From an uncultured bacterium (GTDB lineage Bacteria; Hydrothermota; Tepidihabitantia; SM23-42; CAYGYG01): 64,000 bases of DNA. The stretch is taken from positions 11,121 to 75,120 of the forward strand of contig CAYGYG010000001.1 in assembly GCA_964354155.1 (NCBI GenBank). Reading direction: 5' to 3'. The position numbers were made by a program, and so were the translations under genes. Shown here in pieces: positions 1 through 64,000 of this stretch (positions are counted from its first letter, which is position 1; each line of letters begins with the position of its first letter). The notes below the pieces were generated by a model. The model ran no database searches. It had not been told where the DNA came from and was given only the letters and a program-made list of their open reading frames with translations.

Positions 1-2
1 AT

Positions 3-1325
3 ATGAGAACCTGGTCGATGCTGATCATACTTCCAATTGCCCTCTGGAGCCAGGGTTGGCCCCTGGCGCCGCAGGATCAAGTTAAACCAGTAGGGAACAA
101 CTGGGGCGAGTACCAGAACTACGGCGGTGCTCCTTATCTCCACAATGGAGTGGATGTGATGGGAGTTACGGCTGGAAGACCTGTTTATGCAGTTGGCCGA
201 GGTACAGTCAAGGCTTGGCTTACAACTCAAGCTAACGAGCACTGGCGGTTGGCTATCGGAGACAGCAATCGGGTGCCGACCGACTCTTCAGACGGCTGGC
301 TTTATGCCCACATCGATCGAACTCGCTTCCACTTGAATGTCGGCGACACATGTCGTCCAGGCGACCTGATCGGCTATCTTGTGCCCTGGCCCGTAGCCGG
401 TTTTGACCACTGCCACTGGGCGCGGATCCGCAACGCAGGCTATCCATGGCTGGCGACCTGGCTGTTTGTCCAGAATCCCCTGGTTGTCATTCGTCCAAAC
501 ACTGACACGATTAGACCAGTTTTCGAAAGGGCCTACAGTTCAAACTGGTTTGCTTTCTGCCGCAACAACACTTCGACCTACCTGCAGCCCACGAACCTGA
601 ACGGCGATGTTGACATCGTGGCCAAGGTGCTGGACAAATGCTGCACGCCGTGGCACGACACGGTCTACACCCGGCTTGTACCCTACAAGATCGAATACCG
701 GATGCGCGGTCCGGTCACAATCCCGACGACCCGGTTCATGGAGTTCCGCGGCAAACTTCTTTACGATGCGGCAGCTACGAATGCCATCTACAAAGATGAT
801 GCAACCTGTAACACCCGTGGGGACTACACCTACCGCGACTACTTCTTCATTGTCACGAACACCGACGGCGATACGCTCATTGAGCCGAGTGATACTTCAG
901 GCAAGTGGCGTACCCAGAACTATCCGGACGGCGTTTATTGGGTTGTGGTCACGGCCTACGACGTCTACGGCAGCTGGAAGGCCGAGAGCATGCAGGTTAC
1001 TCTCAATAACGGTAACGCCGTGGCCGAGGGTAGAGACCACAGCCTGACTTCCTTTTCGGTCCAGCCCACGGTGCTTGGGCGCCGGGACTGCCTGAAGGTC
1101 AGTTTCGGGCCGGCCGCCGGTGGGCCGGTCGAGATCACCCTGTTCGACATAACCGGCAAAAAGATAATCAGTCACCGGGTTCTACCGACGGTAACGGCCT
1201 CGTTTGACATCCGGCTGGCGAGATATCTGGTTACGCCGGGTGTCTACTTTGTTTCTCTACGAGACCTCCGGCGCGTCGGCGGCAAAGGCCGGATCTTCAA
1301 ACGGAAGATAGTCGTCACCGATTAG
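3..1325 (+). CDS. Secreted M23-family-like metallopeptidase with T9SS C-terminal sorting domain. Start is 2 nt from the window edge, so the gene may extend upstream.
   Basis: Signal-peptide-like N-terminus (MRTWSMLIILPIALWSQG). HxxxD (HNGVD) and HxH (DHCHWARI) motifs typical of M23/LytM peptidases. The C-terminal ~80 aa (GVYFVSLRDL...KIVVTD) resembles a Por/T9SS sorting domain. Confidence 0.55.
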   Translation: MRTWSMLIILPIALWSQGWPLAPQDQVKPVGNNWGEYQNYGGAPYLHNGVDVMGVTAGRPVYAVGRGTVKAWLTTQANEHWRLAIGDSNRVPTDSSDGWLYAHIDRTRFHLNVGDTCRPGDLIGYLVPWPVAGFDHCHWARIRNAGYPWLATWLFVQNPLVVIRPNTDTIRPVFERAYSSNWFAFCRNNTSTYLQPTNLNGDVDIVAKVLDKCCTPWHDTVYTRLVPYKIEYRMRGPVTIPTTRFMEFRGKLLYDAAATNAIYKDDATCNTRGDYTYRDYFFIVTNTDGDTLIEPSDTSGKWRTQNYPDGVYWVVVTAYDVYGSWKAESMQVTLNNGNAVAEGRDHSLTSFSVQPTVLGRRDCLKVSFGPAAGGPVEITLFDITGKKIISHRVLPTVTASFDIRLARYLVTPGVYFVSLRDLRRVGGKGRIFKRKIVVTD

Positions 1326-1434
1326 ATTGTTGCGGGATTGGGCAATTAACAAGAGGGCGGGTAGTGGGGGTGAGAGAAAGGTGTTCTTCGGTAATAGCAA
1401 AGAAACGGCGTGAGCCGTTTCCAAAGGAGTCAAG

Positions 1435-3807
1435 ATGAAGTACTTGATGGTTATCGCGGGGCTTTTCGCCGTTGGCATGGCCTCGCATTATGACATGGGT
1501 CCAGCGCAGTCGTTTGTGCCGGAACCATACCAGGATGCCTCGGTGATATCGTTTTCGAACGGTATCGTCTTTGACACGAGGCAGGGTGAGCCGGTTTTAC
1601 CCGAAGGGTACCGGTCCGAGCCCAAAGCGCCGTCGGATTTGGTCTACTGCATTGTGCAGTTCCGCGGGCCGATCCGCCAGGATTGGCTGCGCAACATGGA
1701 ACAGCACGGCGCGCGGCCGCTCGGATACCTGCCGAACTATGCAGTGCTGGCCAAGATGGACGAAGTCACCCGGGGTCTGGTGGCCGCCATGCCGATGGTG
1801 CGCTGGGTCGGTCTTTTCCAGCCCGCCTACAAAGTAGCGGGCGATCTCTTCTACGCGCAGGGCGCGAAGGAACTGGTCATCCAGGTCTTTCCCGATGAAG
1901 ATGCCAACCAGGTCTCTGAAACAGTGAAGGCGCTGGGGGCCAAGGTCGAATACGTGATGGTCACCGACTATATGAAGACCATCAAGATCACGGCCGACGT
2001 TTCCCTGCTGCCCGAGATCGTCAGGCTCAACGATGTTCTGTGGATTCAGGAGTGGACCGAACCGACGGCCGCCAACGACAACTGCCAGTGGGTCGTCCAG
2101 TCGGGCTGGCGTGCCAGTGCCCCGCCGCCGACCGACACGGCCTCCCGGCGCCCGTGGAAACGGGGAGTGCGCGGTCAGGGTGTCGTGCTGTCGACTACTG
2201 ATACCGGCATAAACACGGGTCATAACATGTTCCGGGATCCGGCACTGGCGATCACGCCGCCCGGTATCTGGCCCACCCATCGCAAGCTGGTTGCCTACAA
2301 GAAGTACGCCACCGCCGACGCGGTTGAAGGTCAGTATCACGGCAGCCACGTCAATGGCACCGTGGCTGGTGACGATTCAGTGACCGGCGGAACCAGCAAC
2401 TATGACGGCATGTCGATAAAGGGAAGACTTTACTTTGTCGACCTGACCCTCGGGACGGGCTTTGTCGTCACGACCGATCTGACAACGATGTACGACACGA
2501 TTTACAACGGCAACGGCCTGCCTTACCGTATTCTACAGCAGTCTGGTTCCTGGCGCTGGTCCAGTACCGGTACTTATCTACTCCAGGAATCATCCAGCGA
2601 TGCCTTTGTCTGGCGACGGAAGAACTTCTTGAATATCTTTGCCGCCGGCAATGAAGGCGGACCATCGCGGATCGGCAATCCGAGTGCGGCGAAGAACATG
2701 GTAACGGTGGGCGCGAGCGGCAACGGTACGGTGTCCAACACACTGGCCGGCTTCTCAAGCCGCGGTCCAACTCAGGACAACCGCATCAAACCCAACATCT
2801 GCGCCCCGGGTGACCTGATCTATTCGGCAACGTCGACCGGTACAAATACGTATGCGTCGATGTCCGGTACGAGCATGGCAACGCCGGCGATAAACGGCGC
2901 GATGGGCCTGCTCCGCTGCTACCTGGAGCGGGGTTACTATCCGACCGGTGACAGTGTCGTCGGCAACCGCCTCAGCTACATCAGTGCGGCGCTGTTGCGG
3001 TCGATGGCCTATGCCTCGGCCGATCCTAACATCGGCGCCTTCGTCATCCCGAGCTTCGATATCGGCTGGGGTCGGATCAATATCGACAGCGTCCTGTACT
3101 TTACCGGCGACACGCGTCGGTTGATGCTCAAGGATGATACGGTCGGCGTGGCAACCGGTCTGTTTAAAGAAGACTCGTTCCGGGTTACCGCGGCGATTCC
3201 GTTGCGGATTGCCATGGCCTATACCGACTCGGCCGGCGCGCCGAACGCGAACCCGTGCCTGGTCAATAACCTCCACCTGCTGGTTACGGCACCGGGCGGG
3301 ACTTTCTACCGCGGCAATCAATACACCGCGGGTCAATCGACCGCAAACCCGGGGACCTGGGATGATCGGAATGTCGAAGAGTGCGCCCGGATCAACGCAC
3401 CGGCTACCGGCATCTGGACGATCCGAGTGATCGGTCAGAACGTGAGAACCGCGCGTCAGCCGTTTGCCTATACGATCAGCGGGGCGGTGACGCTACTGGG
3501 CGTCGAAGATGAGCGGCCTTCGGGAATCCCGACGGTATTTGGTGTCAAGGTGGCATCGGCGATCTTCAGCCGCGCAACCCGAATCAACCTCTCATTGCCG
3601 GCCCGATCGAATGTCACCCTGACGATCTACGACATCGATGGTCGCGAGGTCAGCACCCTGGCTGCTAAGTCGTTTGAGCCCGGCAATCACGTCTTCACCT
3701 GGTCGGGCACCGATCATAACGGCAAGCGCGTAGCAAGTGGTGTCTACTTCTACAAGGTTGAGACCGCGAGCGACAAGGCGGTTGGGAAACTCATCCTGGT
3801 AAGATAA
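1435..3807 (+). CDS. Subtilisin-like serine protease (peptidase S8) with T9SS C-terminal sorting domain
   Basis: Catalytic triad motifs DTGINTGH (Asp), HGSHVNGTVAG (His) and GTSMATP (Ser). N-terminal signal peptide and C-terminal CTD (GVYFYKVETASDKAVGKLILVR). GGAG Shine-Dalgarno 6 nt upstream of the ATG. Confidence 0.85.
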   Translation: MKYLMVIAGLFAVGMASHYDMGPAQSFVPEPYQDASVISFSNGIVFDTRQGEPVLPEGYRSEPKAPSDLVYCIVQFRGPIRQDWLRNMEQHGARPLGYLPNYAVLAKMDEVTRGLVAAMPMVRWVGLFQPAYKVAGDLFYAQGAKELVIQVFPDEDANQVSETVKALGAKVEYVMVTDYMKTIKITADVSLLPEIVRLNDVLWIQEWTEPTAANDNCQWVVQSGWRASAPPPTDTASRRPWKRGVRGQGVVLSTTDTGINTGHNMFRDPALAITPPGIWPTHRKLVAYKKYATADAVEGQYHGSHVNGTVAGDDSVTGGTSNYDGMSIKGRLYFVDLTLGTGFVVTTDLTTMYDTIYNGNGLPYRILQQSGSWRWSSTGTYLLQESSSDAFVWRRKNFLNIFAAGNEGGPSRIGNPSAAKNMVTVGASGNGTVSNTLAGFSSRGPTQDNRIKPNICAPGDLIYSATSTGTNTYASMSGTSMATPAINGAMGLLRCYLERGYYPTGDSVVGNRLSYISAALLRSMAYASADPNIGAFVIPSFDIGWGRINIDSVLYFTGDTRRLMLKDDTVGVATGLFKEDSFRVTAAIPLRIAMAYTDSAGAPNANPCLVNNLHLLVTAPGGTFYRGNQYTAGQSTANPGTWDDRNVEECARINAPATGIWTIRVIGQNVRTARQPFAYTISGAVTLLGVEDERPSGIPTVFGVKVASAIFSRATRINLSLPARSNVTLTIYDIDGREVSTLAAKSFEPGNHVFTWSGTDHNGKRVASGVYFYKVETASDKAVGKLILVR

Positions 3808-3826
3808 CGCGTAGTCCAAGAAGACT

Positions 3827-3853
3827 GGGGCCCCGCAAGGGGCCCCTTTTTTT
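3827..3853 (+). terminator. Rho-independent terminator downstream of the S8 protease gene
   Basis: Self-complementary stem GGGGCCCC-gcaa-GGGGCCCC followed by T7. Confidence 0.7.
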
Positions 3854-4613
3854 ACAGGTAGTAACTGAGAAAAGGTAAGTTCAATCCTTGAACATACAAA
3901 GCCAACAACGCTCCCAAACTCAGGAAGGGTCCAAACGGTATCGGAGTTTGGCGTTCTTTCCTGGTGCCGACCAGATAAATGCCCGCGATTAAGGCCCCGA
4001 GCAGTGCGGCAAGGAGTATTGCGATGAATGTGTACTTTAGACCCAGAAAGGCGCCGATCATTCCGGCGAGTTCGACATCACCAAAGCCCATGACTTCGCG
4101 ATGGTAGACGAGTCCCCCGACAACGCGCACCAGGTAGATCAGGCCGCCGCCGAGCACGATACCGGCCAGGGACGATCCCACCGTGCCCTCGGTAATGTGC
4201 AGGGCGATGCCGAGTGCAATACCGGGTAGGACGATTACTTCGGGAATGAGCAGGTGGACAAGGTCAATGACGGAACAGACGATCAGTATGCCGCAGAAGA
4301 TAAGATAGAGGAAGAACCCAAGGCTGAGCCCAAACCTGAGCCAGAGGCCGAGGGCGCAAGCCGCGGTGACGATCTCGACCAGCGGGTACTGGACGGAGAT
4401 CGGCGACTTGCAGCCCGAACAGCGGCCGCGCAGCAGGAGATAACTGATAACGGGAACATTCTCCAATGCGGCAATCGGTTTTCGACAGGCCGGACAGAAA
4501 GAGCTGGGCCTGATGATGGAAAGGTTCTGGGGCAGCCGGTAGATGAGGACGTTGAAAAAACTTCCGAGGCAGGCGCCGGCCAGCGTGACAAAGATGTCAA
4601 CCAATAGCGGCAT
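3852..4613 (-). CDS. pilD: Type IV prepilin leader peptidase (A24 family, PilD)
   Basis: N-terminal zinc-binding CxxC...CxxC tetrad (CPACRK...CSGCKSP). Polytopic membrane protein of ~250 aa typical of PilD. Confidence 0.8.
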   Translation of the reverse strand: MPLLVDIFVTLAGACLGSFFNVLIYRLPQNLSIIRPSSFCPACRKPIAALENVPVISYLLLRGRCSGCKSPISVQYPLVEIVTAACALGLWLRFGLSLGFFLYLIFCGILIVCSVIDLVHLLIPEVIVLPGIALGIALHITEGTVGSSLAGIVLGGGLIYLVRVVGGLVYHREVMGFGDVELAGMIGAFLGLKYTFIAILLAALLGALIAGIYLVGTRKERQTPIPFGPFLSLGALLALYVQGLNLPFLSYYL

Positions 4614-4818
4614 TGCTAAAAATAGCGCAAAATCGGCTTATGTCAATGCCGAAGGCAAGCTGTCCAGCCATCAAGCTATTGAGCAATCGAGCGAAGGGCA
4701 GTAGGAAAGGGAAGAGATCGCGGTTCTATCCGGTATCGTGGATCGGGCATCCAACTCATTCCCCACTTCATCACTGTAATCCGCCGTTCTATCACCGTAA
4801 TCGAAGCGTTTTGTCTGC

Positions 4819-4846
4819 TTGACAAACCGGTTCGCTTGCGTAGAAT
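4819..4846 (+). promoter_or_regulatory. Sigma-70-like promoter (TTGACA-16-TAGAAT) giving a near-leaderless transcript for the HIT gene
   Basis: TTGACA at 4819-4824, a 16-nt spacer, TAGAAT at 4841-4846, and the ATG at 4852 only 5 nt after the -10. The ORF-track start at 4819 is the -35 TTG itself. Confidence 0.5.
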
Positions 4847-4851
4847 CTGGC

Positions 4852-5325
4852 ATGCGCAGACTCTGGGCGCCCTGGCGCACCGTCTACATCAATGAAGCTC
4901 CGTCGAAGGGCTGCATCTTCTGCCGTGGCCATCAAGCGCGACATGACCGGAAGAACCTCATCCTGCATCGCGGTGAGGAGGGTTTTGTCCTTCTTAATCG
5001 TTTTCCCTACAGTAACGGCCATCTTATGATTGCCCCTTTTCGCCATGTGGGTGAGCTCTCCAAGCTGACACGCGTCGAGATCTTTGAGATGTTCGACTTA
5101 CTCAACCGGGCGATTGGAGCGATACGCAAGACGATGCGGCCGCAGGCATTCAATGTCGGCCTCAACTTGGGCCGGGTTGCGGGCGCGGGGGTTGAAGACC
5201 ATGTTCATATCCATGTGGTGCCGCGCTGGTCGGGCGACACCAATTTCATGCCGGTGCTGTGCCAGACCAAGGTCATTTCCGAGGCACTCGACTGCACCTA
5301 TCGGAAACTCAAGAAAGTCTTCTGA
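4852..5325 (+). CDS. HIT-family (histidine triad) nucleotide hydrolase/transferase, Ap4A-phosphorylase/GalT-like branch
   Basis: Histidine triad HVHIHVVPR. N-terminal WAPWR...CIFC motif typical of this HIT branch. The start is reassigned to the ATG at 4852. Confidence 0.75.
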   Translation: MRRLWAPWRTVYINEAPSKGCIFCRGHQARHDRKNLILHRGEEGFVLLNRFPYSNGHLMIAPFRHVGELSKLTRVEIFEMFDLLNRAIGAIRKTMRPQAFNVGLNLGRVAGAGVEDHVHIHVVPRWSGDTNFMPVLCQTKVISEALDCTYRKLKKVF

Positions 5326-5355
5326 TTCACTTCCTGAGCGCGACGGCGGCCTCCG

Positions 5356-7443
5356 GTGAAGAAGAATTCATCCATCAACCTTGATACACCGGTTCAATAC
5401 CTTAAGGGTATTGGTCCGATGCGGGCGGTCCGGCTCGAACGGCTCGGTGTTAAAACGATCCAGGATTTGCTCTACCTTATTCCCCGTCGGTACATAGACT
5501 ATTCCCGTTTGGTCAAGATCAGGGATACTAAGGTAAAAGATGAGGTGACGATCGCGGGCCGAATCGGTGCGGTCCAGTCGCGCCGCACCCGGCGCGGCGT
5601 CCCGGTGACGATGCTTGCGGTCACCGATGGTACTGGCGTGTTATCGGTGCGGTGGTTCAACCGGCCTGACCTTAAACGCCAATTCAGGGCCAACGAGCAT
5701 ATTATTCTGTCGGGCGTGGTCAGTTACTATACGGGTAAGCAGTTGGTCAACCCCAACTACGAAATTGTGAGCACCGACGACTCCGGCGGCGCACTCTATG
5801 CCGGCACCGTGATCCCGGTTTACCCCCTGACCGAGGGTCTTAACGTATGGGAACTGCGGCGCGCCATCAAGTCCGCCTACGAAAAAGTCGGCAACCTGTT
5901 GTCCGAGAGCCTGCCCGATTACCTTCTGAAGCGGAACCAGTTGGCATCGATCCGCGACGCGATCTACCAGCTCCATTTCCCGGCCGGCACCGAAGACGGC
6001 CTGGCGGCACGCCGGCGTCTTGTGTACGAGGAGCTTTTCCTTTTCGAACTCCTGCTGGCCCTTCGCCGCCGGCAGCTTCTTGCCCAGGCCCGGGGGTTTG
6101 CAATGACCGACCGCAAGGACCTGACCCGCCGATTCCTGGAGCATCTGGCGTTTGAACTGACCGGCGGTCAGCAACGGATGATTGACGAAATCAGGCAGGA
6201 CATGGCCTCTTCCCACATCATGAATCGTCTGCTGCAGGGTGATGTCGGCTCCGGCAAGACGGTGGTGGCACTCTATGCCATGCTCATCGCGGTCGAAAAC
6301 GGATTCCAGGCCGCGCTCATGGCCCCGACCGAGATCCTCGCGGAGCAGCACTACGCTTACTACCGAGACCGGCTGAACGCACTCGGTGTCACCAATGCGT
6401 TGCTCACCGGGAGCACGAAGAGAAAACTCCATGACGATATCGTTGAGAACGTGAAGACCGGTCAGGTCAAGATTGTGTTCGGCACCCACGCCCTGATTGA
6501 AAGCGCGGTCGAGTTCTACAACCTTGGACTGGCAGTGGTTGACGAGCAGCACCGGTTTGGGGTTGCCCAGCGGGCCCGGTTCGCCAACAAAGGGGTGACC
6601 CCGGATTTCCTGGTGATGACGGCGACACCGATACCGCGGACTCTGTCCATGACTATCTATGGTGATCTTGAGATATCAAGCCTTGACGAAAAACCCCCGG
6701 GCCGTAGGCCCATCGTCACCAAAGTGGTACGCGGCCGGGAGCAGGCCGCAGTTTTCGGTTTTATCCGAGAGCAGATCCGCGTCGGGCATCAGGCGTTTGT
6801 GGTCTATCCGGTGATTGAGGAATCGGAGCGGTTGGAACTGAAGTCGGCTACCGCCGCGCACCGCGAAATGCAGCAGACCTTTGCCGGCTGCCGCGTCGGC
6901 CTGATCCACGGACGGATGAGCTTTCCGGATCGAGTCCGGGTAATGGAGGAATTCCGCCGGGGGGGGATCGACATCCTGGTTTCAACCACGGTCATCGAGG
7001 TCGGCGTCGATATCCCTAACGCCATTATCATGGTAATCGAGCATCCGGAACGGTTCGGCCTGGCCCAGCTTCATCAGCTGCGGGGCAGGGTGGGCCGGGG
7101 TGCGGCCGAATCGTACTGTTTTCTCCTTGTCGATCGGATGGTTTCCGACGCCGCGTACGAACGGCTTTCCTATTTTGAAAAGACCGAGGACGGGTTTCGT
7201 CTGGCCGAGAAGGACTTGCAGCTGCGCGGGCCCGGCGAGCTGCTGGGGCACCGGCAGCACGGCCTGCCCGATTTCAAGTGCGCTGACTTGATCGATGACA
7301 TTGATGTGTTAAAGCGGGCGCGGGACGACGCCTTCGATCTGGTGAAGCAGGACCCGGCGCTGGCCTGGCCCGAACACCAGGCCCTTCGGACTTTGATCAA
7401 AACCCGGCACCGAGACCGCATGGAACTGCTCGGCATTGGCTGA
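5356..7443 (+). CDS. recG: ATP-dependent DNA helicase RecG
   Basis: Walker [12 protein letters not shown] and DEQH box ([10 protein letters not shown]). N-terminal wedge domain region, helicase C-terminal motifs (QLRGRVGRG) and a ~695 aa length. Confidence 0.9.
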
Positions 7444-7462
7444 AATCTGACCCATTTATTCG

Positions 7463-7490
7463 TTGACAAATATGCATTTGTGGTTAGAAT
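7463..7490 (+). promoter_or_regulatory. Sigma-70-like promoter (TTGACA-16-TAGAAT) upstream of the TPR gene
   Basis: TTGACA at 7463-7468, a 16-nt spacer and TAGAAT at 7485-7490. A GGAGG Shine-Dalgarno lies at 7501-7505, before the ATG at 7510. Confidence 0.5.
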
Positions 7491-7509
7491 TACGCTTTGT
7501 GGAGGATAA

Positions 7510-8808
7510 ATGGCCGATACCGATTTTGTGGAAATCGAACGGTTAGCGGACAAGCTGCGCCGTGATCCCAAATCAAGGATGTTCGCCCAGTTGGCCGATG
7601 CGTACCGCAAGGCGGGGATGTGCGACGAGGCCCTCGAGGTACTGAAGACTGGTCTTGAGGTCCATCCGAACTACGCTACCGCCCACCTGGTTTTGGCCCG
7701 GTGCTATGTTGACAAGCACATGCACGAGATGGCCAAGGACGCGGCGAAAAAGCTGCTGCAGCTTGATCCGCAGTCGCTGGTCGGGTTCAAGCTCCTGGCC
7801 CAGACCTGTGACCGGTTGGGCGATGAAGACGGTCTGATTGCTGCCTACAAAGGAATTACCGGGCTTGACTCTTCTGACGCCCCGACCCGCGCCAAACTCC
7901 AGGAATTGCTCAAGAAGAAGACGTCGCAGGACGTACTAACTTCCCTTTCTTTGGCCAAAGAGTATGAGACCCAGGGCTATACTGAGAAGGCACTGGACAT
8001 CTACCGGAGGCTGTCCTATCAGGACCCCGGTGATATCGAGATGGCCAGCAAGGTGAAGGAGCTGTTGCAGAAGGTCACCAAACCCGGGGAAAAGAAACTG
8101 GAAGCTCTCCCGGTCGACGGGCTGGAAACGATAACCGCGTTTGCGCCGCCAACCGAGGCCAAGCCGGAAGAGAAACTGGGCAAGCTGCCACCGCTGGAAG
8201 AGATCTTGCCGGTCGAGCCGGCTGGCCCGTTGTTGATCACCGAGCCACTTTCCGCACAGCTGGGAGCGGTCGAACCGGCGGTCGAAAGACGCGCGCCTCC
8301 CAAGATTGCCGATGAACCCCGCGTGGTTGAACCGCCCCAGGTGGTTGATCTCGCCCCGGTTGAAGAACCGAAACCAGTTGAGGATTTGGAGCGCATCGTC
8401 CAGGAGTTGCCTGCCGCAGAACCGGCGCGGCCAGAGCCGCAGCCCGAAGTCACGCCGCTTGAGACATTGCTGGAAAAAGCTGAACCGGCCGGACCGCCGG
8501 TTGTGGAACCTGCAAAGCCGGTCGAGGAGCCGCAGCAACTGGTGGAAGAGGAACTCCACTCGCTGGATCAATTTCTGGCCCCGGCCGAGGAGAAACTGCC
8601 CGAGGTGAAGGCCGAAGAAGCGCTACCGTCGCTGGACGGCCTGCTCAAGGCCGAGCTACCTCCTGAGCAACCGGCGCCTCAGCCCAAGCCGGAAGTTCGT
8701 TCCCAGCCACAACCGACACCCCAGCCCATAGAAGAAAAAGCCTCGGATCGGCCCAAGGGTGATGATTTTCAGTCGTTTCAGGAATGGCTCTCAGGGCTCT
8801 TAAAATGA
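7510..8808 (+). CDS. TPR-repeat protein with C-terminal Pro/Glu-rich low-complexity region
   Basis: N-terminal TPR-like helical repeats. The C-terminal half is PE(P)-rich low complexity. Confidence 0.65.
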
Positions 8809-9284
8809 ACCTCGAAGAACTGGAAAAATTGATCAAATTGGTTGAGAAGAGCGAAATCGCCGAGATTGAGATTACGCGTTTCGGCCAGAAGATTAGGATT
8901 TCCAAGACGCACGCGAAGCCGGGCAAGGCCGAGCATGGCAATCCCGCCTCTGCGCAGCTTGACGTCGAGACCGTGTCGATTCTGGAAAAGAAGACTCAGG
9001 AAGCGAAGGCTGAAGAGAAGAAAGTCGAAGAAAGACTCAAGAACACGGTTCCGATCACGTCTCCGATCGTAGGCACATTCTACCTTACGCCGGCGCCGGA
9101 TGCCCAGCCCTACGTTGAGGTGGGTGATATCGTTAAGCCCGGTCAGGTTGTTTGCATTATCGAGGCGATGAAATTGATGAATGAGATCGAGTCTGAAATT
9201 GCCGGCAGGATCATCAAGATATGTGTCAAGAATGAAGAGCCGGTCGAGTACGGCCAGGAACTTTTCCGGCTGGAACGCATGTAG
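8805..9284 (+). CDS. accB: Acetyl-CoA carboxylase biotin carboxyl carrier protein (BCCP)
   Basis: Biotinylation motif [10 protein letters not shown] and a Pro/Ala-rich linker. N-terminal [13 protein letters not shown] is typical of AccB. The start ATG at 8805 overlaps the upstream stop (ATGA). Confidence 0.85.
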
Positions 9285-9302
9285 GCAAAACGGGAGAGGA
9301 CA

Positions 9303-10412
9303 ATGGACCTAAAGATATTGTTGGAGAAGATGGTCAAGGCCAACGCGTCCGACCTCCATCTCAAATCAGGGTGCCCGCCGGTTTTCCGGATCGACGGCCG
9401 GCTCGTCGTCGAGAAGTCTGACACGCTGACGCCGGAAGTCCTGCGCCAGATGATTCTGCAGATGATGTCGCAGGACCAGCAGGACTACTTCCAGAAAGCC
9501 AAGGAGCTTGACTTCGCCATTGGCGTGAGAGGTATCGGGCGATTCCGTGTCAATTGCTTCATGCAGCGGGGTAGTGTGGCGATCGCGATGCGCGCGATTC
9601 CGATGTCGGTGAAGCGGATTGACGAACTCAATCTGCCCGGGATATTGAAGGACCTTGCACTCAAACAGCGCGGTCTCATCATCTGCACCGGCACCACCGG
9701 CAGCGGTAAGTCGACAACGCTGGCGGCGACGATTGAATATATCAATGAGAGCCAGTCACGCCACATCATCACAATTGAGGACCCGATCGAATATTTGTTC
9801 CGTGATAATAAGTCCATTATCAGCCAGCGCGAGGTCGGGATGGACACGATTTCCTTCTCGGTTGCGCTCAAACACGTGATGCGTCAGGACCCGGACGTCA
9901 TCCTCATCGGGGAAATTCGTGACCGCGAGACGATGGACGTGGCGCTGAAGGCAGCCGATACCGGGCATTTGGTGCTTTCGACGCTTCACACCCTGAACGC
10001 CACTGAGACAATCAACCGTATCATATCCTTCTATCCGCCTCACCAGCACGAGCACATTCGCGTCCTGCTGGCCGCGACCATGGTCGGAGTCTGCTCACTG
10101 CGGCTTCTGCCGCGGGCCGACGGCAAAGGACGCATCCCGGCGGTTGAAATTCTCATTGCCACGCCGACCATCCGAGACTACCTGCTGGACCCGGTCAAGA
10201 CGCTGTTGATTCAGTCCGCGATCGAAGAGGGTTATGCCCAATACGGCATGCAGACCTTTGACCAGTCGTTGTTCAAACTGTACAAGGACGGACTGATTAC
10301 GTACGACGACGCCCTGCTAGCGGTTTCCAACCCGGATGAATTCAAGTTGCGTCTGGTTGGAATCGAAGCTACGGCAGAGCGTGGTTGGCAGCCTTTTGAT
10401 ACCGGCAAGTAA
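9303..10412 (+). CDS. pilT: Type IV pilus retraction ATPase PilT (PilT/PilU family)
   Basis: Walker A GTTGSGKSTT. Secretion-ATPase Asp box and His box (ILIGEIRD, HLVLSTLHT). The 369 aa length is typical of PilT. Confidence 0.85.
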   Translation: MDLKILLEKMVKANASDLHLKSGCPPVFRIDGRLVVEKSDTLTPEVLRQMILQMMSQDQQDYFQKAKELDFAIGVRGIGRFRVNCFMQRGSVAIAMRAIPMSVKRIDELNLPGILKDLALKQRGLIICTGTTGSGKSTTLAATIEYINESQSRHIITIEDPIEYLFRDNKSIISQREVGMDTISFSVALKHVMRQDPDVILIGEIRDRETMDVALKAADTGHLVLSTLHTLNATETINRIISFYPPHQHEHIRVLLAATMVGVCSLRLLPRADGKGRIPAVEILIATPTIRDYLLDPVKTLLIQSAIEEGYAQYGMQTFDQSLFKLYKDGLITYDDALLAVSNPDEFKLRLVGIEATAERGWQPFDTGK

Positions 10413-11794
10413 TGCTTAAGAAGATTCTAATCGCCAACCGGGGCGAGATTGCCGTCCGGATAATCCGTGCCGCCAAGGAGCTGGGGGTAAGAACCGTTGC
10501 CGTCTATTCGGAAGCCGACGCCGATTCTCTCCATACTCGATTTGCCGACGAAAGTGTCTGTATCGGACCGCCCCAAGCTCGGGAAAGTTACCTGAATATT
10601 CCGCGCATCATCAGCGCCGCGGAAGTGACCGGCGCCGAGGCGATCCATCCGGGATACGGCTTCTTGGCCGAAAATGCCGAGTTCGCCGAAATTTGTGAAT
10701 CGTGCAAGATCGTCTTCATCGGCCCCAAGCCGAGCCAGATCAAGGCCATGGGCGACAAGGTCCGCGCCAAGCAAACAATGGAAAAGGCCCGGGTTCCGGT
10801 CATCCCCGGTTCTAAAGGCGAGATCAACTCGCTCGAGGACGCCCAGAAGATCGCGGAGGAATTCACCCTGCCGGTCATCCTGAAAGCCGCGGCCGGCGGC
10901 GGCGGCAAGGGGATGCGGGTTGTCAACAGCCCCGATGAACTCGAAAGCGGCTTCCGCCTTGCCCAGGCCGAAGCCCGGGCGGCCTTCAATGACGGACGCC
11001 TCTACATCGAGAAATACATCGTCCGACCGCGTCATATCGAAGTCCAGATAATCGGCGACAACTACGGCAATATCGTCTCCTTGGGGGAGCGCGAGTGCTC
11101 GATTCAACGGCGGCACCAGAAACTGATCGAGGAAACCCCGTCCCCGGTCGTGGATGATGCGTTGCGCGAAAAGCTGGGCAAAGCGGCGGTGGCCGGTGCC
11201 CGCGAGATCGGCTACAGTTCAGCCGGCACCGTCGAATTCCTCATGGATGAGGAGCGTAACTTCTACTTCATGGAGATGAACGCCCGAGTGCAAGTTGAGC
11301 ATCCGGTGACCGAAATGGTTAGCGGCATCGATATCGTCAAGGAACAGATCAGGATCGCAAGCGGCGAGCCGCTGAGCTTCGGCCAGAAGGACGTGCGGCT
11401 GGCCGGACATGCCATCGAGTGCCGTATCAACGCTGAAGACCCGGAGCGGGACTTCGTGCCAACACCGGGCAAGATCAGTTTCCTGCATCTGCCGGGCGGT
11501 CCGGGGATCCGGGTCGACACCCACGTCTATGCCGGCTATCGCATACCGTCATACTATGATTCGATCATCGCCAAAGTGATTGGTTATGACAAGACGCGTC
11601 TTGATACTATCAGGCGCATGAAGCGGGCGCTGGATGAGATCTACATCGAGGGCATCAAGACGACGGTCAGTTTCCACCTCATGGTGATGCAGAATCAGGA
11701 CTTCATCGAAGGGCGGTTTTCGACGGCGTTCGTGGATGACCTGCTTAAGAAGAATGCGGCCGCCAGGGACGCCGGCACTAAGGAGGCCAAGTGA
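10412..11794 (+). CDS. accC: Acetyl-CoA carboxylase biotin carboxylase subunit
   Basis: MLKKILIANRGEIAVRIIRA N-terminus, ATP-grasp motifs and a ~460 aa length. The ATG overlaps the pilT stop (TAATG). Confidence 0.95.
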   Translation: MLKKILIANRGEIAVRIIRAAKELGVRTVAVYSEADADSLHTRFADESVCIGPPQARESYLNIPRIISAAEVTGAEAIHPGYGFLAENAEFAEICESCKIVFIGPKPSQIKAMGDKVRAKQTMEKARVPVIPGSKGEINSLEDAQKIAEEFTLPVILKAAAGGGGKGMRVVNSPDELESGFRLAQAEARAAFNDGRLYIEKYIVRPRHIEVQIIGDNYGNIVSLGERECSIQRRHQKLIEETPSPVVDDALREKLGKAAVAGAREIGYSSAGTVEFLMDEERNFYFMEMNARVQVEHPVTEMVSGIDIVKEQIRIASGEPLSFGQKDVRLAGHAIECRINAEDPERDFVPTPGKISFLHLPGGPGIRVDTHVYAGYRIPSYYDSIIAKVIGYDKTRLDTIRRMKRALDEIYIEGIKTTVSFHLMVMQNQDFIEGRFSTAFVDDLLKKNAAARDAGTKEAK

Positions 11795-11934
11795 TACGCA
11801 ACAAGTTTGTCTACGCCGGGTTGGGCCTTCTCTTGGGTCTTCTCTTCGCGATTTTCGGCTTCTGGCGCACCCTGCTGGTGATTGTGCTCGGTGTGGCCGG
11901 CTTCGTTGTCGGTACGTACATGGAACGGCAGTGA
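11791..11934 (+). CDS. Small hydrophobic membrane protein (47 aa, DUF2273-like), missed by the ORF track because it has a GTG start and is under 60 aa
   Basis: AAGGAGG Shine-Dalgarno at 11780-11786, 4 nt before the GTG. Translation is VIRNKFVYAGLGLLLGLLFAIFGFWRTLLVIVLGVAGFVVGTYMERQ. The start overlaps the accC stop and the stop overlaps the thiE GTG (GTGA). Confidence 0.5.
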   Translation: MIRNKFVYAGLGLLLGLLFAIFGFWRTLLVIVLGVAGFVVGTYMERQ

Positions 11935-12953
11935 AGAATGCCTATCGCATCATTGATGTCAACCTAAACCGGCTTTTTGAGGGGCTCAAAACCGTTGAAG
12001 ATGTTGTTCGTTTCCATCTCGAAGACGATTCAGTTCTGAGACGAATCCGCCGGATTCACTTCCTGGCCGGACAGGCCGCGCGAACAATTCCTTATGCCAG
12101 CTTGATCGCTCATCGCATGAGCGGTCAAGACCTGGGCCGGGAGTCGCGCTTCGACCGGCAACCGCGTGCCGGTCTGACTGACTTGCTCCGGGCCAATTTC
12201 AACCGTATTAAGGAAGCGGCCCGGATTCTCGAAGAGATGGCCAAGCTGCAGAAACTCCCTTTTGCCCGGTTCAAGGAACTTCGTTTCAAAGCCTATGACC
12301 TTGAGCAGCATGTCGTGCGGTCCGTGACGAAGCTATTTGATCCGCGATTCTATGTTATCCTTGACGAAGCGTACTTGCCGGGATTGAAACTGGCACCGCT
12401 GGTCAAGACTATGGGCGAGGCCGGCGTTGGGCTGGTTCAGCTTCGAATGAAACAGGCTTTGACCGCCGAATTCTACCGCGCAGCCAAGAGATTGCGCCCG
12501 CTGACCGCCGCCGCCGGAATCAAACTAGTGATAAATGACCGGCTTGATATCACACTGGCGGTTGGAGCGGACGGCGTGCACATCGGACAGAATGATTTGC
12601 CCTTGGCCCGCGTACGAGCGCTGGCTGAACACTTGATCGTCGGGCAGTCAGTCGACAACGCAAGCCAGGCGCGCCGGGCGGAGCGCGAAGGCGCAGACTA
12701 TGTTGCGGTCGGCAGCATATTTCCCACGGCCACCAAGCATGATGCGCCAGTGGTTGGATTGAAGACTCTGAAGCGTGTAGCCGGTGCGGTCGGCGTGCCG
12801 GTTGTGGCGATTGGGGGGATAACCTTATCGAATGTACGGCAGGTTTTCCGGCACGGCGCGTCGGGCATCGCCGTGTGCTCGGCGGTGCTGGAGGGGGATG
12901 TGGAAGCGAACTTCAAGCAGTTGGGGAGTCTGGTCCGCCGGCACGCCCGGTAG
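11931..12953 (+). CDS. thiE: Thiamine-phosphate synthase (ThiE) with a ~130-aa N-terminal extension of unknown function
   Basis: The C-terminal ~210 aa carry ThiE motifs (FYVILDEAYL, VQLRMK, VGQSVDNASQA, ADYVAVGSIFPT, VVAIGGI). The start is reassigned to the GTG at 11931, which overlaps the upstream small-ORF stop. The ORF-track start at 11736 would overlap accC. Confidence 0.8.
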   Translation: MKNAYRIIDVNLNRLFEGLKTVEDVVRFHLEDDSVLRRIRRIHFLAGQAARTIPYASLIAHRMSGQDLGRESRFDRQPRAGLTDLLRANFNRIKEAARILEEMAKLQKLPFARFKELRFKAYDLEQHVVRSVTKLFDPRFYVILDEAYLPGLKLAPLVKTMGEAGVGLVQLRMKQALTAEFYRAAKRLRPLTAAAGIKLVINDRLDITLAVGADGVHIGQNDLPLARVRALAEHLIVGQSVDNASQARRAEREGADYVAVGSIFPTATKHDAPVVGLKTLKRVAGAVGVPVVAIGGITLSNVRQVFRHGASGIAVCSAVLEGDVEANFKQLGSLVRRHAR

Positions 12954-13057
12954 TCCGGCTCCCCCCGCGAGTCTACAGGTATTGTCAGATCAAGGTCGAA
13001 CCGGGTTGTAATGATGCGGGCAAGACCTTGTTACCCGAAGTATCCCTCAAAAGGATG

Positions 13058-13129
13058 TGGCCCCAACGGGAATCGAACCCGTGTCTCCACCTTGAAAGAG
13101 TGATGTCCTAGCCGTTAGACGATGGGGCC
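13058..13129 (-). tRNA. tRNA-Glu (anticodon UUC)
   Basis: The reverse complement folds as a cloverleaf: acceptor GGCCCCA/TGGGGCC, D-arm GTCT..GGAC, anticodon loop CTTTCAA (TTC) and T-arm ACGGG-TTCGATT-CCCGT. The 3' CCA is not encoded. Confidence 0.85.
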
Positions 13130-13644
13130 TTGTGACTGAGGATATAGAGCCGGCGGAATTCCTCGTTGTCGACAATCGCCCGGTTGATCAGGAAGTAGTT
13201 CTCCATGTTCTTGTTGCTGGTGATGATCCGTTCCGAGAGGATCTCGCTGATGGCCAAGAGCAGCTTGGCCGCGATCTCGTGATTGCTCTCATAGATGCTG
13301 ATCAGATCCTGTTTTTTCATCACCAGAAACTCGCAGCCGGTTTTGGTACGTACCGTTGCCGACCGCGTCTTCTCGGTCAAGAGGGCCATCTCGCCAAAAA
13401 ACGACGGTTCCTTGAGTTCGGCCAGAACGATAGTAATCTCACCCCGGGTCAGGAAGACCTCAACGGTGCCCGACTCGATGAGAAATAACTCATCGCCCTG
13501 GGCGCCTTCCTTAAAAAGGATCGTGTCCTTGTCAATCGAGCGTTTCTTGAATCTCGCGAGGACGTACCTCAGTTCATCCTTCGACAGATACTTGAATAGG
13601 GCAATCTTCTTATCGAAGATGTCGTCGGTCATGTTCTTTTTCAT
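13108..13644 (-). CDS. Cyclic-nucleotide-binding (cNMP) domain protein
   Basis: Crp-type cNMP-binding motifs (FKEGAQGDELFLIESGTVEV...FGEMALL...RSATVRT). Its last ~7 codons overlap the 5' end of tRNA-Glu. Confidence 0.75.
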   Translation of the reverse strand: MKKNMTDDIFDKKIALFKYLSKDELRYVLARFKKRSIDKDTILFKEGAQGDELFLIESGTVEVFLTRGEITIVLAELKEPSFFGEMALLTEKTRSATVRTKTGCEFLVMKKQDLISIYESNHEIAAKLLLAISEILSERIITSNKNMENYFLINRAIVDNEEFRRLYILSHKAPSSNG

Positions 13645-13703
13645 GTCGGTTACCCCCTTAATACTAACCAGAAACGACTTCGTGTCAAGGCCAATATCCC
13701 GCT

Positions 13704-15425
13704 CTATTCAAAGAAAGCGTCGCGGTGGTCGACGATCTTGGGGTCGCCGAACAGGTACTGGTAGACGGTCCGGACTTTGGTTTCCTGGTCTTGATATATG
13801 GCCGCCACCTTAGTTGAGTCAAAGGGCATCCGGTCAAGCGCATCACAGCGAATGATGTAGGCGCCCCAGTCGGTAACGATGTGCTTGGTCTGTTGCGGAA
13901 CCAGCGAGCACAGGGCGCCCACCAGTTCCGGCGGATAATCGGTTTTCAATTTGGCGTAGTCGGCGGCCCGGATTGTCTCAATCATGAACCTCGTATCACT
14001 CTGGGCCAGGGCCTCAAGCGAAGGGATCTTGGCCAGCGAGGCCTCGATGTATACCGCGGCCCTGACCGGTTCTTGCCGGCGGCGGTACTCGGCATAGACG
14101 CGCTCCTTGATGGCTTCGAAATCAGGTATCTGTTTCGGGATGATGCTGTCGAGGACGAAAACGAAATAGCCGCCGGCCCCGGTCTGGACTGCACCAACCG
14201 CACCGGGTTTGGCCTTGAACCCGAAGTCAAGCAGTTGACCCGGATTGTCAAGTCCCGGCAGGTACCGCTGGTCTTTGGCCAGCGGGCCGGTCGAGCGCAC
14301 GGTAAGATTATTGTTCCGGGCGGCTTCATCGAAACTCAGATCCTGGGCGGTCTGGATAAAGGCATCGATCCGGTCCTTGATCGCGGCGATGGTGGACGGC
14401 GAAACTTCGATCCTCACCTCGATTTTGAGGAACTCGCTTCGGTTGGTACGTTTCAAAATCGTATAGCCGCGCGGGGTCCGAATCGGTTCGGAAACCTGGT
14501 TGTCTTTGAGCTTTTTGAAAACGCCGAGCAACTCGATTGGCACATCCTGCTCGGTCTTGATCTTGACTGAGAGGTCACTATTGTCGGCGTAGTCCTGGGC
14601 AATCTCGGTGAATTCCCGCCCTTCTTTCACGAGGGAGGCAATCTCATCAATCTGAATCTGGGCATTGGCCGTATCCTCGCTGGTCGCTTCTTTCGAGAAA
14701 TGGGCAAACTTGAAACTGCGTTGTTCAACCGAGGCGAAATCGGCAAGATGATCTTGGTAATAATCGGCAAGGATCTGGTCGCTGACCTCGATTTGATCGC
14801 GGATGCGGTCGTAGGGCAGGTACAGAAAAGTCGCCGACATAATCCGGGTCAACATGTCGAAACGGAGACTTTCTTCCTGGGGGCTGATCCAGCCGGTCGT
14901 CATCAATTCCATACGTACTTTCTCCCGGGGCAGCATGTTACGGATTTCCATCTCGTACTTGAGCAGCCAACTGAAGTTTTGGGGATTCTGGAGCAGCATC
15001 TGGTATTTCTTGAAATCGAAAGCCCCGGTACTGTCTTTGAGCTCGGGAGTATCGAGCAGCTCGCGCGGGGGCTGGCTGCGGATGATCGTCCATACTTCTT
15101 CGTCGGTCACCGAAACCTCTTCCCGGGCGATGATATCGCGCCAGAGTTTTTCCTCGACGATCGCCTGCCAGACCTTCGCCTTGATCTCGTCTTCACCCAT
15201 GCCGCGATACTGCTCGCGCTGCGTATAGGCCTCATTCATAAGACGACGGTACTCGGTGTAGGAAACGGGTATGTCATTGATGCGGGCGATGATACCTTTG
15301 TCAAGGTCCCGCCGCTTGATGCTGACCGTCGCGTTCATGCCCCATTCGAAGAAGATCAGGGCGGCGAAGGCGAAGATGACAATGAACAAGACAAAACGGC
15401 TCAGTTTTCTGAATTGGGTCATCAT
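13704..15425 (-). CDS. Membrane-anchored periplasmic chaperone / peptidyl-prolyl isomerase, PpiD/SurA-like
   Basis: N-terminal TM anchor (FVLFIVIFAFAALIFF). A ~570-aa SurA-N-like chaperone region, typical of PpiD in length and architecture. Confidence 0.65.
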   Translation of the reverse strand: MMTQFRKLSRFVLFIVIFAFAALIFFEWGMNATVSIKRRDLDKGIIARINDIPVSYTEYRRLMNEAYTQREQYRGMGEDEIKAKVWQAIVEEKLWRDIIAREEVSVTDEEVWTIIRSQPPRELLDTPELKDSTGAFDFKKYQMLLQNPQNFSWLLKYEMEIRNMLPREKVRMELMTTGWISPQEESLRFDMLTRIMSATFLYLPYDRIRDQIEVSDQILADYYQDHLADFASVEQRSFKFAHFSKEATSEDTANAQIQIDEIASLVKEGREFTEIAQDYADNSDLSVKIKTEQDVPIELLGVFKKLKDNQVSEPIRTPRGYTILKRTNRSEFLKIEVRIEVSPSTIAAIKDRIDAFIQTAQDLSFDEAARNNNLTVRSTGPLAKDQRYLPGLDNPGQLLDFGFKAKPGAVGAVQTGAGGYFVFVLDSIIPKQIPDFEAIKERVYAEYRRRQEPVRAAVYIEASLAKIPSLEALAQSDTRFMIETIRAADYAKLKTDYPPELVGALCSLVPQQTKHIVTDWGAYIIRCDALDRMPFDSTKVAAIYQDQETKVRTVYQYLFGDPKIVDHRDAFFE

Positions 15426-15445
15426 AACTTATCGCTCCTTGATGT

Positions 15446-16711
15446 TTAGTTCTTGGACAGAGCGGCGCGCAGTCCAAGGCCGGACGGGTTAAGATAGGCT
15501 TTAAAACCGTCACCGTGATTCTTCCTGATCTCGCTCAGGACCTCTTGCGCATCGCTGACCGGTGAGAATGATAAACTTTTCAAAATCGCGTGATTAAGTG
15601 ATGAAAGGACATAGACCTTATAATCTTTGAGAATACGCGCGGTCACAAAGGCACGGTGACCGCCGACTTCGATGTTTTCTTCGGGGAAACGGAGCAGGTC
15701 GTCAGGCCGGTGCCGGCTTAAGTAGTCGGCGAACTGGCGGTTACCGACGCCGCGCGCCGCCTCGGCAAACAGCACGATCGAACCGCCCGGCTTGACAAAC
15801 CCACGGGCTAAGTTCAGGATCTTGTGGGCTCCGAATAGGTCCTGGTCGTCGCCGCCGGCTGAGGTCAGCACGCAATCAGCCTTTTCCCGGACCGGAAACG
15901 CGAATCGCTTCCGGTAGTACCCGGCACCGGATTGAAAGACCGCGGCCGGGGAACCGGCTTTGAGCCAGATCGTCTTGCGGCTCGCCTCGATCACATTGAG
16001 CGAGTAGTCGACGCCGACCAAGTCGGCGGCCTGGGTTATCTCGGCACTGACGACATTATTTTCGAGGCGCCCGATTTCGACCCCGGGACGGAGCAGCTTG
16101 GCATGATTCGCCCTTATTGTATCGTAGCCCGCGACTCCAGGTAAAATGGACTTAGGCCCGCCGGAAAACCCGGCCAGGTAGTGATAACTTATCCGGCCCG
16201 TGCTGATCCTGACGTCGGCACCGGCCACTCTTTCGTTGACGAAGACTTCAAGGCCGGTCGAGATCTTGCCCACGGACCGGAGATTCTGTCGGCAGTCGTG
16301 AAAGGTGAATCGGAACTTGTCGATCAGCGCGCCATACAATTCCCTTTGTTCTTCGGCGGTATGCAACCGGTGGGTCCCCAGCGCAATGATAAACTCGATT
16401 CTCTTCTCATCAACTCCGGATTCAACTATCTCGCCGGCTAGGATGTCGAGGATCTTTTCATAATTATTGATATTACGAGAGATATCAGATACGATGATCA
16501 CAACATAGCCGTGCCGTTTCACCTTGAGTAGTTGGCGCAATGGTGCGGCGCCGACCGGAGCGAGCAGGGCCTGCTGGGTCAGTTCCTGTACGGACCCGGC
16601 GATGCCAATCGCTTCTGCGGACTTCGGGTCGTCGAGGACGCCCAAGACATTCCGGTCAGGTACTTCGACCACAACCTTGCCCGAACCATATGAAAAATCA
16701 AAGGCAGTCAT
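15446..16711 (-). CDS. LarA-family (DUF2088) protein, putative nickel-pincer-cofactor-dependent racemase/epimerase
   Basis: ~420 aa. Motifs ALGTHR and FSGGPKS resemble the LarA His108 and Lys184 regions. No larBCE genes were seen in the window. Confidence 0.55.
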   Translation of the reverse strand: MTAFDFSYGSGKVVVEVPDRNVLGVLDDPKSAEAIGIAGSVQELTQQALLAPVGAAPLRQLLKVKRHGYVVIIVSDISRNINNYEKILDILAGEIVESGVDEKRIEFIIALGTHRLHTAEEQRELYGALIDKFRFTFHDCRQNLRSVGKISTGLEVFVNERVAGADVRISTGRISYHYLAGFSGGPKSILPGVAGYDTIRANHAKLLRPGVEIGRLENNVVSAEITQAADLVGVDYSLNVIEASRKTIWLKAGSPAAVFQSGAGYYRKRFAFPVREKADCVLTSAGGDDQDLFGAHKILNLARGFVKPGGSIVLFAEAARGVGNRQFADYLSRHRPDDLLRFPEENIEVGGHRAFVTARILKDYKVYVLSSLNHAILKSLSFSPVSDAQEVLSEIRKNHGDGFKAYLNPSGLGLRAALSKN

Positions 16712-16716
16712 GACAG

Positions 16717-16745
16717 ATGATACGCGAAAAACGAGGTTTTGTCAA
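16717..16745 (-). promoter_or_regulatory. Sigma-70-like promoter (TTGACA-17-TATCAT) giving a leaderless mRNA for the LarA-like gene
   Basis: Minus strand reads TTGACAaaacctcgtttttcgcgTATCATctgtcATG. The -10 ends 5 nt before the ATG at 16711. Confidence 0.5.
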
Positions 16746-16772
16746 GGATGCCGGGGTCAGGGAGATGCCGGG

Positions 16773-17174
16773 TCAGCTGCCGAAGAAGAATGTGATTTCT
16801 CGTTCTGGGTTTTCGTCGGGATTGGAGGCATGGACGCAGTTCTGGGTAATGCTTGTCCCGAATTGACGGCGGATTGTGTCCGGTGCCGCCTTCGTGGGAT
16901 CGGTGGCACCGATCAGCTCCCTTATCTTCTGGACGCAGTTGGCCCCTTCAATCAGGCAGGCGACAATCGGCCCGGACGTGATGAATTCAACAAGCTCTTG
17001 GAAGAAGTCTTTGCCGCGATGGATCGCGTAGAACGTTTCCGCGGCCGGCCGGTCAAGCTTGAGCATTTTTAGGCCGACGATGGTTAAGCCGGCCGATTCG
17101 ATTCGGTCGACTATCTTGCCGGTCAGCTTGCGCCGGACCGCGTCGGGCTTGATAAAGAGCAGAGTTTTCTCCAT
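16773..17174 (-). CDS. ndk: Nucleoside diphosphate kinase
   Basis: MEKTLLFIKPDAV...NCVHASN... classic NDK sequence with the active-site His. 133 aa. Confidence 0.9.
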   Translation of the reverse strand: MEKTLLFIKPDAVRRKLTGKIVDRIESAGLTIVGLKMLKLDRPAAETFYAIHRGKDFFQELVEFITSGPIVACLIEGANCVQKIRELIGATDPTKAAPDTIRRQFGTSITQNCVHASNPDENPEREITFFFGS

Positions 17175-17179
17175 GGTGC

Positions 17180-18820
17180 TCAGACCTTGACGATCTCCTT
17201 CTCGAAAATGTAACGCTTGATCTTCTTGGTCGTTGTCTTGGGAAACTCCTCATCGCGGATCCGGAACGACTTCACACGTTTATATTCCGCAATACTATCA
17301 CACTGCTTATGAATCTCCTCCCGAATCAATTTCTCGATGTCGGCTTCCTCGAAAACGCGCCGTTCCCGGCCGGCCAATTCATCAATCTTCTCATAATCCG
17401 GGTGGACGATGGCGTAGACTTCTTCTCTTTTAGTCTCGGGGTCGATACGCGGCAAGACAACTGTCTCCTTGATAAAAGGGCTGGCCAGAAGAGTGGTTTC
17501 GACCTCCTCGGGATAGACATTCTTGCCGCCTGAGGTCACGATCAGGCTCTTCTTCCGGCCGGCAATATGGAGATAACCCTCCTTGTCGATCCAGCCCAAA
17601 TCGCCGGTATAGAGCCAGCCGTCCCGCAGCACGGCATTGGTCGCATGCTCATTGCGGTAGTAACCGAGCATGATGTTCGGACCGGATGCGACAATTTCGC
17701 CAATCCCCTGTTCGTCCGGTTCGTTGATGGCGATTTTGACGCCGGGCAGCGGTCGGCCGACCGACTTGTTTCGAAAGCGCTCGGGGGGATTGACCGCGAG
17801 GACCGGCGCCGATTCGGTCAGCCCATATCCCTGCAGGATCGGTACGCCCAACGTCTCAAAGAATGATGAGACCCGTAGCGGCAGGGCGGCGCCGCCCGAG
17901 ATGACGTAACGGATGCGGCTCATGCCGAGCTGTTCCCGGACGCTTCTGAACAGAAGGCCCGAAGCCGGACGGAAGGCACTCGAGATACTGTAGAAAATGC
18001 TGAAAAACGCTCTTTTGAAAACCGGGGAAGCCTTGATGTTGCGCACGACGCCCTCGTGGAATTTCTCGAAAAGCAGTGGTACGCCGAGCAGGGCGGTAAC
18101 ACCGGTTTCGCGCATCGTCCCGATGATGTCCTTTGATTTCAGGCTCGGCGAGTAGGTGATGGTAGCGTTGTTGTAGAGGGGCACCAGGAATCCGCAGGTT
18201 GCTTCAAACGTGTGGTGCAGCGGGAGGATCGAGAGGAAATTGTCGTGGTGGTCAAAATCGATGAACTGGAAAACGGCGTCGACATTGCTGATTATGTTAC
18301 GGTGGCTGAGCATTACGCCCTTCGATGAACCGGTCGTTCCGGAAGTGTAGATCAGCACCGCCATGTCATCCAGCGCCGGTTCGGCGGCAAGTTGCCGCGC
18401 CGCCGGTTTCTTGGTCTTAAGAACAGCGTCAAGGTTTTCCATGGATATGATGAACTTGAGATGGGGCAGATCGCGTCTTATCTCGCTGAGCATGTCGGCA
18501 AAGCTTCCGGCGGCAATAATCGTCTTGACTTCGGCATCGTTGAGAATGTGTTTGATCTCGGCTTCTTTAAGGGCGGGGTCAAGCGGCACAGCAACAAAGC
18601 CGCCCTTGTGAATCGCCAGATAGGCAACCGCCCATTCCGGGCGGTTTTCCCCGATCACGGCAATGCGGTCCGACGACCGGCAACCGAGTTCGTGAAGTTC
18701 GGAAGCGAGGACATCGGTCTTCAGGTCAAGCTCTCGATAGCTCGTTTCCGAATATCCACTGGAGCGGCGGGCGCGGAGCGCAACCTTGTCGGGCATGCGC
18801 GCGGCGCTCTGACTCAGCAT
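17180..18820 (-). CDS. Long-chain fatty-acid-CoA ligase (AMP-dependent synthetase)
   Basis: AMP-binding motif LIYTSGTTGSSKGVMLSHRN. The start is reassigned to the ATG at 18820 (MLSQSAARMPDKVAL). The ORF-track TTG at 18967 would overlap the upstream EIIA gene by 98 nt. Confidence 0.8.
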   Translation of the reverse strand: MLSQSAARMPDKVALRARRSSGYSETSYRELDLKTDVLASELHELGCRSSDRIAVIGENRPEWAVAYLAIHKGGFVAVPLDPALKEAEIKHILNDAEVKTIIAAGSFADMLSEIRRDLPHLKFIISMENLDAVLKTKKPAARQLAAEPALDDMAVLIYTSGTTGSSKGVMLSHRNIISNVDAVFQFIDFDHHDNFLSILPLHHTFEATCGFLVPLYNNATITYSPSLKSKDIIGTMRETGVTALLGVPLLFEKFHEGVVRNIKASPVFKRAFFSIFYSISSAFRPASGLLFRSVREQLGMSRIRYVISGGAALPLRVSSFFETLGVPILQGYGLTESAPVLAVNPPERFRNKSVGRPLPGVKIAINEPDEQGIGEIVASGPNIMLGYYRNEHATNAVLRDGWLYTGDLGWIDKEGYLHIAGRKKSLIVTSGGKNVYPEEVETTLLASPFIKETVVLPRIDPETKREEVYAIVHPDYEKIDELAGRERRVFEEADIEKLIREEIHKQCDSIAEYKRVKSFRIRDEEFPKTTTKKIKRYIFEKEIVKV

Positions 18821-18869
18821 TTCGCCAATGGTAACGAGAGGTCGGCCTTGAGGCAGTTTACGCGTGATG

Positions 18870-19253
18870 CTAACCCCCGACTCGCCTGATACTGTCTTTG
18901 CCCTTGTTGACCAGAAACTCAGCCAATTGGTCCCGCGGATACCGTTCGCGATTAATATAGAACTCAAGCAACATGAGCAGGTTCACGCCGCAGATGACCG
19001 GGACCTTCTTGCGCTCGCGGATGATCGCCATACAGGAGATCGCGCAGCTGCCGCCGGGAACGTCGACGAAGAGAATGCTTTCATCGGGATTGAACTGATC
19101 GAGGGCGGCGTTTATTGCGGCGAGCAGCTTTTCGCTGGACAGGCCCTTGTTGGATATGCCGACGATGCCTTCCGCGGGGCCGACAATGGAACTCAATGTT
19201 TCGATGAGGGCTTGGGGCAGTGCAGCATGGCCTATAACAATTGCATTAGTCAC
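18870..19253 (-). CDS. PTS EIIA component, mannose/fructose class (regulatory EIIA-like protein)
   Basis: ~127 aa with an N-terminal IVIGHAAL (phosphorylatable His near position 9) and a VDVPGGS region resembling EIIA-Man. It lies in the hpf-hprK-rapZ cluster. Confidence 0.55.
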   Translation of the reverse strand: MTNAIVIGHAALPQALIETLSSIVGPAEGIVGISNKGLSSEKLLAAINAALDQFNPDESILFVDVPGGSCAISCMAIIRERKKVPVICGVNLLMLLEFYINRERYPRDQLAEFLVNKGKDSIRRVGG

Positions 19254-20136
19254 GATGGTCCATGTCGCGGTGCAGCAATTTCACCGCGCGCCGTGATTTC
19301 TTGAGGGCGCCCTCCAGCCACGTGCCGACCACGACCGAGCGATGCCGGCCCCCGCTGCAGCCCAGCCCAATAGTCAAGCAAGACTTACCTTCCTTTTCGT
19401 AGCCCGGCATGAGGAATTTAAGAAGACTGATAAGCTTTGTCAGGAAGAGCTTGGTGCGGCGGTGACCCAGGACGTACCTTTTCACCTTCTGGTGCGTGCC
19501 GTCGTATTTCATCAGGCGGGATTCGTAGTGGGGATTGGGCAGGAACCTGAGGTCGATGACGATGTCGGCTTCCGGGGGGATACCGTGCCGGTAGCCGAAG
19601 GTGATTATGTTGACCGTCATGCCGTGGGCGCCTCGGCCCGCGAAAAGCTCGAGGATTCTCTCTCTCAGGGTCCAGACATTGTGCTTATCAGTATCAACTA
19701 CTACGTGAGCCCTTTGTCGCAACGGCTTGAGCATCTTCCGCTCGCGGCGGATACTATCGCGCAAATCGCCTTGGTCCAGAGGATGAGGTCGTCTGCTTTC
19801 CGAATAACGGTGCATGAGGACTTCATCCGATGCCTCGAGGAAGAGCAACTGGTAGTCAAGTTTCAATCCGGCCAGCTCGCCGAAAACTGCTTCGATGCTC
19901 TCGAGGAACTCTCGGTCCCGGACATCGATGACCAGGGCGATCCGATTTATCTTCCATCCGGTTTGGGTGAAGATCTGGGCAAACTTGGGGAGCAAGGTTG
20001 TAGGTAGATTGTCGACGCAGAAATAACCCGAATCCTCAAGAATCCCCGACACCGTTGACTTACCGGCGCCCGAGAGTCCGGTGACGATGACGAAGCGCGG
20101 CTTATTCCAAGTCCTCATCGGCGCGTTCTTCTTCAA
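19246..20136 (-). CDS. rapZ: RNase adapter protein RapZ (YhbJ family P-loop protein)
   Basis: Walker A GLSGAGKST near the N-terminus and the C-terminal GCSGGRHRSV motif typical of RapZ. The true start may be the second Met at 20118. Confidence 0.8.
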   Translation of the reverse strand: MKKNAPMRTWNKPRFVIVTGLSGAGKSTVSGILEDSGYFCVDNLPTTLLPKFAQIFTQTGWKINRIALVIDVRDREFLESIEAVFGELAGLKLDYQLLFLEASDEVLMHRYSESRRPHPLDQGDLRDSIRRERKMLKPLRQRAHVVVDTDKHNVWTLRERILELFAGRGAHGMTVNIITFGYRHGIPPEADIVIDLRFLPNPHYESRLMKYDGTHQKVKRYVLGHRRTKLFLTKLISLLKFLMPGYEKEGKSCLTIGLGCSGGRHRSVVVGTWLEGALKKSRRAVKLLHRDMDHRD

Positions 20137-21079
20137 CCTGCCGGCGCTTCATTACCTGTTTCAGCTCATCATCATACTCCTGGGCGGGGTTGATACCGCG
20201 CAGTTTGAGGAGCTGGTTGATGGCGATGACTTCGACAATCGTCGAGACGTTCTTTCCGGGAACCAGCGGTATCTGGATATGGGGAATATTGACACCAAGT
20301 ATTTCCTTGAACCGGTCGGCAATGCCGGTGCGCTCGTACGTATCTTTGGTTTCATCCCAGAACACGAGCTCGACGACAGCCTCGACGCGCTTCTGACGAC
20401 GAACTGCCTTCGCTCCGAAAACCCTGAAGACGTCGACGATCCCGACGCCTCGGATTTCGATATAGTGCTTAAGCCGGCTCGATTTCTCACAGCCGGTTCC
20501 GATCAAGAGGCCGGCGCGGTGGGTCAGCAGAATGAGGTCGTCGGCGATAAGCCGGTGGCCGCGTTCGACGAGGTCCAGAGCAAGTTCACTCTTACCGATG
20601 CCCGCCTTGCCGATCAGCAGGACGCCGACACCGAAAATGTCGACTAAGGTGCCGTGAATGTTGCAGCGCGGCGCCAACTTGATGTTCAAATAGCCGGTTA
20701 GTTGGTGGATGAAGGGTGTGGTCGAGAGCGAGGTGCGGAATAAGGGCACTCCCAGGCGGCTGGCCTGGGTGACAAGTTCTTTGGGGATCACCAACCCCTC
20801 GGTGACGACGATGCACGGCGGCCCAAAGCCAACGACGGTCCGAATCGCCTTAGTCCGCTGGGGGGCTCTGAGAATGGAAAGGTAGGCGCTCTCGGTCTTG
20901 CCGATAATCAGAATCCGTTCTTTCAGGAAGTACTCGGTGAATCCGGCCAGGGCCAGCATCGGACGGTAGATGTCGACGACGGTGATGAAGCGTCGGTCGA
21001 GCCCTTTGCCGCCGGCGAGCAGTTCCAGTTTGAGGTCGTCTTTCTTCTCACGGTAAAGGGAACGGATCGGCAGGCTCAT
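20102..21079 (-). CDS. hprK: HPr kinase/phosphorylase
   Basis: Walker A GKAGIGKSE and LIADD motif in a ~325 aa protein. Confidence 0.85.
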   Translation of the reverse strand: MSLPIRSLYREKKDDLKLELLAGGKGLDRRFITVVDIYRPMLALAGFTEYFLKERILIIGKTESAYLSILRAPQRTKAIRTVVGFGPPCIVVTEGLVIPKELVTQASRLGVPLFRTSLSTTPFIHQLTGYLNIKLAPRCNIHGTLVDIFGVGVLLIGKAGIGKSELALDLVERGHRLIADDLILLTHRAGLLIGTGCEKSSRLKHYIEIRGVGIVDVFRVFGAKAVRRQKRVEAVVELVFWDETKDTYERTGIADRFKEILGVNIPHIQIPLVPGKNVSTIVEVIAINQLLKLRGINPAQEYDDELKQVMKRRQVEEERADEDLE

Positions 21080-21417
21080 AATTCTCTTTTGCCCTTCTGG
21101 GCCAGTCGTTTTCTTTCGCGGCGTTTGTCATGATGCTTCTTGAGTTGCTTCTCGACTTTGACGAACACATCGTGGATACCCTGATACATGTCGTTGGTTC
21201 TCATGTCGGCACGCAAGAAGCCTTTCTTCACTGAGACGGTGAGTTCAACTAAGTCGAGTGGTTTCTCTTTTTCAAGAATGAGATGGGCATCGATGATGAA
21301 CGGTGCGAAGCGGTCGAACTTGGCGATCAATTCCTGGGCCGCGTCCTGCAGGGCTTCAGTCAGTGCAAAGTTGCGGGCGGTGATCTTCAGATCCATGAAA
21401 CCTCCCTTAGTCGCCAC
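21076..21417 (-). CDS. hpf: Ribosome hibernation promoting factor (HPF/RaiA, sigma-54 modulation protein family)
   Basis: MDLKITARNF...LTEALQD... typical S30AE-family N-terminus. 113 aa. Confidence 0.8.
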   Translation of the reverse strand: MATKGGFMDLKITARNFALTEALQDAAQELIAKFDRFAPFIIDAHLILEKEKPLDLVELTVSVKKGFLRADMRTNDMYQGIHDVFVKVEKQLKKHHDKRRERKRLAQKGKREL

Positions 21418-22021
21418 GGATTTTCTTGATGATTCCTTTTATTCCGGTTTCGTCTTTCTTATCATCGGCTCGGCTCTTTTCTTCTTTCATTACCCGCACC
21501 AAACCTGAAGAGACCAGACCAAAGAGGATTCGTGCCGTATCGAAATCGGGCAAATTGGCCTTGCGCGCGATTTCTTTGATGCTGGTATGGCTGTCGACGA
21601 AAGACAGTACCTTCCATTCTTCGGGGCGCAGGTTGATGTTCTCGATACCGGCGTCCGGCACTTCAACGATTTTGACCTTGGCATCGAGTGACGGTATGAC
21701 CTTTTCGATTCGCTGCCACTCATCAACGCGGCGGGCGGCTTCAAGGATGATGAACTGGATGGGCTGTCCGATCGTCGTTTCCGTGGTCTCTTCATTGGGG
21801 ATGAAAACGAATTTACCTTTGGACCAACGCAGGATTTCCTGGATGGCGATTTCACCGGTTTGCGGGCCGGCCCGGGCATGAGTGACGATGCCGGTCTTGA
21901 AATAGATGACACCGACATTAGTTGATGTTTGAATGCGGAGGCAACCAGCCTTCTGGCCGAGCTGGATCAGTTGGAATATGTCCGTTATTTCGAAATCTTC
22001 GAGACTGCCTTCTAAGGCCAA
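21407..22021 (-). CDS. DUF4388 domain protein
   Basis: N-terminal LEGSLEDFEITDIFQLIQLGQKAG matches the DUF4388 consensus (L.G.L..F.L.D.LQL...G.TG). Confidence 0.5.
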   Translation of the reverse strand: MALEGSLEDFEITDIFQLIQLGQKAGCLRIQTSTNVGVIYFKTGIVTHARAGPQTGEIAIQEILRWSKGKFVFIPNEETTETTIGQPIQFIILEAARRVDEWQRIEKVIPSLDAKVKIVEVPDAGIENINLRPEEWKVLSFVDSHTSIKEIARKANLPDFDTARILFGLVSSGLVRVMKEEKSRADDKKDETGIKGIIKKIRGD

Positions 22022-22972
22022 CTAACCCTCCTGGACGATACCCATGCGCCGATACTTCTCAACCCGCTGTTCGATTAGTTTGCCGGTCGGCAGTTTGGTC
22101 AATTCGTCCAGTGTCGCAACGAGGACCTGCTTGAGATTCACGGCCATGCCGTTCCAGTCGCGGTGAGCACCGCCCACCGGTTCGGGAATGACCCGGTCGA
22201 TGATTTTGAGCGCGAGCAGGTCTTGGGCCGTGATCTTCATCGCCTCGGCGGCCTCCTGAGCTTTGGTGCTGTCACGCCAGAGGATCGAGGCGCACCCCTC
22301 CGGCGAAATCACCGAGTAGTAGGAGTTCTCGAACATAAAAACGCGGTCGCCGAGGGCAATCGCGATCGCGCCGCCGCTGCAGCCTTCGCCGATAATCACG
22401 ACGACAATCGGTGTTTCGAGCAGGGACATCTCCCGCATATTCCGGGCGATCGCTTCGGCCTGGCCGCGCTCCTCAGCACCGACCCCGGGATAGGCACCGG
22501 GCGTGTCGACGAGGCAGATAACGGGGAGCGAAAACTTCTGGGCGAAATAGAACAGACGTAGCGCCTTGCGATACCCTTCCGGATGCGGGCTCCCAAAATT
22601 GCGCCGGATTTTCTCCTTGATATCACGCCCCTTCTGCTCAGCGATAATGACCACCGGATACTGGTCAATCTGACCCAGGCCGGCAACAATGGCATTGTCA
22701 TCGGCAAAAAGCCGGTCGCCGTGCGTTTCCACGAAGTCGGTGACGATCAGGTTAATAATGTCCAGGGAGTATGGCCGGCGGGGATGCCGGGCCAGCTGCA
22801 CGCGCTGCCACCGGGTCAAGTTCGAGTAGATCTTCTTTCTCAGACGCTCGGCTTGCTTTTCGAGGCGCGTGATTTCCTCAACGATCTCCGGCGATTCAAG
22901 GGCCTTGAGCTCCTGGATTTTTTTCTCAAGCTCAACGATCGGTTTTTCGAAATCGAGCCAGATACTGTTCAC
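22022..22972 (-). CDS. accA: Acetyl-CoA carboxylase carboxyltransferase alpha subunit
   Basis: AccA motifs (LDFEKPIVELEKKIQEL, GGAHRD). The start is reassigned to the GTG at 22972, which overlaps the upstream gene's TGA (GTGA). The ORF-track start is 28 codons further upstream. Confidence 0.9.
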   Translation of the reverse strand: MNSIWLDFEKPIVELEKKIQELKALESPEIVEEITRLEKQAERLRKKIYSNLTRWQRVQLARHPRRPYSLDIINLIVTDFVETHGDRLFADDNAIVAGLGQIDQYPVVIIAEQKGRDIKEKIRRNFGSPHPEGYRKALRLFYFAQKFSLPVICLVDTPGAYPGVGAEERGQAEAIARNMREMSLLETPIVVVIIGEGCSGGAIAIALGDRVFMFENSYYSVISPEGCASILWRDSTKAQEAAEAMKITAQDLLALKIIDRVIPEPVGGAHRDWNGMAVNLKQVLVATLDELTKLPTGKLIEQRVEKYRRMGIVQEG

Positions 22973-23823
22973 GGCAGACTTCTCTTCAGGCCGAAATAAT
23001 GGCTGAAGCCGAGGTTCTTGGGCAGGTAGGCAAGGCCGTAGTCGAGGGCCAGCCATGACCAGCCGAGGCCGAAGCCGCCGGTCAGGGTCGGTCCGTCGAA
23101 ATAGCGAACGCCGCCGCGCAGGGTGAAGTGGCGGGAGAGGGTGAATTGCTCACCGAAATTGAGTGCCCAGTCCCGGGAACGAAGTAAATAGTGGAATTCA
23201 ATGCCGCCCAGGAACTTCCCGGTCGTATTGGAGTAGCCGAGGCTCAGGCGCATCGGCAGGCCGTAGGGTTCATTCCTCAGCTCCAGGGAATTACCGATGT
23301 CAAAACCGCCCAGCGAGATCTGGTTGCTTTGGCTCGGTAGGAAATTGAGAGCAAAGTTGAACGCCCGGGCGCTGGACGAGTAGACGTAGATATATTCCTT
23401 GATGTACTTGAAACTGAGTCCGACATTGCCCTTGGGTGAGATCGATGCGGACAGGCCCAGGATAAGCGACAGGTCATTGGCGTGGAAGATCGTACTGTTG
23501 TCTTCAGTCGGATAGTCGGGCTTGAACGTGAGGTCACCGTAGTCGAAATTCACCAGGCCCAGACCGAGGTTCACTTTGGCAATCCGGCGCGACAGAAAGA
23601 GGGAGGAATGCTCGATGTCAAGGAAGAGGCGCCCGTAGGAGATCGAAAAGAGCAGATCGTTACCCGGCACGCGGAGGGCGGCAGGATTGAGATAGACGGC
23701 TTCCGGTCCGCAACTCAACGCAAAGCCCGCGCCGCCCAGGGCCAATTCACGGGCGGTCGGGCAGAGCAGCGCCGACGCCAGCCCTTCACTGGAAAAAATT
23801 AGTAGCGAAAGCAGGATGTTCAT
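22969..23823 (-). CDS. Putative outer-membrane beta-barrel protein
   Basis: Signal peptide followed by an alternating hydrophobic, Gly/Tyr-rich beta-strand pattern and a C-terminal aromatic residue region. Translationally coupled to accA. Confidence 0.45.
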   Translation of the reverse strand: MNILLSLLIFSSEGLASALLCPTARELALGGAGFALSCGPEAVYLNPAALRVPGNDLLFSISYGRLFLDIEHSSLFLSRRIAKVNLGLGLVNFDYGDLTFKPDYPTEDNSTIFHANDLSLILGLSASISPKGNVGLSFKYIKEYIYVYSSSARAFNFALNFLPSQSNQISLGGFDIGNSLELRNEPYGLPMRLSLGYSNTTGKFLGGIEFHYLLRSRDWALNFGEQFTLSRHFTLRGGVRYFDGPTLTGGFGLGWSWLALDYGLAYLPKNLGFSHYFGLKRSLP

Positions 23824-23825
23824 TG

Positions 23826-24953
23826 CTAACTCTCAATGATTTCGACGTTGGCCCGGGGCAACACAACGCGCCGGGCGTCATCAAGTTCAACCTCCAGGAC
23901 CCGAACCTTGGCCTCGGTCTCAATGACCTGCAATTCCGACGGGAGATTCGTCACTTTGCCCAATTTGCCGAAGTACGGCTCCCGGATGACACGGATCGGC
24001 GTACCGATGACGAGACCACCTTCCTGCAAAGTGGATTTCTTGATATCGGTCCGGTCTTTTGCTTCGAGCGGCACGATCACCTCGGGTCGTATGACACCGG
24101 CCCTAATCTGCGTTGCGCCGTTGATCGAAGCGCATTTTCCGGACAGGGAGTTGAGGAGTCGGAAGGTGCGGTCGGCCATGCGCAGCCGGCCGAATCCTTC
24201 GGTCGCAATCAAAGTCAGCCCGCGTTTCTCCGAGCCAGTTATCGCGACGCCGATGTCGTAGCCGAGGAATCTCTTCAAGTCCCCGTCTTCGATTCCGCCG
24301 ATGACAATTCCTTTGACGCCGACTTTCACTGCTTTTTCCATCGCCGCCGAGTCCACGATCGAACCACCGATTATGATCTTGCCCGTGCATTTCTCGTCGA
24401 TTTCGGCGGCGGTCAACGGTGCGTCCGGATTGGCGGCTACGGTCATAAGGGGTCCGATCATTTCACCGCCGATACCAAAGATTCCCTGAATGAAACTTGC
24501 TTTGGTTTCGATCTTGACACCCTCATCAGGGAAGACGTCGATGACGTTGCCGTCGATGTAGGCTATGACTTCAACCAGGATGGGTGGCTCGCGTAAAATT
24601 ACCTGGCCGGTAATCTTGGAGATGCTTTCGATCTCGCTATCAACCGGAGCCGTGACTTTCGATTTGAGCAGACCGAAAAAACCCTTGCTTTGGGCCATCA
24701 CTTCGCCCTTCTTGACCTTGTCACCGACCTTTTTGAGCATTGCGAGTTCCACTTCCTCAGCCAGGACTCCGAGAAGACCGGCGACATTAACCGTCTGTAC
24801 ATTGCCCGGCAAGTTAGTGCGGGCCACGACCTCGGTCGCAGTGACCTGGGCGTTCTTGTCAACCAAGATTGTGCCCGGGAGCGGAAGCCGGCGATCTTTG
24901 ATAACTGATGTTCTTTCTATTACTTTGAGACCAGGCGTATAGGCATGAGCCAC
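23826..24953 (-). CDS. Hypothetical protein (375 aa) containing a biotinyl/lipoyl-like 'hybrid' beta-barrel motif
   Basis: Long ORF with good codon usage. Contains a KVGDKVKKGEVMA hybrid motif. No family could be assigned from sequence alone. Confidence 0.45.
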   Translation of the reverse strand: MAHAYTPGLKVIERTSVIKDRRLPLPGTILVDKNAQVTATEVVARTNLPGNVQTVNVAGLLGVLAEEVELAMLKKVGDKVKKGEVMAQSKGFFGLLKSKVTAPVDSEIESISKITGQVILREPPILVEVIAYIDGNVIDVFPDEGVKIETKASFIQGIFGIGGEMIGPLMTVAANPDAPLTAAEIDEKCTGKIIIGGSIVDSAAMEKAVKVGVKGIVIGGIEDGDLKRFLGYDIGVAITGSEKRGLTLIATEGFGRLRMADRTFRLLNSLSGKCASINGATQIRAGVIRPEVIVPLEAKDRTDIKKSTLQEGGLVIGTPIRVIREPYFGKLGKVTNLPSELQVIETEAKVRVLEVELDDARRVVLPRANVEIIES

Positions 24954-25181
24954 GACAACTCCTTGTTTTGAGCACTCGGCTCAGGATGCATCCATCCTGG
25001 GCGATTGAACGAGAAAAGGCTAACTCGAATTATATTCGAAAGCGTTGGAAAGTCAACTGTGTAATCGCCGAAAGGACGGGCCCGGCACGGGAAACATGGA
25101 TCCTTGACCCCGCACTTTCGATTTCCGGTTTTTTACACACATCAAAGGTCTCGACCATCATTGGGCTGACGTCTTTCTATT

Positions 25182-25409
25182 CGGTGCGGCACTAGCGCCC
25201 CCTCCAACTAATAGGCGCCAATGATATTTAGCTTTTCTGGGGGCGCTGAGGGGGTATGGGGGAGAGCGCTCCCCCATGTCCGGGGGGTGCTCAGCGAGTT
25301 CTATACCTAGGACGAGCGCCGAAGGGGGGTGTACCCCCTAGCGGAAGTGCCGCACCACAAACAGGCAAAACAATTCTTGGGTGAAAAAAGTCGGTGCGGC
25401 ACTAGCGCG
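25182..25409. other. Structured G-rich intergenic element bracketed by 18-bp direct repeats (tcggtgcggcactagcgc), candidate ncRNA or insertion footprint
   Basis: Identical 18-mers at 25182-25199 and 25392-25409. The second copy contains the TAG stop of the upstream transglycosylase gene. The intervening ~190 bp is rich in perfect hairpins (GGGGGAGagcgCTCCCCC, GGGGGGtgtaCCCCCC, cgctgag...ctcagcg). Confidence 0.3.
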
Positions 25410-26010
25410 GAATATTGGTCATGAAGATTGAGCCATCGGGTCGTACAAAGGAATAAATCCGGTTACGGCGCTCCTGAGGAGCGTAACGTCCGGTTATGAA
25501 GTCGACGTACTGTCTGGTTTCCGGGATGGCCGGGACCGCTCGTCTTGCCAGGACGAGCTTAGGCCCAGCATGGTAGGCAGCCAAGGCGAGCTCGATCTCG
25601 CCGCTGAAAAGGTTAAGCAAATAACGAAGGAATTTGACTCCGCCGAAGATATTGTCACGGGGATTCCACGGGTCCTTCACCTTGAGCAGTTTGGCGGTCT
25701 CAGGCATGAGCTGCATCAGCCCCATAGCGCCGCGGGGCGATTTTGCCTTGGGGTTGAAACCCGACTCGCAGAGGATGACGAGTTTGATTAATTCATCGTC
25801 GACCTGATACAGCTCGGCGGCTTCATCGATGATAGAGTCGAACCGGGAGATGTTCTCCCTGAACGGCTGGGGCGGTTGAAAGACGTGGATTGCCTCTTTC
25901 TTGGGGAGATTGGTCAGAATGATGGTCTGCCCGTCACGAACCTGGTTAAGCTTCTGACCGAAAATGACCGTGACCGCCAGGAGCACCGTGCACGCATTGG
26001 ATGGCATCAT
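25402..26010 (-). CDS. Lytic transglycosylase (SLT domain)
   Basis: SLT catalytic motif ESGFNPKAKSPRGAMGLMQLMPETA. Confidence 0.8.
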   Translation of the reverse strand: MMPSNACTVLLAVTVIFGQKLNQVRDGQTIILTNLPKKEAIHVFQPPQPFRENISRFDSIIDEAAELYQVDDELIKLVILCESGFNPKAKSPRGAMGLMQLMPETAKLLKVKDPWNPRDNIFGGVKFLRYLLNLFSGEIELALAAYHAGPKLVLARRAVPAIPETRQYVDFITGRYAPQERRNRIYSFVRPDGSIFMTNIPR

Positions 26011-26013
26011 GCA

Positions 26014-26041
26014 ATTTTAGTTGACTTAAGTTCGTTGTCAA
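26014..26041 (-). promoter_or_regulatory. Sigma-70-like promoter (TTGACA-16-TAAAAT), leaderless, for the lytic transglycosylase gene
   Basis: Minus strand reads TTGACAacgaacttaagtcaacTAAAATtgcATG. Confidence 0.5.
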
Positions 26042-26149
26042 GACAATAAATGGAGTTTGCTGAAAAAGTATCAGCAAACTCCATTACGGTGATTTGCTGA
26101 GGATTACAGAGAGCGATGAATACTCTTTCAGCGCTGTCACACTAGACGA

Positions 26150-26177
26150 TTGACAAGCTGCGAAAAAACGATAGAAT
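26150..26177 (+). promoter_or_regulatory. Sigma-70-like promoter (TTGACA-16-TAGAAT) for the lipoprotein gene
   Basis: TTGACA at 26150-26155, a 16-nt spacer and TAGAAT at 26172-26177. The ATG at 26184 follows 6 nt later. Confidence 0.5.
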
Positions 26178-26183
26178 TTGACG

Positions 26184-27245
26184 ATGAAGCATGTTGGCTT
26201 GGTCCTCGTTCTGTTGCTGCTGGGCTGTGGCCCGAAGAAAATCTCAGTCACGCCCCCGGCCGCGGCAACCGACACGTTGACTATCGCCTACGTTGGCAAT
26301 CTGCAGGACTATTTGTTGTCTGATTCCACCTTCTGGCCGTCGACTTTCGGAGAAACCGCTGCGACAACGTCGATTGTCATTGCTCGGTTTGAGCCGTTGC
26401 CGGGGCTGACCGCGGAGTGGTACGGCCGACTGGGACTCGAGCAGTTCCTGAATGAGGTCTATTCCGGTGCGCTCATCACCGCGGAAGAATTCTTGGCGGC
26501 TGATGCCGGCCGCCACCCGTTTTCGGCAATGAAACCGGCGGGGGGGTCAATGATCAGGAACTTCGATTTCGGGCGGGTCGGCTTTGTCACCGTGCCCGAT
26601 TCCGATGCCACCGACTCGGTCTACTTCGAGTACCGCCGCAACCGTTCCATCCTGAGGGCGCGCAGCGAGATTATGATAGCATTGTCTGAAGGTCCTGACT
26701 TAGTGTCGGACACCGCGGTGAATTTTTCGCTGGCCGGTGGCCGGCGGGTTGGAGCAGTAATCGTCGTCGACCGTACGGTGAAGAAGCTTGAGGCCGGCGC
26801 GATTGTGCCGATGAGCCGGTCCGTCGAGGATCATGCCCGGAAGGAATTGGCTTCTTTTCGGGCCAGGCTGGAAGCGCTGCGTGCCGAAACCCTGTTCATT
26901 TATGGCTCAAACAAAGCATCCAACCACGCGGAGTTTAAGAAGTTCATTGCCGGGCAGATTCGCGCTTTCTTTGCGGCGGGGATGACGGCGATCCCGACAT
27001 CGGTCTTCAGGACCGAACTGGGCCGGGGTCGGCGCGCTTTCACCATCGATTCAGTGGCGGCATACCTGAATGGTAGTATCCGGTTCGGGGTGCGAGCGGT
27101 TGATGAGCAGGAGGCGAAGGCCCTTGTCAAGGATAAAAATCTCTTTGTCACCGGTAATCCGGAAGCAGCGACGACGGTTGCGTGCGCCGTGTCCGACGGT
27201 ATTCAGCTTTACGACGTTATCAGTCGGATTGCCCGCCGGAGATAG
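26184..27245 (+). CDS. Hypothetical lipoprotein
   Basis: Signal peptide with lipobox (LLLLGCGPKK). No recognisable catalytic motifs. The start is reassigned from the ORF-track TTG to the ATG at 26184. Confidence 0.55.
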   Translation: MKHVGLVLVLLLLGCGPKKISVTPPAAATDTLTIAYVGNLQDYLLSDSTFWPSTFGETAATTSIVIARFEPLPGLTAEWYGRLGLEQFLNEVYSGALITAEEFLAADAGRHPFSAMKPAGGSMIRNFDFGRVGFVTVPDSDATDSVYFEYRRNRSILRARSEIMIALSEGPDLVSDTAVNFSLAGGRRVGAVIVVDRTVKKLEAGAIVPMSRSVEDHARKELASFRARLEALRAETLFIYGSNKASNHAEFKKFIAGQIRAFFAAGMTAIPTSVFRTELGRGRRAFTIDSVAAYLNGSIRFGVRAVDEQEAKALVKDKNLFVTGNPEAATTVACAVSDGIQLYDVISRIARRR

Positions 27246-27248
27246 TGA

Positions 27249-27917
27249 ATGAAGATAAGATTGGGACGACTGGCCTGGTCGATTTTCGTTGTGCTGTACC
27301 TCGGCCTTTTTTTCTGGAATTTCTTCATAACAACGTCCAACCGCTGGGTCCCGACATTGTACCTGTATATTCTCATCGGCTGGCTTTCCCTTGAATTCTA
27401 TTTCCGTCAATCGTTCTTCCAGTCCGGTCGTCTGATCACCGAGGATCCTGAGACCAAGGACCGGTACCACCAGATGAATTTCGCGCTGCGTTCGGGTTTT
27501 GCCCTCTTTTTCTATTCGTGCCTGGCTTTGGGCATTGCCGACTACGTGTGGTTGAGGAAGGGACAGGTCACGATGCTGGCGCCCTGGGTGAACATTGTCG
27601 GTATGCTGCTACTCGGTGCTTCAGTTCTGATTCGGGTCAGGGCCGACCTTGCCATGTTCAAACGGCGGCATAAGATCATAAGAGACGGTTTATACGCTTC
27701 GGTTCGGCATCCTGCTTACTTTGGCGCCGTACTGCTGGTGGTTTCAATCCCTTTTGCTTTCAGTTCTTTTCTGGCATTGCTGTATGCGGCGGTTGTCGGT
27801 CTACCCCTGATTTACCTGGAGGCTTCGTTTGAGGACCGCTATCTTGCCGGGAAGAATAGGGATGATTACGAGGAGTATGCCGTGGGAACGAACCTTTTTA
27901 TTCCCGGGATTTTCTGA
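27249..27917 (+). CDS. Isoprenylcysteine carboxyl methyltransferase (ICMT)/phospholipid methyltransferase family membrane protein
   Basis: Multi-TM protein with the C-terminal RHPAYFG...EASFEDRYLAGKNRDDYEEY motif characteristic of the ICMT/PEMT family. Confidence 0.7.
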   Translation: MKIRLGRLAWSIFVVLYLGLFFWNFFITTSNRWVPTLYLYILIGWLSLEFYFRQSFFQSGRLITEDPETKDRYHQMNFALRSGFALFFYSCLALGIADYVWLRKGQVTMLAPWVNIVGMLLLGASVLIRVRADLAMFKRRHKIIRDGLYASVRHPAYFGAVLLVVSIPFAFSSFLALLYAAVVGLPLIYLEASFEDRYLAGKNRDDYEEYAVGTNLFIPGIF

Positions 27918-27948
27918 GAAAAGATGGGGATCTAACCAAGGAGTGACC

Positions 27949-28659
27949 GTGAATAAGTTCAGCAGAATATGTGTCCTGGCGCTATCCGGCCTGGCGCTCG
28001 CCCAGGCCGCCGAAATGCCCGCCCGGCTGACAATGCTGGTGGGCGAGGTCGAGGTCTCGCGCAACGGCGTTGCCTTCAAGGCGCCGCTAAACTACGATTT
28101 GCTGATGGGCGACATCGTGACGACCAAGGCGGAGTCCTATTGCGAGATTAAGTTCTCGACCCAATCTCTGGTGCGTCTTGAGTCAAACTCGAGTATGAGG
28201 ATCGAGCGCAAAGATGTCGCCAAGGACCGTAAGGTCACCCGGCTCTTCCTGATGCTGGGGGAGATCGTGGCCAAGATCGCCAAGGTCGGGAAACGGGATG
28301 TCTATGAAGTCAAGACGAACTCGGCGCAGGCCTTCGTGCGCGGCACCATATTCAAGCTGAAAGTAGACCAGGACGGCTCAAGCCTTTTCAGCGTCTTTGA
28401 AGGCAAACTCGGCGTTCAGGGCCTGATTAAAGGGGCCAAAGAGCTGATGATGAATCAGAATTTCCAGGGCAAGATCACCGTCGGACAGCTCGCGCCGGCG
28501 ATTCAGAAGATCAGTCCTGAGGAATTGCAGAAGTTCCAGCAGACCTTCAAGGGCTTCCTGGATCGCAGCGCCGAATTCGAGAAAGCGCTCAAGGATCTGG
28601 AAAAGAACATGGAGAAGACCCAGTATTACCAGAAGGCGAAGAAGGGCTGCTTGTTCTAA
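27949..28659 (+). CDS. FecR-domain protein (secreted)
   Basis: AAGGAG Shine-Dalgarno 6 nt before the GTG at 27949. Signal peptide (NKFSRICVLALSGLALAQA). FecR-like motif (LLMGDIVTT...SLVRLESNSSMRIE). Confidence 0.55.
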   Translation: MNKFSRICVLALSGLALAQAAEMPARLTMLVGEVEVSRNGVAFKAPLNYDLLMGDIVTTKAESYCEIKFSTQSLVRLESNSSMRIERKDVAKDRKVTRLFLMLGEIVAKIAKVGKRDVYEVKTNSAQAFVRGTIFKLKVDQDGSSLFSVFEGKLGVQGLIKGAKELMMNQNFQGKITVGQLAPAIQKISPEELQKFQQTFKGFLDRSAEFEKALKDLEKNMEKTQYYQKAKKGCLF

Positions 28660-29457
28660 ATGAGGATTCTGTTCGCGGCGGCTCTGCTCCTGTCCTGTTC
28701 GATTCCGCCGTCCGACAAGAAGGGAGTGAGAGTCGTCTCATTGGCCCCGAGTCTGACTGAAATTGTCTACGTGTTGAACCGGGGTGATAACTTAGTCGGG
28801 GTTACGACCCACTGCGACTACCCGCCGGCGGCGGGCACCAAGTACAAGGTCGGCGATTTCTCCACCCAGTCAGTTGAGCGAATCATGCTGACGCGGCCCG
28901 ACGTGGTTTTAGTCAGTCTGCCGGAACAGGCCCGCATCAAGAACGATCTGGAGATACTGGGGATCAGAACCTACAACTCGTCTCCGGCGACGATCGAAGA
29001 CATTCTGCTCGAAATACGAAAGCTGGGGCGGATCTTGGACGCGGTCGCGCGGGCCGATTCAGTGATTGACAGTCTGCGGCACGAGCTGGCGACGGCAGGC
29101 CATGCGACCGGGTCTGATTCGCCGGCGGTGTATCTTGAGATTGCACTCCAACCTTTAGTCACGGTGGGCGGCAAGTCCTACATCAACGAGGCAATTGCGA
29201 GGGCCGGAGGCAGAAACATCTTTCGCGATTTGCCGGTTGATTACCCGGTGGTCGCCCAGGAAGAGATTATCCGGCGGAATCCCGACGTGATTTTCATTTT
29301 GCATGATGCGCCGACCGGTACGCGAATCGGCTGGGAAATGGTGTCGGCGGTCAAGCAGAAGCGCATCTACGACGACATTGACCCGGACTTAGTCTTCCGG
29401 CCCGGACCGCGGATTGTCGAGGGCATAAGACAGATGAGCCGGCGGCTGGACGAGTGA
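28660..29457 (+). CDS. ABC transporter periplasmic substrate-binding protein (BtuF/FecB-like; cobalamin or Fe3+-siderophore class)
   Basis: VVSLAPSLTEIVYVLNRGDNLVGVTTHCDYP N-terminal signature of BtuF-like binding proteins, followed by permease and ATPase genes. Confidence 0.75.
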   Translation: MRILFAAALLLSCSIPPSDKKGVRVVSLAPSLTEIVYVLNRGDNLVGVTTHCDYPPAAGTKYKVGDFSTQSVERIMLTRPDVVLVSLPEQARIKNDLEILGIRTYNSSPATIEDILLEIRKLGRILDAVARADSVIDSLRHELATAGHATGSDSPAVYLEIALQPLVTVGGKSYINEAIARAGGRNIFRDLPVDYPVVAQEEIIRRNPDVIFILHDAPTGTRIGWEMVSAVKQKRIYDDIDPDLVFRPGPRIVEGIRQMSRRLDE

Positions 29458-29461
29458 GCGC

Positions 29462-30412
29462 GTGCCGATGAAAAAGGCGATCCTGCTTGCGGCCTTCTTC
29501 CTCTTGGCCGCGGCAATATCGATGATGGCCGGACCGGTTTGGCTCTGGCCGTGGTCATTCTTCGGCCCGGGGGAGCTCAATCAGGTTATTTTTAACTTGA
29601 GAATCACGAGAACCCTCCTGGGCGTCTTGAGCGGGGGTATCCTGGCCGGTTGCGGCCTCTATCTGCAGGGCCTGCTCAACAATCCGCTCGTCGAACCCTA
29701 CACACTGGGAACGGCTTCGGGCGCGGCCTTGGGCGCGGCCGTGAGCTTGGTTCTATTTCACTTCGTCAATCCGGTTTTCTCGTTTTTCGGGGCGATCGCC
29801 GCCAGCGGTGTGGTGGTGCTCACGGGCCGATTCGAGGGCCGGTTTACCCGGGAACGACTGATTCTATCCGGCGTGGTACTCAGCTTTCTCTGTTCGAGTT
29901 TGGTCATGATCATCCTGGTGCTGGGCGGCAAGGAGCTGGGCGAGATTATCTACCTGCTAATGGGCAACCTGGGTCTGGTCGTGACCGGGGCCCGCCTGCC
30001 TTACTACCTGGTGCTTGCCGCGGCGGCCGTTGTCATCTACGTTATCGTGTTCTCGCGAAGCCGGGAGTTGGACATCATGTCATCGGGCATTGAGACCGCG
30101 CGCAGCCTGGGCGTCAATACCGAGCGGCTGACACTGGCGGTATTCTTGCTGGTCTCGCTTATGGTTGCGCTGGTCGTGTCGGTAGTGGGCGCGGTTGGTT
30201 TTGTCGGCCTGGTCGTTCCGCACATCACGAGGAAGATCTTCGGCTCGGCCCACCACCGGGTGGCGCTGGCCTCGTTCTTTCTGGGCGGTGCCTTTGTGCT
30301 TCTGGCCGACGCGGCGGCGCGGAGCGTGACGCCGATCGAAATGCCGGTCGGTGTCGTTACTTCGCTGATCGGCGTACCCTTCTTTCTTATCCTGCAGGCG
30401 AGGCGTCGATGA
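29462..30412 (+). CDS. ABC transporter permease, FecCD/BtuC family
   Basis: Polytopic ~316 aa protein with the FecCD-family conserved Gly-rich segments. Confidence 0.8.
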   Translation: MPMKKAILLAAFFLLAAAISMMAGPVWLWPWSFFGPGELNQVIFNLRITRTLLGVLSGGILAGCGLYLQGLLNNPLVEPYTLGTASGAALGAAVSLVLFHFVNPVFSFFGAIAASGVVVLTGRFEGRFTRERLILSGVVLSFLCSSLVMIILVLGGKELGEIIYLLMGNLGLVVTGARLPYYLVLAAAAVVIYVIVFSRSRELDIMSSGIETARSLGVNTERLTLAVFLLVSLMVALVVSVVGAVGFVGLVVPHITRKIFGSAHHRVALASFFLGGAFVLLADAAARSVTPIEMPVGVVTSLIGVPFFLILQARRR

Positions 30413-31182
30413 CTGCCTTCGAAGTCCGGCATCTGCGGTTCCGGTACATTAACAATGCCGTGCTTGAGGACCTGTCGTTTACGATTGACGGCGGAGATTT
30501 CTTCGGGATTATCGGTCCGAACGGGGCCGGCAAGTCGACGCTTCTAAGAATACTTGGGCGGGTCCTTGATGGCCAGCCCGGTACGGTCCGCGTCTTCGGC
30601 CGGGACATCAGCGCTTATTCCGGGAAGGAGCGGGCGCGCCTGATTGGGTTCGTTCCCCAGGAAACCCATTTCGGACTGGATTTTACCGTTCTGGATGTCA
30701 TAAAGATGGGGCGCTATCCTCACTTGCCGATGCTCGCCCTTGGCGATGAGAGAGATCCGACGTCAGTGGAACAGGCCGTGACGGCGGCGGACATCTCCGC
30801 CTTGAAGGGGCGTATGGTCGATTCTCTTTCTTCAGGAGAAAGGCAGCGAGTGATCATTGCGCGCGCCTTGGCCCAACAGCCGAAGGTTCTGCTTTTAGAC
30901 GAGCCGACCAGCCATCTGGACCTGAAACATCAAGTTGAGATAATGGAGCTGTTAAAGAGGCTCAATGTGAGCGGCCTGACCGTTGTCCTTGTGTCCCATG
31001 ACCTGAACCTGGCCAGCCTCTATTGTTCGAGGATTCTGCTTTTGAACCGAGGTCGGATTGAGGCAATCGACCGACCCGGAAAGATTGTCAGCCGCGAATG
31101 GCTGGCTCAAGTCTACGGTATCGACCCTGAAATAGTATCGCACCCGAAGCAGGGCAAGCCCCAGGTCCTGCTGCCGGGGTAA
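30409..31182 (+). CDS. ABC transporter ATP-binding protein (FecE/BtuD-like)
   Basis: Walker A GPNGAGKSTLL, signature LSSGERQRV and Walker B LLLDEPTSHLD. Confidence 0.9.
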   Translation: MTAFEVRHLRFRYINNAVLEDLSFTIDGGDFFGIIGPNGAGKSTLLRILGRVLDGQPGTVRVFGRDISAYSGKERARLIGFVPQETHFGLDFTVLDVIKMGRYPHLPMLALGDERDPTSVEQAVTAADISALKGRMVDSLSSGERQRVIIARALAQQPKVLLLDEPTSHLDLKHQVEIMELLKRLNVSGLTVVLVSHDLNLASLYCSRILLLNRGRIEAIDRPGKIVSREWLAQVYGIDPEIVSHPKQGKPQVLLPG

Positions 31183-31255
31183 GCGGTGATGGACCGGGCA
31201 AGCTGCCAAATCATCATTTACAAGTCTGGTAATGTGAGTAACATTATGCGATACT

Positions 31256-31987
31256 ATGTTTGACGCTAAGAGTGCCGCCGATTCCATCGTCGGCTGGCTC
31301 AAGCAGCAGCTTGAAGCATCGAAGGCCAAGGGCTTTGTGCTCGGGCTTTCGGGCGGCCTTGATTCGTCGGTGGCCGCCGTTCTAGCCAAGAGGGCGACCG
31401 ACCGCGTACTGGGTCTTCTGCTGCCTTGCGGCGGCGCGCTTAAGGATGTTGGATACGCACTGAAGCTGGCGGGCAAGTTTTCGATCGAAACCAAATCGGC
31501 AGACCTGGTCGGGATGTTTGACGTACTGTGCGAGCAGCTGCCCAAAGGCAGCCAACTTGGCTACGGCAATATCAAACCCCGCCTGAGAATGATTATTCTG
31601 TATTACTATGCCAACCTCAACAACTACCTCGTGCTGGGCACGTCCAACAAGACCGAGCTATCAATCGGGTATTTCACCAAGTACGGGGATGGGGCCTGCG
31701 ACATCGCGCCGCTCGGGGATTTGTACAAGTATCAGGTTGTGGCCGTGGCCCGAGAGCTTGACATCACTGAAGAGATCATCCGGCGGGCACCCAGTGCCGG
31801 CCTCTGGGTGGGGCAGACCGATGAGGCTGAGATCGGCCTGACCTACGCGCAGATGGATCCGGCGCTTGAAGCAATTGAACGCGGTCAGACCGAAGGATTT
31901 GACCCCACGGTAGTCGAAAAACTCCGGAAGATGATCAAGCAGTCTGATCACAAACGTCAGGTTCCGAGGATTTGTAAACTCGGGTAG
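31256..31987 (+). CDS. nadE: NH3-dependent NAD+ synthetase
   Basis: PP-loop motif LGLSGGLDSSVAA. 243 aa. Confidence 0.85.
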   Translation: MFDAKSAADSIVGWLKQQLEASKAKGFVLGLSGGLDSSVAAVLAKRATDRVLGLLLPCGGALKDVGYALKLAGKFSIETKSADLVGMFDVLCEQLPKGSQLGYGNIKPRLRMIILYYYANLNNYLVLGTSNKTELSIGYFTKYGDGACDIAPLGDLYKYQVVAVARELDITEEIIRRAPSAGLWVGQTDEAEIGLTYAQMDPALEAIERGQTEGFDPTVVEKLRKMIKQSDHKRQVPRICKLG

Positions 31988-32163
31988 TGCGCCGGGACGC
32001 ACCCGCGGCTGTATCGCGGAGGGGATGGTGCGTACCTGCTTCCGTATAACCTTACTCGTGTATCATGTTGCAGCACCGCCCTGAGACAAGAGGACGGCCG
32101 GTAGAATCCAATGGAATTTTGGGCCGGTTTTCCTTGTATACCAATGCGAGCACGGAGGTAAAA

Positions 32164-34434
32164 GTGAAAAACTTAATAGCATCCCTACTTCTGACAGTTG
32201 CACCGGTTATGGTGATGTCAGCCGGACCGGCCGGAGAAGGCGGCGGGCAGGATCTGTCGCCGTACTTTATGGTCCAGGGAGATCCGAAGGTTGAGCGTTT
32301 CCCATTGCTTGAGACCAAGGCCAAGGTCAATATCGCGGGCATGACCGCTGAAGTCGAACTGACCCAGGTCTACAAGAATGACGGCAAGAAGACGATTGAG
32401 GCGGTCTACGTCTTCCCGCTGGGCACAAGATCGGCGATTCACGCCATGCGTATGAAGATCGCGGACCGGGTCATCGACGCGGAAATCGAAGAGACGATGA
32501 AGGCCCAGAAGATATACGAGCAGGCCAAGGCCGACGGCAAGGTTGCTTCGCTGCTTGAGCAGAAACGCCCAAACGTTTTTCAGATGAAGGTTGCCAACAT
32601 AATGCCCGGTGACGTTGTCGAAGTCATTGTCCGGTATACCGAGATCCTGGTGCCGGAAGCAGGCGTCTACGAGTTTGTCTACCCGACCGTGGTCGGCCCC
32701 CGGTACACCGGCGAGTCATCGGCCAGCGACCTCAAGGGCAAGGACAATTGGGCGGTCTCGCCCTACCTGCACGAGGGCGAGGTCGCGCCGTACAAGTTCG
32801 ACATCAATGTCCACGTGAAAACCGGACTGCCGCTGGCCAAGGTCTGGGTGACATCGCATAAGGTTGATGTTAGCCGATCGGGCCGGGATGAAGCCGCAGT
32901 GACGTTGTCACCGAGAGAAGTGAACGGCGGCAACCGTGATTTCATCTTGAAATACACCCTCCAGGGCAATGCAATCCAGACCGGTCTCTTGCTCTACCCG
33001 GGCGAAGATGAGAACTTCTTCCTGCTGATGCTGGAACCGCCGGAAAAAGTGAACATCAGGATGGTGCCCGCCCGTGAGTATGTCTTCATTCTTGATGTCT
33101 CGGGCTCGATGTCCGGGTTCCCGCTCGACGTATCCAAAGCCCTGGTTACGAAGATCATTCAGAATCTACGGCACAAGGACTACTTCAACATCCTATTCTT
33201 CGCCGGCGGTTCGGATGTGCTTTCCGACCGGCCGCTACCGGCGACCGAAGAGAATAAGAAGCGAGCCCTCGAAATGGTCATGGCCCAAAGCGGCGGTGGG
33301 GGTACGGAGATCCTTGATGCCTTTAAGCGGGCTCTGGCCATGCCCAAGAAGAAGGGTCTATCCCGGATCATCGTTACCGCAACCGACGGCTACGTCTCGG
33401 TCGAAAAGCAGGTCTTCGACATGATCAGCGAGAACCTTGGTGATGCGAACTTCTTTGCGTTCGGCATCGGCACCGGCGTGAACCGTTACATAATCGAAGG
33501 CATTGCCCGCGTCGGTATGGGCGAGCCGTTCATCGCCACCACTGAAGAGGAAGCCACGCAGGTCGCCAGCAAGTTCACTAGCTACATCGAGAACCCCTTG
33601 CTGACCGATATCGACGTCCAGTTTGTCGGGTTCGATGCCTATGACGTGGAGCCGCTGGCGTTACCAGACCTCTTTGCCCAGCGCCCGTTGATTCTGTACG
33701 GGAAGTATCGCAAGGCCGCCGGGAGAATCAAGATAAGTGGCCGTACGCCGGCCGGCGACTATCGCCGCGAGATTGATGTTGCGGCTTTGCTTGAGAGCAA
33801 GGAGAACTCGGCGCTTAAGTACCTTTGGGCGCGGGAGCGGATTGCCCGCCTTGCCGATTACGGGCGAATCGGTATTGACGTGAAAGATGAGGTCACCAAG
33901 CTTGGATTGAAATACCATCTGATGACCGAATACACCTCGTTTGTCGCAGTTGACAAAATCGTCCGGAAGACCGGGGAGATCGAAACGGTCAAGCAGCCTC
34001 TGCCCCTGCCTCAAGGTGTCAGCGACTACGCGGTCGGCGGGGTAGCCAGCGCCAGGCCGTCGACAATGCCACAGGCCATCGGGCTGGCAGCAAGGGAAGT
34101 AAAGACTGAGGTCGACGACAAGCGGGGCGGCGAGAAGACGCCGGCCCAGCTGACGGTAACCGGCGGCAGCGTTCCGGCGGGAGTCAATCTGAGCGACATC
34201 GAGAATGCGCTTCTTGGACAACTGAAGGCGGACCTTGAGAAGGCTTGCAAGAAGTTCAAACTTGGCAAGCTGACGGTGAAACTCGTGATCGAACAGGGCG
34301 TGGTGAAGACGGTGACGGTTGAAGGCTTGAAGGTGAACGCCAAGGCAAAGTCCGAGATCGAAGCGATCATCAAGCGATTGAAGCTGAACGCCAAGTTGAC
34401 CGGCAATATCACACTGAAGCTGGCGTATCTCTAA
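32164..34434 (+). CDS. VIT + von Willebrand factor type A domain protein (secreted)
   Basis: GGAGGT Shine-Dalgarno 5 nt before the GTG at 32164. Signal peptide. VIT-like N-terminal domain. VWA MIDAS region (VFILDVSGSMSG...TDG). Confidence 0.7.
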   Translation: MKNLIASLLLTVAPVMVMSAGPAGEGGGQDLSPYFMVQGDPKVERFPLLETKAKVNIAGMTAEVELTQVYKNDGKKTIEAVYVFPLGTRSAIHAMRMKIADRVIDAEIEETMKAQKIYEQAKADGKVASLLEQKRPNVFQMKVANIMPGDVVEVIVRYTEILVPEAGVYEFVYPTVVGPRYTGESSASDLKGKDNWAVSPYLHEGEVAPYKFDINVHVKTGLPLAKVWVTSHKVDVSRSGRDEAAVTLSPREVNGGNRDFILKYTLQGNAIQTGLLLYPGEDENFFLLMLEPPEKVNIRMVPAREYVFILDVSGSMSGFPLDVSKALVTKIIQNLRHKDYFNILFFAGGSDVLSDRPLPATEENKKRALEMVMAQSGGGGTEILDAFKRALAMPKKKGLSRIIVTATDGYVSVEKQVFDMISENLGDANFFAFGIGTGVNRYIIEGIARVGMGEPFIATTEEEATQVASKFTSYIENPLLTDIDVQFVGFDAYDVEPLALPDLFAQRPLILYGKYRKAAGRIKISGRTPAGDYRREIDVAALLESKENSALKYLWARERIARLADYGRIGIDVKDEVTKLGLKYHLMTEYTSFVAVDKIVRKTGEIETVKQPLPLPQGVSDYAVGGVASARPSTMPQAIGLAAREVKTEVDDKRGGEKTPAQLTVTGGSVPAGVNLSDIENALLGQLKADLEKACKKFKLGKLTVKLVIEQGVVKTVTVEGLKVNAKAKSEIEAIIKRLKLNAKLTGNITLKLAYL

Positions 34435-34461
34435 CGTTACCTACATTGCCCGCTGATTATG

Positions 34462-34496
34462 TCAGAGAGAGACTCCTGGAGGGGGAGTTTCTCTTT
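34462..34496. terminator. Putative bidirectional terminator hairpin between convergent genes
   Basis: Imperfect inverted repeat gagagagactcc-tgga-ggggagtttctct followed by ttt. Confidence 0.35.
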
Positions 34497-36617
34497 TCAG
34501 AGAGAAGGAGGATGCCCTAAGGGCCTGTCCCTGGTTTCCCCAATCCCAACAACCTCATATTCTACATCGTTGATGCGGACCGTCTGACCCACGCTCTTGC
34601 CCAGCAATGATTTGGCCAGAGGTGCTTCGTTGGAAATGATATTCTTCTCCAAATCCGTGTCCCACCGTCCAAGAATCGTGTACGCTGTCTCAATCGCGGA
34701 ATTCGCATCTTTGAGCGTCACCCGGGTGCCGACTGAGACGTGGGTCGTATCGACCTGGCCGAGTTCGATGACCTTGACTTTCTCGAGCGCGCTTTCCAGG
34801 TCCCTGACCTTCTGATAGAGTTGATCCTGCCGTTCCTTTGCCACCTTGTACTCGAAGTTCTCGCTCAAGTCGCCAAACTCCCGGGCCCGGCTGATATCCT
34901 TCTTGTTCTCAGGGATTTCAACATCGAGGATGTGCCGCAGTTCTTCCCGTTTGCGGACGACGGCTTCTTTGGTGGAGTAGATGATCGCTTCGTCTTTGGG
35001 AAAGAGCTGTGGGAAGTGATGTTCGATGATGCGGCGATAGTCCTTTTTTTCGTGCTCGGCAAGAGCCTCGCTTGCGTCGAGGGCCACCAGAATCCGGCTT
35101 GCTTCGTCGGCGCCGGCATTACCGAGCAGGCGGTCAAAGGTTTCAAGGTCAAGAATCTTGAAGACCAAGGAACGGATGCCTTTGACTTGATCAAGGCTGT
35201 TTATCATTCTGAGCACGTAGGCCGGACTGTGGTACTCGGTAAGTTCACCCCGGGACATCTTCTTGAGGAGCCATTGATACTGTTCAACGTAGTTATGCGG
35301 GAGCATGAAGATTGTCTGAAAGAGTTCTCTGAGTACCTCAGGCTGCGCACTCAAATGCTTCTCGATTTCTCCAAAGAGGGCCGGCTCACGGCCGGCGAGG
35401 ATGAGCTTCTTGAGGACGCTGGTCCAGTCATCAGGGTGTTGGCGCTTGATAAGGCCGAGGAGATAGCGCTGGTGGTCGATACTTGAGAGTTTGTGGATGA
35501 TGACTTCGGGCTTGTGTTCGAGGAGAATTGTTTCGGCGTCGAAGCCCAGCCTGACGGCTGGGTTGTGATCCTGAAAGAGAAGCGCGACATCCAGGGCTAG
35601 GCTGGGCTCCCGGTCCCGATTTGGGGCTATGGCCTTGGCCAGGCGCGGGGCGATCAGTTCGAAAAGATCCATCTTCTTGCGGGCGTACTCTTCAGCCAGC
35701 AGGTACTTTCCCGGCAGGTCGGCTCGGTCAAACGCGGCGACTGCTTCCTCGTCTTTGTCAACGCCCGAGGCAACGTACTCGTACGTTTTCTGAGTTTTGC
35801 CCGCCACCCTTACGTTACGACTAGCTTCAATCTGCTTTCGTGACTTCTCCCAGACGCGGGTCGCTTCCTCTTTTTCGGCGAGCGTCTCAAGATAAGACTT
35901 GATCTGCCCGGGAGTGAGGGGACTGTTCATGCTTTTGATAATCAGCAAGAGAAGAGACTCAGGGTCATTGTCGACCATTTGCCGAAGCTCGGCTGGCGCC
36001 TTGGCCCGGCGGTAGTGGAAGCTGTCGACGGCGACGGGGATAAGGAGTTTACGTGCCACGTCGAAGTCGAGAAAGTGTCGGCCTTTTTTTTCGAAATCGA
36101 ATACGATTTCGCGTTTCGGAATAATGACCTCGGTGACGATGCCCAGGCCATAGTTTTCGAAGAAGAAGTAGTTGCCAACATCAAAAACGAGCAACGCTTC
36201 GAGTCTCTCCAGGGCTTTGAAGAACCCGTCCCTCCGTTTCAATCCGGAAATCTCAATGTATTTGTCCAGATTGAGGCTCGCGGGGTGAGCCTTGCGGTAG
36301 AGTCCGGAAACCCTCTCCCGCACCTTCAGGTCATCGGTGACGAAAAAAATGCTGTTCCGGCAGGCAATGATTGCGGACTGAAAGTCATGTTTCGATTCGA
36401 AGTCCTCGGTCAAGAGCTCCATGAGCATGAGCGCCTTGTCGGTTGCCCCGGCTTTCTTCAAAGCCTGGGCAATCGAGACGAACTCGTCAACCGGATGGCC
36501 GGCCTCCATCATATCCATCCAGCGGTCTTCTACACCTTCGAAGTTCTTGTTCTCGATAAGTTTGGCGATTTCGTCAGGCACACCCAATGATAGTGATTTT
36601 GACAACAGATTCAACAT
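34497..36617 (-). CDS. Large (≈707 aa) protein with C-terminal GreA/GreB transcript-cleavage-factor domain
   Basis: The C-terminal ~150 aa match GreA (coiled-coil EFGDLSENFEYKVAKERQ... plus an FKBP-like domain ...VEYEVVGI). The ~550-aa N-terminal region is helical and of unknown function. The start is taken at the ATG at 36617. Confidence 0.65.
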   Translation of the reverse strand: MLNLLSKSLSLGVPDEIAKLIENKNFEGVEDRWMDMMEAGHPVDEFVSIAQALKKAGATDKALMLMELLTEDFESKHDFQSAIIACRNSIFFVTDDLKVRERVSGLYRKAHPASLNLDKYIEISGLKRRDGFFKALERLEALLVFDVGNYFFFENYGLGIVTEVIIPKREIVFDFEKKGRHFLDFDVARKLLIPVAVDSFHYRRAKAPAELRQMVDNDPESLLLLIIKSMNSPLTPGQIKSYLETLAEKEEATRVWEKSRKQIEASRNVRVAGKTQKTYEYVASGVDKDEEAVAAFDRADLPGKYLLAEEYARKKMDLFELIAPRLAKAIAPNRDREPSLALDVALLFQDHNPAVRLGFDAETILLEHKPEVIIHKLSSIDHQRYLLGLIKRQHPDDWTSVLKKLILAGREPALFGEIEKHLSAQPEVLRELFQTIFMLPHNYVEQYQWLLKKMSRGELTEYHSPAYVLRMINSLDQVKGIRSLVFKILDLETFDRLLGNAGADEASRILVALDASEALAEHEKKDYRRIIEHHFPQLFPKDEAIIYSTKEAVVRKREELRHILDVEIPENKKDISRAREFGDLSENFEYKVAKERQDQLYQKVRDLESALEKVKVIELGQVDTTHVSVGTRVTLKDANSAIETAYTILGRWDTDLEKNIISNEAPLAKSLLGKSVGQTVRINDVEYEVVGIGETRDRPLGHPPSL

Positions 36618-36937
36618 CAAATATCAGATATCAGATATCAAAACGTGGAACGTACGAGAACCTATCGGGACTGACCCGTTGTGTAGGTCTGTCCCGGGTT
36701 TCCAATCTGTCATTGCGAGCCCGCCACGCTGCTTGGCGGGCGTGGCAATCTGCGGTTTTGCCCCATGATTCCATAATTCCACTATTCCATCATTCCGTCT
36801 TATCGTGGATCGTGTATCCTGGATCGAGCATCATCTGTTGCGTCCGTCATCGCCTCGGGCGACCGTCCATTCCCGCCTTGACACCCGATGGGGTGCGGGT
36901 AGAATGATCCGTGCGCGAACTCACAAGGAGGTCAGCC

Positions 36938-37777
36938 GTGAAGAGAGAATCAATATTGATGTTTCAGGTCGATGCCTTTGCTGATAAGCCATTCAATGGT
37001 AATCCGGCCGCGGTGTGCATTCTTAGGCGGCGGCTTCAGGACAGCGTCCGGCAGAGCATCGCCGCCGAGATGAATCTGTCGGAAACGGCGTTTCTTGAAA
37101 TCCTGGACAAAAAGCCCATCACTCAAAACCAAGAATTCGGCCTACGCTGGTTCACGCCCAAGGTCGAGGTGCCGCTGTGCGGCCATGCAACCCTGGCGAC
37201 GGCCGCGGTGCTCTTCGACGAGTTTGGTGTTCGGGGTAAGACGATCAAGTTTCATACCAGAAGCGGTGTCTTGCTGGCCCGGAAGGAAAAACAGGGCATC
37301 GTGCTTGACTTTCCGGCCAATCCGCCGCGGCCGTGTAAAGTGCCGGCCCTCCTGATGCAGGCCATCGGCATCAAGCGAGCCAAGAAGGTCATGTATTCAC
37401 CGGGCATGCGCATGCTCTTAATTCACCTCGGTGATGCCGCAGCCGTGCGAAGGCTGAGGCCGGACTTCGGACGCATGCGTTCGGCGACCGTGCCCAAGGG
37501 GGTACTGGGCGTGATCGTGACCGCAGCCGGCTCCAGGGGTGTTGATTTTGTTTCGAGGTTCTTCGGACCCTGGGTGGGTGTTAATGAAGACCCGGTTACC
37601 GGTTCGGCCCACACCGTGCTGGGCCCGTATTGGTCGGGGCTTTTTAAGAAGAAAACGATGACCGCCTTTCAGTGCTCGGCGCGGGGCGGTAAGCTCGCCG
37701 TGCGCGTGAAGACAAACAGTCGTGTTGAACTTGTCGGGAAGGCAGTGACGGTGTTGCACGGCATCCTTAGCGTTTAG
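36938..37777 (+). CDS. PhzF-family isomerase (phenazine biosynthesis PhzF-like)
   Basis: MFQVDAFADKPFNGNPAAV N-terminal signature of the PhzF/DAP-epimerase-like family. AAGGAGG Shine-Dalgarno 7 nt before the GTG at 36938. The ATG at 36959 is an alternative start. Confidence 0.8.
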   Translation: MKRESILMFQVDAFADKPFNGNPAAVCILRRRLQDSVRQSIAAEMNLSETAFLEILDKKPITQNQEFGLRWFTPKVEVPLCGHATLATAAVLFDEFGVRGKTIKFHTRSGVLLARKEKQGIVLDFPANPPRPCKVPALLMQAIGIKRAKKVMYSPGMRMLLIHLGDAAAVRRLRPDFGRMRSATVPKGVLGVIVTAAGSRGVDFVSRFFGPWVGVNEDPVTGSAHTVLGPYWSGLFKKKTMTAFQCSARGGKLAVRVKTNSRVELVGKAVTVLHGILSV

Positions 37778-37931
37778 TACAGGCGCATCAAGCACCGGTA
37801 TAGTGTCATTGTGAGGCAATCGCTAAGGGTAGGGACATGCCATGGCGTGTCCCTACTGTGTCTGTGTCATTACGTGCATAGGGCTTGATTTAGACAACAG
37901 CCTGAATATAATGAAATCCAAGGAGGAAACA

Positions 37932-38321
37932 ATGAAGTTACCTTTTGGTGAAATCAAAGAGAATGTGTTGACCGTGAAGTTCTCAACGGCTGACTACTCT
38001 ATCGCCTCGGTCTTGAATGCCGTCAAGCTGCACCTTGACGTTATCAAAGAGATGGACGTCCTTTTCCTCGGCGCCTCGACCGAAATCGTTATGGGACCGA
38101 CGCCGGTCTTCACGCCGGTGCCGGTAGTTGCCCACTTTGAATACGCCGGCAAGGGCAACCCGAAAGAAATCCTGGAAAAGGTCTACCGGACGGTTTGGGA
38201 AGGTATTGTCAATTCCTTCTGCGACGAGGCCTGCTGGGCTCAGTCCAAAGCTGCCTACTCGCAGTTCATCCACTCCCAGGCCGACTTGCTGCGTGCCCGG
38301 GTTGAATCGACGAAAGGATAG
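37932..38321 (+). CDS. Hypothetical protein (129 aa), first gene of the putative CHSA-tail/rSAM cluster
   Basis: AGGAGG Shine-Dalgarno 5 nt before the ATG at 37932. No recognisable family. Confidence 0.45.
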   Translation: MKLPFGEIKENVLTVKFSTADYSIASVLNAVKLHLDVIKEMDVLFLGASTEIVMGPTPVFTPVPVVAHFEYAGKGNPKEILEKVYRTVWEGIVNSFCDEACWAQSKAAYSQFIHSQADLLRARVESTKG

Positions 38322-38413
38322 TTGGATTTAGTCCGCCTAAGGCGGATTGGGATTTAGTGCTTGAGACGCTAATGACCAGCCGTCCAGATCTAGAAACGTA
38401 ATCGAGAACCATA

Positions 38414-39928
38414 ATGTCGACGTTGCTTGCCCTCCTGCTGATTTCCGTTAGTGCTGATCTCCGTTGGGTCGAGGTCGATGTCTCGCCCTTCAAAGACGGC
38501 CGCGCCGATTTTGTCTACAAAATCCGGTGGGATGTTAGCTCAGGCCAGATGCATGGCTTCTACCTCGAGGGTCTTTCCGTCGACCCTTACTTCGATTACG
38601 AAAACTCCCAGGCCCTGGACGGATCCGGCCGGTCCTACGCGCTTGACATAAAGCCGGTCGGGGGCCAAAAGTACGACGTTGTGCTGGCGGATGATCAGGC
38701 CTGTGGTCCGGGTGAGATAACCTACATCGTCCATTTCGGCGGCGACCTGGCCGGCGCGCGAAATCTGGCGACAACCACCAGCCCGGAGCATGGCGAACTC
38801 GTCGTTCTGAACTGGGCGCCTACTCAGTGGGACGAGTCGCTGGATCATTATACTGTCTATCTTCACTATCCGATCGAGGTGCCAGGACGGCAGGTCAGTC
38901 CAGACCAATACGGCTTCTTGACTGAACCTTTTATGAACAAGAGCTACCTGCTCGACTACTACGGACAGGAATACGAGGGGACCTATTATCTCACGGTGCA
39001 GGTCCACAAGACCAACCTTGCGGCTAATGAAAAAATGCCGATTCGGTGCTATGTGCCGGCGCGTTACTTCGAAACCGGGAAGTTCGGCCGAATCAAGCTG
39101 CCTACTGGAGAACGGCGGGGCGGTAGGGGAACTGGCATACCGTATGACATACTGTATACGCTGATTTCGATCGTCCCGTACCTCTTCTACTCAAACCGGA
39201 AAGCCAGGAGCGTCAAGAAGGCATTTGTCGATGTTCAGGCTTTGAGCTGGCTCAGGCAGGACTGGGTGCCGCCCAAAATAGAGGTCGCCACCTTCCGCAA
39301 GAGCGGCAAGATTGCCAAGCTCGATTTTGTCGAAGCCGCGCTGCTGCTTGATTTTCCTGTAAACAAGGTTCTGACCATAATGTTCAACAGCCTGGAGAAG
39401 TACGGAATCGTTAAGGTGAATTCGGTGAGCCCCTTGAGCATCAAGGTCCTGCACCTGCCGGTCGATGTCCGGTACTATGAAAGCGCCCTGCTGAGAACGG
39501 TCGGTGCCGACGGCACCGTGAGTGAGGATGGACTGAAGGCGGTGATTGGCGTGGTGGTTGATAAGGTCTCCCAGAAAATGTGGGATTGTGACGTTGAAGC
39601 GACCAAGGCCTACTACCAGAAGATGATGGTTGGTCCGGGGGTCGACGACCGATACAAAGAACCGGAGTACTATGACTACTTGATGGGCCGCGAGTTCAAC
39701 CGGCGCCGGCACTATTACGATATGGAACAGTCGATGGCGCCGGCCGCCGCGACGATCAAGAACTACTCAAATTTCATTCATAGCGAGGCCTGTCACAGCG
39801 CCTGCTATGTCCACACCGCCTGTCACGATGCCTGTCACTCGGCCTGTCATTCAGCCTGCCACTCAGCTTGCCATTCAGCCTGTCATTCGGCCTGCCATTC
39901 GGCTTGCGTGAGTGGAGGAGCACATTAG
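38414..39928 (+). CDS. Membrane protein with proposed DUF2207-like topology (signal peptide, extracellular domain, TM segment, cytoplasmic domain) ending in a Cys/His-rich tandem (Ala-Cys-His-Ser)n tail, the candidate substrate of the adjacent rSAM enzyme
   Basis: Signal peptide MSTLLALLLISVSA and a TM segment IPYDILYTLISIVPYLFY. The C-terminal 47 aa are ACHSACYVHTACHDACHSACHSACHSACHSACHSACHSACVSGGAH (11 Cys, 9 His). The DUF2207-like assignment is from architecture only. Confidence 0.7.
   Translation: MSTLLALLLISVSADLRWVEVDVSPFKDGRADFVYKIRWDVSSGQMHGFYLEGLSVDPYFDYENSQALDGSGRSYALDIKPVGGQKYDVVLADDQACGPGEITYIVHFGGDLAGARNLATTTSPEHGELVVLNWAPTQWDESLDHYTVYLHYPIEVPGRQVSPDQYGFLTEPFMNKSYLLDYYGQEYEGTYYLTVQVHKTNLAANEKMPIRCYVPARYFETGKFGRIKLPTGERRGGRGTGIPYDILYTLISIVPYLFYSNRKARSVKKAFVDVQALSWLRQDWVPPKIEVATFRKSGKIAKLDFVEAALLLDFPVNKVLTIMFNSLEKYGIVKVNSVSPLSIKVLHLPVDVRYYESALLRTVGADGTVSEDGLKAVIGVVVDKVSQKMWDCDVEATKAYYQKMMVGPGVDDRYKEPEYYDYLMGREFNRRRHYYDMEQSMAPAAATIKNYSNFIHSEACHSACYVHTACHDACHSACHSACHSACHSACHSACHSACVSGGAH
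39788..39913 (+). repeat. In-frame tandem 12-nt repeat (gcc tgy cay tcr) ×~10 encoding the (ACHS)n tail
   Basis: Ten units of 12 nt, one carrying a 6-nt insertion. The units differ mostly at synonymous third positions (tgt/tgc, cac/cat, tcg/tca, gcc/gct) while the encoded ACHS is conserved. Confidence 0.9.
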
Positions 39929-40172
39929 GCAATGCAAATATCAAATATCAAAATGCAAAAATTGAACGGCGAACAGCAAAGGGCAGAGAGCATGGGGCAA
40001 AGGGCAATAAGGAGGATACCGCGGGGGTGCGGAGGAGCAGAGGCGCCGGGGGTAGCAAAGAGCATGGGGCAGAGAGCATAGAACAAGAGAGCAGAGAGTC
40101 TCTTATCACTGCAATCGGCCTTTCTATCACTGTAATCGATGTCGCTGGCGGCCAGTGGGATAAGGAAAGAGC

Positions 40173-41525
40173 ATGACAGAAAAGAGCGACGTGATGTCCG
40201 GGTCTACAATACGAAATCAGAAGTTCGAACGCGACATCAGCTGGGTGAATGGGTTTGTGAAGAAGATCAGACCCTATATCCACGTCCGGCCTGAGGACAG
40301 TCTGCTCATTCTCATTCCGAATCAGGCGTACCGGCTGAACCGGACCGGGCTTGAGATCCTCAGTTACTTGCTGAAAGGCGGAACCGCCAGGCAGTTTGTC
40401 TCGCTGCTCAATCTCAATCAGAATCAGGTTGAAGAGATCCACTGGTTCTTTTCCGACTTAAGGGCAATGGTGAAGGGCTGTTTGCATGAGGGCGAGAAGC
40501 GCAGGGCGGTTGACTACTACGAATACAAGGGGCCTTTCAACAAGCTGCCCGTACTGTCTGAAGTCGCGGTCACGTATCGCTGCAATATGAAGTGCGAATT
40601 CTGCTATGTTGGCCGGCAAGAAGACTACGGGGAGCTGTCAACCGATGACCTCAAGACCGTTGTCAAGAAGATCCGTCTTGAGGCCAATGTCCCCTCGGTC
40701 AGCTTCACCGGAGGCGAGCCTCTGATTCGACACGATATTGTCGAACTCGTTGCCTATGCCCGCAAGATCGGACTCTGGACTAACCTCATCACCAATGGTA
40801 CGTTGCTTGACCGGTCCATAGCCGGCCGGCTCAAGAAGGCAGGTCTGTCCAGCTGCCAGGTCAGCTTGGAAGGAGACTGTGCCAGGACTCATGACCGGTT
40901 GACCGGGGTCCCCGGCTCGTTTGCGCGAACGATTGCCGGGATCAAACACCTGATCGATGCCGGTATTCCCGTCCACACCAACACGACGGTCTCGAAGGGC
41001 AATATTGAGCATCTCGAGGGCATCATAATACTTATCAGGGGAATGGGGCTAGCCAGGCTTTCGATGAACCTGCTGATACCATGCGGCGCGGCCTCATCAT
41101 GCCAGGAGCTCTGGGTCAGCTACACGGAGATTGGTGAGAGGATTCTGGAGCTGGAGCAGGCTGCGACAAGAGAGAACGTGAAGTTTCTCTGGTACTCACC
41201 GGTGCCGATCTGTATCTTTAATCCCATTGCCCAGGGGTTGGGCAACAAGGCATGCGCGGCGGTCAGCGGTCTATTGAGCGTTGACCCGCTGGGCAATGTG
41301 CTCCCTTGCTCCTCGTGGCCAAAACCGATCGGTTCGTTGCTCACTCAGCCTTTTATCGCGATCTGGAACTCGCTTGAAGCCGAGTATTTCAAGCAAATGA
41401 AATACGCGCCCGAGAAGTGCGGAGCGTGCGAGTCGTTCGCGGCTTGCGTCGGCGCCTGTCCCATCTACTGGGAGAGGGTAGGGACCCGGGAGCTTGAGGC
41501 GGGCGCCGTAATCGAGGTTTGTTGA
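40173..41525 (+). CDS. Radical SAM/SPASM-domain peptide-modifying enzyme with N-terminal PqqD-like RiPP recognition element
   Basis: rSAM cluster motif CNMKCEFC (CxxxCxxC) in VAVTYRCNMKCEFCY. C-terminal SPASM motif CGACESFAACVGACP (CxxCx5Cx3C) plus upstream auxiliary Cys residues. The N-terminal ~100 aa (LILIPNQAYRLNRTGLEILSYLLKGGTARQFV) resemble PqqD/RRE. Confidence 0.85.
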   Translation: MTEKSDVMSGSTIRNQKFERDISWVNGFVKKIRPYIHVRPEDSLLILIPNQAYRLNRTGLEILSYLLKGGTARQFVSLLNLNQNQVEEIHWFFSDLRAMVKGCLHEGEKRRAVDYYEYKGPFNKLPVLSEVAVTYRCNMKCEFCYVGRQEDYGELSTDDLKTVVKKIRLEANVPSVSFTGGEPLIRHDIVELVAYARKIGLWTNLITNGTLLDRSIAGRLKKAGLSSCQVSLEGDCARTHDRLTGVPGSFARTIAGIKHLIDAGIPVHTNTTVSKGNIEHLEGIIILIRGMGLARLSMNLLIPCGAASSCQELWVSYTEIGERILELEQAATRENVKFLWYSPVPICIFNPIAQGLGNKACAAVSGLLSVDPLGNVLPCSSWPKPIGSLLTQPFIAIWNSLEAEYFKQMKYAPEKCGACESFAACVGACPIYWERVGTRELEAGAVIEVC

Positions 41526-42433
41526 TGGAAGAGGCAAGAGAAGGTTACGCGGTCTTCGACAAGGTAAGCCCGGGCTTACGTGGTGCGGTTTCAGCCGGGC
41601 TGATTGTCCTGGCTTTTGCGGTCCAGACGAGCGCCAAGAGCTTCTGGTTTGGTGTACCGTTCCTGCTGGCTTGCATCGTCCTTAACTGGGTCCGCAGTGT
41701 TTCGACCAAGGCTGAACCGGCCACTGAGAAGAAGTGGGAAGAGGTCACCGGAGAGAGGGTACAGCGCGTCCTCTTGCAGGCGCGTCAGATCAAGAAATTC
41801 AGTACGGGCGGAAAGAGTATCGGCTGTCTGATTGCCCTGGCATTCGGGGTCGTCATTTTCTTGAACGTGATTGTGAGCAATGCGCGTCTGCCCTTTATCG
41901 CGACTCTGGTTATCTACGACACGCTGGTTCTGATCGGGGGCCTCGTGATCTCCGGACAGAAAAGCGCCTGGATGCCTTCGGGGTTGGATCTGAAGTCGGA
42001 GACGATTCTGAGGTTGGTTGAATCGCCAATCCTTAAAGGCGATCCCGTGGTGAAGGCCATCCCCCTGCTGGAAGTCGGCAAGACGGCCAAAGGGGATTTT
42101 CCGAGCGACATTCGGTTGAAGGTCAAGTTTGAAGGGGCGCCCGAAGACTTCCTGGGTATCCAGGGCCAGCTTTCAATCAACTCGGTCAAGGGCACAAACT
42201 ACCCGTACTTCTACTGCGTCATCGTTGCCAAGAAACCGTTCCAACTTCTGTCGAAGGTGGGTAATCCGGCGTTCAATAATCTGGTGATCGAGTCGGAAGA
42301 ACCGGCTGACGTCGATGTCGTGATTGTCCGGCAGAAGACGTCGAAGACCTCAGGCTATCACACGGATAAGAACCAGCAGGACTATATCCTGACTAATGCC
42401 ATTAACCTCGCCAAGACGATTCTGAAGCAGTAA
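41525..42433 (+). CDS. Hypothetical membrane protein (4 predicted TM helices + soluble C-terminal domain), translationally coupled to the rSAM gene
   Basis: ATG overlaps the rSAM stop (TGATG). Hydrophobic segments at residues ~25-45, 50-70, 100-120 and 125-145. No family assigned. Confidence 0.5.
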   Translation: MEEAREGYAVFDKVSPGLRGAVSAGLIVLAFAVQTSAKSFWFGVPFLLACIVLNWVRSVSTKAEPATEKKWEEVTGERVQRVLLQARQIKKFSTGGKSIGCLIALAFGVVIFLNVIVSNARLPFIATLVIYDTLVLIGGLVISGQKSAWMPSGLDLKSETILRLVESPILKGDPVVKAIPLLEVGKTAKGDFPSDIRLKVKFEGAPEDFLGIQGQLSINSVKGTNYPYFYCVIVAKKPFQLLSKVGNPAFNNLVIESEEPADVDVVIVRQKTSKTSGYHTDKNQQDYILTNAINLAKTILKQ

Positions 42434-42862
42434 CCGCGGTGCCACCACTTGCCACGACAGGTGGGTCGGCCGCGGATCGCACCGTTTGATCATTTGATTA
42501 TTTTACAATTATCAAATGGTTAAATCCAGCGTATTGCAGACCAAGACCGGCGGCGATCACCATCATTCGACTATTCGATTATTCTAGAATTGTCGAATGG
42601 CCGAATGCCAGAACACCGAAACGGTCATCGGTGATCGTCCGAGCAGTCTGACTTGTCCGATTCATGGAAGTCTGCGACAACAACTGGTCCGTAAAAGCAT
42701 GCCGTTCAAACGGTCAATCGTCATTGCGAACCCCGACCGTCGCCGGTCGGGGTGTGGCAATCCTCGTTTTCGTAGTGAGCTTGTTTCTCCCTGCGGGACA
42801 CAGGCGTGGTCGCACTGCTCCATGCAATGACATCGTGGGCAGAGCCCAGGCGAGCGCCGCAC

Positions 42863-45016
<2,154 letters not shown>

Positions 45017-45280
45017 TCTATCGCTCCTTTCGGTTTGTCAGAAGACGAATTGCATCAAAGTACGCGGAATTGTTCGGAATCTTAGTATTCTCCGCTATTA
45101 CTTTATTCGGAAATAATAGAATGTCAATGGCGAGGAATGGCGAGCATGCGTCGCCAGCAACCGGGGTCCGGCTGAAAAATAGAAATAACTGGTTTGGAGT
45201 CGATATCATCCTCAAAGAACCGCAATGTAACGAGTACTGAATTAACCACAGTTGAGACCTGCCCCGACGGGCGGATGGGG

Positions 45281-46385
45281 CTATTTGGGGTTCTTCTTTC
45301 TGGAGGTTTCGAGCAGGAGATAGGCCTCGATGAACTCGTCGAGGTCGCCGTCCATAACTTTGTCGACATTGCCGGTCTCGACATCGGTCCGGTGATCTTT
45401 AATCAGTTTGTACGGATGGAAAACATAGGAACGAATCTGGTGGCCCCACGCAATATCGGTCTTCGTGTCCTCGAGTGCCTTATTTTTCTCTTCTTCCTTT
45501 TCCTTATAGTACTGATAGATTCGAGCGTACAGAATCTTCATTGCATATGCCTTGTTGATTGACTGGGAACGTTCGTTCTGGCACTGGGCCATGACGCCGC
45601 TCGGAATGTGAATGAGACGGACCGCGCTGGCAACTTTGTTCACATTCTGTCCGCCATGACCTGATGCCCGGAAGGTCTCGATCTTAAGATCCTCGGGTGT
45701 TATCTTAACCTCGATCTCTTCCATTTCCGGATAGACGAATACTGAGGCAAATGACGTATGACGGCGGTTGTTGGCATCAAAGGGCGAAAGTCGCACCAGA
45801 CGGTGTACTCCGGTTTCGGCCTTGAGATAGCCGTAAGCATTCTTGCCCTGGACCTCGATCGCGGCATCCTTGATGCCGCCTTCTTCGGCCGGTTCCAGGG
45901 AGAGCATTCGATAGCCATACTTTCGGTTCTCAATCCACTTAAGGTACATGCGCATCAGCATCCCGGCCCAGTCACACGACTCGACACCGCCGGCCCCCGG
46001 ATGAATCGTGAGAATGCAGTCCTTCTTGTCTTCGGAAGATTGGAGCATGTATTCGAGTTCGAAGGACCTCAGACTTTTTTCCAGCGCCTCGGTGCCTTCT
46101 TCGATTTCTTTGATTGCGGACGGGTCCAGATCGGGAAGATTGATCAGTTCCTGGTGGTCTTTTGTTTCTTGGGCCAGAGTTTGCCAGGTCTGCACCCACT
46201 GCTTCTCATCGTTCAGGTCCGCCATCACCTTCTGGGCCTGATTCTGGTCAACCCAGAACTCCTTCTGGGCCGCTTGCCCCTCGAGTTTCTTTATCCGCGC
46301 CCGGCGTGCGTCGACGTCAAAGAAACTCCTTGAGCCGCTGAATGCGGCTAGCGATTTCCTCGAGTCGGGCGACTAAAGAAGTCAT
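45281..46385 (-). CDS. prfB: Peptide chain release factor 2 with programmed +1 ribosomal frameshift (CTT TGA C at 46322-46316)
   Basis: Frame 0 reads ATG(46385) MTSLVARLEEIASRIQRLKEFL then TGA. Skipping one nucleotide continues DVDARRARIKKLE... into the long ORF. An internal Shine-Dalgarno AAGGAG lies 3 nt upstream of the CTT. The protein has the SPF tripeptide (RLSPFD) and GGQ motif (SGHGGQNVNKV). Confidence 0.85.
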
Positions 46386-46391
46386 GGTCCC

Positions 46392-46610
46392 CTACGGTGC
46401 CTTGGCTTCCTTGGTCTTGCCATACTTCCGGCGGTACCGTTCAACGCGGCCCGCGCTGTCGAGCATCTTCTGCTTGCCGGAGAAGAACGGGTGGCACTTG
46501 GAGCAGATTTCCACTGAAATCTTGGGGCGGGTTGAATGGGTCGTGATTGCGTTGCCGCACGCGCAGGTGATTACGCACTCAACATATTTGGGATGAATCT
46601 TGTCTTTCAT
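46392..46610 (-). CDS. rpmE: 50S ribosomal protein L31
   Basis: MKDKIHPKY...C..C...C..CHPF zinc-ribbon L31 signature. 72 aa. Confidence 0.9.
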   Translation of the reverse strand: MKDKIHPKYVECVITCACGNAITTHSTRPKISVEICSKCHPFFSGKQKMLDSAGRVERYRRKYGKTKEAKAP

Positions 46611-46623
46611 CTTTCTCCTTCTT

Positions 46624-47889
<1,266 letters not shown>

Positions 47890-48123
47890 AACTAACCTCC
47901 CAAACCGGGAAAAGGCAACTCCCTAAGTTACGAATGCAAATAGGGACACTCCGGGATTGAAATAGAAACAGTTAGGGGAACCTTATTCCGCTGTTCGCTT
48001 ATACAGTCTATTCGATTTTATCCGGATTTATGAAACTGTCAAGAGAAATGTTTAGAAGAAATTAATTACGCCGATGACGGTGTTCCCTAACCCCCGGACC
48101 TCAGTCGTCACCGACCGGTTCCA

Positions 48124-48657
48124 TTAGTACTCGATGCCCTTCCTTGCTTTGACTCCCTCTTGAAAATGGTGCTTGACTTCCCTGATTTCAGAGACGAGGT
48201 CGGCGATCTTAAGAAGCTCGGCCGGCGCGTAACGGCCGGTCAGAATCAGCTCGACGGTCCTGGGCCTCTTCTTGATCATTTCGAGCACGTCGGCAATCCG
48301 GATCAGCCCATAGTCAACCGCGACATTAATCTCGTCCAAGATCACGATATCATACCGCCGGCTCTTGATCACTTCCCGGGCACGCCGGAGACCCTGATCG
48401 GCAAGGGCCCGGTCCTTCTTCGATGGTCGGTCCCGGTCGACAAAAGTAGCCAGGCCGTACTGCTCGATGACGAAGTTCTTCATGCGCCGGGCGGCCTTCA
48501 GTTCACCGTAGTTTATCTTACCCTTCATGAACTGAATCACGATGACGCGCAGGCCGTGGCCCGCGGCGCGGAATCCCTGGCCCAGGGCCGCGGTCGTCTT
48601 GCCCTTACCGTTGCCGGTGTAAAGTTGGACGAGACCTTTTTTCATTCTGACGCTCAC
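48124..48657 (-). CDS. cobO: Cob(I)yrinic acid a,c-diamide / corrinoid adenosyltransferase (CobA/CobO/BtuR family)
   Basis: GLVQLYTGNGKGKTTAALG P-loop typical of CobA-type ATP:corrinoid adenosyltransferases. 177 aa. Confidence 0.85.
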   Translation of the reverse strand: MSVRMKKGLVQLYTGNGKGKTTAALGQGFRAAGHGLRVIVIQFMKGKINYGELKAARRMKNFVIEQYGLATFVDRDRPSKKDRALADQGLRRAREVIKSRRYDIVILDEINVAVDYGLIRIADVLEMIKKRPRTVELILTGRYAPAELLKIADLVSEIREVKHHFQEGVKARKGIEY

Positions 48658-49385
48658 TGCTGGTCGGGGGGCTTTATGGTCACATCCCCGGCAACAATCT
48701 TTTTCTCTGAGCCGGTCCGGTCCCGCAGGACAAGCGAGCCGTCTTTATCGATGTTGACGGCCGTGCCTTCGTGCTTCGTGCCGATAACTTCGACTTGGAC
48801 CTCCTGTCCGATCATAGCCGAGTGGTGCTTCCATTCAAGAAGGATTTCCTCGGTCTGACCGTCCTCAAAGCGCCGGTAGATTGTCTCGAACTCAGCCGAA
48901 AGTCGAGTGATGATCTCATCACGGCTGAGGTCGCGTCTAAGTTCGTGGCGTGTGCTTGTAGCCGAAGCCCGCAGTTCTTCAGGAAGCACATCGAGGTCGA
49001 AATTGAGATTCAATCCGATGCCGATGACGATCGAATGTGTCTCGGGGGTCCACTCGCACAGAATGCCGCCCAGCTTTCGGCGGCCGACCATGATATCATT
49101 GGGCCACTTTAGCGAGGCCGCGAGCCCGACATCCTTCAGGGTACGGACAACGGCAATGCCGGTGGCAAGCGTCAGGATCGAATCGAAGGAACCGGGGTGG
49201 CCGGTCCTGACCAGGATCGTCATCCATAGGCCGCCGACGGGCGAAACCCACTCCCGATTGAGGCGTCCCTTGCCTTCCGATTGGGTGTCGGCGACGATAA
49301 TCGTACGGTCCGGAGCATCAGGCGGGAGCTTTTTGGCATACTCATTGGTCGACTCGACCCTTTCCAGATGAATGATTTTTGACAT
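48654..49385 (-). CDS. birA: Biotin-[acetyl-CoA-carboxylase] ligase (group I, no HTH domain)
   Basis: GKGRLNREWVSPVGGLWMT biotin-binding motif. 243 aa with no N-terminal DNA-binding domain. Confidence 0.8.
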   Translation of the reverse strand: MSKIIHLERVESTNEYAKKLPPDAPDRTIIVADTQSEGKGRLNREWVSPVGGLWMTILVRTGHPGSFDSILTLATGIAVVRTLKDVGLAASLKWPNDIMVGRRKLGGILCEWTPETHSIVIGIGLNLNFDLDVLPEELRASATSTRHELRRDLSRDEIITRLSAEFETIYRRFEDGQTEEILLEWKHHSAMIGQEVQVEVIGTKHEGTAVNIDKDGSLVLRDRTGSEKKIVAGDVTIKPPDQQ

Positions 49386-49429
49386 TGAAGAATCTTGCCG
49401 GACCGCCGGTCCCGGCCTAGCGTCAGATC

Positions 49430-50677
49430 CTATTCTGCCTTCTTGAAGATCATGGCGACGACCGTCTTATCATCACCGCCCATGCTCGATAGCATACCGT
49501 AGGGCCGTTTCGGGTCGAGCTTGACTTGACAGGCTTCGGCTTTGCCGGACAGCTGGTGCAGGATGTCAACTGCCTGACGTACCCCGGTTGCGCCGACCGG
49601 ATGGCCGTAACCGACCAGGCCGCCGGTGGCATTGGTCGGCATCGGACCGTCCGCCTTGGTCTTCCCATTTTTCACAAAGTCCGCGCCTTCACCCGTCCGG
49701 ACAATACCCGCGGCTTCGATCGCCATCAGCCCGGCAATCGTGAAGCAATCATGGACTTCAAGAAGGCCGAGGTCCTTGGGCGTCAAGCCGGCCCTTTCGA
49801 AAGCCCGCTTGGCGGCAATCTCACAGGTCGTGAGTTTCGCCGGGTCGGGCGGCGGCGTGGTTAAGTTGTCCTGGACCTGGGCATAGACGACTACTTCGGC
49901 GGCGTCCTTCTTTTCGACACCGATTCTCTTCAGTCCTTCCTCAGACGCAAAGATGATGGCCGAGCCGCCGTCGGAGACCTTGGAACAGTCGAAAGCGTTG
50001 ATGAACTCGCAGAAGGCGCGGGCATCAGGCTTCATCATCGCCGTGGCAAACAAATCTGGATTAGTATTATGATGTTCCTGTGCTTTCGGATTCTTGCGGG
50101 CATTCTCGACCGCGTTGACATACCACTGGGCCATGCCCGGGCGAACCTGGTCGATGCCGTATTTCTTGTAATACATCCCGGCGCGTTGGGAGAATCGGTC
50201 CGGGAAGAAGAAGGCGTGCCCCTGCTTTCTTTCTCCGGCGTACCAGCCGGCGGCGGCGAGGTAGTCGGCTCCGTATAGAGCTTTCACGGTATTCTGCACT
50301 TCGGCGCCGATGCAGAGAACAACGTCGGCCAGGTCGGCAAGAATGGTCTTGAGCGAAGTCACCAGGGCCAGACCGCCGGAATCACAGGCGCCTTCAACTC
50401 TGGTACAGGGCTTGTACTGGAAGGTCTGATGCACCATCGGGAAGAAACCGCTCATATTGCCCTGCCGGCAGAAGCGTTCGGCAATGAAGTTACCGATCAC
50501 GCCTTCGTCGATGTTTTCGGGGCTCTTGATCTGAGCGATTGCCCCGAGGCCCGCTTCCTTGACGTAATGCTCGATTCCCGGTTTCGACGCTTTGGGGTTG
50601 AATTCCTTACGGCCCGACCCAAATGAAATGGTATTGAAGCCGGCCGTGACGAAGATTCTTTTTCTTAGAAAAGCCAT
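49430..50677 (-). CDS. Thiolase-family protein (acetyl-CoA acetyltransferase / SCP-x-type thiolase)
   Basis: Thiolase fold with active-site Cys region (GLMAIEAAG...), C-terminal GYGHPVGATG and the CxG motif. AGGAGG Shine-Dalgarno 5 nt before the ATG. Confidence 0.75.
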   Translation of the reverse strand: MAFLRKRIFVTAGFNTISFGSGRKEFNPKASKPGIEHYVKEAGLGAIAQIKSPENIDEGVIGNFIAERFCRQGNMSGFFPMVHQTFQYKPCTRVEGACDSGGLALVTSLKTILADLADVVLCIGAEVQNTVKALYGADYLAAAGWYAGERKQGHAFFFPDRFSQRAGMYYKKYGIDQVRPGMAQWYVNAVENARKNPKAQEHHNTNPDLFATAMMKPDARAFCEFINAFDCSKVSDGGSAIIFASEEGLKRIGVEKKDAAEVVVYAQVQDNLTTPPPDPAKLTTCEIAAKRAFERAGLTPKDLGLLEVHDCFTIAGLMAIEAAGIVRTGEGADFVKNGKTKADGPMPTNATGGLVGYGHPVGATGVRQAVDILHQLSGKAEACQVKLDPKRPYGMLSSMGGDDKTVVAMIFKKAE

Positions 50678-50875
50678 TAGGCCTCCTTTCGGAAGAAATT
50701 CTAAATCCTAATTTCTAAATCCCACCTCGTGTCTCTCTCGACATCGAGTCGTGAGACGAGACGGAACTCGGCATGAGACATAAACAAATCCCAAATTCTA
50801 ATAGCCAAACGTTTGGAATTTGAAATATTCATGCTTGTTTAGAATTTAGTGTTTCGTGCTTAGAATTTCTCTTTA

Positions 50876-52210
50876 TCATATGTAATTATTAATCGGTCCG
50901 TAGAGCCAGTAGAATCCATTAACCAGTACCGCGTTCACGTCGGTGTCTGAGTTCGCGATGGCGTCGGTAACAAGGTGGAGCGCGATCTCCTTGGTACGTT
51001 TGAGATACCCCAGCGCTAGATCGGCCCCCAGCCCCTTGCTGCTCTTCAGATTGGCAAAGTAACCGGCCAGGGCTTGCTCTTTCTTCGGGTCGGCCATCAT
51101 TTTCTTCCAGGAAGCAAATCCAGCCGGCGGTTGGCCGATTTTGGGATCGAGCTTCTGTTTCAGTTCGTCGATTGGAACATAGGTGCCCTTTTCGACATCG
51201 TAGACACCGGCGGGCCGGTTCCTTTCGTATTTCAGGAAGCCGTCTTTCTGCGTGCCATCGGCGTTCTGTCCACCCAGTACTTTCTTCCCGGCCATCTGGT
51301 CAATAAGGTCACTGTGGAGCGATTTATCGGCAAGGTGCTTGCTCATTACTTTGAGGATACATTGAAAGACATCGACACCGACGTAATCAATGAGCTGAAA
51401 GATGCCCATCGGTCTGATCAGAAAATCCTGGGTCACACGATTGATGATATAGACCGCGCCCGCGAAGCCGTGCTCCTTCTTCAATTGATCAAGAGCATTG
51501 ATACCATGCAGTCCGTCGCGCATGAAATGGCCATTGCCGATGAACCCAGCTTTGTCATTGGCCGGGACAAGCGTCTTACGGAGCCGCTTACCCAGCTCCG
51601 CGGCCATGTCCTTGACGCTGGGCAGAGCTGACTTGGGGGTTATCACTTCGACGAGGCGCTGGACAATGGGCGGATTGTAGAAATGGTAACCGATGATGCG
51701 TCCGCCCAAACCTACCTTTTCGTCGAGAAAACCGATCGGCACCGAGGACGTGTTTGTGAAATACGGCGTGTCTTTGGCGCACAGGCTGTTGATTTCCTTC
51801 AGAACCTTGATCTTGACGTCTTCGTCTTCAACGATCGCTTCGAAAATAATGTGGGAGCCTTTCGCCTGCGCCAGGTCGGAACTGAATCTCAGAACCGACA
51901 ATGAATCATCGACAAACGCTCGGACGACTTCCTCGTTTTCGACAAGGTCGACTCGCTCGCGGTACAGTCCGCGCAGTGCGACGATTGTTTTTTCCGCGTT
52001 CTTGAGCAGTTGAGTCTTCAGAAAACTATGCAGGCCGGCGAGGGCCTTGTCGCTGACGTCAATCAAGTTAAGACGGTAGACCTTGTCTTTGTTCTCGGGC
52101 AGGTTCTTAAGGCGCGCCATTTCCTGGGCGAGCAGCGTGGCAATACCACTGCCCATCTTCCCCGCAGCGCCGATTACGGTGGCATTCTCAAGTCTTTGGT
52201 CGAGATTCAC
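50876..52210 (-). CDS. 3-hydroxyacyl-CoA dehydrogenase family protein (NAD-binding), with C-terminal extension
   Basis: Rossmann motif VIGAAGKMGSGIA and the 3HCDH N- and C-domains. GTG start preceded by an AGGAGG Shine-Dalgarno with 4-nt spacing. Confidence 0.8.
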   Translation of the reverse strand: MNLDQRLENATVIGAAGKMGSGIATLLAQEMARLKNLPENKDKVYRLNLIDVSDKALAGLHSFLKTQLLKNAEKTIVALRGLYRERVDLVENEEVVRAFVDDSLSVLRFSSDLAQAKGSHIIFEAIVEDEDVKIKVLKEINSLCAKDTPYFTNTSSVPIGFLDEKVGLGGRIIGYHFYNPPIVQRLVEVITPKSALPSVKDMAAELGKRLRKTLVPANDKAGFIGNGHFMRDGLHGINALDQLKKEHGFAGAVYIINRVTQDFLIRPMGIFQLIDYVGVDVFQCILKVMSKHLADKSLHSDLIDQMAGKKVLGGQNADGTQKDGFLKYERNRPAGVYDVEKGTYVPIDELKQKLDPKIGQPPAGFASWKKMMADPKKEQALAGYFANLKSSKGLGADLALGYLKRTKEIALHLVTDAIANSDTDVNAVLVNGFYWLYGPINNYI

Positions 52211-52437
52211 AAATCCTCCTTAAGTTACGATTAATCGCAATGACGGTATGTCGAATATCCCCGCAGATTATACTTTACTTTGAGGCAAATGCAAGGGGAA
52301 TTAGGGCCTACCGGGTGTCGGCGGCGGCCCGGGCTTGTTGGCACTCGATGCTCACAGATTGCCCGCGGAAATGGCTTGACGCTGGCCGGGGATTGAGGTA
52401 TGCTTTTCCGGTCAACATGTGCTTAAAGGAGGCGGCA

Positions 52438-53871
52438 GTGCAGAGAGCGTTAATCATCCGGCTCGGGCTGGGACTTTTGCTGGTCGGAGCCGGCATGGCC
52501 TCGGCCCGGAAATGGCAGGTCGGGCCGTCAAGGCCCTATACCATGCCGAGTGCGGTGGCCTCGTTGGTCGGTAACGGTGATACCGTGGAGATTGATTCGG
52601 CCACGTACCGGGACGTGTGTTCGTGGCGGGCGAATGATCTGCTGATCAAGGGGGCCGGGGGCAGGCCGCGGCTTGATGCGACCGGTATGCAAATCGCCGA
52701 GGGCAAGGCGATTTGGGTGCTCAAAGGAAGAAGCAATACGGTTGAGGACATCGAATTCATGGGCGCCGCCTGCATCGACCAGAACGGCGCCGGCATCAGA
52801 ATCGAAGGTCCGGGTTTGGTTGTCCGCCGCGGTCATTTTCATGACAACGAGAATGGTATTCTCGGCGGCGCGGACAGTACGAGCGACATCATCATCGAGT
52901 ATTCGGAGTTTGGCAACAACGGCTATGGTGACGGCTATTCTCATAACATGTACATTGGCAATATCCGGAGTTTCACGCTGCAGCACTGCTATTCACACCA
53001 TGCCCGGGTTGGCCATCTGGTGAAGTCGAGGGCCAAGAATAACTACATTTTCTATAATCGATTGACCTGCGAAACGGGGGGGACTTCATCGTATGAAGTC
53101 GACTTGCCCAACGGAGGACTGGGCCGGGTCATCGGGAACTTGATTCATCAGGGCGCGAATACGTCGAACAGCACGGTTATCAGTTATGGACGGGAGGGGA
53201 TCTCGGCCGGCTACGATACGACGATCTACCTCGTGAACAATACGATGGTCAATGACCGGAGCCCCTTCGGCTCGTTTCTGTCACAGCAGGCCGGCACAAG
53301 GGCCGTGCTCTACAACAATATCTTCTACGGGGGCACAAGAATCACCAGCGGCGGCTATCACCGGGGCAGCAACAACTGGCTGCCGTCCGGGTTTATCGGG
53401 GCCGACAGTCTCCGGCGCAGCGTCATCGGTACAAACCCCCGCTTGAAAGACCTGATCGCCTACGACTATCGACTCGACAGCACCTCAGCGTGCATCGATT
53501 CAGGGGTCGACCCGGGCGGCAATCTATTACCTCAATTCCAGTACGTTCATTCCTGCAGCCGTGAAGCCCGCTTACCGCAGGGCGCAATTGATATCGGGGC
53601 ATATGAGTATGTGAGGACTGAGGTGAGCGAGAAGATAGTTATCAGGTGCAAGAAGCAGGGGGCAAGGCTGAAGATAGTGCCCAACCCATTCATGTCTTAT
53701 GCATCAATCCCAGGGCACGAAAATGAGAAGTTTATAGTTTTCGACGTTACCGGGAGGTTGGTCGATTTCTATTGGGGTGATCGGATTGGGGTGGACCTGA
53801 TCCCGGGCGCCTATTTTGTCATTTCGACCGAAGGCGGTAGTCGGCCGATGAGGGTCGCAAAGATCCAATGA
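52438..53871 (+). CDS. Secreted right-handed parallel beta-helix (pectate-lyase-fold) protein with T9SS C-terminal sorting domain
   Basis: AAGGAGG Shine-Dalgarno 5 nt before the GTG at 52438. Signal peptide. Repetitive NxxG/beta-helix-like segments (GNNGYGDGYSHNMYIGN, NNTMVND). C-terminal CTD (KIVPNPFMSY...GAYFVISTEGGSRPMRVAKIQ). Confidence 0.6.
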   Translation: MQRALIIRLGLGLLLVGAGMASARKWQVGPSRPYTMPSAVASLVGNGDTVEIDSATYRDVCSWRANDLLIKGAGGRPRLDATGMQIAEGKAIWVLKGRSNTVEDIEFMGAACIDQNGAGIRIEGPGLVVRRGHFHDNENGILGGADSTSDIIIEYSEFGNNGYGDGYSHNMYIGNIRSFTLQHCYSHHARVGHLVKSRAKNNYIFYNRLTCETGGTSSYEVDLPNGGLGRVIGNLIHQGANTSNSTVISYGREGISAGYDTTIYLVNNTMVNDRSPFGSFLSQQAGTRAVLYNNIFYGGTRITSGGYHRGSNNWLPSGFIGADSLRRSVIGTNPRLKDLIAYDYRLDSTSACIDSGVDPGGNLLPQFQYVHSCSREARLPQGAIDIGAYEYVRTEVSEKIVIRCKKQGARLKIVPNPFMSYASIPGHENEKFIVFDVTGRLVDFYWGDRIGVDLIPGAYFVISTEGGSRPMRVAKIQ

Positions 53872-53880
53872 CCGCAAAAG

Positions 53881-56800
53881 TTAAAAGTTAGGGGCTGTCC
53901 CCGCGAGGTCCGCGAGGTGGAAGTCGTTGAGGGGTCGGATCTCAAACGTTGCGGTGCGGGCGAATTTGATGGCCTCAATCTCGGCCCGTGCCGAGTTGAG
54001 GGCCATGATGAACGGTATGTTCAGCTCGACGGCGAGCCGGCGCATCATGTAACCGTCACGTTTCGCGCTGTAAGTCATGGTGGGGGTATTGATGATGAGG
54101 TGGATTTTCTTCCGTCTCATGAGATCAAGGGCGTTCGGCGATTTATGCTCGCCGATCCGGTAGACGGTCTGCACTTCAATGCGGTGGTCTCTCAAGAATT
54201 GGGCGGTGCCGCGCGTCGCCACAATCTTGAATCCAAGCCTGATGAATTCGCGGGCGATTCCGAGAATTCCCTTCTTGTCATCATCGCGTACCGTGATGTA
54301 AACCGTACCCTCTTTGGCAAACTTGTTGTCGGAGAGGATCGCCTTGTAGTAGGCGGCACCGAACGTGCGATCCACGGCCATGGCCTCACCGGTTGACTTC
54401 ATCTCCGGACCAAGGATTGGATCAACGCCCGGGAGTTTGAGGAACGGGAAGACCGGTGCCTTTATGGAGACAAAACCGGGCTTCACCTCCTGCTCCAGGC
54501 CCAGGTCGCCAAGCCGGCGGCCCAGCATAATCTTGGTTGCCATTTTTGCCAGGGGAATACCGATGGTCTTGGAGACATACGGTACGGTGCGCGATGCCCG
54601 CGGATTGGCTTCCAGCACGAATATGTCGGCATTGCGGACGGCAAGTTGAAGATTGATGAGACCCTGGGTTCTTAAGGCGCGCGCGATTTTGCGGGCAATC
54701 TCCTTGATACGCTCGATCGTCCTGGGTTTGAGGGAAAAGGGCGGCATGACGCAGTAGGAATCGCCCGAATGGACACCCGCCTGCTCAATGTGCTCCATGA
54801 CGCCGCCGATGAACACATGCTTGCCGTCGCACAGGGCGTCGACATCGACCTCAGTGGCGTTGACGATGTATTTGTCAACGAGAACCGGATGCTCTTTGCT
54901 CGCCTTCACCGCCACTTCCATGTAGCGTTCCAGTTCGCGTTCTTCATAGACAATCTCCATGGCCCGGCCGCCCAGGACATAGCTGGGCCGGACCAGCACC
55001 GGATAACCTATGGCCGCGGCGATCTTCCTGACGCCGTCGAAATTGAACCCGGTGGCAAAGGGCGGCTGGAGAATGTTCATCCGGCGCATCAGGCTGGAAA
55101 AGAGCTTGCGGTTTTCGGCGAGGTTGATATTTTTGGGGCTCGTGCCCAGGATGCGGGTTCTTATTCTCCGGCGGCGGATTTCCCGGGCCAACGGCACGGC
55201 AAGATTGACCGAGGTCTGGCCGCCGAACTGCAGAATCACGCCGGAAGGGCATTCACGGTCGATCACGTTGAGCACGTCTTCGAGGGTGAGCGGCTCAAAG
55301 TAAAGCCGGGTTGAGATATCGAAATCGGTCGAGACCGTCTCGGGATTGCTATTCATCATGATTGCCTCGACACCCTCCTCTTTTAGGGCCAGGGCGGCAT
55401 GAACACAGCAGTAATCGAATTCGATCCCCTGACCGATGCGGATGGGTCCGGAGCCGATCACCAAAACCCGGGTGGTCCGGCGTCGCGGCGGACGGCTTCG
55501 CGCCGGAGCGGTCCAGAAGGTGGAGTAGTAGTACGGCGTGCGGGCCTCAAACTCACCAGCGCAGGTATCGACAATGTTGAAGCCGGTTTTGACGCGCCAC
55601 TTCTCCCGGCGGTCGCGGATCTGCACCGTCGTGTGGCCGGTAAGCAGGCCGAGGTACTCATCACTGAATCCAGCCCGCTTGGCGCGGACCACGAGATCCC
55701 TGGTCAATGGTGATTTCCGCAGACGGTCTTCGATATTGACCAGGTTTTCGAGCTTGCTGATGAAGAATTCGTCGACTTTTGAGAGGGCTCGGATCTTCTC
55801 CTTGGAGTAGCCGCGCCGCAAGGATTCGGTCAGGGCAAAAACGAACTTATTGGTCGGTTCCTCAATCTCGCGAATCAGCTCATGCTCTTTCCAGGCGTCC
55901 GGTTCAAGACCGGTCTTGTCGATTTCCAGAGAACGAATCGCCTTGAGCAGGGCTTCTTCGATCGTCGAGCCGATCGCCATCACCTCGCCGGTCGATTTCA
56001 TCTGCGTGCCGATGCGCCGGTCCACCGTCGGGAATTTATCAAAGGGCCAGCGGGGGATCTTGACGACCACGTAGTCGAGGGCCGGTTCAAAAGCCGCCGA
56101 GGTGTTCTTCGTTACCGCGTTCGGGATCTCGTCAAGATTGAGACCCACCGCGATTTTGGCGCTGACCCGGGCGATCGGATAGCCGGTGGCCTTGGACGCC
56201 AGGGCCGATGACCGCGATACGCGCGGGTTCACTTCAATGACCCGGTATTCCCACTTGTCGGGGTTGACGGCAAACTGGATATTGCAGCCGCCCGCGATGC
56301 CGAGGGCGCGGATTATCTTGAGCGCGGCGCGGCGCAGGAGCTGATGCTCCCGGTCGGTCAGCGTCTGTTGGGGTGCCACCACCATGCTTTCGCCGGTGTG
56401 GATGCCCATCGGGTCGATATTCTCCATGCTACAGATGATGATGCAGTTGTCGTTGCCGTCGCGCATCACCTCATATTCGAATTCCTTCCAGCCGAGGACG
56501 TTTTCTTCAATCAAAACCTGGCCGATGGGTGATAGGCTCAGGCCCAACTGGCTGATGGCGGACAGCTCGTCCCAGTTGTGAGCAATACCGCTGCCTGTGC
56601 CGCCCAGCGTGTAGGCGGGACGAACCAGGACGGGCATTGCTATCTTTTTCAGGATCCTACGTATTTGGTCGAGACCGTGGGCCGCGTAACTCTGGGGGAT
56701 CGGTTCCTTGATCTGGTGCATCAGCGACCGGAAACGGTCCCGGTTCTCGGCCATTTCGATCGATCGGTAGTTCGATCCCAAGAGCTCGACTTTGTACCGG

Positions 56801-57126
56801 TCGAGTATTCCGGCCCGGGCCATTTCGTATGCCAGGTTAAGGCCGGTCTGACCGCCGAATCCCGGCAGCAGGCCCTGCGGCTTTTCCCGAGCGATGATTT
56901 TGGTCAGTGCTTCGACGGTCAGCGGCTCGATGTAGACGACATCCGCGGTTTCGAGGTCGGTCTGAATGGTTGCGGGGTTGGAGTTGACGACTATGGTCCG
57001 GTAGCCCTCCTCACGCAGGGAACGGCTGGCTTGCGAGCCGGAAAAATCGAACTCGGCGGCCTGACCGATGACGATCGGACCGGAGCCGACGATCAGCAGC
57101 CGCTCAAGATCAGTGCGCTTGGGCAT
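53881..57126 (-). CDS. carB: Carbamoyl-phosphate synthase large subunit
   Basis: 1081 aa with duplicated ATP-grasp halves and an MGS-like C-terminal domain. Confidence 0.95.
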   Translation of the reverse strand: MPKRTDLERLLIVGSGPIVIGQAAEFDFSGSQASRSLREEGYRTIVVNSNPATIQTDLETADVVYIEPLTVEALTKIIAREKPQGLLPGFGGQTGLNLAYEMARAGILDRYKVELLGSNYRSIEMAENRDRFRSLMHQIKEPIPQSYAAHGLDQIRRILKKIAMPVLVRPAYTLGGTGSGIAHNWDELSAISQLGLSLSPIGQVLIEENVLGWKEFEYEVMRDGNDNCIIICSMENIDPMGIHTGESMVVAPQQTLTDREHQLLRRAALKIIRALGIAGGCNIQFAVNPDKWEYRVIEVNPRVSRSSALASKATGYPIARVSAKIAVGLNLDEIPNAVTKNTSAAFEPALDYVVVKIPRWPFDKFPTVDRRIGTQMKSTGEVMAIGSTIEEALLKAIRSLEIDKTGLEPDAWKEHELIREIEEPTNKFVFALTESLRRGYSKEKIRALSKVDEFFISKLENLVNIEDRLRKSPLTRDLVVRAKRAGFSDEYLGLLTGHTTVQIRDRREKWRVKTGFNIVDTCAGEFEARTPYYYSTFWTAPARSRPPRRRTTRVLVIGSGPIRIGQGIEFDYCCVHAALALKEEGVEAIMMNSNPETVSTDFDISTRLYFEPLTLEDVLNVIDRECPSGVILQFGGQTSVNLAVPLAREIRRRRIRTRILGTSPKNINLAENRKLFSSLMRRMNILQPPFATGFNFDGVRKIAAAIGYPVLVRPSYVLGGRAMEIVYEERELERYMEVAVKASKEHPVLVDKYIVNATEVDVDALCDGKHVFIGGVMEHIEQAGVHSGDSYCVMPPFSLKPRTIERIKEIARKIARALRTQGLINLQLAVRNADIFVLEANPRASRTVPYVSKTIGIPLAKMATKIMLGRRLGDLGLEQEVKPGFVSIKAPVFPFLKLPGVDPILGPEMKSTGEAMAVDRTFGAAYYKAILSDNKFAKEGTVYITVRDDDKKGILGIAREFIRLGFKIVATRGTAQFLRDHRIEVQTVYRIGEHKSPNALDLMRRKKIHLIINTPTMTYSAKRDGYMMRRLAVELNIPFIMALNSARAEIEAIKFARTATFEIRPLNDFHLADLAGTAPNF

Positions 57127-58195
57127 CGATCATCTCGATAAACTTTCTGAATAGGAAAGAGGTGTCGCAGGGACCGGGTGCGGCTTCGGGATGGAACTGG
57201 ACCGAGAATACCGGAAGGTGCCGGTGGGTCATCCCTTCAACCGTGCCGTCGTTCACGTTGACCCAGTCAAGATTGACGTCGGCCGGGGTGCGGTCCGGAT
57301 CGATTGCGTAGCCGTGGTTCTGCGACGTGATGTACACCTTCCCGGACTTCAAATCCTTCACCGGATGGTTTACGCCCCGGTGGCCGAATTTGAGCTTGAA
57401 AGTGCGCCCGCCCAGGGCAAGTCCCAGAAGTTGATTGCCCAGGCAGATTCCGAAAATCGGATACTTGCCGATTAAGGCCCGGACGGTCTGGACCGTCGTG
57501 CGCAGGATCGTTTCGTGTTCCGGATTGCCCGGGCCGTTGGAGACGACAATCCCGGCCGGTCTATGTTTTCTAATCAGGTCGTAACTGGCGTTGTAGGGAA
57601 CCTGGATGACGTGGGAAAGCTTCTGGAGATTACTGATGATGCTCTTTTTCACTCCGCAATCGATGAGCACCACCTTGCGTTTGTGGCCGTCGCGAAGGTC
57701 AATGATGGTTTTGCATGATACCTGCTCGACCAGATTCTGGGTATCGGGGTGGGCCATCTTTTTCAGCCGTTCAACCAAAGCTCTTGGTTCCGGGAGGCGG
57801 GCGCCGTGGACGAGAACCGCCTTCATCGTGCCGAAGTACCGCAGTTTGAGGGTGAGGGCGCGGGTGTCAACGCCCCAGACGCCGATCAATCCTGCGTCGG
57901 TCAAGTATTTAGCGATGCGCCGGCCCCGGGTCGAAAAAAAAGCGGGCTCCTTAATGACGAGCCCGCGGATCTTGACGGCATCGGATTCACACAATTTAAG
58001 GTGGAAACCGTAGTTGCCGATCAGGGGATACGTGAGCATGAGGATTTGACCGGCGTAGCTCGGGTCGGTAAAAGATTCCTGATACCCGCTCATTGATGTG
58101 TTGAAAACGAACTCACCAAACACTTCGCCCTCGGCCCCAATGCCGTTGCCGCGGACCGCCGTCCCATCTTCGAGGACGAGAATTGCCTTGGGCAT
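57110..58195 (-). CDS. carA: Carbamoyl-phosphate synthase small subunit (glutamine amidotransferase)
   Basis: GATase class I catalytic Cys (GICLGNQLL) and CarA N-terminal domain. Overlaps the carB start. Confidence 0.95.
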   Translation of the reverse strand: MPKAILVLEDGTAVRGNGIGAEGEVFGEFVFNTSMSGYQESFTDPSYAGQILMLTYPLIGNYGFHLKLCESDAVKIRGLVIKEPAFFSTRGRRIAKYLTDAGLIGVWGVDTRALTLKLRYFGTMKAVLVHGARLPEPRALVERLKKMAHPDTQNLVEQVSCKTIIDLRDGHKRKVVLIDCGVKKSIISNLQKLSHVIQVPYNASYDLIRKHRPAGIVVSNGPGNPEHETILRTTVQTVRALIGKYPIFGICLGNQLLGLALGGRTFKLKFGHRGVNHPVKDLKSGKVYITSQNHGYAIDPDRTPADVNLDWVNVNDGTVEGMTHRHLPVFSVQFHPEAAPGPCDTSFLFRKFIEMIDAQAH

Positions 58196-58206
58196 GTCGG
58201 GGTTTT

Positions 58207-58234
58207 ATTCTATCTTGAAACACGACTTTGTCAA
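58207..58234 (-). promoter_or_regulatory. Sigma-70-like promoter (TTGACA-16-TAGAAT) for carAB
   Basis: Minus strand reads TTGACAaagtcgtgtttcaagaTAGAATaaaaccccgacATG. The ATG follows 11 nt after the -10. Confidence 0.55.
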
Positions 58235-58402
58235 GAGCGATTTTGCCGGGGAATCTTCAAATCCTAAATCCGAAGCGCTAAATAATAAACAAACCCCAAG
58301 TCACAGATCTCAATTCATCAAATGGTTTGGGTTTTGAGTATTGGAATTTATGAATTGTTTCGAATTTCGGATTTCGAGATTAGGATTTCTCGGGAACCCC
58401 GG

Positions 58403-60418
58403 CTACGGCAGCAAGAACCCCAGGGTACCGCGACCAACCGATATTTCGGGAATGGCTTTGATTCGAATCATGAAGTCGTAGACCCATTCATTGCCCAGAG
58501 TGTTGAAGCTGAACACGGCCTCCCAGCAGTGCAAGTCCCGGTTCAAGCTCAAGGAGCGGCTGACGATCTCGCCCCGGGTCACATTATAGGTGGCGGCAAA
58601 AGCCAGTGCCCACTTACGGGTTGGTTTGAGGCTAAGTTGTCCGCTGATCTGGTAGTCGCCGTGCCGCACATAGGTCTGGCCGATGGTCAGAGCCTGGTCC
58701 TTGATCTTGAGCTGGAAGGAATTATCGATGTTGTAGGTGTATTCATGATCGTAAGGATTGATTGAGGCGCCGGCCCGCAGCGTGAATGAGGTACAGGGTG
58801 CAGGAAAGACGTTATAGTAGGTGTCGAAGCCGAGCGCAACACTGCCCAACGAGTCAGACTTGAAATCATATCCCGCACCAACATTCATGCCCAATAGCCG
58901 CCGCTTGATCTCGTCCTTGCCGACCTTGGCCTCGAACTCGCTGCCCACGCCAAAAGCGACCGCGTTCTGATAACCATAACTGCCGATGCCGGCGACGGAA
59001 GGGAACCGGGAGAAATCGAAATCCGGTGTGTAACGGTAGGCCAGCGCCGGACTTACCTTATGCAGGACCCCGTGTATGCCGAGGGCATCGGTTGAGAAGA
59101 CGCGGTAGAGATTCGACGCCACCGAAGTGCCGAAGCTGTAGGCGAAGCGCCCGGGCCACTGCTGGCCGTACCGGTCCTGATCGAACATCGCGTAGTCCAG
59201 GGTAACCGAAGGAGAAATCGTGAAAAGCCCGAGAACATTCTGGCTGACCGACGGTGTCGAGTTGACGCCGGCGGCGCTGCGGCGCTGGGTGGTATCGCCG
59301 CGCACGGTGCGCTGGCGGATTGCCATACCGTTGACCTGGGACGAAACTACGCCCAGCAGATTGAACGGAATTGTCGTTATTGAGTACTGGGGCAGCCGTT
59401 CGTCGATCTGGTCGCGCTCGAAGTCCTGGCGCCGGTAAGCACTGATCGAATTCGAGCCGAAAGGCAGGGCGCGCGAAATATTGATGCTTGAGCTCGCCTC
59501 TTTCTTCAGCCAGAGCTCCTTCTCAACTGCGTAGTCCGGCAAGTATGATTCGTCGCTCGCATAGTCGATGTTCGCGGCCATGGTCGAGCCCAGGAAGAAC
59601 TTCTCGCTCGAAGAGCGGCCGGAAACCGCGTAACGTTTCCTTTTCGTATCAGTTTCATCGATGTAGGAAGCCAGGAGGTTGCCCGAGGTGTAGGGCTTGT
59701 ACACCCAGACGGCCGCGGCCTGAGGCTTGATACCCTTCTTTTCCATAACATCGATCATGAAGGTGACATCGGAGTACTCATTGGTCACCCAGTAGTAGGC
59801 GAACTGCTTGATATACTTGCCTTCGGTGCTCGAACTGCCGACCTTGAACGGCAAGAGGCCGGATTTTCTCTCCCGCGCGATGGGCACAAACCAGAACGGC
59901 GCGAAGACCAACGGGATGGACCGGACGCAAAGAAAAATCGGCTCGGCAAGGACCATGTCATTCAGAAACACCTTCATCTTCGGGGCATAGAAATAGTAAT
60001 GCGGCGTCGAGTCTTCGCAGGTCGTGTAGCGGCCGCGCCGGATATTGAACGTCTTTTCGTCAACCCAATAGACTTCGTTTCCGGAGAAGAAACCTTTGTC
60101 GATGCGTGACTTACCTTGCTTAATGAGCGCTTTCTTGTTCTTGATGTTGTAGTGCAAAAACGTCCCCCGCACGGTATCGTTGGCCTGGCTCAGGGCGCAG
60201 GTATGGTAGGCGTCCATAGTATTGGTCTTGAGATAATAGACCACGGTGTCGGCGCGCAGCACGATGTTACCGTACTCGACCCGGGCGCTGTCATAGATGA
60301 GGACTCGCTCCTGTTCAAGGTCGTAGATGATCTGGAGGCCCTGGTAGGTCACCATCAGCAGCGAATCGGCACGCGCGGTTGAGTCGATTTGGAGGAAAAG
60401 AAACAGTATCCAGTGCAT
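58403..60418 (-). CDS. lptD: LPS-assembly outer membrane protein LptD (OstA family)
   Basis: Signal peptide, N-terminal OstA-like domain and a C-terminal beta-barrel region ending in an aromatic-rich segment. 671 aa. Confidence 0.55.
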   Translation of the reverse strand: MHWILFLFLQIDSTARADSLLMVTYQGLQIIYDLEQERVLIYDSARVEYGNIVLRADTVVYYLKTNTMDAYHTCALSQANDTVRGTFLHYNIKNKKALIKQGKSRIDKGFFSGNEVYWVDEKTFNIRRGRYTTCEDSTPHYYFYAPKMKVFLNDMVLAEPIFLCVRSIPLVFAPFWFVPIARERKSGLLPFKVGSSSTEGKYIKQFAYYWVTNEYSDVTFMIDVMEKKGIKPQAAAVWVYKPYTSGNLLASYIDETDTKRKRYAVSGRSSSEKFFLGSTMAANIDYASDESYLPDYAVEKELWLKKEASSSINISRALPFGSNSISAYRRQDFERDQIDERLPQYSITTIPFNLLGVVSSQVNGMAIRQRTVRGDTTQRRSAAGVNSTPSVSQNVLGLFTISPSVTLDYAMFDQDRYGQQWPGRFAYSFGTSVASNLYRVFSTDALGIHGVLHKVSPALAYRYTPDFDFSRFPSVAGIGSYGYQNAVAFGVGSEFEAKVGKDEIKRRLLGMNVGAGYDFKSDSLGSVALGFDTYYNVFPAPCTSFTLRAGASINPYDHEYTYNIDNSFQLKIKDQALTIGQTYVRHGDYQISGQLSLKPTRKWALAFAATYNVTRGEIVSRSLSLNRDLHCWEAVFSFNTLGNEWVYDFMIRIKAIPEISVGRGTLGFLLP

Positions 60419-60430
60419 CCGGCGGCCTGG

Positions 60431-62245
60431 TTACTTCAGGATGTCTTTATAGCCGTCAAGGACCAGCTTGTAGTAACGCAGCGCTTGGTCTTCGTCGCCC
60501 ATCTCGCGATAGAGATCCCCGAGTTCTTCGTAGAGACTGATGACCAGGTTGAGATCAACCTCTTTACCCTGGTCGGTCTTGCTCCTAACCAATTCCATCG
60601 CCTGGTTGAGATACTCGACCGCATTCGGCCACCCGTTGCGCTGCCGGACCGCCCGGGCGCAGTTCTGGAGGGCGGGCACGGCCTTATCGATTTCTTCAGC
60701 CTGGAGAAGATGGAAGGCGATATGCTCTTCATAACCGGTGAGCTTTTGGAAAAACTGAGCCAGCTTGTTGTGGGCCGACTTCTTGTTCTCGACCATTTCA
60801 TAGAACCGGCGATGAATAACGGCGTGACTAAAGCGGTAGTGGCCGTATTTCCGCTCGAGGAAACCCAGCTCAACGGCTTTTTCGAGAGTCGGAAAGAACT
60901 CTTTGCCCCCGCTGAGCGCGCTGACAAGCTCAACGTTGATTTCCATGCCCAAAAGGCACGCCTGCTGGAGCGTGTCCTGTTCGGGCGCATCAAGCAGGGC
61001 GATGCGGCGGTCAATGATCCAGGCAAGGTCGCTGAAGGGCAGAGGTCCCGCGGGCGGGACGGCCTCATCGGCAAAGACCTTGTAGAGAGAAGTGGCGTTG
61101 GTCTCCTCATAGAGGCGCAGGTACTGATAGAGATGCAGCGGTGTGGTCGATGATACGTTTATCTCTTCGGCGATGAACTGGCGGAACAGGAAGTCCTCTT
61201 CCTCACGCTTCAAGGGCAAGACTTCGAGGGCGTGGCCGTCGTCCTTAATCCGGGGACGAAACTCGGAAGTGACAACAAAGAGAATCTTCTCGTCGTGAAT
61301 GTTGCCGACAAGGGCGCGAAAGAGATTCATCGAGGCCGTATCAATGTGGTCGATGTCCTCGATGACCACGATCAGCCCCTTGTCCCACGACTCGCGAATC
61401 AGCAGATCCCGAATCGTGGTGTTGAACATGCCTTCTTTCATCTTCATGCTCAGCTTCGAAACGATGCCGTCGGCTTCGCCCACGCCGAAGACCTCGGCCA
61501 GGATGTAAAATCCGGTTGCGATATCGCTGACGTCGAGCGCCTTGATCTTCTGCTCGATTTTCTTGTGGACCGCCTCGGCATTGTCGCCGGCTTCGATCTG
61601 GAGCATGCGGCAGAGGATTTCCAGGAAAGGTCCGAACGTGAGATGGGGAATGAAGTTGTAGCAATTGCCGGTTATGAAACGAACCTGGGGATACCGGTCC
61701 CGAAACTGATTGAGCAGATTGGTCTTGCCGATGCCTTCCGGTCCGAAGATTTCAACCAGGTTTGTTTTACCGGCCAGGACATTCGACATTATCGCGTCGA
61801 GCTGTCTCAGTTCGGTCTCGCGGGGGATAACGGGAAAACGATTCTTGGGTTTGAGCTCGTAGTCCTTTTTCAGCGTGTCGATCGAATAGACCAGGAGCTG
61901 TGTCTTCATGCCGTCCATCGACAGCATCCCCATGCTGGTGATTTCGATCCAGTCCATCAGGGGCGGGATGATCTCTTCGGCAAGCAGGATTTCTCCCGGC
62001 TGGGCAATCTTGGCGAAGCCTTTGGACAGCCCGGCGAACTGCGAAATGCCGCCACTCGATTTTTCGAAGTTCTTGGTCAGACTGTGCAGGACCTTGGCCG
62101 CGGCGTTGACGTCGTCGAACGAGAACGTGATGATTTCGCTTTCCGTTTCGAATACCGTACCCCCGTACGAACGGACGAAGTCGAGCATCCGGTTGAACCC
62201 CGTCAAGGAACGGTCCCTCAGCATGACCGAGACGAAACAATCCAT
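60431..62245 (-). CDS. STAND-type P-loop ATPase with C-terminal TPR repeats and an N-terminal ~170-aa domain (possibly nucleotide-cyclase-like)
   Basis: Walker A GPEGIGKTNLL, Walker B LIVVIEDID and C-terminal TPR (ISLYEELGDLYREMGDEDQALRYYK). The start is reassigned to the ATG at 62245, just downstream of the cdd stop. The ORF-track start would overlap cdd by 133 nt. Confidence 0.55.
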   Translation of the reverse strand: MDCFVSVMLRDRSLTGFNRMLDFVRSYGGTVFETESEIITFSFDDVNAAAKVLHSLTKNFEKSSGGISQFAGLSKGFAKIAQPGEILLAEEIIPPLMDWIEITSMGMLSMDGMKTQLLVYSIDTLKKDYELKPKNRFPVIPRETELRQLDAIMSNVLAGKTNLVEIFGPEGIGKTNLLNQFRDRYPQVRFITGNCYNFIPHLTFGPFLEILCRMLQIEAGDNAEAVHKKIEQKIKALDVSDIATGFYILAEVFGVGEADGIVSKLSMKMKEGMFNTTIRDLLIRESWDKGLIVVIEDIDHIDTASMNLFRALVGNIHDEKILFVVTSEFRPRIKDDGHALEVLPLKREEEDFLFRQFIAEEINVSSTTPLHLYQYLRLYEETNATSLYKVFADEAVPPAGPLPFSDLAWIIDRRIALLDAPEQDTLQQACLLGMEINVELVSALSGGKEFFPTLEKAVELGFLERKYGHYRFSHAVIHRRFYEMVENKKSAHNKLAQFFQKLTGYEEHIAFHLLQAEEIDKAVPALQNCARAVRQRNGWPNAVEYLNQAMELVRSKTDQGKEVDLNLVISLYEELGDLYREMGDEDQALRYYKLVLDGYKDILK

Positions 62246-62247
62246 TT

Positions 62248-62661
62248 TCACCGGTGCCTTGGCTGCAACCGGAACGGCTGTGGGAGAAGCGCCGCCAGCG
62301 GGTACATTTTGAACTGATCCTGGGGCCCCAGGGTGAAGATCACGGTTTCGGGTGAGAACTCGCCGATGACTTGAAGACATGCGCCGCAGGGCATGATGAA
62401 ATCGACCTCCTTCGAATAGAGAACCAGGGCGCGAAATCTGGTGTTGCCTTCAGCCACCGCCCGGTAAACGGCTACGCGCTCAGCGCACATTGTCAATCCG
62501 TAGGAGGAATTCTCGATATTGGCCCCGGTATATATTTTGCCCCCCCTGGCGTAGAGTGCCGCCCCGACTGATATTTTCGAATAGGGCGCGTAGGCGAAGC
62601 GCACCGCACTCTTAGCCTTTTCAATTAACTTTAGATATTTCCTGGAGGAAGCTTTTTCCAT
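62248..62661 (-). CDS. cdd: Cytidine deaminase
   Basis: Zinc-binding CAERVA and PCGACLQ motifs and an AYAPYS N-terminal region. 137 aa. Confidence 0.85.
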   Translation of the reverse strand: MEKASSRKYLKLIEKAKSAVRFAYAPYSKISVGAALYARGGKIYTGANIENSSYGLTMCAERVAVYRAVAEGNTRFRALVLYSKEVDFIMPCGACLQVIGEFSPETVIFTLGPQDQFKMYPLAALLPQPFRLQPRHR

Positions 62662-63799
62662 TTTTTAGTCCGGGAATGTCCAAATACGCGGCGGCGGTTC
62701 GGGCAAGATCGGCAAACGATTGCCGTAGACCGAGATTGACGCCGGCCTTGAACTTCCTACCGAAGGTGAGCAAGGGTACGTATTCCCGCGAGTGGTCGGT
62801 CGACGGGGTGGTCGGATCGCAACCGTGGTCCGCGGTAATAAACACCAGATCGTCTTCGGCGAACTTGTCGATGAGCCGGCCCATCCGGTCATCGAAGTCG
62901 ATGAGCCCTTGATAGAACGCGGCAATATCATTACGGTGTCCCCAATCCATGTCAAATTGAACCAGGTTCGCGATGATGATGCCCGGCGGCGCACTGTCAA
63001 CCGCCCGCGCCAGCTCGTTCATGCATTCGGCGTTGACTACACCGTGGATCGAACGCGTATACCCGCGGTGGCTGAAAAGATCATCGACCTTGCCGATCGC
63101 CAGCACTTCATATCCGCGGGCCAAGGCCAAGTCGAGCAGCGTGGATTCGGGCGGCGGGATCGAGTAGTCCTTGCGCTCGGGCGTGCGTTGGAACGATCCG
63201 GGCCGTCCGATGAAAGGCCGTGCAATCACCCGGCCGACATTGTATTCATCATCGAGCAAGGCGCGTACGATTGTGCACCAGCGGTACAGCTCGCCCAAAG
63301 AGACGACCTCTTTGTGGGCGGCGACCTGGAAGACGCTGTCGGCCGAGGTATAGACGATCGGGTATCCCGTCTTCATGTGCTCAGCACCAAGACGTTCGAT
63401 TATTTCAGTGCCCGATGCCGCGACATTTCCGAGTGTCTTGCGGCCGATCTTTCTTTCGACGTCCTTGATCAATTCTGACGGGAAACCGTCGGGGAAGGTG
63501 GCAAACGGCCGTTCGAGGATCACACCGCAAAGTTCCCAGTGCCCGCTGGTCGAGTCTTTGCCGGGTGAAAGCTCGGCCATCCGCCCGAAAGAAGCGTCGG
63601 CATCTTGACAGGGTCTCACCCCGGGGATGTCGGCAATTTTACCCAGGCCGAGGCGTTCCATGGTGGGTAGTCTCAGCCCACCCAGGGCACGGGCGAGGTT
63701 GCCCAGCGTGTCACTGCCTTCATCGTGATACTGGGGTGCATCAGGCAGTGCGCCGACCCCAACGCCGTCAAGAATGATGATAATGACCCGTTTCCCCAT
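62621..63799 (-). CDS. deoB: Phosphopentomutase
   Basis: MGKRVIIIILDGVGVGALPDA...DTLGNLA N-terminus and metal-binding motifs of the DeoB family. The start is reassigned to the ATG at 63799. Confidence 0.9.
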   Translation of the reverse strand: MGKRVIIIILDGVGVGALPDAPQYHDEGSDTLGNLARALGGLRLPTMERLGLGKIADIPGVRPCQDADASFGRMAELSPGKDSTSGHWELCGVILERPFATFPDGFPSELIKDVERKIGRKTLGNVAASGTEIIERLGAEHMKTGYPIVYTSADSVFQVAAHKEVVSLGELYRWCTIVRALLDDEYNVGRVIARPFIGRPGSFQRTPERKDYSIPPPESTLLDLALARGYEVLAIGKVDDLFSHRGYTRSIHGVVNAECMNELARAVDSAPPGIIIANLVQFDMDWGHRNDIAAFYQGLIDFDDRMGRLIDKFAEDDLVFITADHGCDPTTPSTDHSREYVPLLTFGRKFKAGVNLGLRQSFADLARTAAAYLDIPGLKNGKSFLQEISKVN

Positions 63800-64000
63800 G
63801 TTATCAATACTAATCAAAAACGCATTGCAGTAAAGAGAAATCTTGGAATCCTTGGAGATATACGCCGAGGCGGCGTCGATTACCCCTCGAAATACTCGGG
63901 GCGCACACGACAGCGCAGTGATAGATGACTGAGCTCCCTCGCCCGCCATGACGAGCGGTGGGCTCGGGACGCACACGGCAGCGGATTACGGTGATAGGGC

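Follow-up and report, generated by a model that had tools for sequence, protein, structure and literature searches.

A conserved Cys-His repeat tail on a membrane protein and its adjacent radical SAM/SPASM enzyme point to an undescribed protein-tail modification system

Introduction

Much new peptide chemistry comes from RRE-bearing radical SAM (rSAM)/SPASM enzymes, whose characterised substrates are almost all short, variable, secreted peptides. The nearest precedents for the locus described here are Haft's in-silico CXXX-repeat targets, the SCIFF/ranthipeptide systems and QhpD. The CXXX-repeat system, a category recognised by genome context only, pairs a SPASM rSAM gene with a short peptide carrying about ten Cys-x-x-x repeats (TIGR04117); we take TIGR04115 to be its maturase and TIGR04116 its partner, and we know of no established chemistry for it. 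In the SCIFF/ranthipeptide systems (CteB, Tte1186, PapB-freyrasin), an RRE-rSAM-SPASM maturase acts on a Cys-rich free peptide of about 45 aa, and repeated Cys-based thioether formation onto Asp or Thr acceptors at fixed spacing is known; PapB reportedly acts on six CX3D motifs. The SCIFF target is unusually conserved, and its physiological function is still unclear. The rSAM/SPASM enzyme QhpD installs several intramolecular Cys thioethers within the protein subunit QhpC, which stays in a functional complex and is not a secreted peptide (PMC10114670). QhpC itself is small and soluble, lacks repeats and carries a quinone cofactor.

Other enzymes of the superfamily resemble the present case in single respects. 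TvgB acts repeatedly on the tandem 4-residue TVGG motif of TvgA, with 2 Da lost per event (PMC9062424); the product is poly-cyclopropylglycine, the motif lacks Cys, the substrate is a free precursor peptide, and oxidase and peptidase/transporter genes accompany the pair. SuiB and SkfB modify short peptides, the SuiB product being a Lys-Trp C-C bond, and SkfB has a twitch domain instead of a full SPASM domain (PMC10114670). The His-Xaa-Ser (Hxs) system combines a repeat-containing target of period 3 with radical SAM maturases and an unknown product.

Here we describe a gene cassette in a 64,000-nt stretch of DNA from an uncultured bacterium (the window). The cassette points, by sequence, to an undescribed protein-tail modification system, in which we consider RRE-guided, repeated radical modification of a cytoplasmic tail, probably by Cys thioether cross-links, to be the best reading (probability roughly 0.58).

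Results

Re-derivation of the sequence statements of the initial annotation from the window DNA showed that all were correct. The features of the locus are as follows.

37885..37912, + strand: sigma-70-like promoter candidate TTGATT-16-TATAAT upstream of the p129 gene, 10/12 matches
37932..38321, + strand: p129, 129-aa soluble protein of no known family; clade-specific accessory gene
38414..39928, + strand: tail protein, ORF of 504 aa, predicted type-I membrane protein
38450..39058, + strand: its ectodomain (aa 13-215), beta-sandwich, DUF2207-N-like
39140..39199, + strand: its predicted single transmembrane (TM) segment (about aa 243-262), followed by a K/R-rich stretch
39311..39748, + strand: its conserved cytoplasmic domain (aa 300-445), pLDDT about 90, with invariant residues
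39764..39784, + strand: [YF]-x-x-F-x-x-[ST] motif (YSNFIHS) directly 5' of the repeats, in all tail clades
39788..39925, + strand: Cys-His repeat tail, 14 residues followed by (ACHS)6-ACVS-GGAH
39929..40172, + strand: intergenic spacer, 244 nt, purine-rich
40173..41525, + strand: rSAM/SPASM enzyme, 450 aa (Pfam Radical_SAM, SPASM, Fer4_12)
40242..40472, + strand: its RRE-like N-terminal domain (aa 24-100); AF2: helix, three strands, three helices
40581..40604, + strand: its CX3CX2C radical SAM cluster motif (C137/C141/C144), invariant in 24/24 members
41211..41471, + strand: its SPASM auxiliary-cluster region (C347, C361, G374-x4-C379, C416-x2-C419-x5-C425-x3-C429)
41525..42433, + strand: p304, membrane protein with a C-terminal soluble domain; third core gene, no known family

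The ATG of p129 at 37932 is preceded by a strong AAGGAGG Shine-Dalgarno sequence 6 nt upstream. The promoter candidate at 37885..37912 is a possible operon start, and sigma-70-like sites in the region showed no excess over the shuffled expectation, so that the site is weak evidence. The tail-gene stop ends at 39928 and the rSAM ATG lies at 40173, which gives the annotated distance of 244 nt. The annotated coupling of the rSAM gene to the downstream membrane protein was also found, the rSAM stop TGA (41523-41525) overlapping the p304 ATG at 41525 (TGATG); this ATG is most plausibly the p304 start, giving 302 aa. The 244-nt spacer holds short direct repeats; it showed no RNA-structure signal (z = 0.41) and no match in Rfam, and it is not kept in the near-identical relative L166.

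Conservation of the tail gene and rSAM gene pair

A search of species-representative genomes revealed 322 relatives of the rSAM enzyme. A homologous tail gene adjoins the rSAM gene on the same strand in 74 of the 80 genome loci found by rSAM alignment; the other six comprise four contig ends, one N-gap and one real exception, L073, where an orthologous rSAM has no tail gene nearby. The reverse search relied on a DNA pattern and ignored the protein body; it yielded 64 true tails, 58 of them with an rSAM gene on the same strand (immediately downstream in 51), and for five of the six tails without one the available sequence extends downstream by no more than about 1 kb. Three distant tail variants, one from Promethearchaeota, keep an rSAM/SPASM neighbour; two of these three enzymes were compared with the window enzyme and aligned over nearly the full length including the N-terminal domain, at 35% (L083, Promethearchaeota) and 41% (L085) identity. 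Lineages with the cassette include WOR-3, Stahlbacteria, Omnitrophota, Elusimicrobia, Planctomycetota, Kiritimatiellae, Lentisphaerae, Sumerlaeota and Asgard archaea. The pairing is conserved and is not a local accident, and the neighbourhood check proposed in the initial annotation thus revealed co-occurrence with Cys/His-repeat proteins. These data support the tail as a dedicated partner of the adjacent RRE-rSAM/SPASM enzyme and presumably its substrate, modification being suggested by genomic association.

The repeat tail is under strong constraint

The tail protein ends in 23 residues followed by (ACHS)6-ACVS-GGAH, and its last 46 residues contain eight ACH[SD] units, 10 Cys and 10 His, in agreement with the annotated 504-aa membrane protein with an ACHS repeat C-terminus. 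At the DNA level, TRF detected a 12-nt period with 5.9 copies at 39830-39900. The repeat is in frame, is kept in more than 130 independent loci and is far above chance. It occurs in essentially every complete orthologue of the membrane protein, as expected of the system initially proposed. Among 138 tails, Ala occupies position 1 in 97% of units and His position 3 in 98.5%, position 4 is variable (S, D, G, N), and 122 tails have 7 or 8 units.

A 45-aa tail core was identical in 32 loci, each from a different species, and was encoded by 32 distinct DNA versions, with 46% third-codon identity and with Ser written by both AGY and TCN codons; the bodies of these tail proteins are about 40% identical. 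This combination, together with the unit number fixed at 7-8, indicates at the sequence level that the tail is under selection. With 45 residues identical across phyla and synonymous sites saturated, it ranks among the most conserved sequences of its host genomes.

Cys and His are both invariant in the tail, a pattern that a metal or Fe-S site lacking any covalent modification would show just as well. The tail might accordingly be an unmodified metal/Fe-S module (metallothionein-like, a cluster carrier or a chain of Cys/His sites), with the rSAM enzyme docking for clusters or electrons, for regulation, or to modify only one or two residues; we consider this unlikely. The invariance of the classical ligands (97-100%) beside a variable position 4 fits such a module, as does the low confidence of the tail in the AF2 model (pLDDT <50), since a metal-dependent fold would likewise show no confident fold alone. 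However, if the tail did no more than bind metal, there would be no need for a radical enzyme devoted to it in essentially every genome.

Tail-protein body and predicted topology

The tail protein is predicted to consist of an N-terminal signal/anchor, a beta-sandwich ectodomain, one TM helix, a cytoplasmic domain and the Cys-His tail. The TM segment forms the start of a long AF2 helix (245-283), aligns with clearly hydrophobic segments of other clades and is followed by 5 K/R among 23 residues. In the WOR-3 clade this segment is weakly hydrophobic and falls below the Kyte-Doolittle threshold of 1.6, so that the type-I topology with a cytoplasmic tail stands as a prediction. A tail that is cytoplasmic and flexible, as predicted, would be within reach of a cytoplasmic Fe-S enzyme.

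The cytoplasmic domain (aa 300-445) was modelled as helices with a beta-hairpin followed by further helices. Two motifs are conserved, WxPPKIxV..FRK.GK and K.WDCD.EATK.YY, and the invariant residues of the tail proteins include W284, P287, R295, K299, L303, E307, W390, D393, T397 and Y401. The [YF]-x-x-F-x-x-[ST] motif before the repeats is a candidate RRE docking site. The DUF2207-like character given to this protein in the initial annotation needs correction, as the window protein scored 18.5 bits against DUF2207 (PF09972), below the Pfam gathering score of 24.4; matches at E < 0.01 were found in 14 of 30 family members (best E 1.1e-8), and by sequence the N-domain looks like a distant relative of the DUF2207 N-domain.

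The radical SAM/SPASM enzyme and its RRE-like domain

The rSAM and SPASM assignments of the initial annotation, including the CxxCx5Cx3C motif, were confirmed: the enzyme belongs to Pfam Radical_SAM (PF04055; 98.5 bits, cut-off 29.5) and SPASM (PF13186/TIGR04085; 36 bits, cut-off 21.5). All three Cys of the C137-x3-C141-x2-C144 motif were present in 24/24 members, which also share seven invariant SPASM-region Cys, plus C304 in 23/24. The canonical last SPASM Cys, downstream of the motif, was found in only 12 of the 24 members; its absence from half of the enzymes makes a ligand from a partner conceivable, as a metal-module tail could supply.

The annotated PqqD-like RRE was upheld by predicted structure and not by Pfam PqqD, which was not detected in the window rSAM. 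The AF2 model of the N-terminal domain (pLDDT 75-91) comprises a helix, three strands and three helices; the lasso-PqqD model matched weakly (E = 0.0069), and Pfam PqqD was detected in 4/24 members and, as a precomputed match, on the L085 orthologue. The domain is thus predicted to be RRE-like at the fold level, with weak sequence-level support. The best full-length structural matches of the model were SkfB (E = 1e-13) and SuiB, whose alignment covers 443-450 columns, although both share only 17-21% sequence identity with the window enzyme. RRE-rSAM/SPASM fusions are otherwise known from these covalent peptide modifiers (PMC10114670), which speaks against an unmodified metal module.

In the NCBIfam search no equivalog cut-off was reached, and the rSAM enzyme accordingly lies outside the characterised non-peptide families to which the initial annotation had said it should not belong. 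The closest curated models were those of the heme-pathway SPASM enzymes AhbD (167 bits vs 500) and NirJ2 (148 vs 500), and membership in the AhbD/NirJ group was rejected, as was membership in PqqE (119 vs 381) and MftC (99 vs 265). The heme-pathway models score above the thioether synthases StsB (NF045574; 103.7 vs 625) and PapB (NF047865; 75.8 vs 340), to neither of which the enzyme belongs, so its sequence carries no specific pointer to thioether chemistry.

The tail may also be modified without Cys thioethers, by His-centred cyclophanes, within-residue chemistry, epimerisation or formylglycine formation, a set of outcomes that we judge unlikely. The options include C-C cyclophanes on H-S/D-A triplets (triceptide/Hxs-like), TvgB-like reactions and anSME-like Cys oxidation. 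His and Ala are invariant to the same degree as Cys, and partial matches to HxsC (TIGR03977; 76.2 vs 267.9 bits) and HxsC4 (NF038332; 96.4 vs 500) were obtained, but these scores, like all others, are far below the cut-offs. TvgB is a precedent for a repeat-directed rSAM with unexpected within-residue chemistry on a 4-residue motif (PMC9062424), whereas Cys is the thioether donor in the known Cys-rich rSAM/SPASM systems, namely sactipeptides, SCIFF/ranthipeptides and QhpC (PMC10114670). The anSME enzymes are among the structural neighbours of the rSAM model.

Membership in anSME itself was rejected. anSME is not known to have an RRE, whereas an RRE-like domain is present here; the anSME alignment covers about 330 of 450 columns (that of PqqE is of similar length) and leaves the N-terminal domain uncovered, the tail lacks the C/S-x-P/A-x-R motif (C-x-[PA]-x-R), and no anSME model was among the best 25 of 88 NCBIfam matches.

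Neighbouring genes

The cassette comprises three core genes (tail protein, rSAM/SPASM and p304), to which one clade including the window adds p129. A p304 homologue was adjacent in 80/82 loci and was not detectably conserved beside the distant tail variants, so a fixed three-protein machine is not universal. Kyte-Doolittle analysis revealed two strong hydrophobic segments in p304 (aa 101-144), and the alignment suggests two further N-terminal ones; invariant residues include R21, W73, Q215, Q217, N221, P229, Y230, Y232, R271, Q272, G279, Y280 and T282. No match to p304 was found in Pfam, PDB or NCBIfam, and none to p129 in Pfam, NCBIfam or by PDB sequence search. The initial annotation had suggested that PhzF and the 129-aa protein might share the operon. 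PhzF was linked to the cassette in 0/82 loci and was rejected as a system member, whereas p129 is a clade-specific accessory of the cassette: a homologue with 46-86% identity lies directly 5' of the tail gene in 29/82 loci, from WOR-3, Stahlbacteria, Planctomycetota, Armatimonadota, Fischerbacteria and Acidobacteriota.

In the Elusimicrobia clade, a full NifU (12 loci) and a NifS-type cysteine desulfurase (9 loci) lie directly downstream on the same strand. This linkage favours a metal/Fe-S module, but only one lineage shows it, where the gene order may simply have been inherited, and no metal transporter, chaperone or regulator was conserved beside the cassette in other phyla.

The gene content also bears on a conventional RiPP cluster, in which the membrane protein would be a long leader and the repeat tail would be cut off and exported. 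An RRE-rSAM/SPASM enzyme with a Cys-rich C-terminal core is the standard RiPP layout, and long protein-derived leaders such as Nif11 and NHLP exist. However, no peptidase or exporter was conserved in or beside the cassette across phyla, p304 and p129 show no protease-like invariant Cys/His/Ser set, the core is hyper-conserved instead of hypervariable, and the tail, by prediction, stays tethered on the cytoplasmic side. We regard this explanation as very improbable.

Discussion

No curated Pfam or NCBIfam family names any cassette protein, and our literature search found no paper on this tail/rSAM system. The initial annotation's view that no such system had been described needs qualification in that TIGR04117 and PF27846 ('tSAM_targ_Cxxx_rpt') are recognised in-silico Cxxx-repeat rSAM targets, although the proteins studied here fall far below these models. 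The tail scored 13-15 bits against TIGR04117 (cut-off 50; E = 0.02-0.07), outside that family, and PF27846 gave a weak precomputed match on some tail homologues. TIGR04115 was not among the best 25 of 88 NCBIfam matches of the rSAM, which places the enzyme below 75 bits and outside that maturase family, and p304 and p129 gave no NCBIfam match, including to TIGR04116. Both systems place a SPASM rSAM gene beside about ten Cys-x-x-x repeats, but here the repeat is A-C-H-S/D with a fixed ACVSGG end, it forms the tail of a 500-600-aa membrane protein, and its partners p304 and p129 match no NCBIfam model. The ACGX-repeat system (TIGR04340) was likewise distant, with 90.6 bits against a cut-off of 400.

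The SCIFF/ranthipeptide systems share the maturase architecture and the Cys-rich target, but A-C-H-S offers no obvious counterpart to their Asp/Thr acceptors, and none of the SCIFF maturase models was among the best 25 of 88 NCBIfam matches. With QhpD-QhpC the likeness is a modified protein that is retained, whereas the sequence relationship is at the superfamily level only and no QhpA/QhpB genes occur at this locus. TvgB resembles the enzyme proposed here in working repeatedly along a tandem 4-residue motif. The Hxs system differs in period and residues, as initially noted, with a period of 3 there and 4 here, and the cassette contains no HxsB/HxsD-type second enzyme.

We propose the following mechanism for repeated thioether formation. 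The beta-sandwich domain of the tail protein would face outward and its C-terminal 240 residues would be cytoplasmic. The rSAM enzyme would use its N-terminal RRE to bind the tail protein, probably docking either on the [YF]xxFxx[ST] segment or on the cytoplasmic domain that directly precedes the repeats. The most likely role of p304 is to keep or arrange the enzyme at the membrane. Reductive SAM cleavage would generate a 5'-deoxyadenosyl radical that abstracts a hydrogen atom in each repeat unit, and this would be repeated along the tail. Most likely, Cys sulfurs would become bonded to carbon atoms within the same tail, giving a ladder of sactionine- or ranthionine-like thioether rings; the result would be a rigid rod that displays its histidines in a row and stays attached to the membrane protein. 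More speculatively, such a covalent Cys/His ladder might equip this widely conserved membrane protein, on its cytoplasmic side, with a fixed element for metal binding or redox activity.

Conservation this extreme speaks for a housekeeping function of the tail, be it structural, metal-binding or redox, and against a variable antibiotic. The pattern is closer to that of the cofactor precursors PqqA and MftA than to that of antibiotics, which suggests a housekeeping role for the tail system. In this cassette the likely substrate stays attached to a large membrane protein as its cytoplasmic tail, and the hosts are mostly uncultivated lineages with very few known functions. Either outcome would be new, whether a thioether ladder or a metal site that is left unmodified yet depends on a radical enzyme of its own. 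If the laddered rod is real, cofactors or prosthetic structures derived from proteins would gain a new class, shared by many uncultivated anaerobic bacterial phyla and by Asgard archaea.

Gene organization of the locus

Analysis of the window, which derives from a WOR-3 bacterium, confirmed the core of the initial annotation: a 504-aa predicted membrane protein with an Ala-Cys-His-Ser repeat tail (the tail protein), a radical SAM enzyme gene (rSAM) 244 nt after it with a SPASM CX2CX5CX3C motif, and TGATG coupling of rSAM to a further membrane protein. The locus is organized as follows.

36911-37777: PhzF, further upstream than p129
37932-38321: p129, a 129-aa ORF upstream of the tail gene, with a strong AAGGAGG ribosome-binding site
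38414-39928, plus strand: tail gene, 504 aa, ending ...[23 protein letters not shown](ACHS)6-ACVS-GGAH
39929-40172: 244-nt spacer between the tail gene and rSAM, purine-rich, with short direct repeats
40173-41525: rSAM, 450-aa radical SAM protein; Pfam Radical_SAM (98.5 bits), SPASM (36 bits) and Fer4_12
From the ATG at 41525: p304, a membrane protein of roughly 300 aa, overlapping the rSAM TGA stop (TGATG)

The tail comprises eight ACH[SD] units, and the last 46 residues contain 10 Cys and 10 His. Its DNA is a 12-nt tandem array (39830-39900; 5.9 copies, 83% matches) whose units differ through synonymous changes. The spacer is much longer than that of most other loci and holds direct repeats of 32 nt (two copies, 78% identity) and 14 nt (two copies). 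A regulatory RNA in this spacer found no support: it showed no RNA-structure signal (z = 0.41), no Rfam match, and no sequence conservation in L166, a metagenome contig 99% identical to the window (the closest genome locus being L003). Two neighbouring genes (32065-34434 and 34497-36620) lie outside the cassette and are unrelated to it; as read from the translations, a 789-aa protein carries a DVSGSMSG motif resembling a von Willebrand-A metal site, and a 707-aa minus-strand protein has a C-terminus of GreA-like appearance.

Linkage between rSAM and the repeat tail

An rSAM alignment was used to scan GTDB representatives (one genome per species) and revealed 322 relatives; among the best 80 loci, 74 carried a tail-protein homologue directly upstream of rSAM on the same strand, all 74 terminating in a Cys-His repeat. 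Among the other six, the contig ended within 160 nt of rSAM in four, a run of Ns lay immediately upstream in L026, and L073 was the sole genuine exception in the 80 genome loci. L073 (1107-2447), on a Planctomycetia MAG contig of 5.9 kb, is an orphan rSAM orthologue with 48% identity over its full length; the 1.1 kb upstream contains no tail gene, and p304 is absent downstream. In L026 (3330-5925; WOR-3 chromosome CP070686.1), a pair of sulfatase-like genes with CSPSR/CSPTR motifs, followed by the N run, lies directly upstream of rSAM; the tail gene is either missing or lost in the gap, and the sulfatase adjacency may be an assembly artefact.

For the opposite direction, metagenomes were scanned for DNA encoding (A-C-H-x)4-A-C, ignoring the protein body, which gave more than 120 matches, and 80 loci were examined. 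True tails (...ACHSAC[VH]S... at the C-terminus) were present in 64 loci, and 58 of these had rSAM on the same strand (immediately downstream in 51, past one intervening gene in 6, and upstream in 1), the intervening gene being p304 wherever it was detected. Five of the six true tails lacking rSAM had at most about 1 kb of downstream sequence, and the sixth, L117 (3649-5298), was a false positive in which the real gene encodes a PVTQ-repeat protein in another frame; the remaining ORFs of that contig looked phage-like. Four 'SSCAGSF'-type tails fell outside the true-tail regular expression, three of them with rSAM, while other matches to the DNA pattern (ACHP, ACHR, ACHW, ACHI) were short or out-of-frame simple repeats without it. 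The expectation that rSAM would stand beside four-residue Cys/His repeats in other genomes was borne out from both directions.

The cassette also includes an rSAM/SPASM gene in distant variants, namely those with tails ending ...CVSKF or ...CVSSCAGSF and one with a Promethearchaeota protein. In the two comparisons made, the window's rSAM was 35% identical to the Promethearchaeota enzyme and 41% identical to the CVSKF-type enzyme along almost the entire protein. The records name the following taxa: WOR-3, TA06, Stahlbacteria, Planctomycetota, Armatimonadota, Elusimicrobia, Omnitrophota, Kiritimatiellae, Lentisphaerae, Sumerlaeota, Firestonebacteria, Fischerbacteria, Acidobacteriota, Spirochaetes, Anaerolineales, one Clostridia MAG, Helarchaeota, and Promethearchaeota.

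Constraint on the tail

Mean column identity in an alignment of 30 tail proteins was 40%, yet nearly all tail columns were invariant. An identical 45-aa core, [14 protein letters not shown](ACHS)6ACVSGGA, occurs in 32 loci and is encoded by 32 DNA versions, with third-position identity averaging 46% and both the AGY and TCN codon families used for Ser. An identical core on such diverged DNA reflects long-term purifying selection on every residue and not recent transfer. Across 138 tails, position 1 was Ala in 97% of units, position 3 was His in 98.5%, and position 4 was S, D, G, or N. Seven or eight contiguous units were present in 122 of these tails, a narrow range given a slippage-prone array, and the tails ended in ACVSGG[AGS][HR] or ACVSSGH. 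All clades share a [YF]-x-x-F-x-x-[ST] motif ahead of the repeats.

The radical SAM enzyme

Searches against NCBIfam placed rSAM outside the well-characterised non-peptide families: no equivalog was reached, with AhbD scoring highest at 167 bits against a cut-off of 500, and the models for PqqE, MftC, StsB, PapB, HxsC, and the ACGX-system enzyme all gave scores far under their cut-offs. A tblastn search against plasmids returned nothing beyond generic matches to PqqE, MftC, and similar enzymes.

The proposed N-terminal PqqD-like RiPP recognition element (RRE) gained structural support, although Pfam detected no PqqD domain in the window's rSAM. In an AlphaFold2 model built from 24 family members (pTM 0.81), residues 24-100 are predicted as a helix, three strands, and three helices (pLDDT 75-91), the topology of an RRE. 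Foldseek comparison with the PDB ranked the RiPP maturases SkfB (E = 1e-13) and SuiB at the top; the SuiB alignment spans 443-450 columns, including the N-terminal RRE of SuiB, whereas the anSME and PqqE alignments cover merely about 330. Support at the sequence level is weak but consistent: a lasso-peptide PqqD model matches residues 53-82 (E = 0.0069), and Pfam PqqD was found in 4 of the 24 family members and was precomputed on the distant orthologue L085.

The cysteine motifs for the clusters are complete in rSAM: C137, C141, and C144 were invariant in the 24 members, as were seven C-terminal Cys, including those of CX2CX5CX3C. C304 was retained in 23 of 24, and the canonical Cys after the CX2CX5CX3C motif was present in just 12. 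Within the RRE-like domain, the final helix bears one Cys that is invariant (C103); another Cys on this helix is found in 21 of 24 members, where the window has Ser94. The half-conserved final SPASM Cys and the RRE-helix Cys could mean that one auxiliary cluster has a ligand site that is open or filled by a partner.

Architecture and relatives of the tail protein

In the AlphaFold2 model of the tail protein (42 sequences, mean pLDDT 82.7), residues 13-215 fold into a beta-sandwich (pLDDT >94), the membrane segment lies in a long helix starting at residue 245, and a confident cytoplasmic domain with two helices, a beta-hairpin, and further helices spans about 300-445. The repeat tail was modelled as a low-confidence helix, so the model was uninformative on metal-site geometry. 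Most clades have signal-peptide-like N-termini, and a K/R-rich stretch follows the membrane segment; these features predict an external ectodomain and a cytoplasmic tail, the arrangement that a cytoplasmic Fe-S enzyme would require.

The DUF2207 resemblance first assigned to this protein corresponds to a match of 18.5 bits, under the gathering score of 24.4. A tail-protein profile search of 1.84 billion representatives gave 440 clusters at E ≤ 1e-10, and the tail is kept in essentially all complete orthologues; apparent tail-less matches were mostly truncated or frameshifted ORFs. Three proteins of about 500 aa (P0282, P0294, and P0297) match the body but have no Cys-His repeats at the C-terminus, and may be true paralogues that lack the tail. 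NCBIfam TIGR04222 'near_uncomplex', a domain of membrane proteins that lies ahead of low-complexity C-terminal regions, has a weak match (E = 9e-4) in the body of P0200 (L085:6001-7761; tail ...CVSKF). This match hints that odd C-terminal tails on such membrane proteins may be a wider phenomenon.

Partner genes and gene order

p304 is adjacent in 80 of 82 loci. The 129-aa protein, which had been suggested to belong to the same operon, has an upstream homologue in 29 of the 82 and is not found in the remaining loci; PhzF, which had been noted as flanking the cluster upstream, was linked in none (0/82) and was ruled out as a component. Neither p304 nor p129 matched a family in Pfam, in NCBIfam, or in a sequence-profile search of the PDB. 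A short similarity between p129 YSQFIHSQA and [9 protein letters not shown] (BLASTP E = 0.047) was noted; the idea that p129 is a paralogue of the segment preceding the repeats, or mimics it, was rejected as unsupported (hhalign probability 0.85%; p129 Cys not conserved). The third gene of the distant variants showed no detectable relation to p304.

Gene order varies in some lineages. Loci with 'YEH[AS]ACHS...' tails (L118, L119, L130, L156, and L164) have the order tail, p304, rSAM, and the Promethearchaeota locus L083 (3131-7764) has rSAM, a 446-aa protein that weakly resembles DUF2207 and lacks a Cys tail, and then the tail protein. In WOR-3/Stahlbacteria loci (L006, L016, L017, L019, L020, L024, L029, L030, and L072), a membrane protein of about 600 aa, absent from the window, follows p304 on the same strand within about 55 nt; the one member scanned (L020:2207-4078) contains TPR repeats. 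In the Elusimicrobia clade (L042, L051, L055, L056, L060, L061, L064, L066, L068, L069, L074, and L076), the tail gene is preceded by a gene for a membrane protein of roughly 185 aa, whose end meets or overlaps the tail-gene start (e.g., L061:3727-4284). The L061 member, the one scanned, has no Pfam match, and the protein may be a clade-specific fourth component at the position that p129 occupies in the WOR-3 group.

Downstream of the cassette, 12 Elusimicrobia-clade loci (L042, L047, L057, L060, L061, L064, L068, L069, L074-L076, and L081) encode NifU on the same strand, 18-110 nt away in most, and in nine a NifS-type cysteine desulfurase comes next (in L061, 8424-9293 and 9485-10684). This NifU is complete, with NifU_N, BFD [2Fe-2S], and NifU domains. 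The main rival explanation, that the tail is an unmodified metal or Fe-S site, draws on this complete NifU and desulfurase and on Cys and His being the invariant tail positions, but the NifU/NifS linkage is limited to one lineage and could be either a functional Fe-S link or mere lineage-specific synteny.

Proposed function and relation to known systems

Genomic association and enzyme architecture support the reading of the tail as the dedicated partner and presumed substrate of the enzyme. We consider the repeat tail to be the probable substrate of rSAM (probability roughly 0.75-0.8), on the basis of the RRE-like domain joined to a radical SAM/SPASM core, the strict co-occurrence, and a flexible, accessible Cys-rich tail in the cytoplasm. 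Radical SAM peptide maturation is the established logic for such a combination of elements (PMC10114670). Cys-S-to-carbon thioethers are a tentative candidate for the chemistry, at somewhat under even odds; they are the best precedent for Cys-rich targets, as in sactipeptides and SCIFF/ranthipeptides. QhpD forms Cys thioethers inside a protein subunit (PMC10114670). By HMM score, rSAM comes no closer to thioether synthases than to other SPASM enzymes, and repeat-directed chemistry can be of another kind, as shown by TvgB, which turns Val into cyclopropylglycine within TVGG repeats (PMC9062424).

The product probably stays on the membrane protein, since no protease or exporter was conserved in or around the cassette and no protease-like invariant residue set was found in p304 or p129. 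PqqA and MftA are cofactor precursors, and in its extreme conservation the tail resembles such precursors more closely than antibiotics.

The initial annotation regarded the system as undescribed, and a full-text literature search found no paper on it; a curated category of 'Cxxx-repeat radical SAM target' nevertheless exists (TIGR04117, and Pfam PF27846 by name only). This tail scores 13-15 bits against the TIGR04117 cut-off of 50, rSAM does not belong to the TIGR04115 maturase type, and the target here, unlike the Cxxx-repeat targets, is a large membrane protein. No curated model names any of the four proteins (p129, tail protein, rSAM, and p304); source records call them 'radical SAM protein', 'hypothetical protein', or 'DUF2207 domain-containing protein'. 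As an RRE-rSAM/SPASM maturation system with a Cys-repeat target, the system is of a known category, and what is new lies in the substrate type (a tethered protein tail), the motif, the partner proteins, and the degree of conservation. Many uncharacterised members of this class are already known to exist; the association of tail and rSAM is real, widespread, and unusual, and it is open to direct testing.
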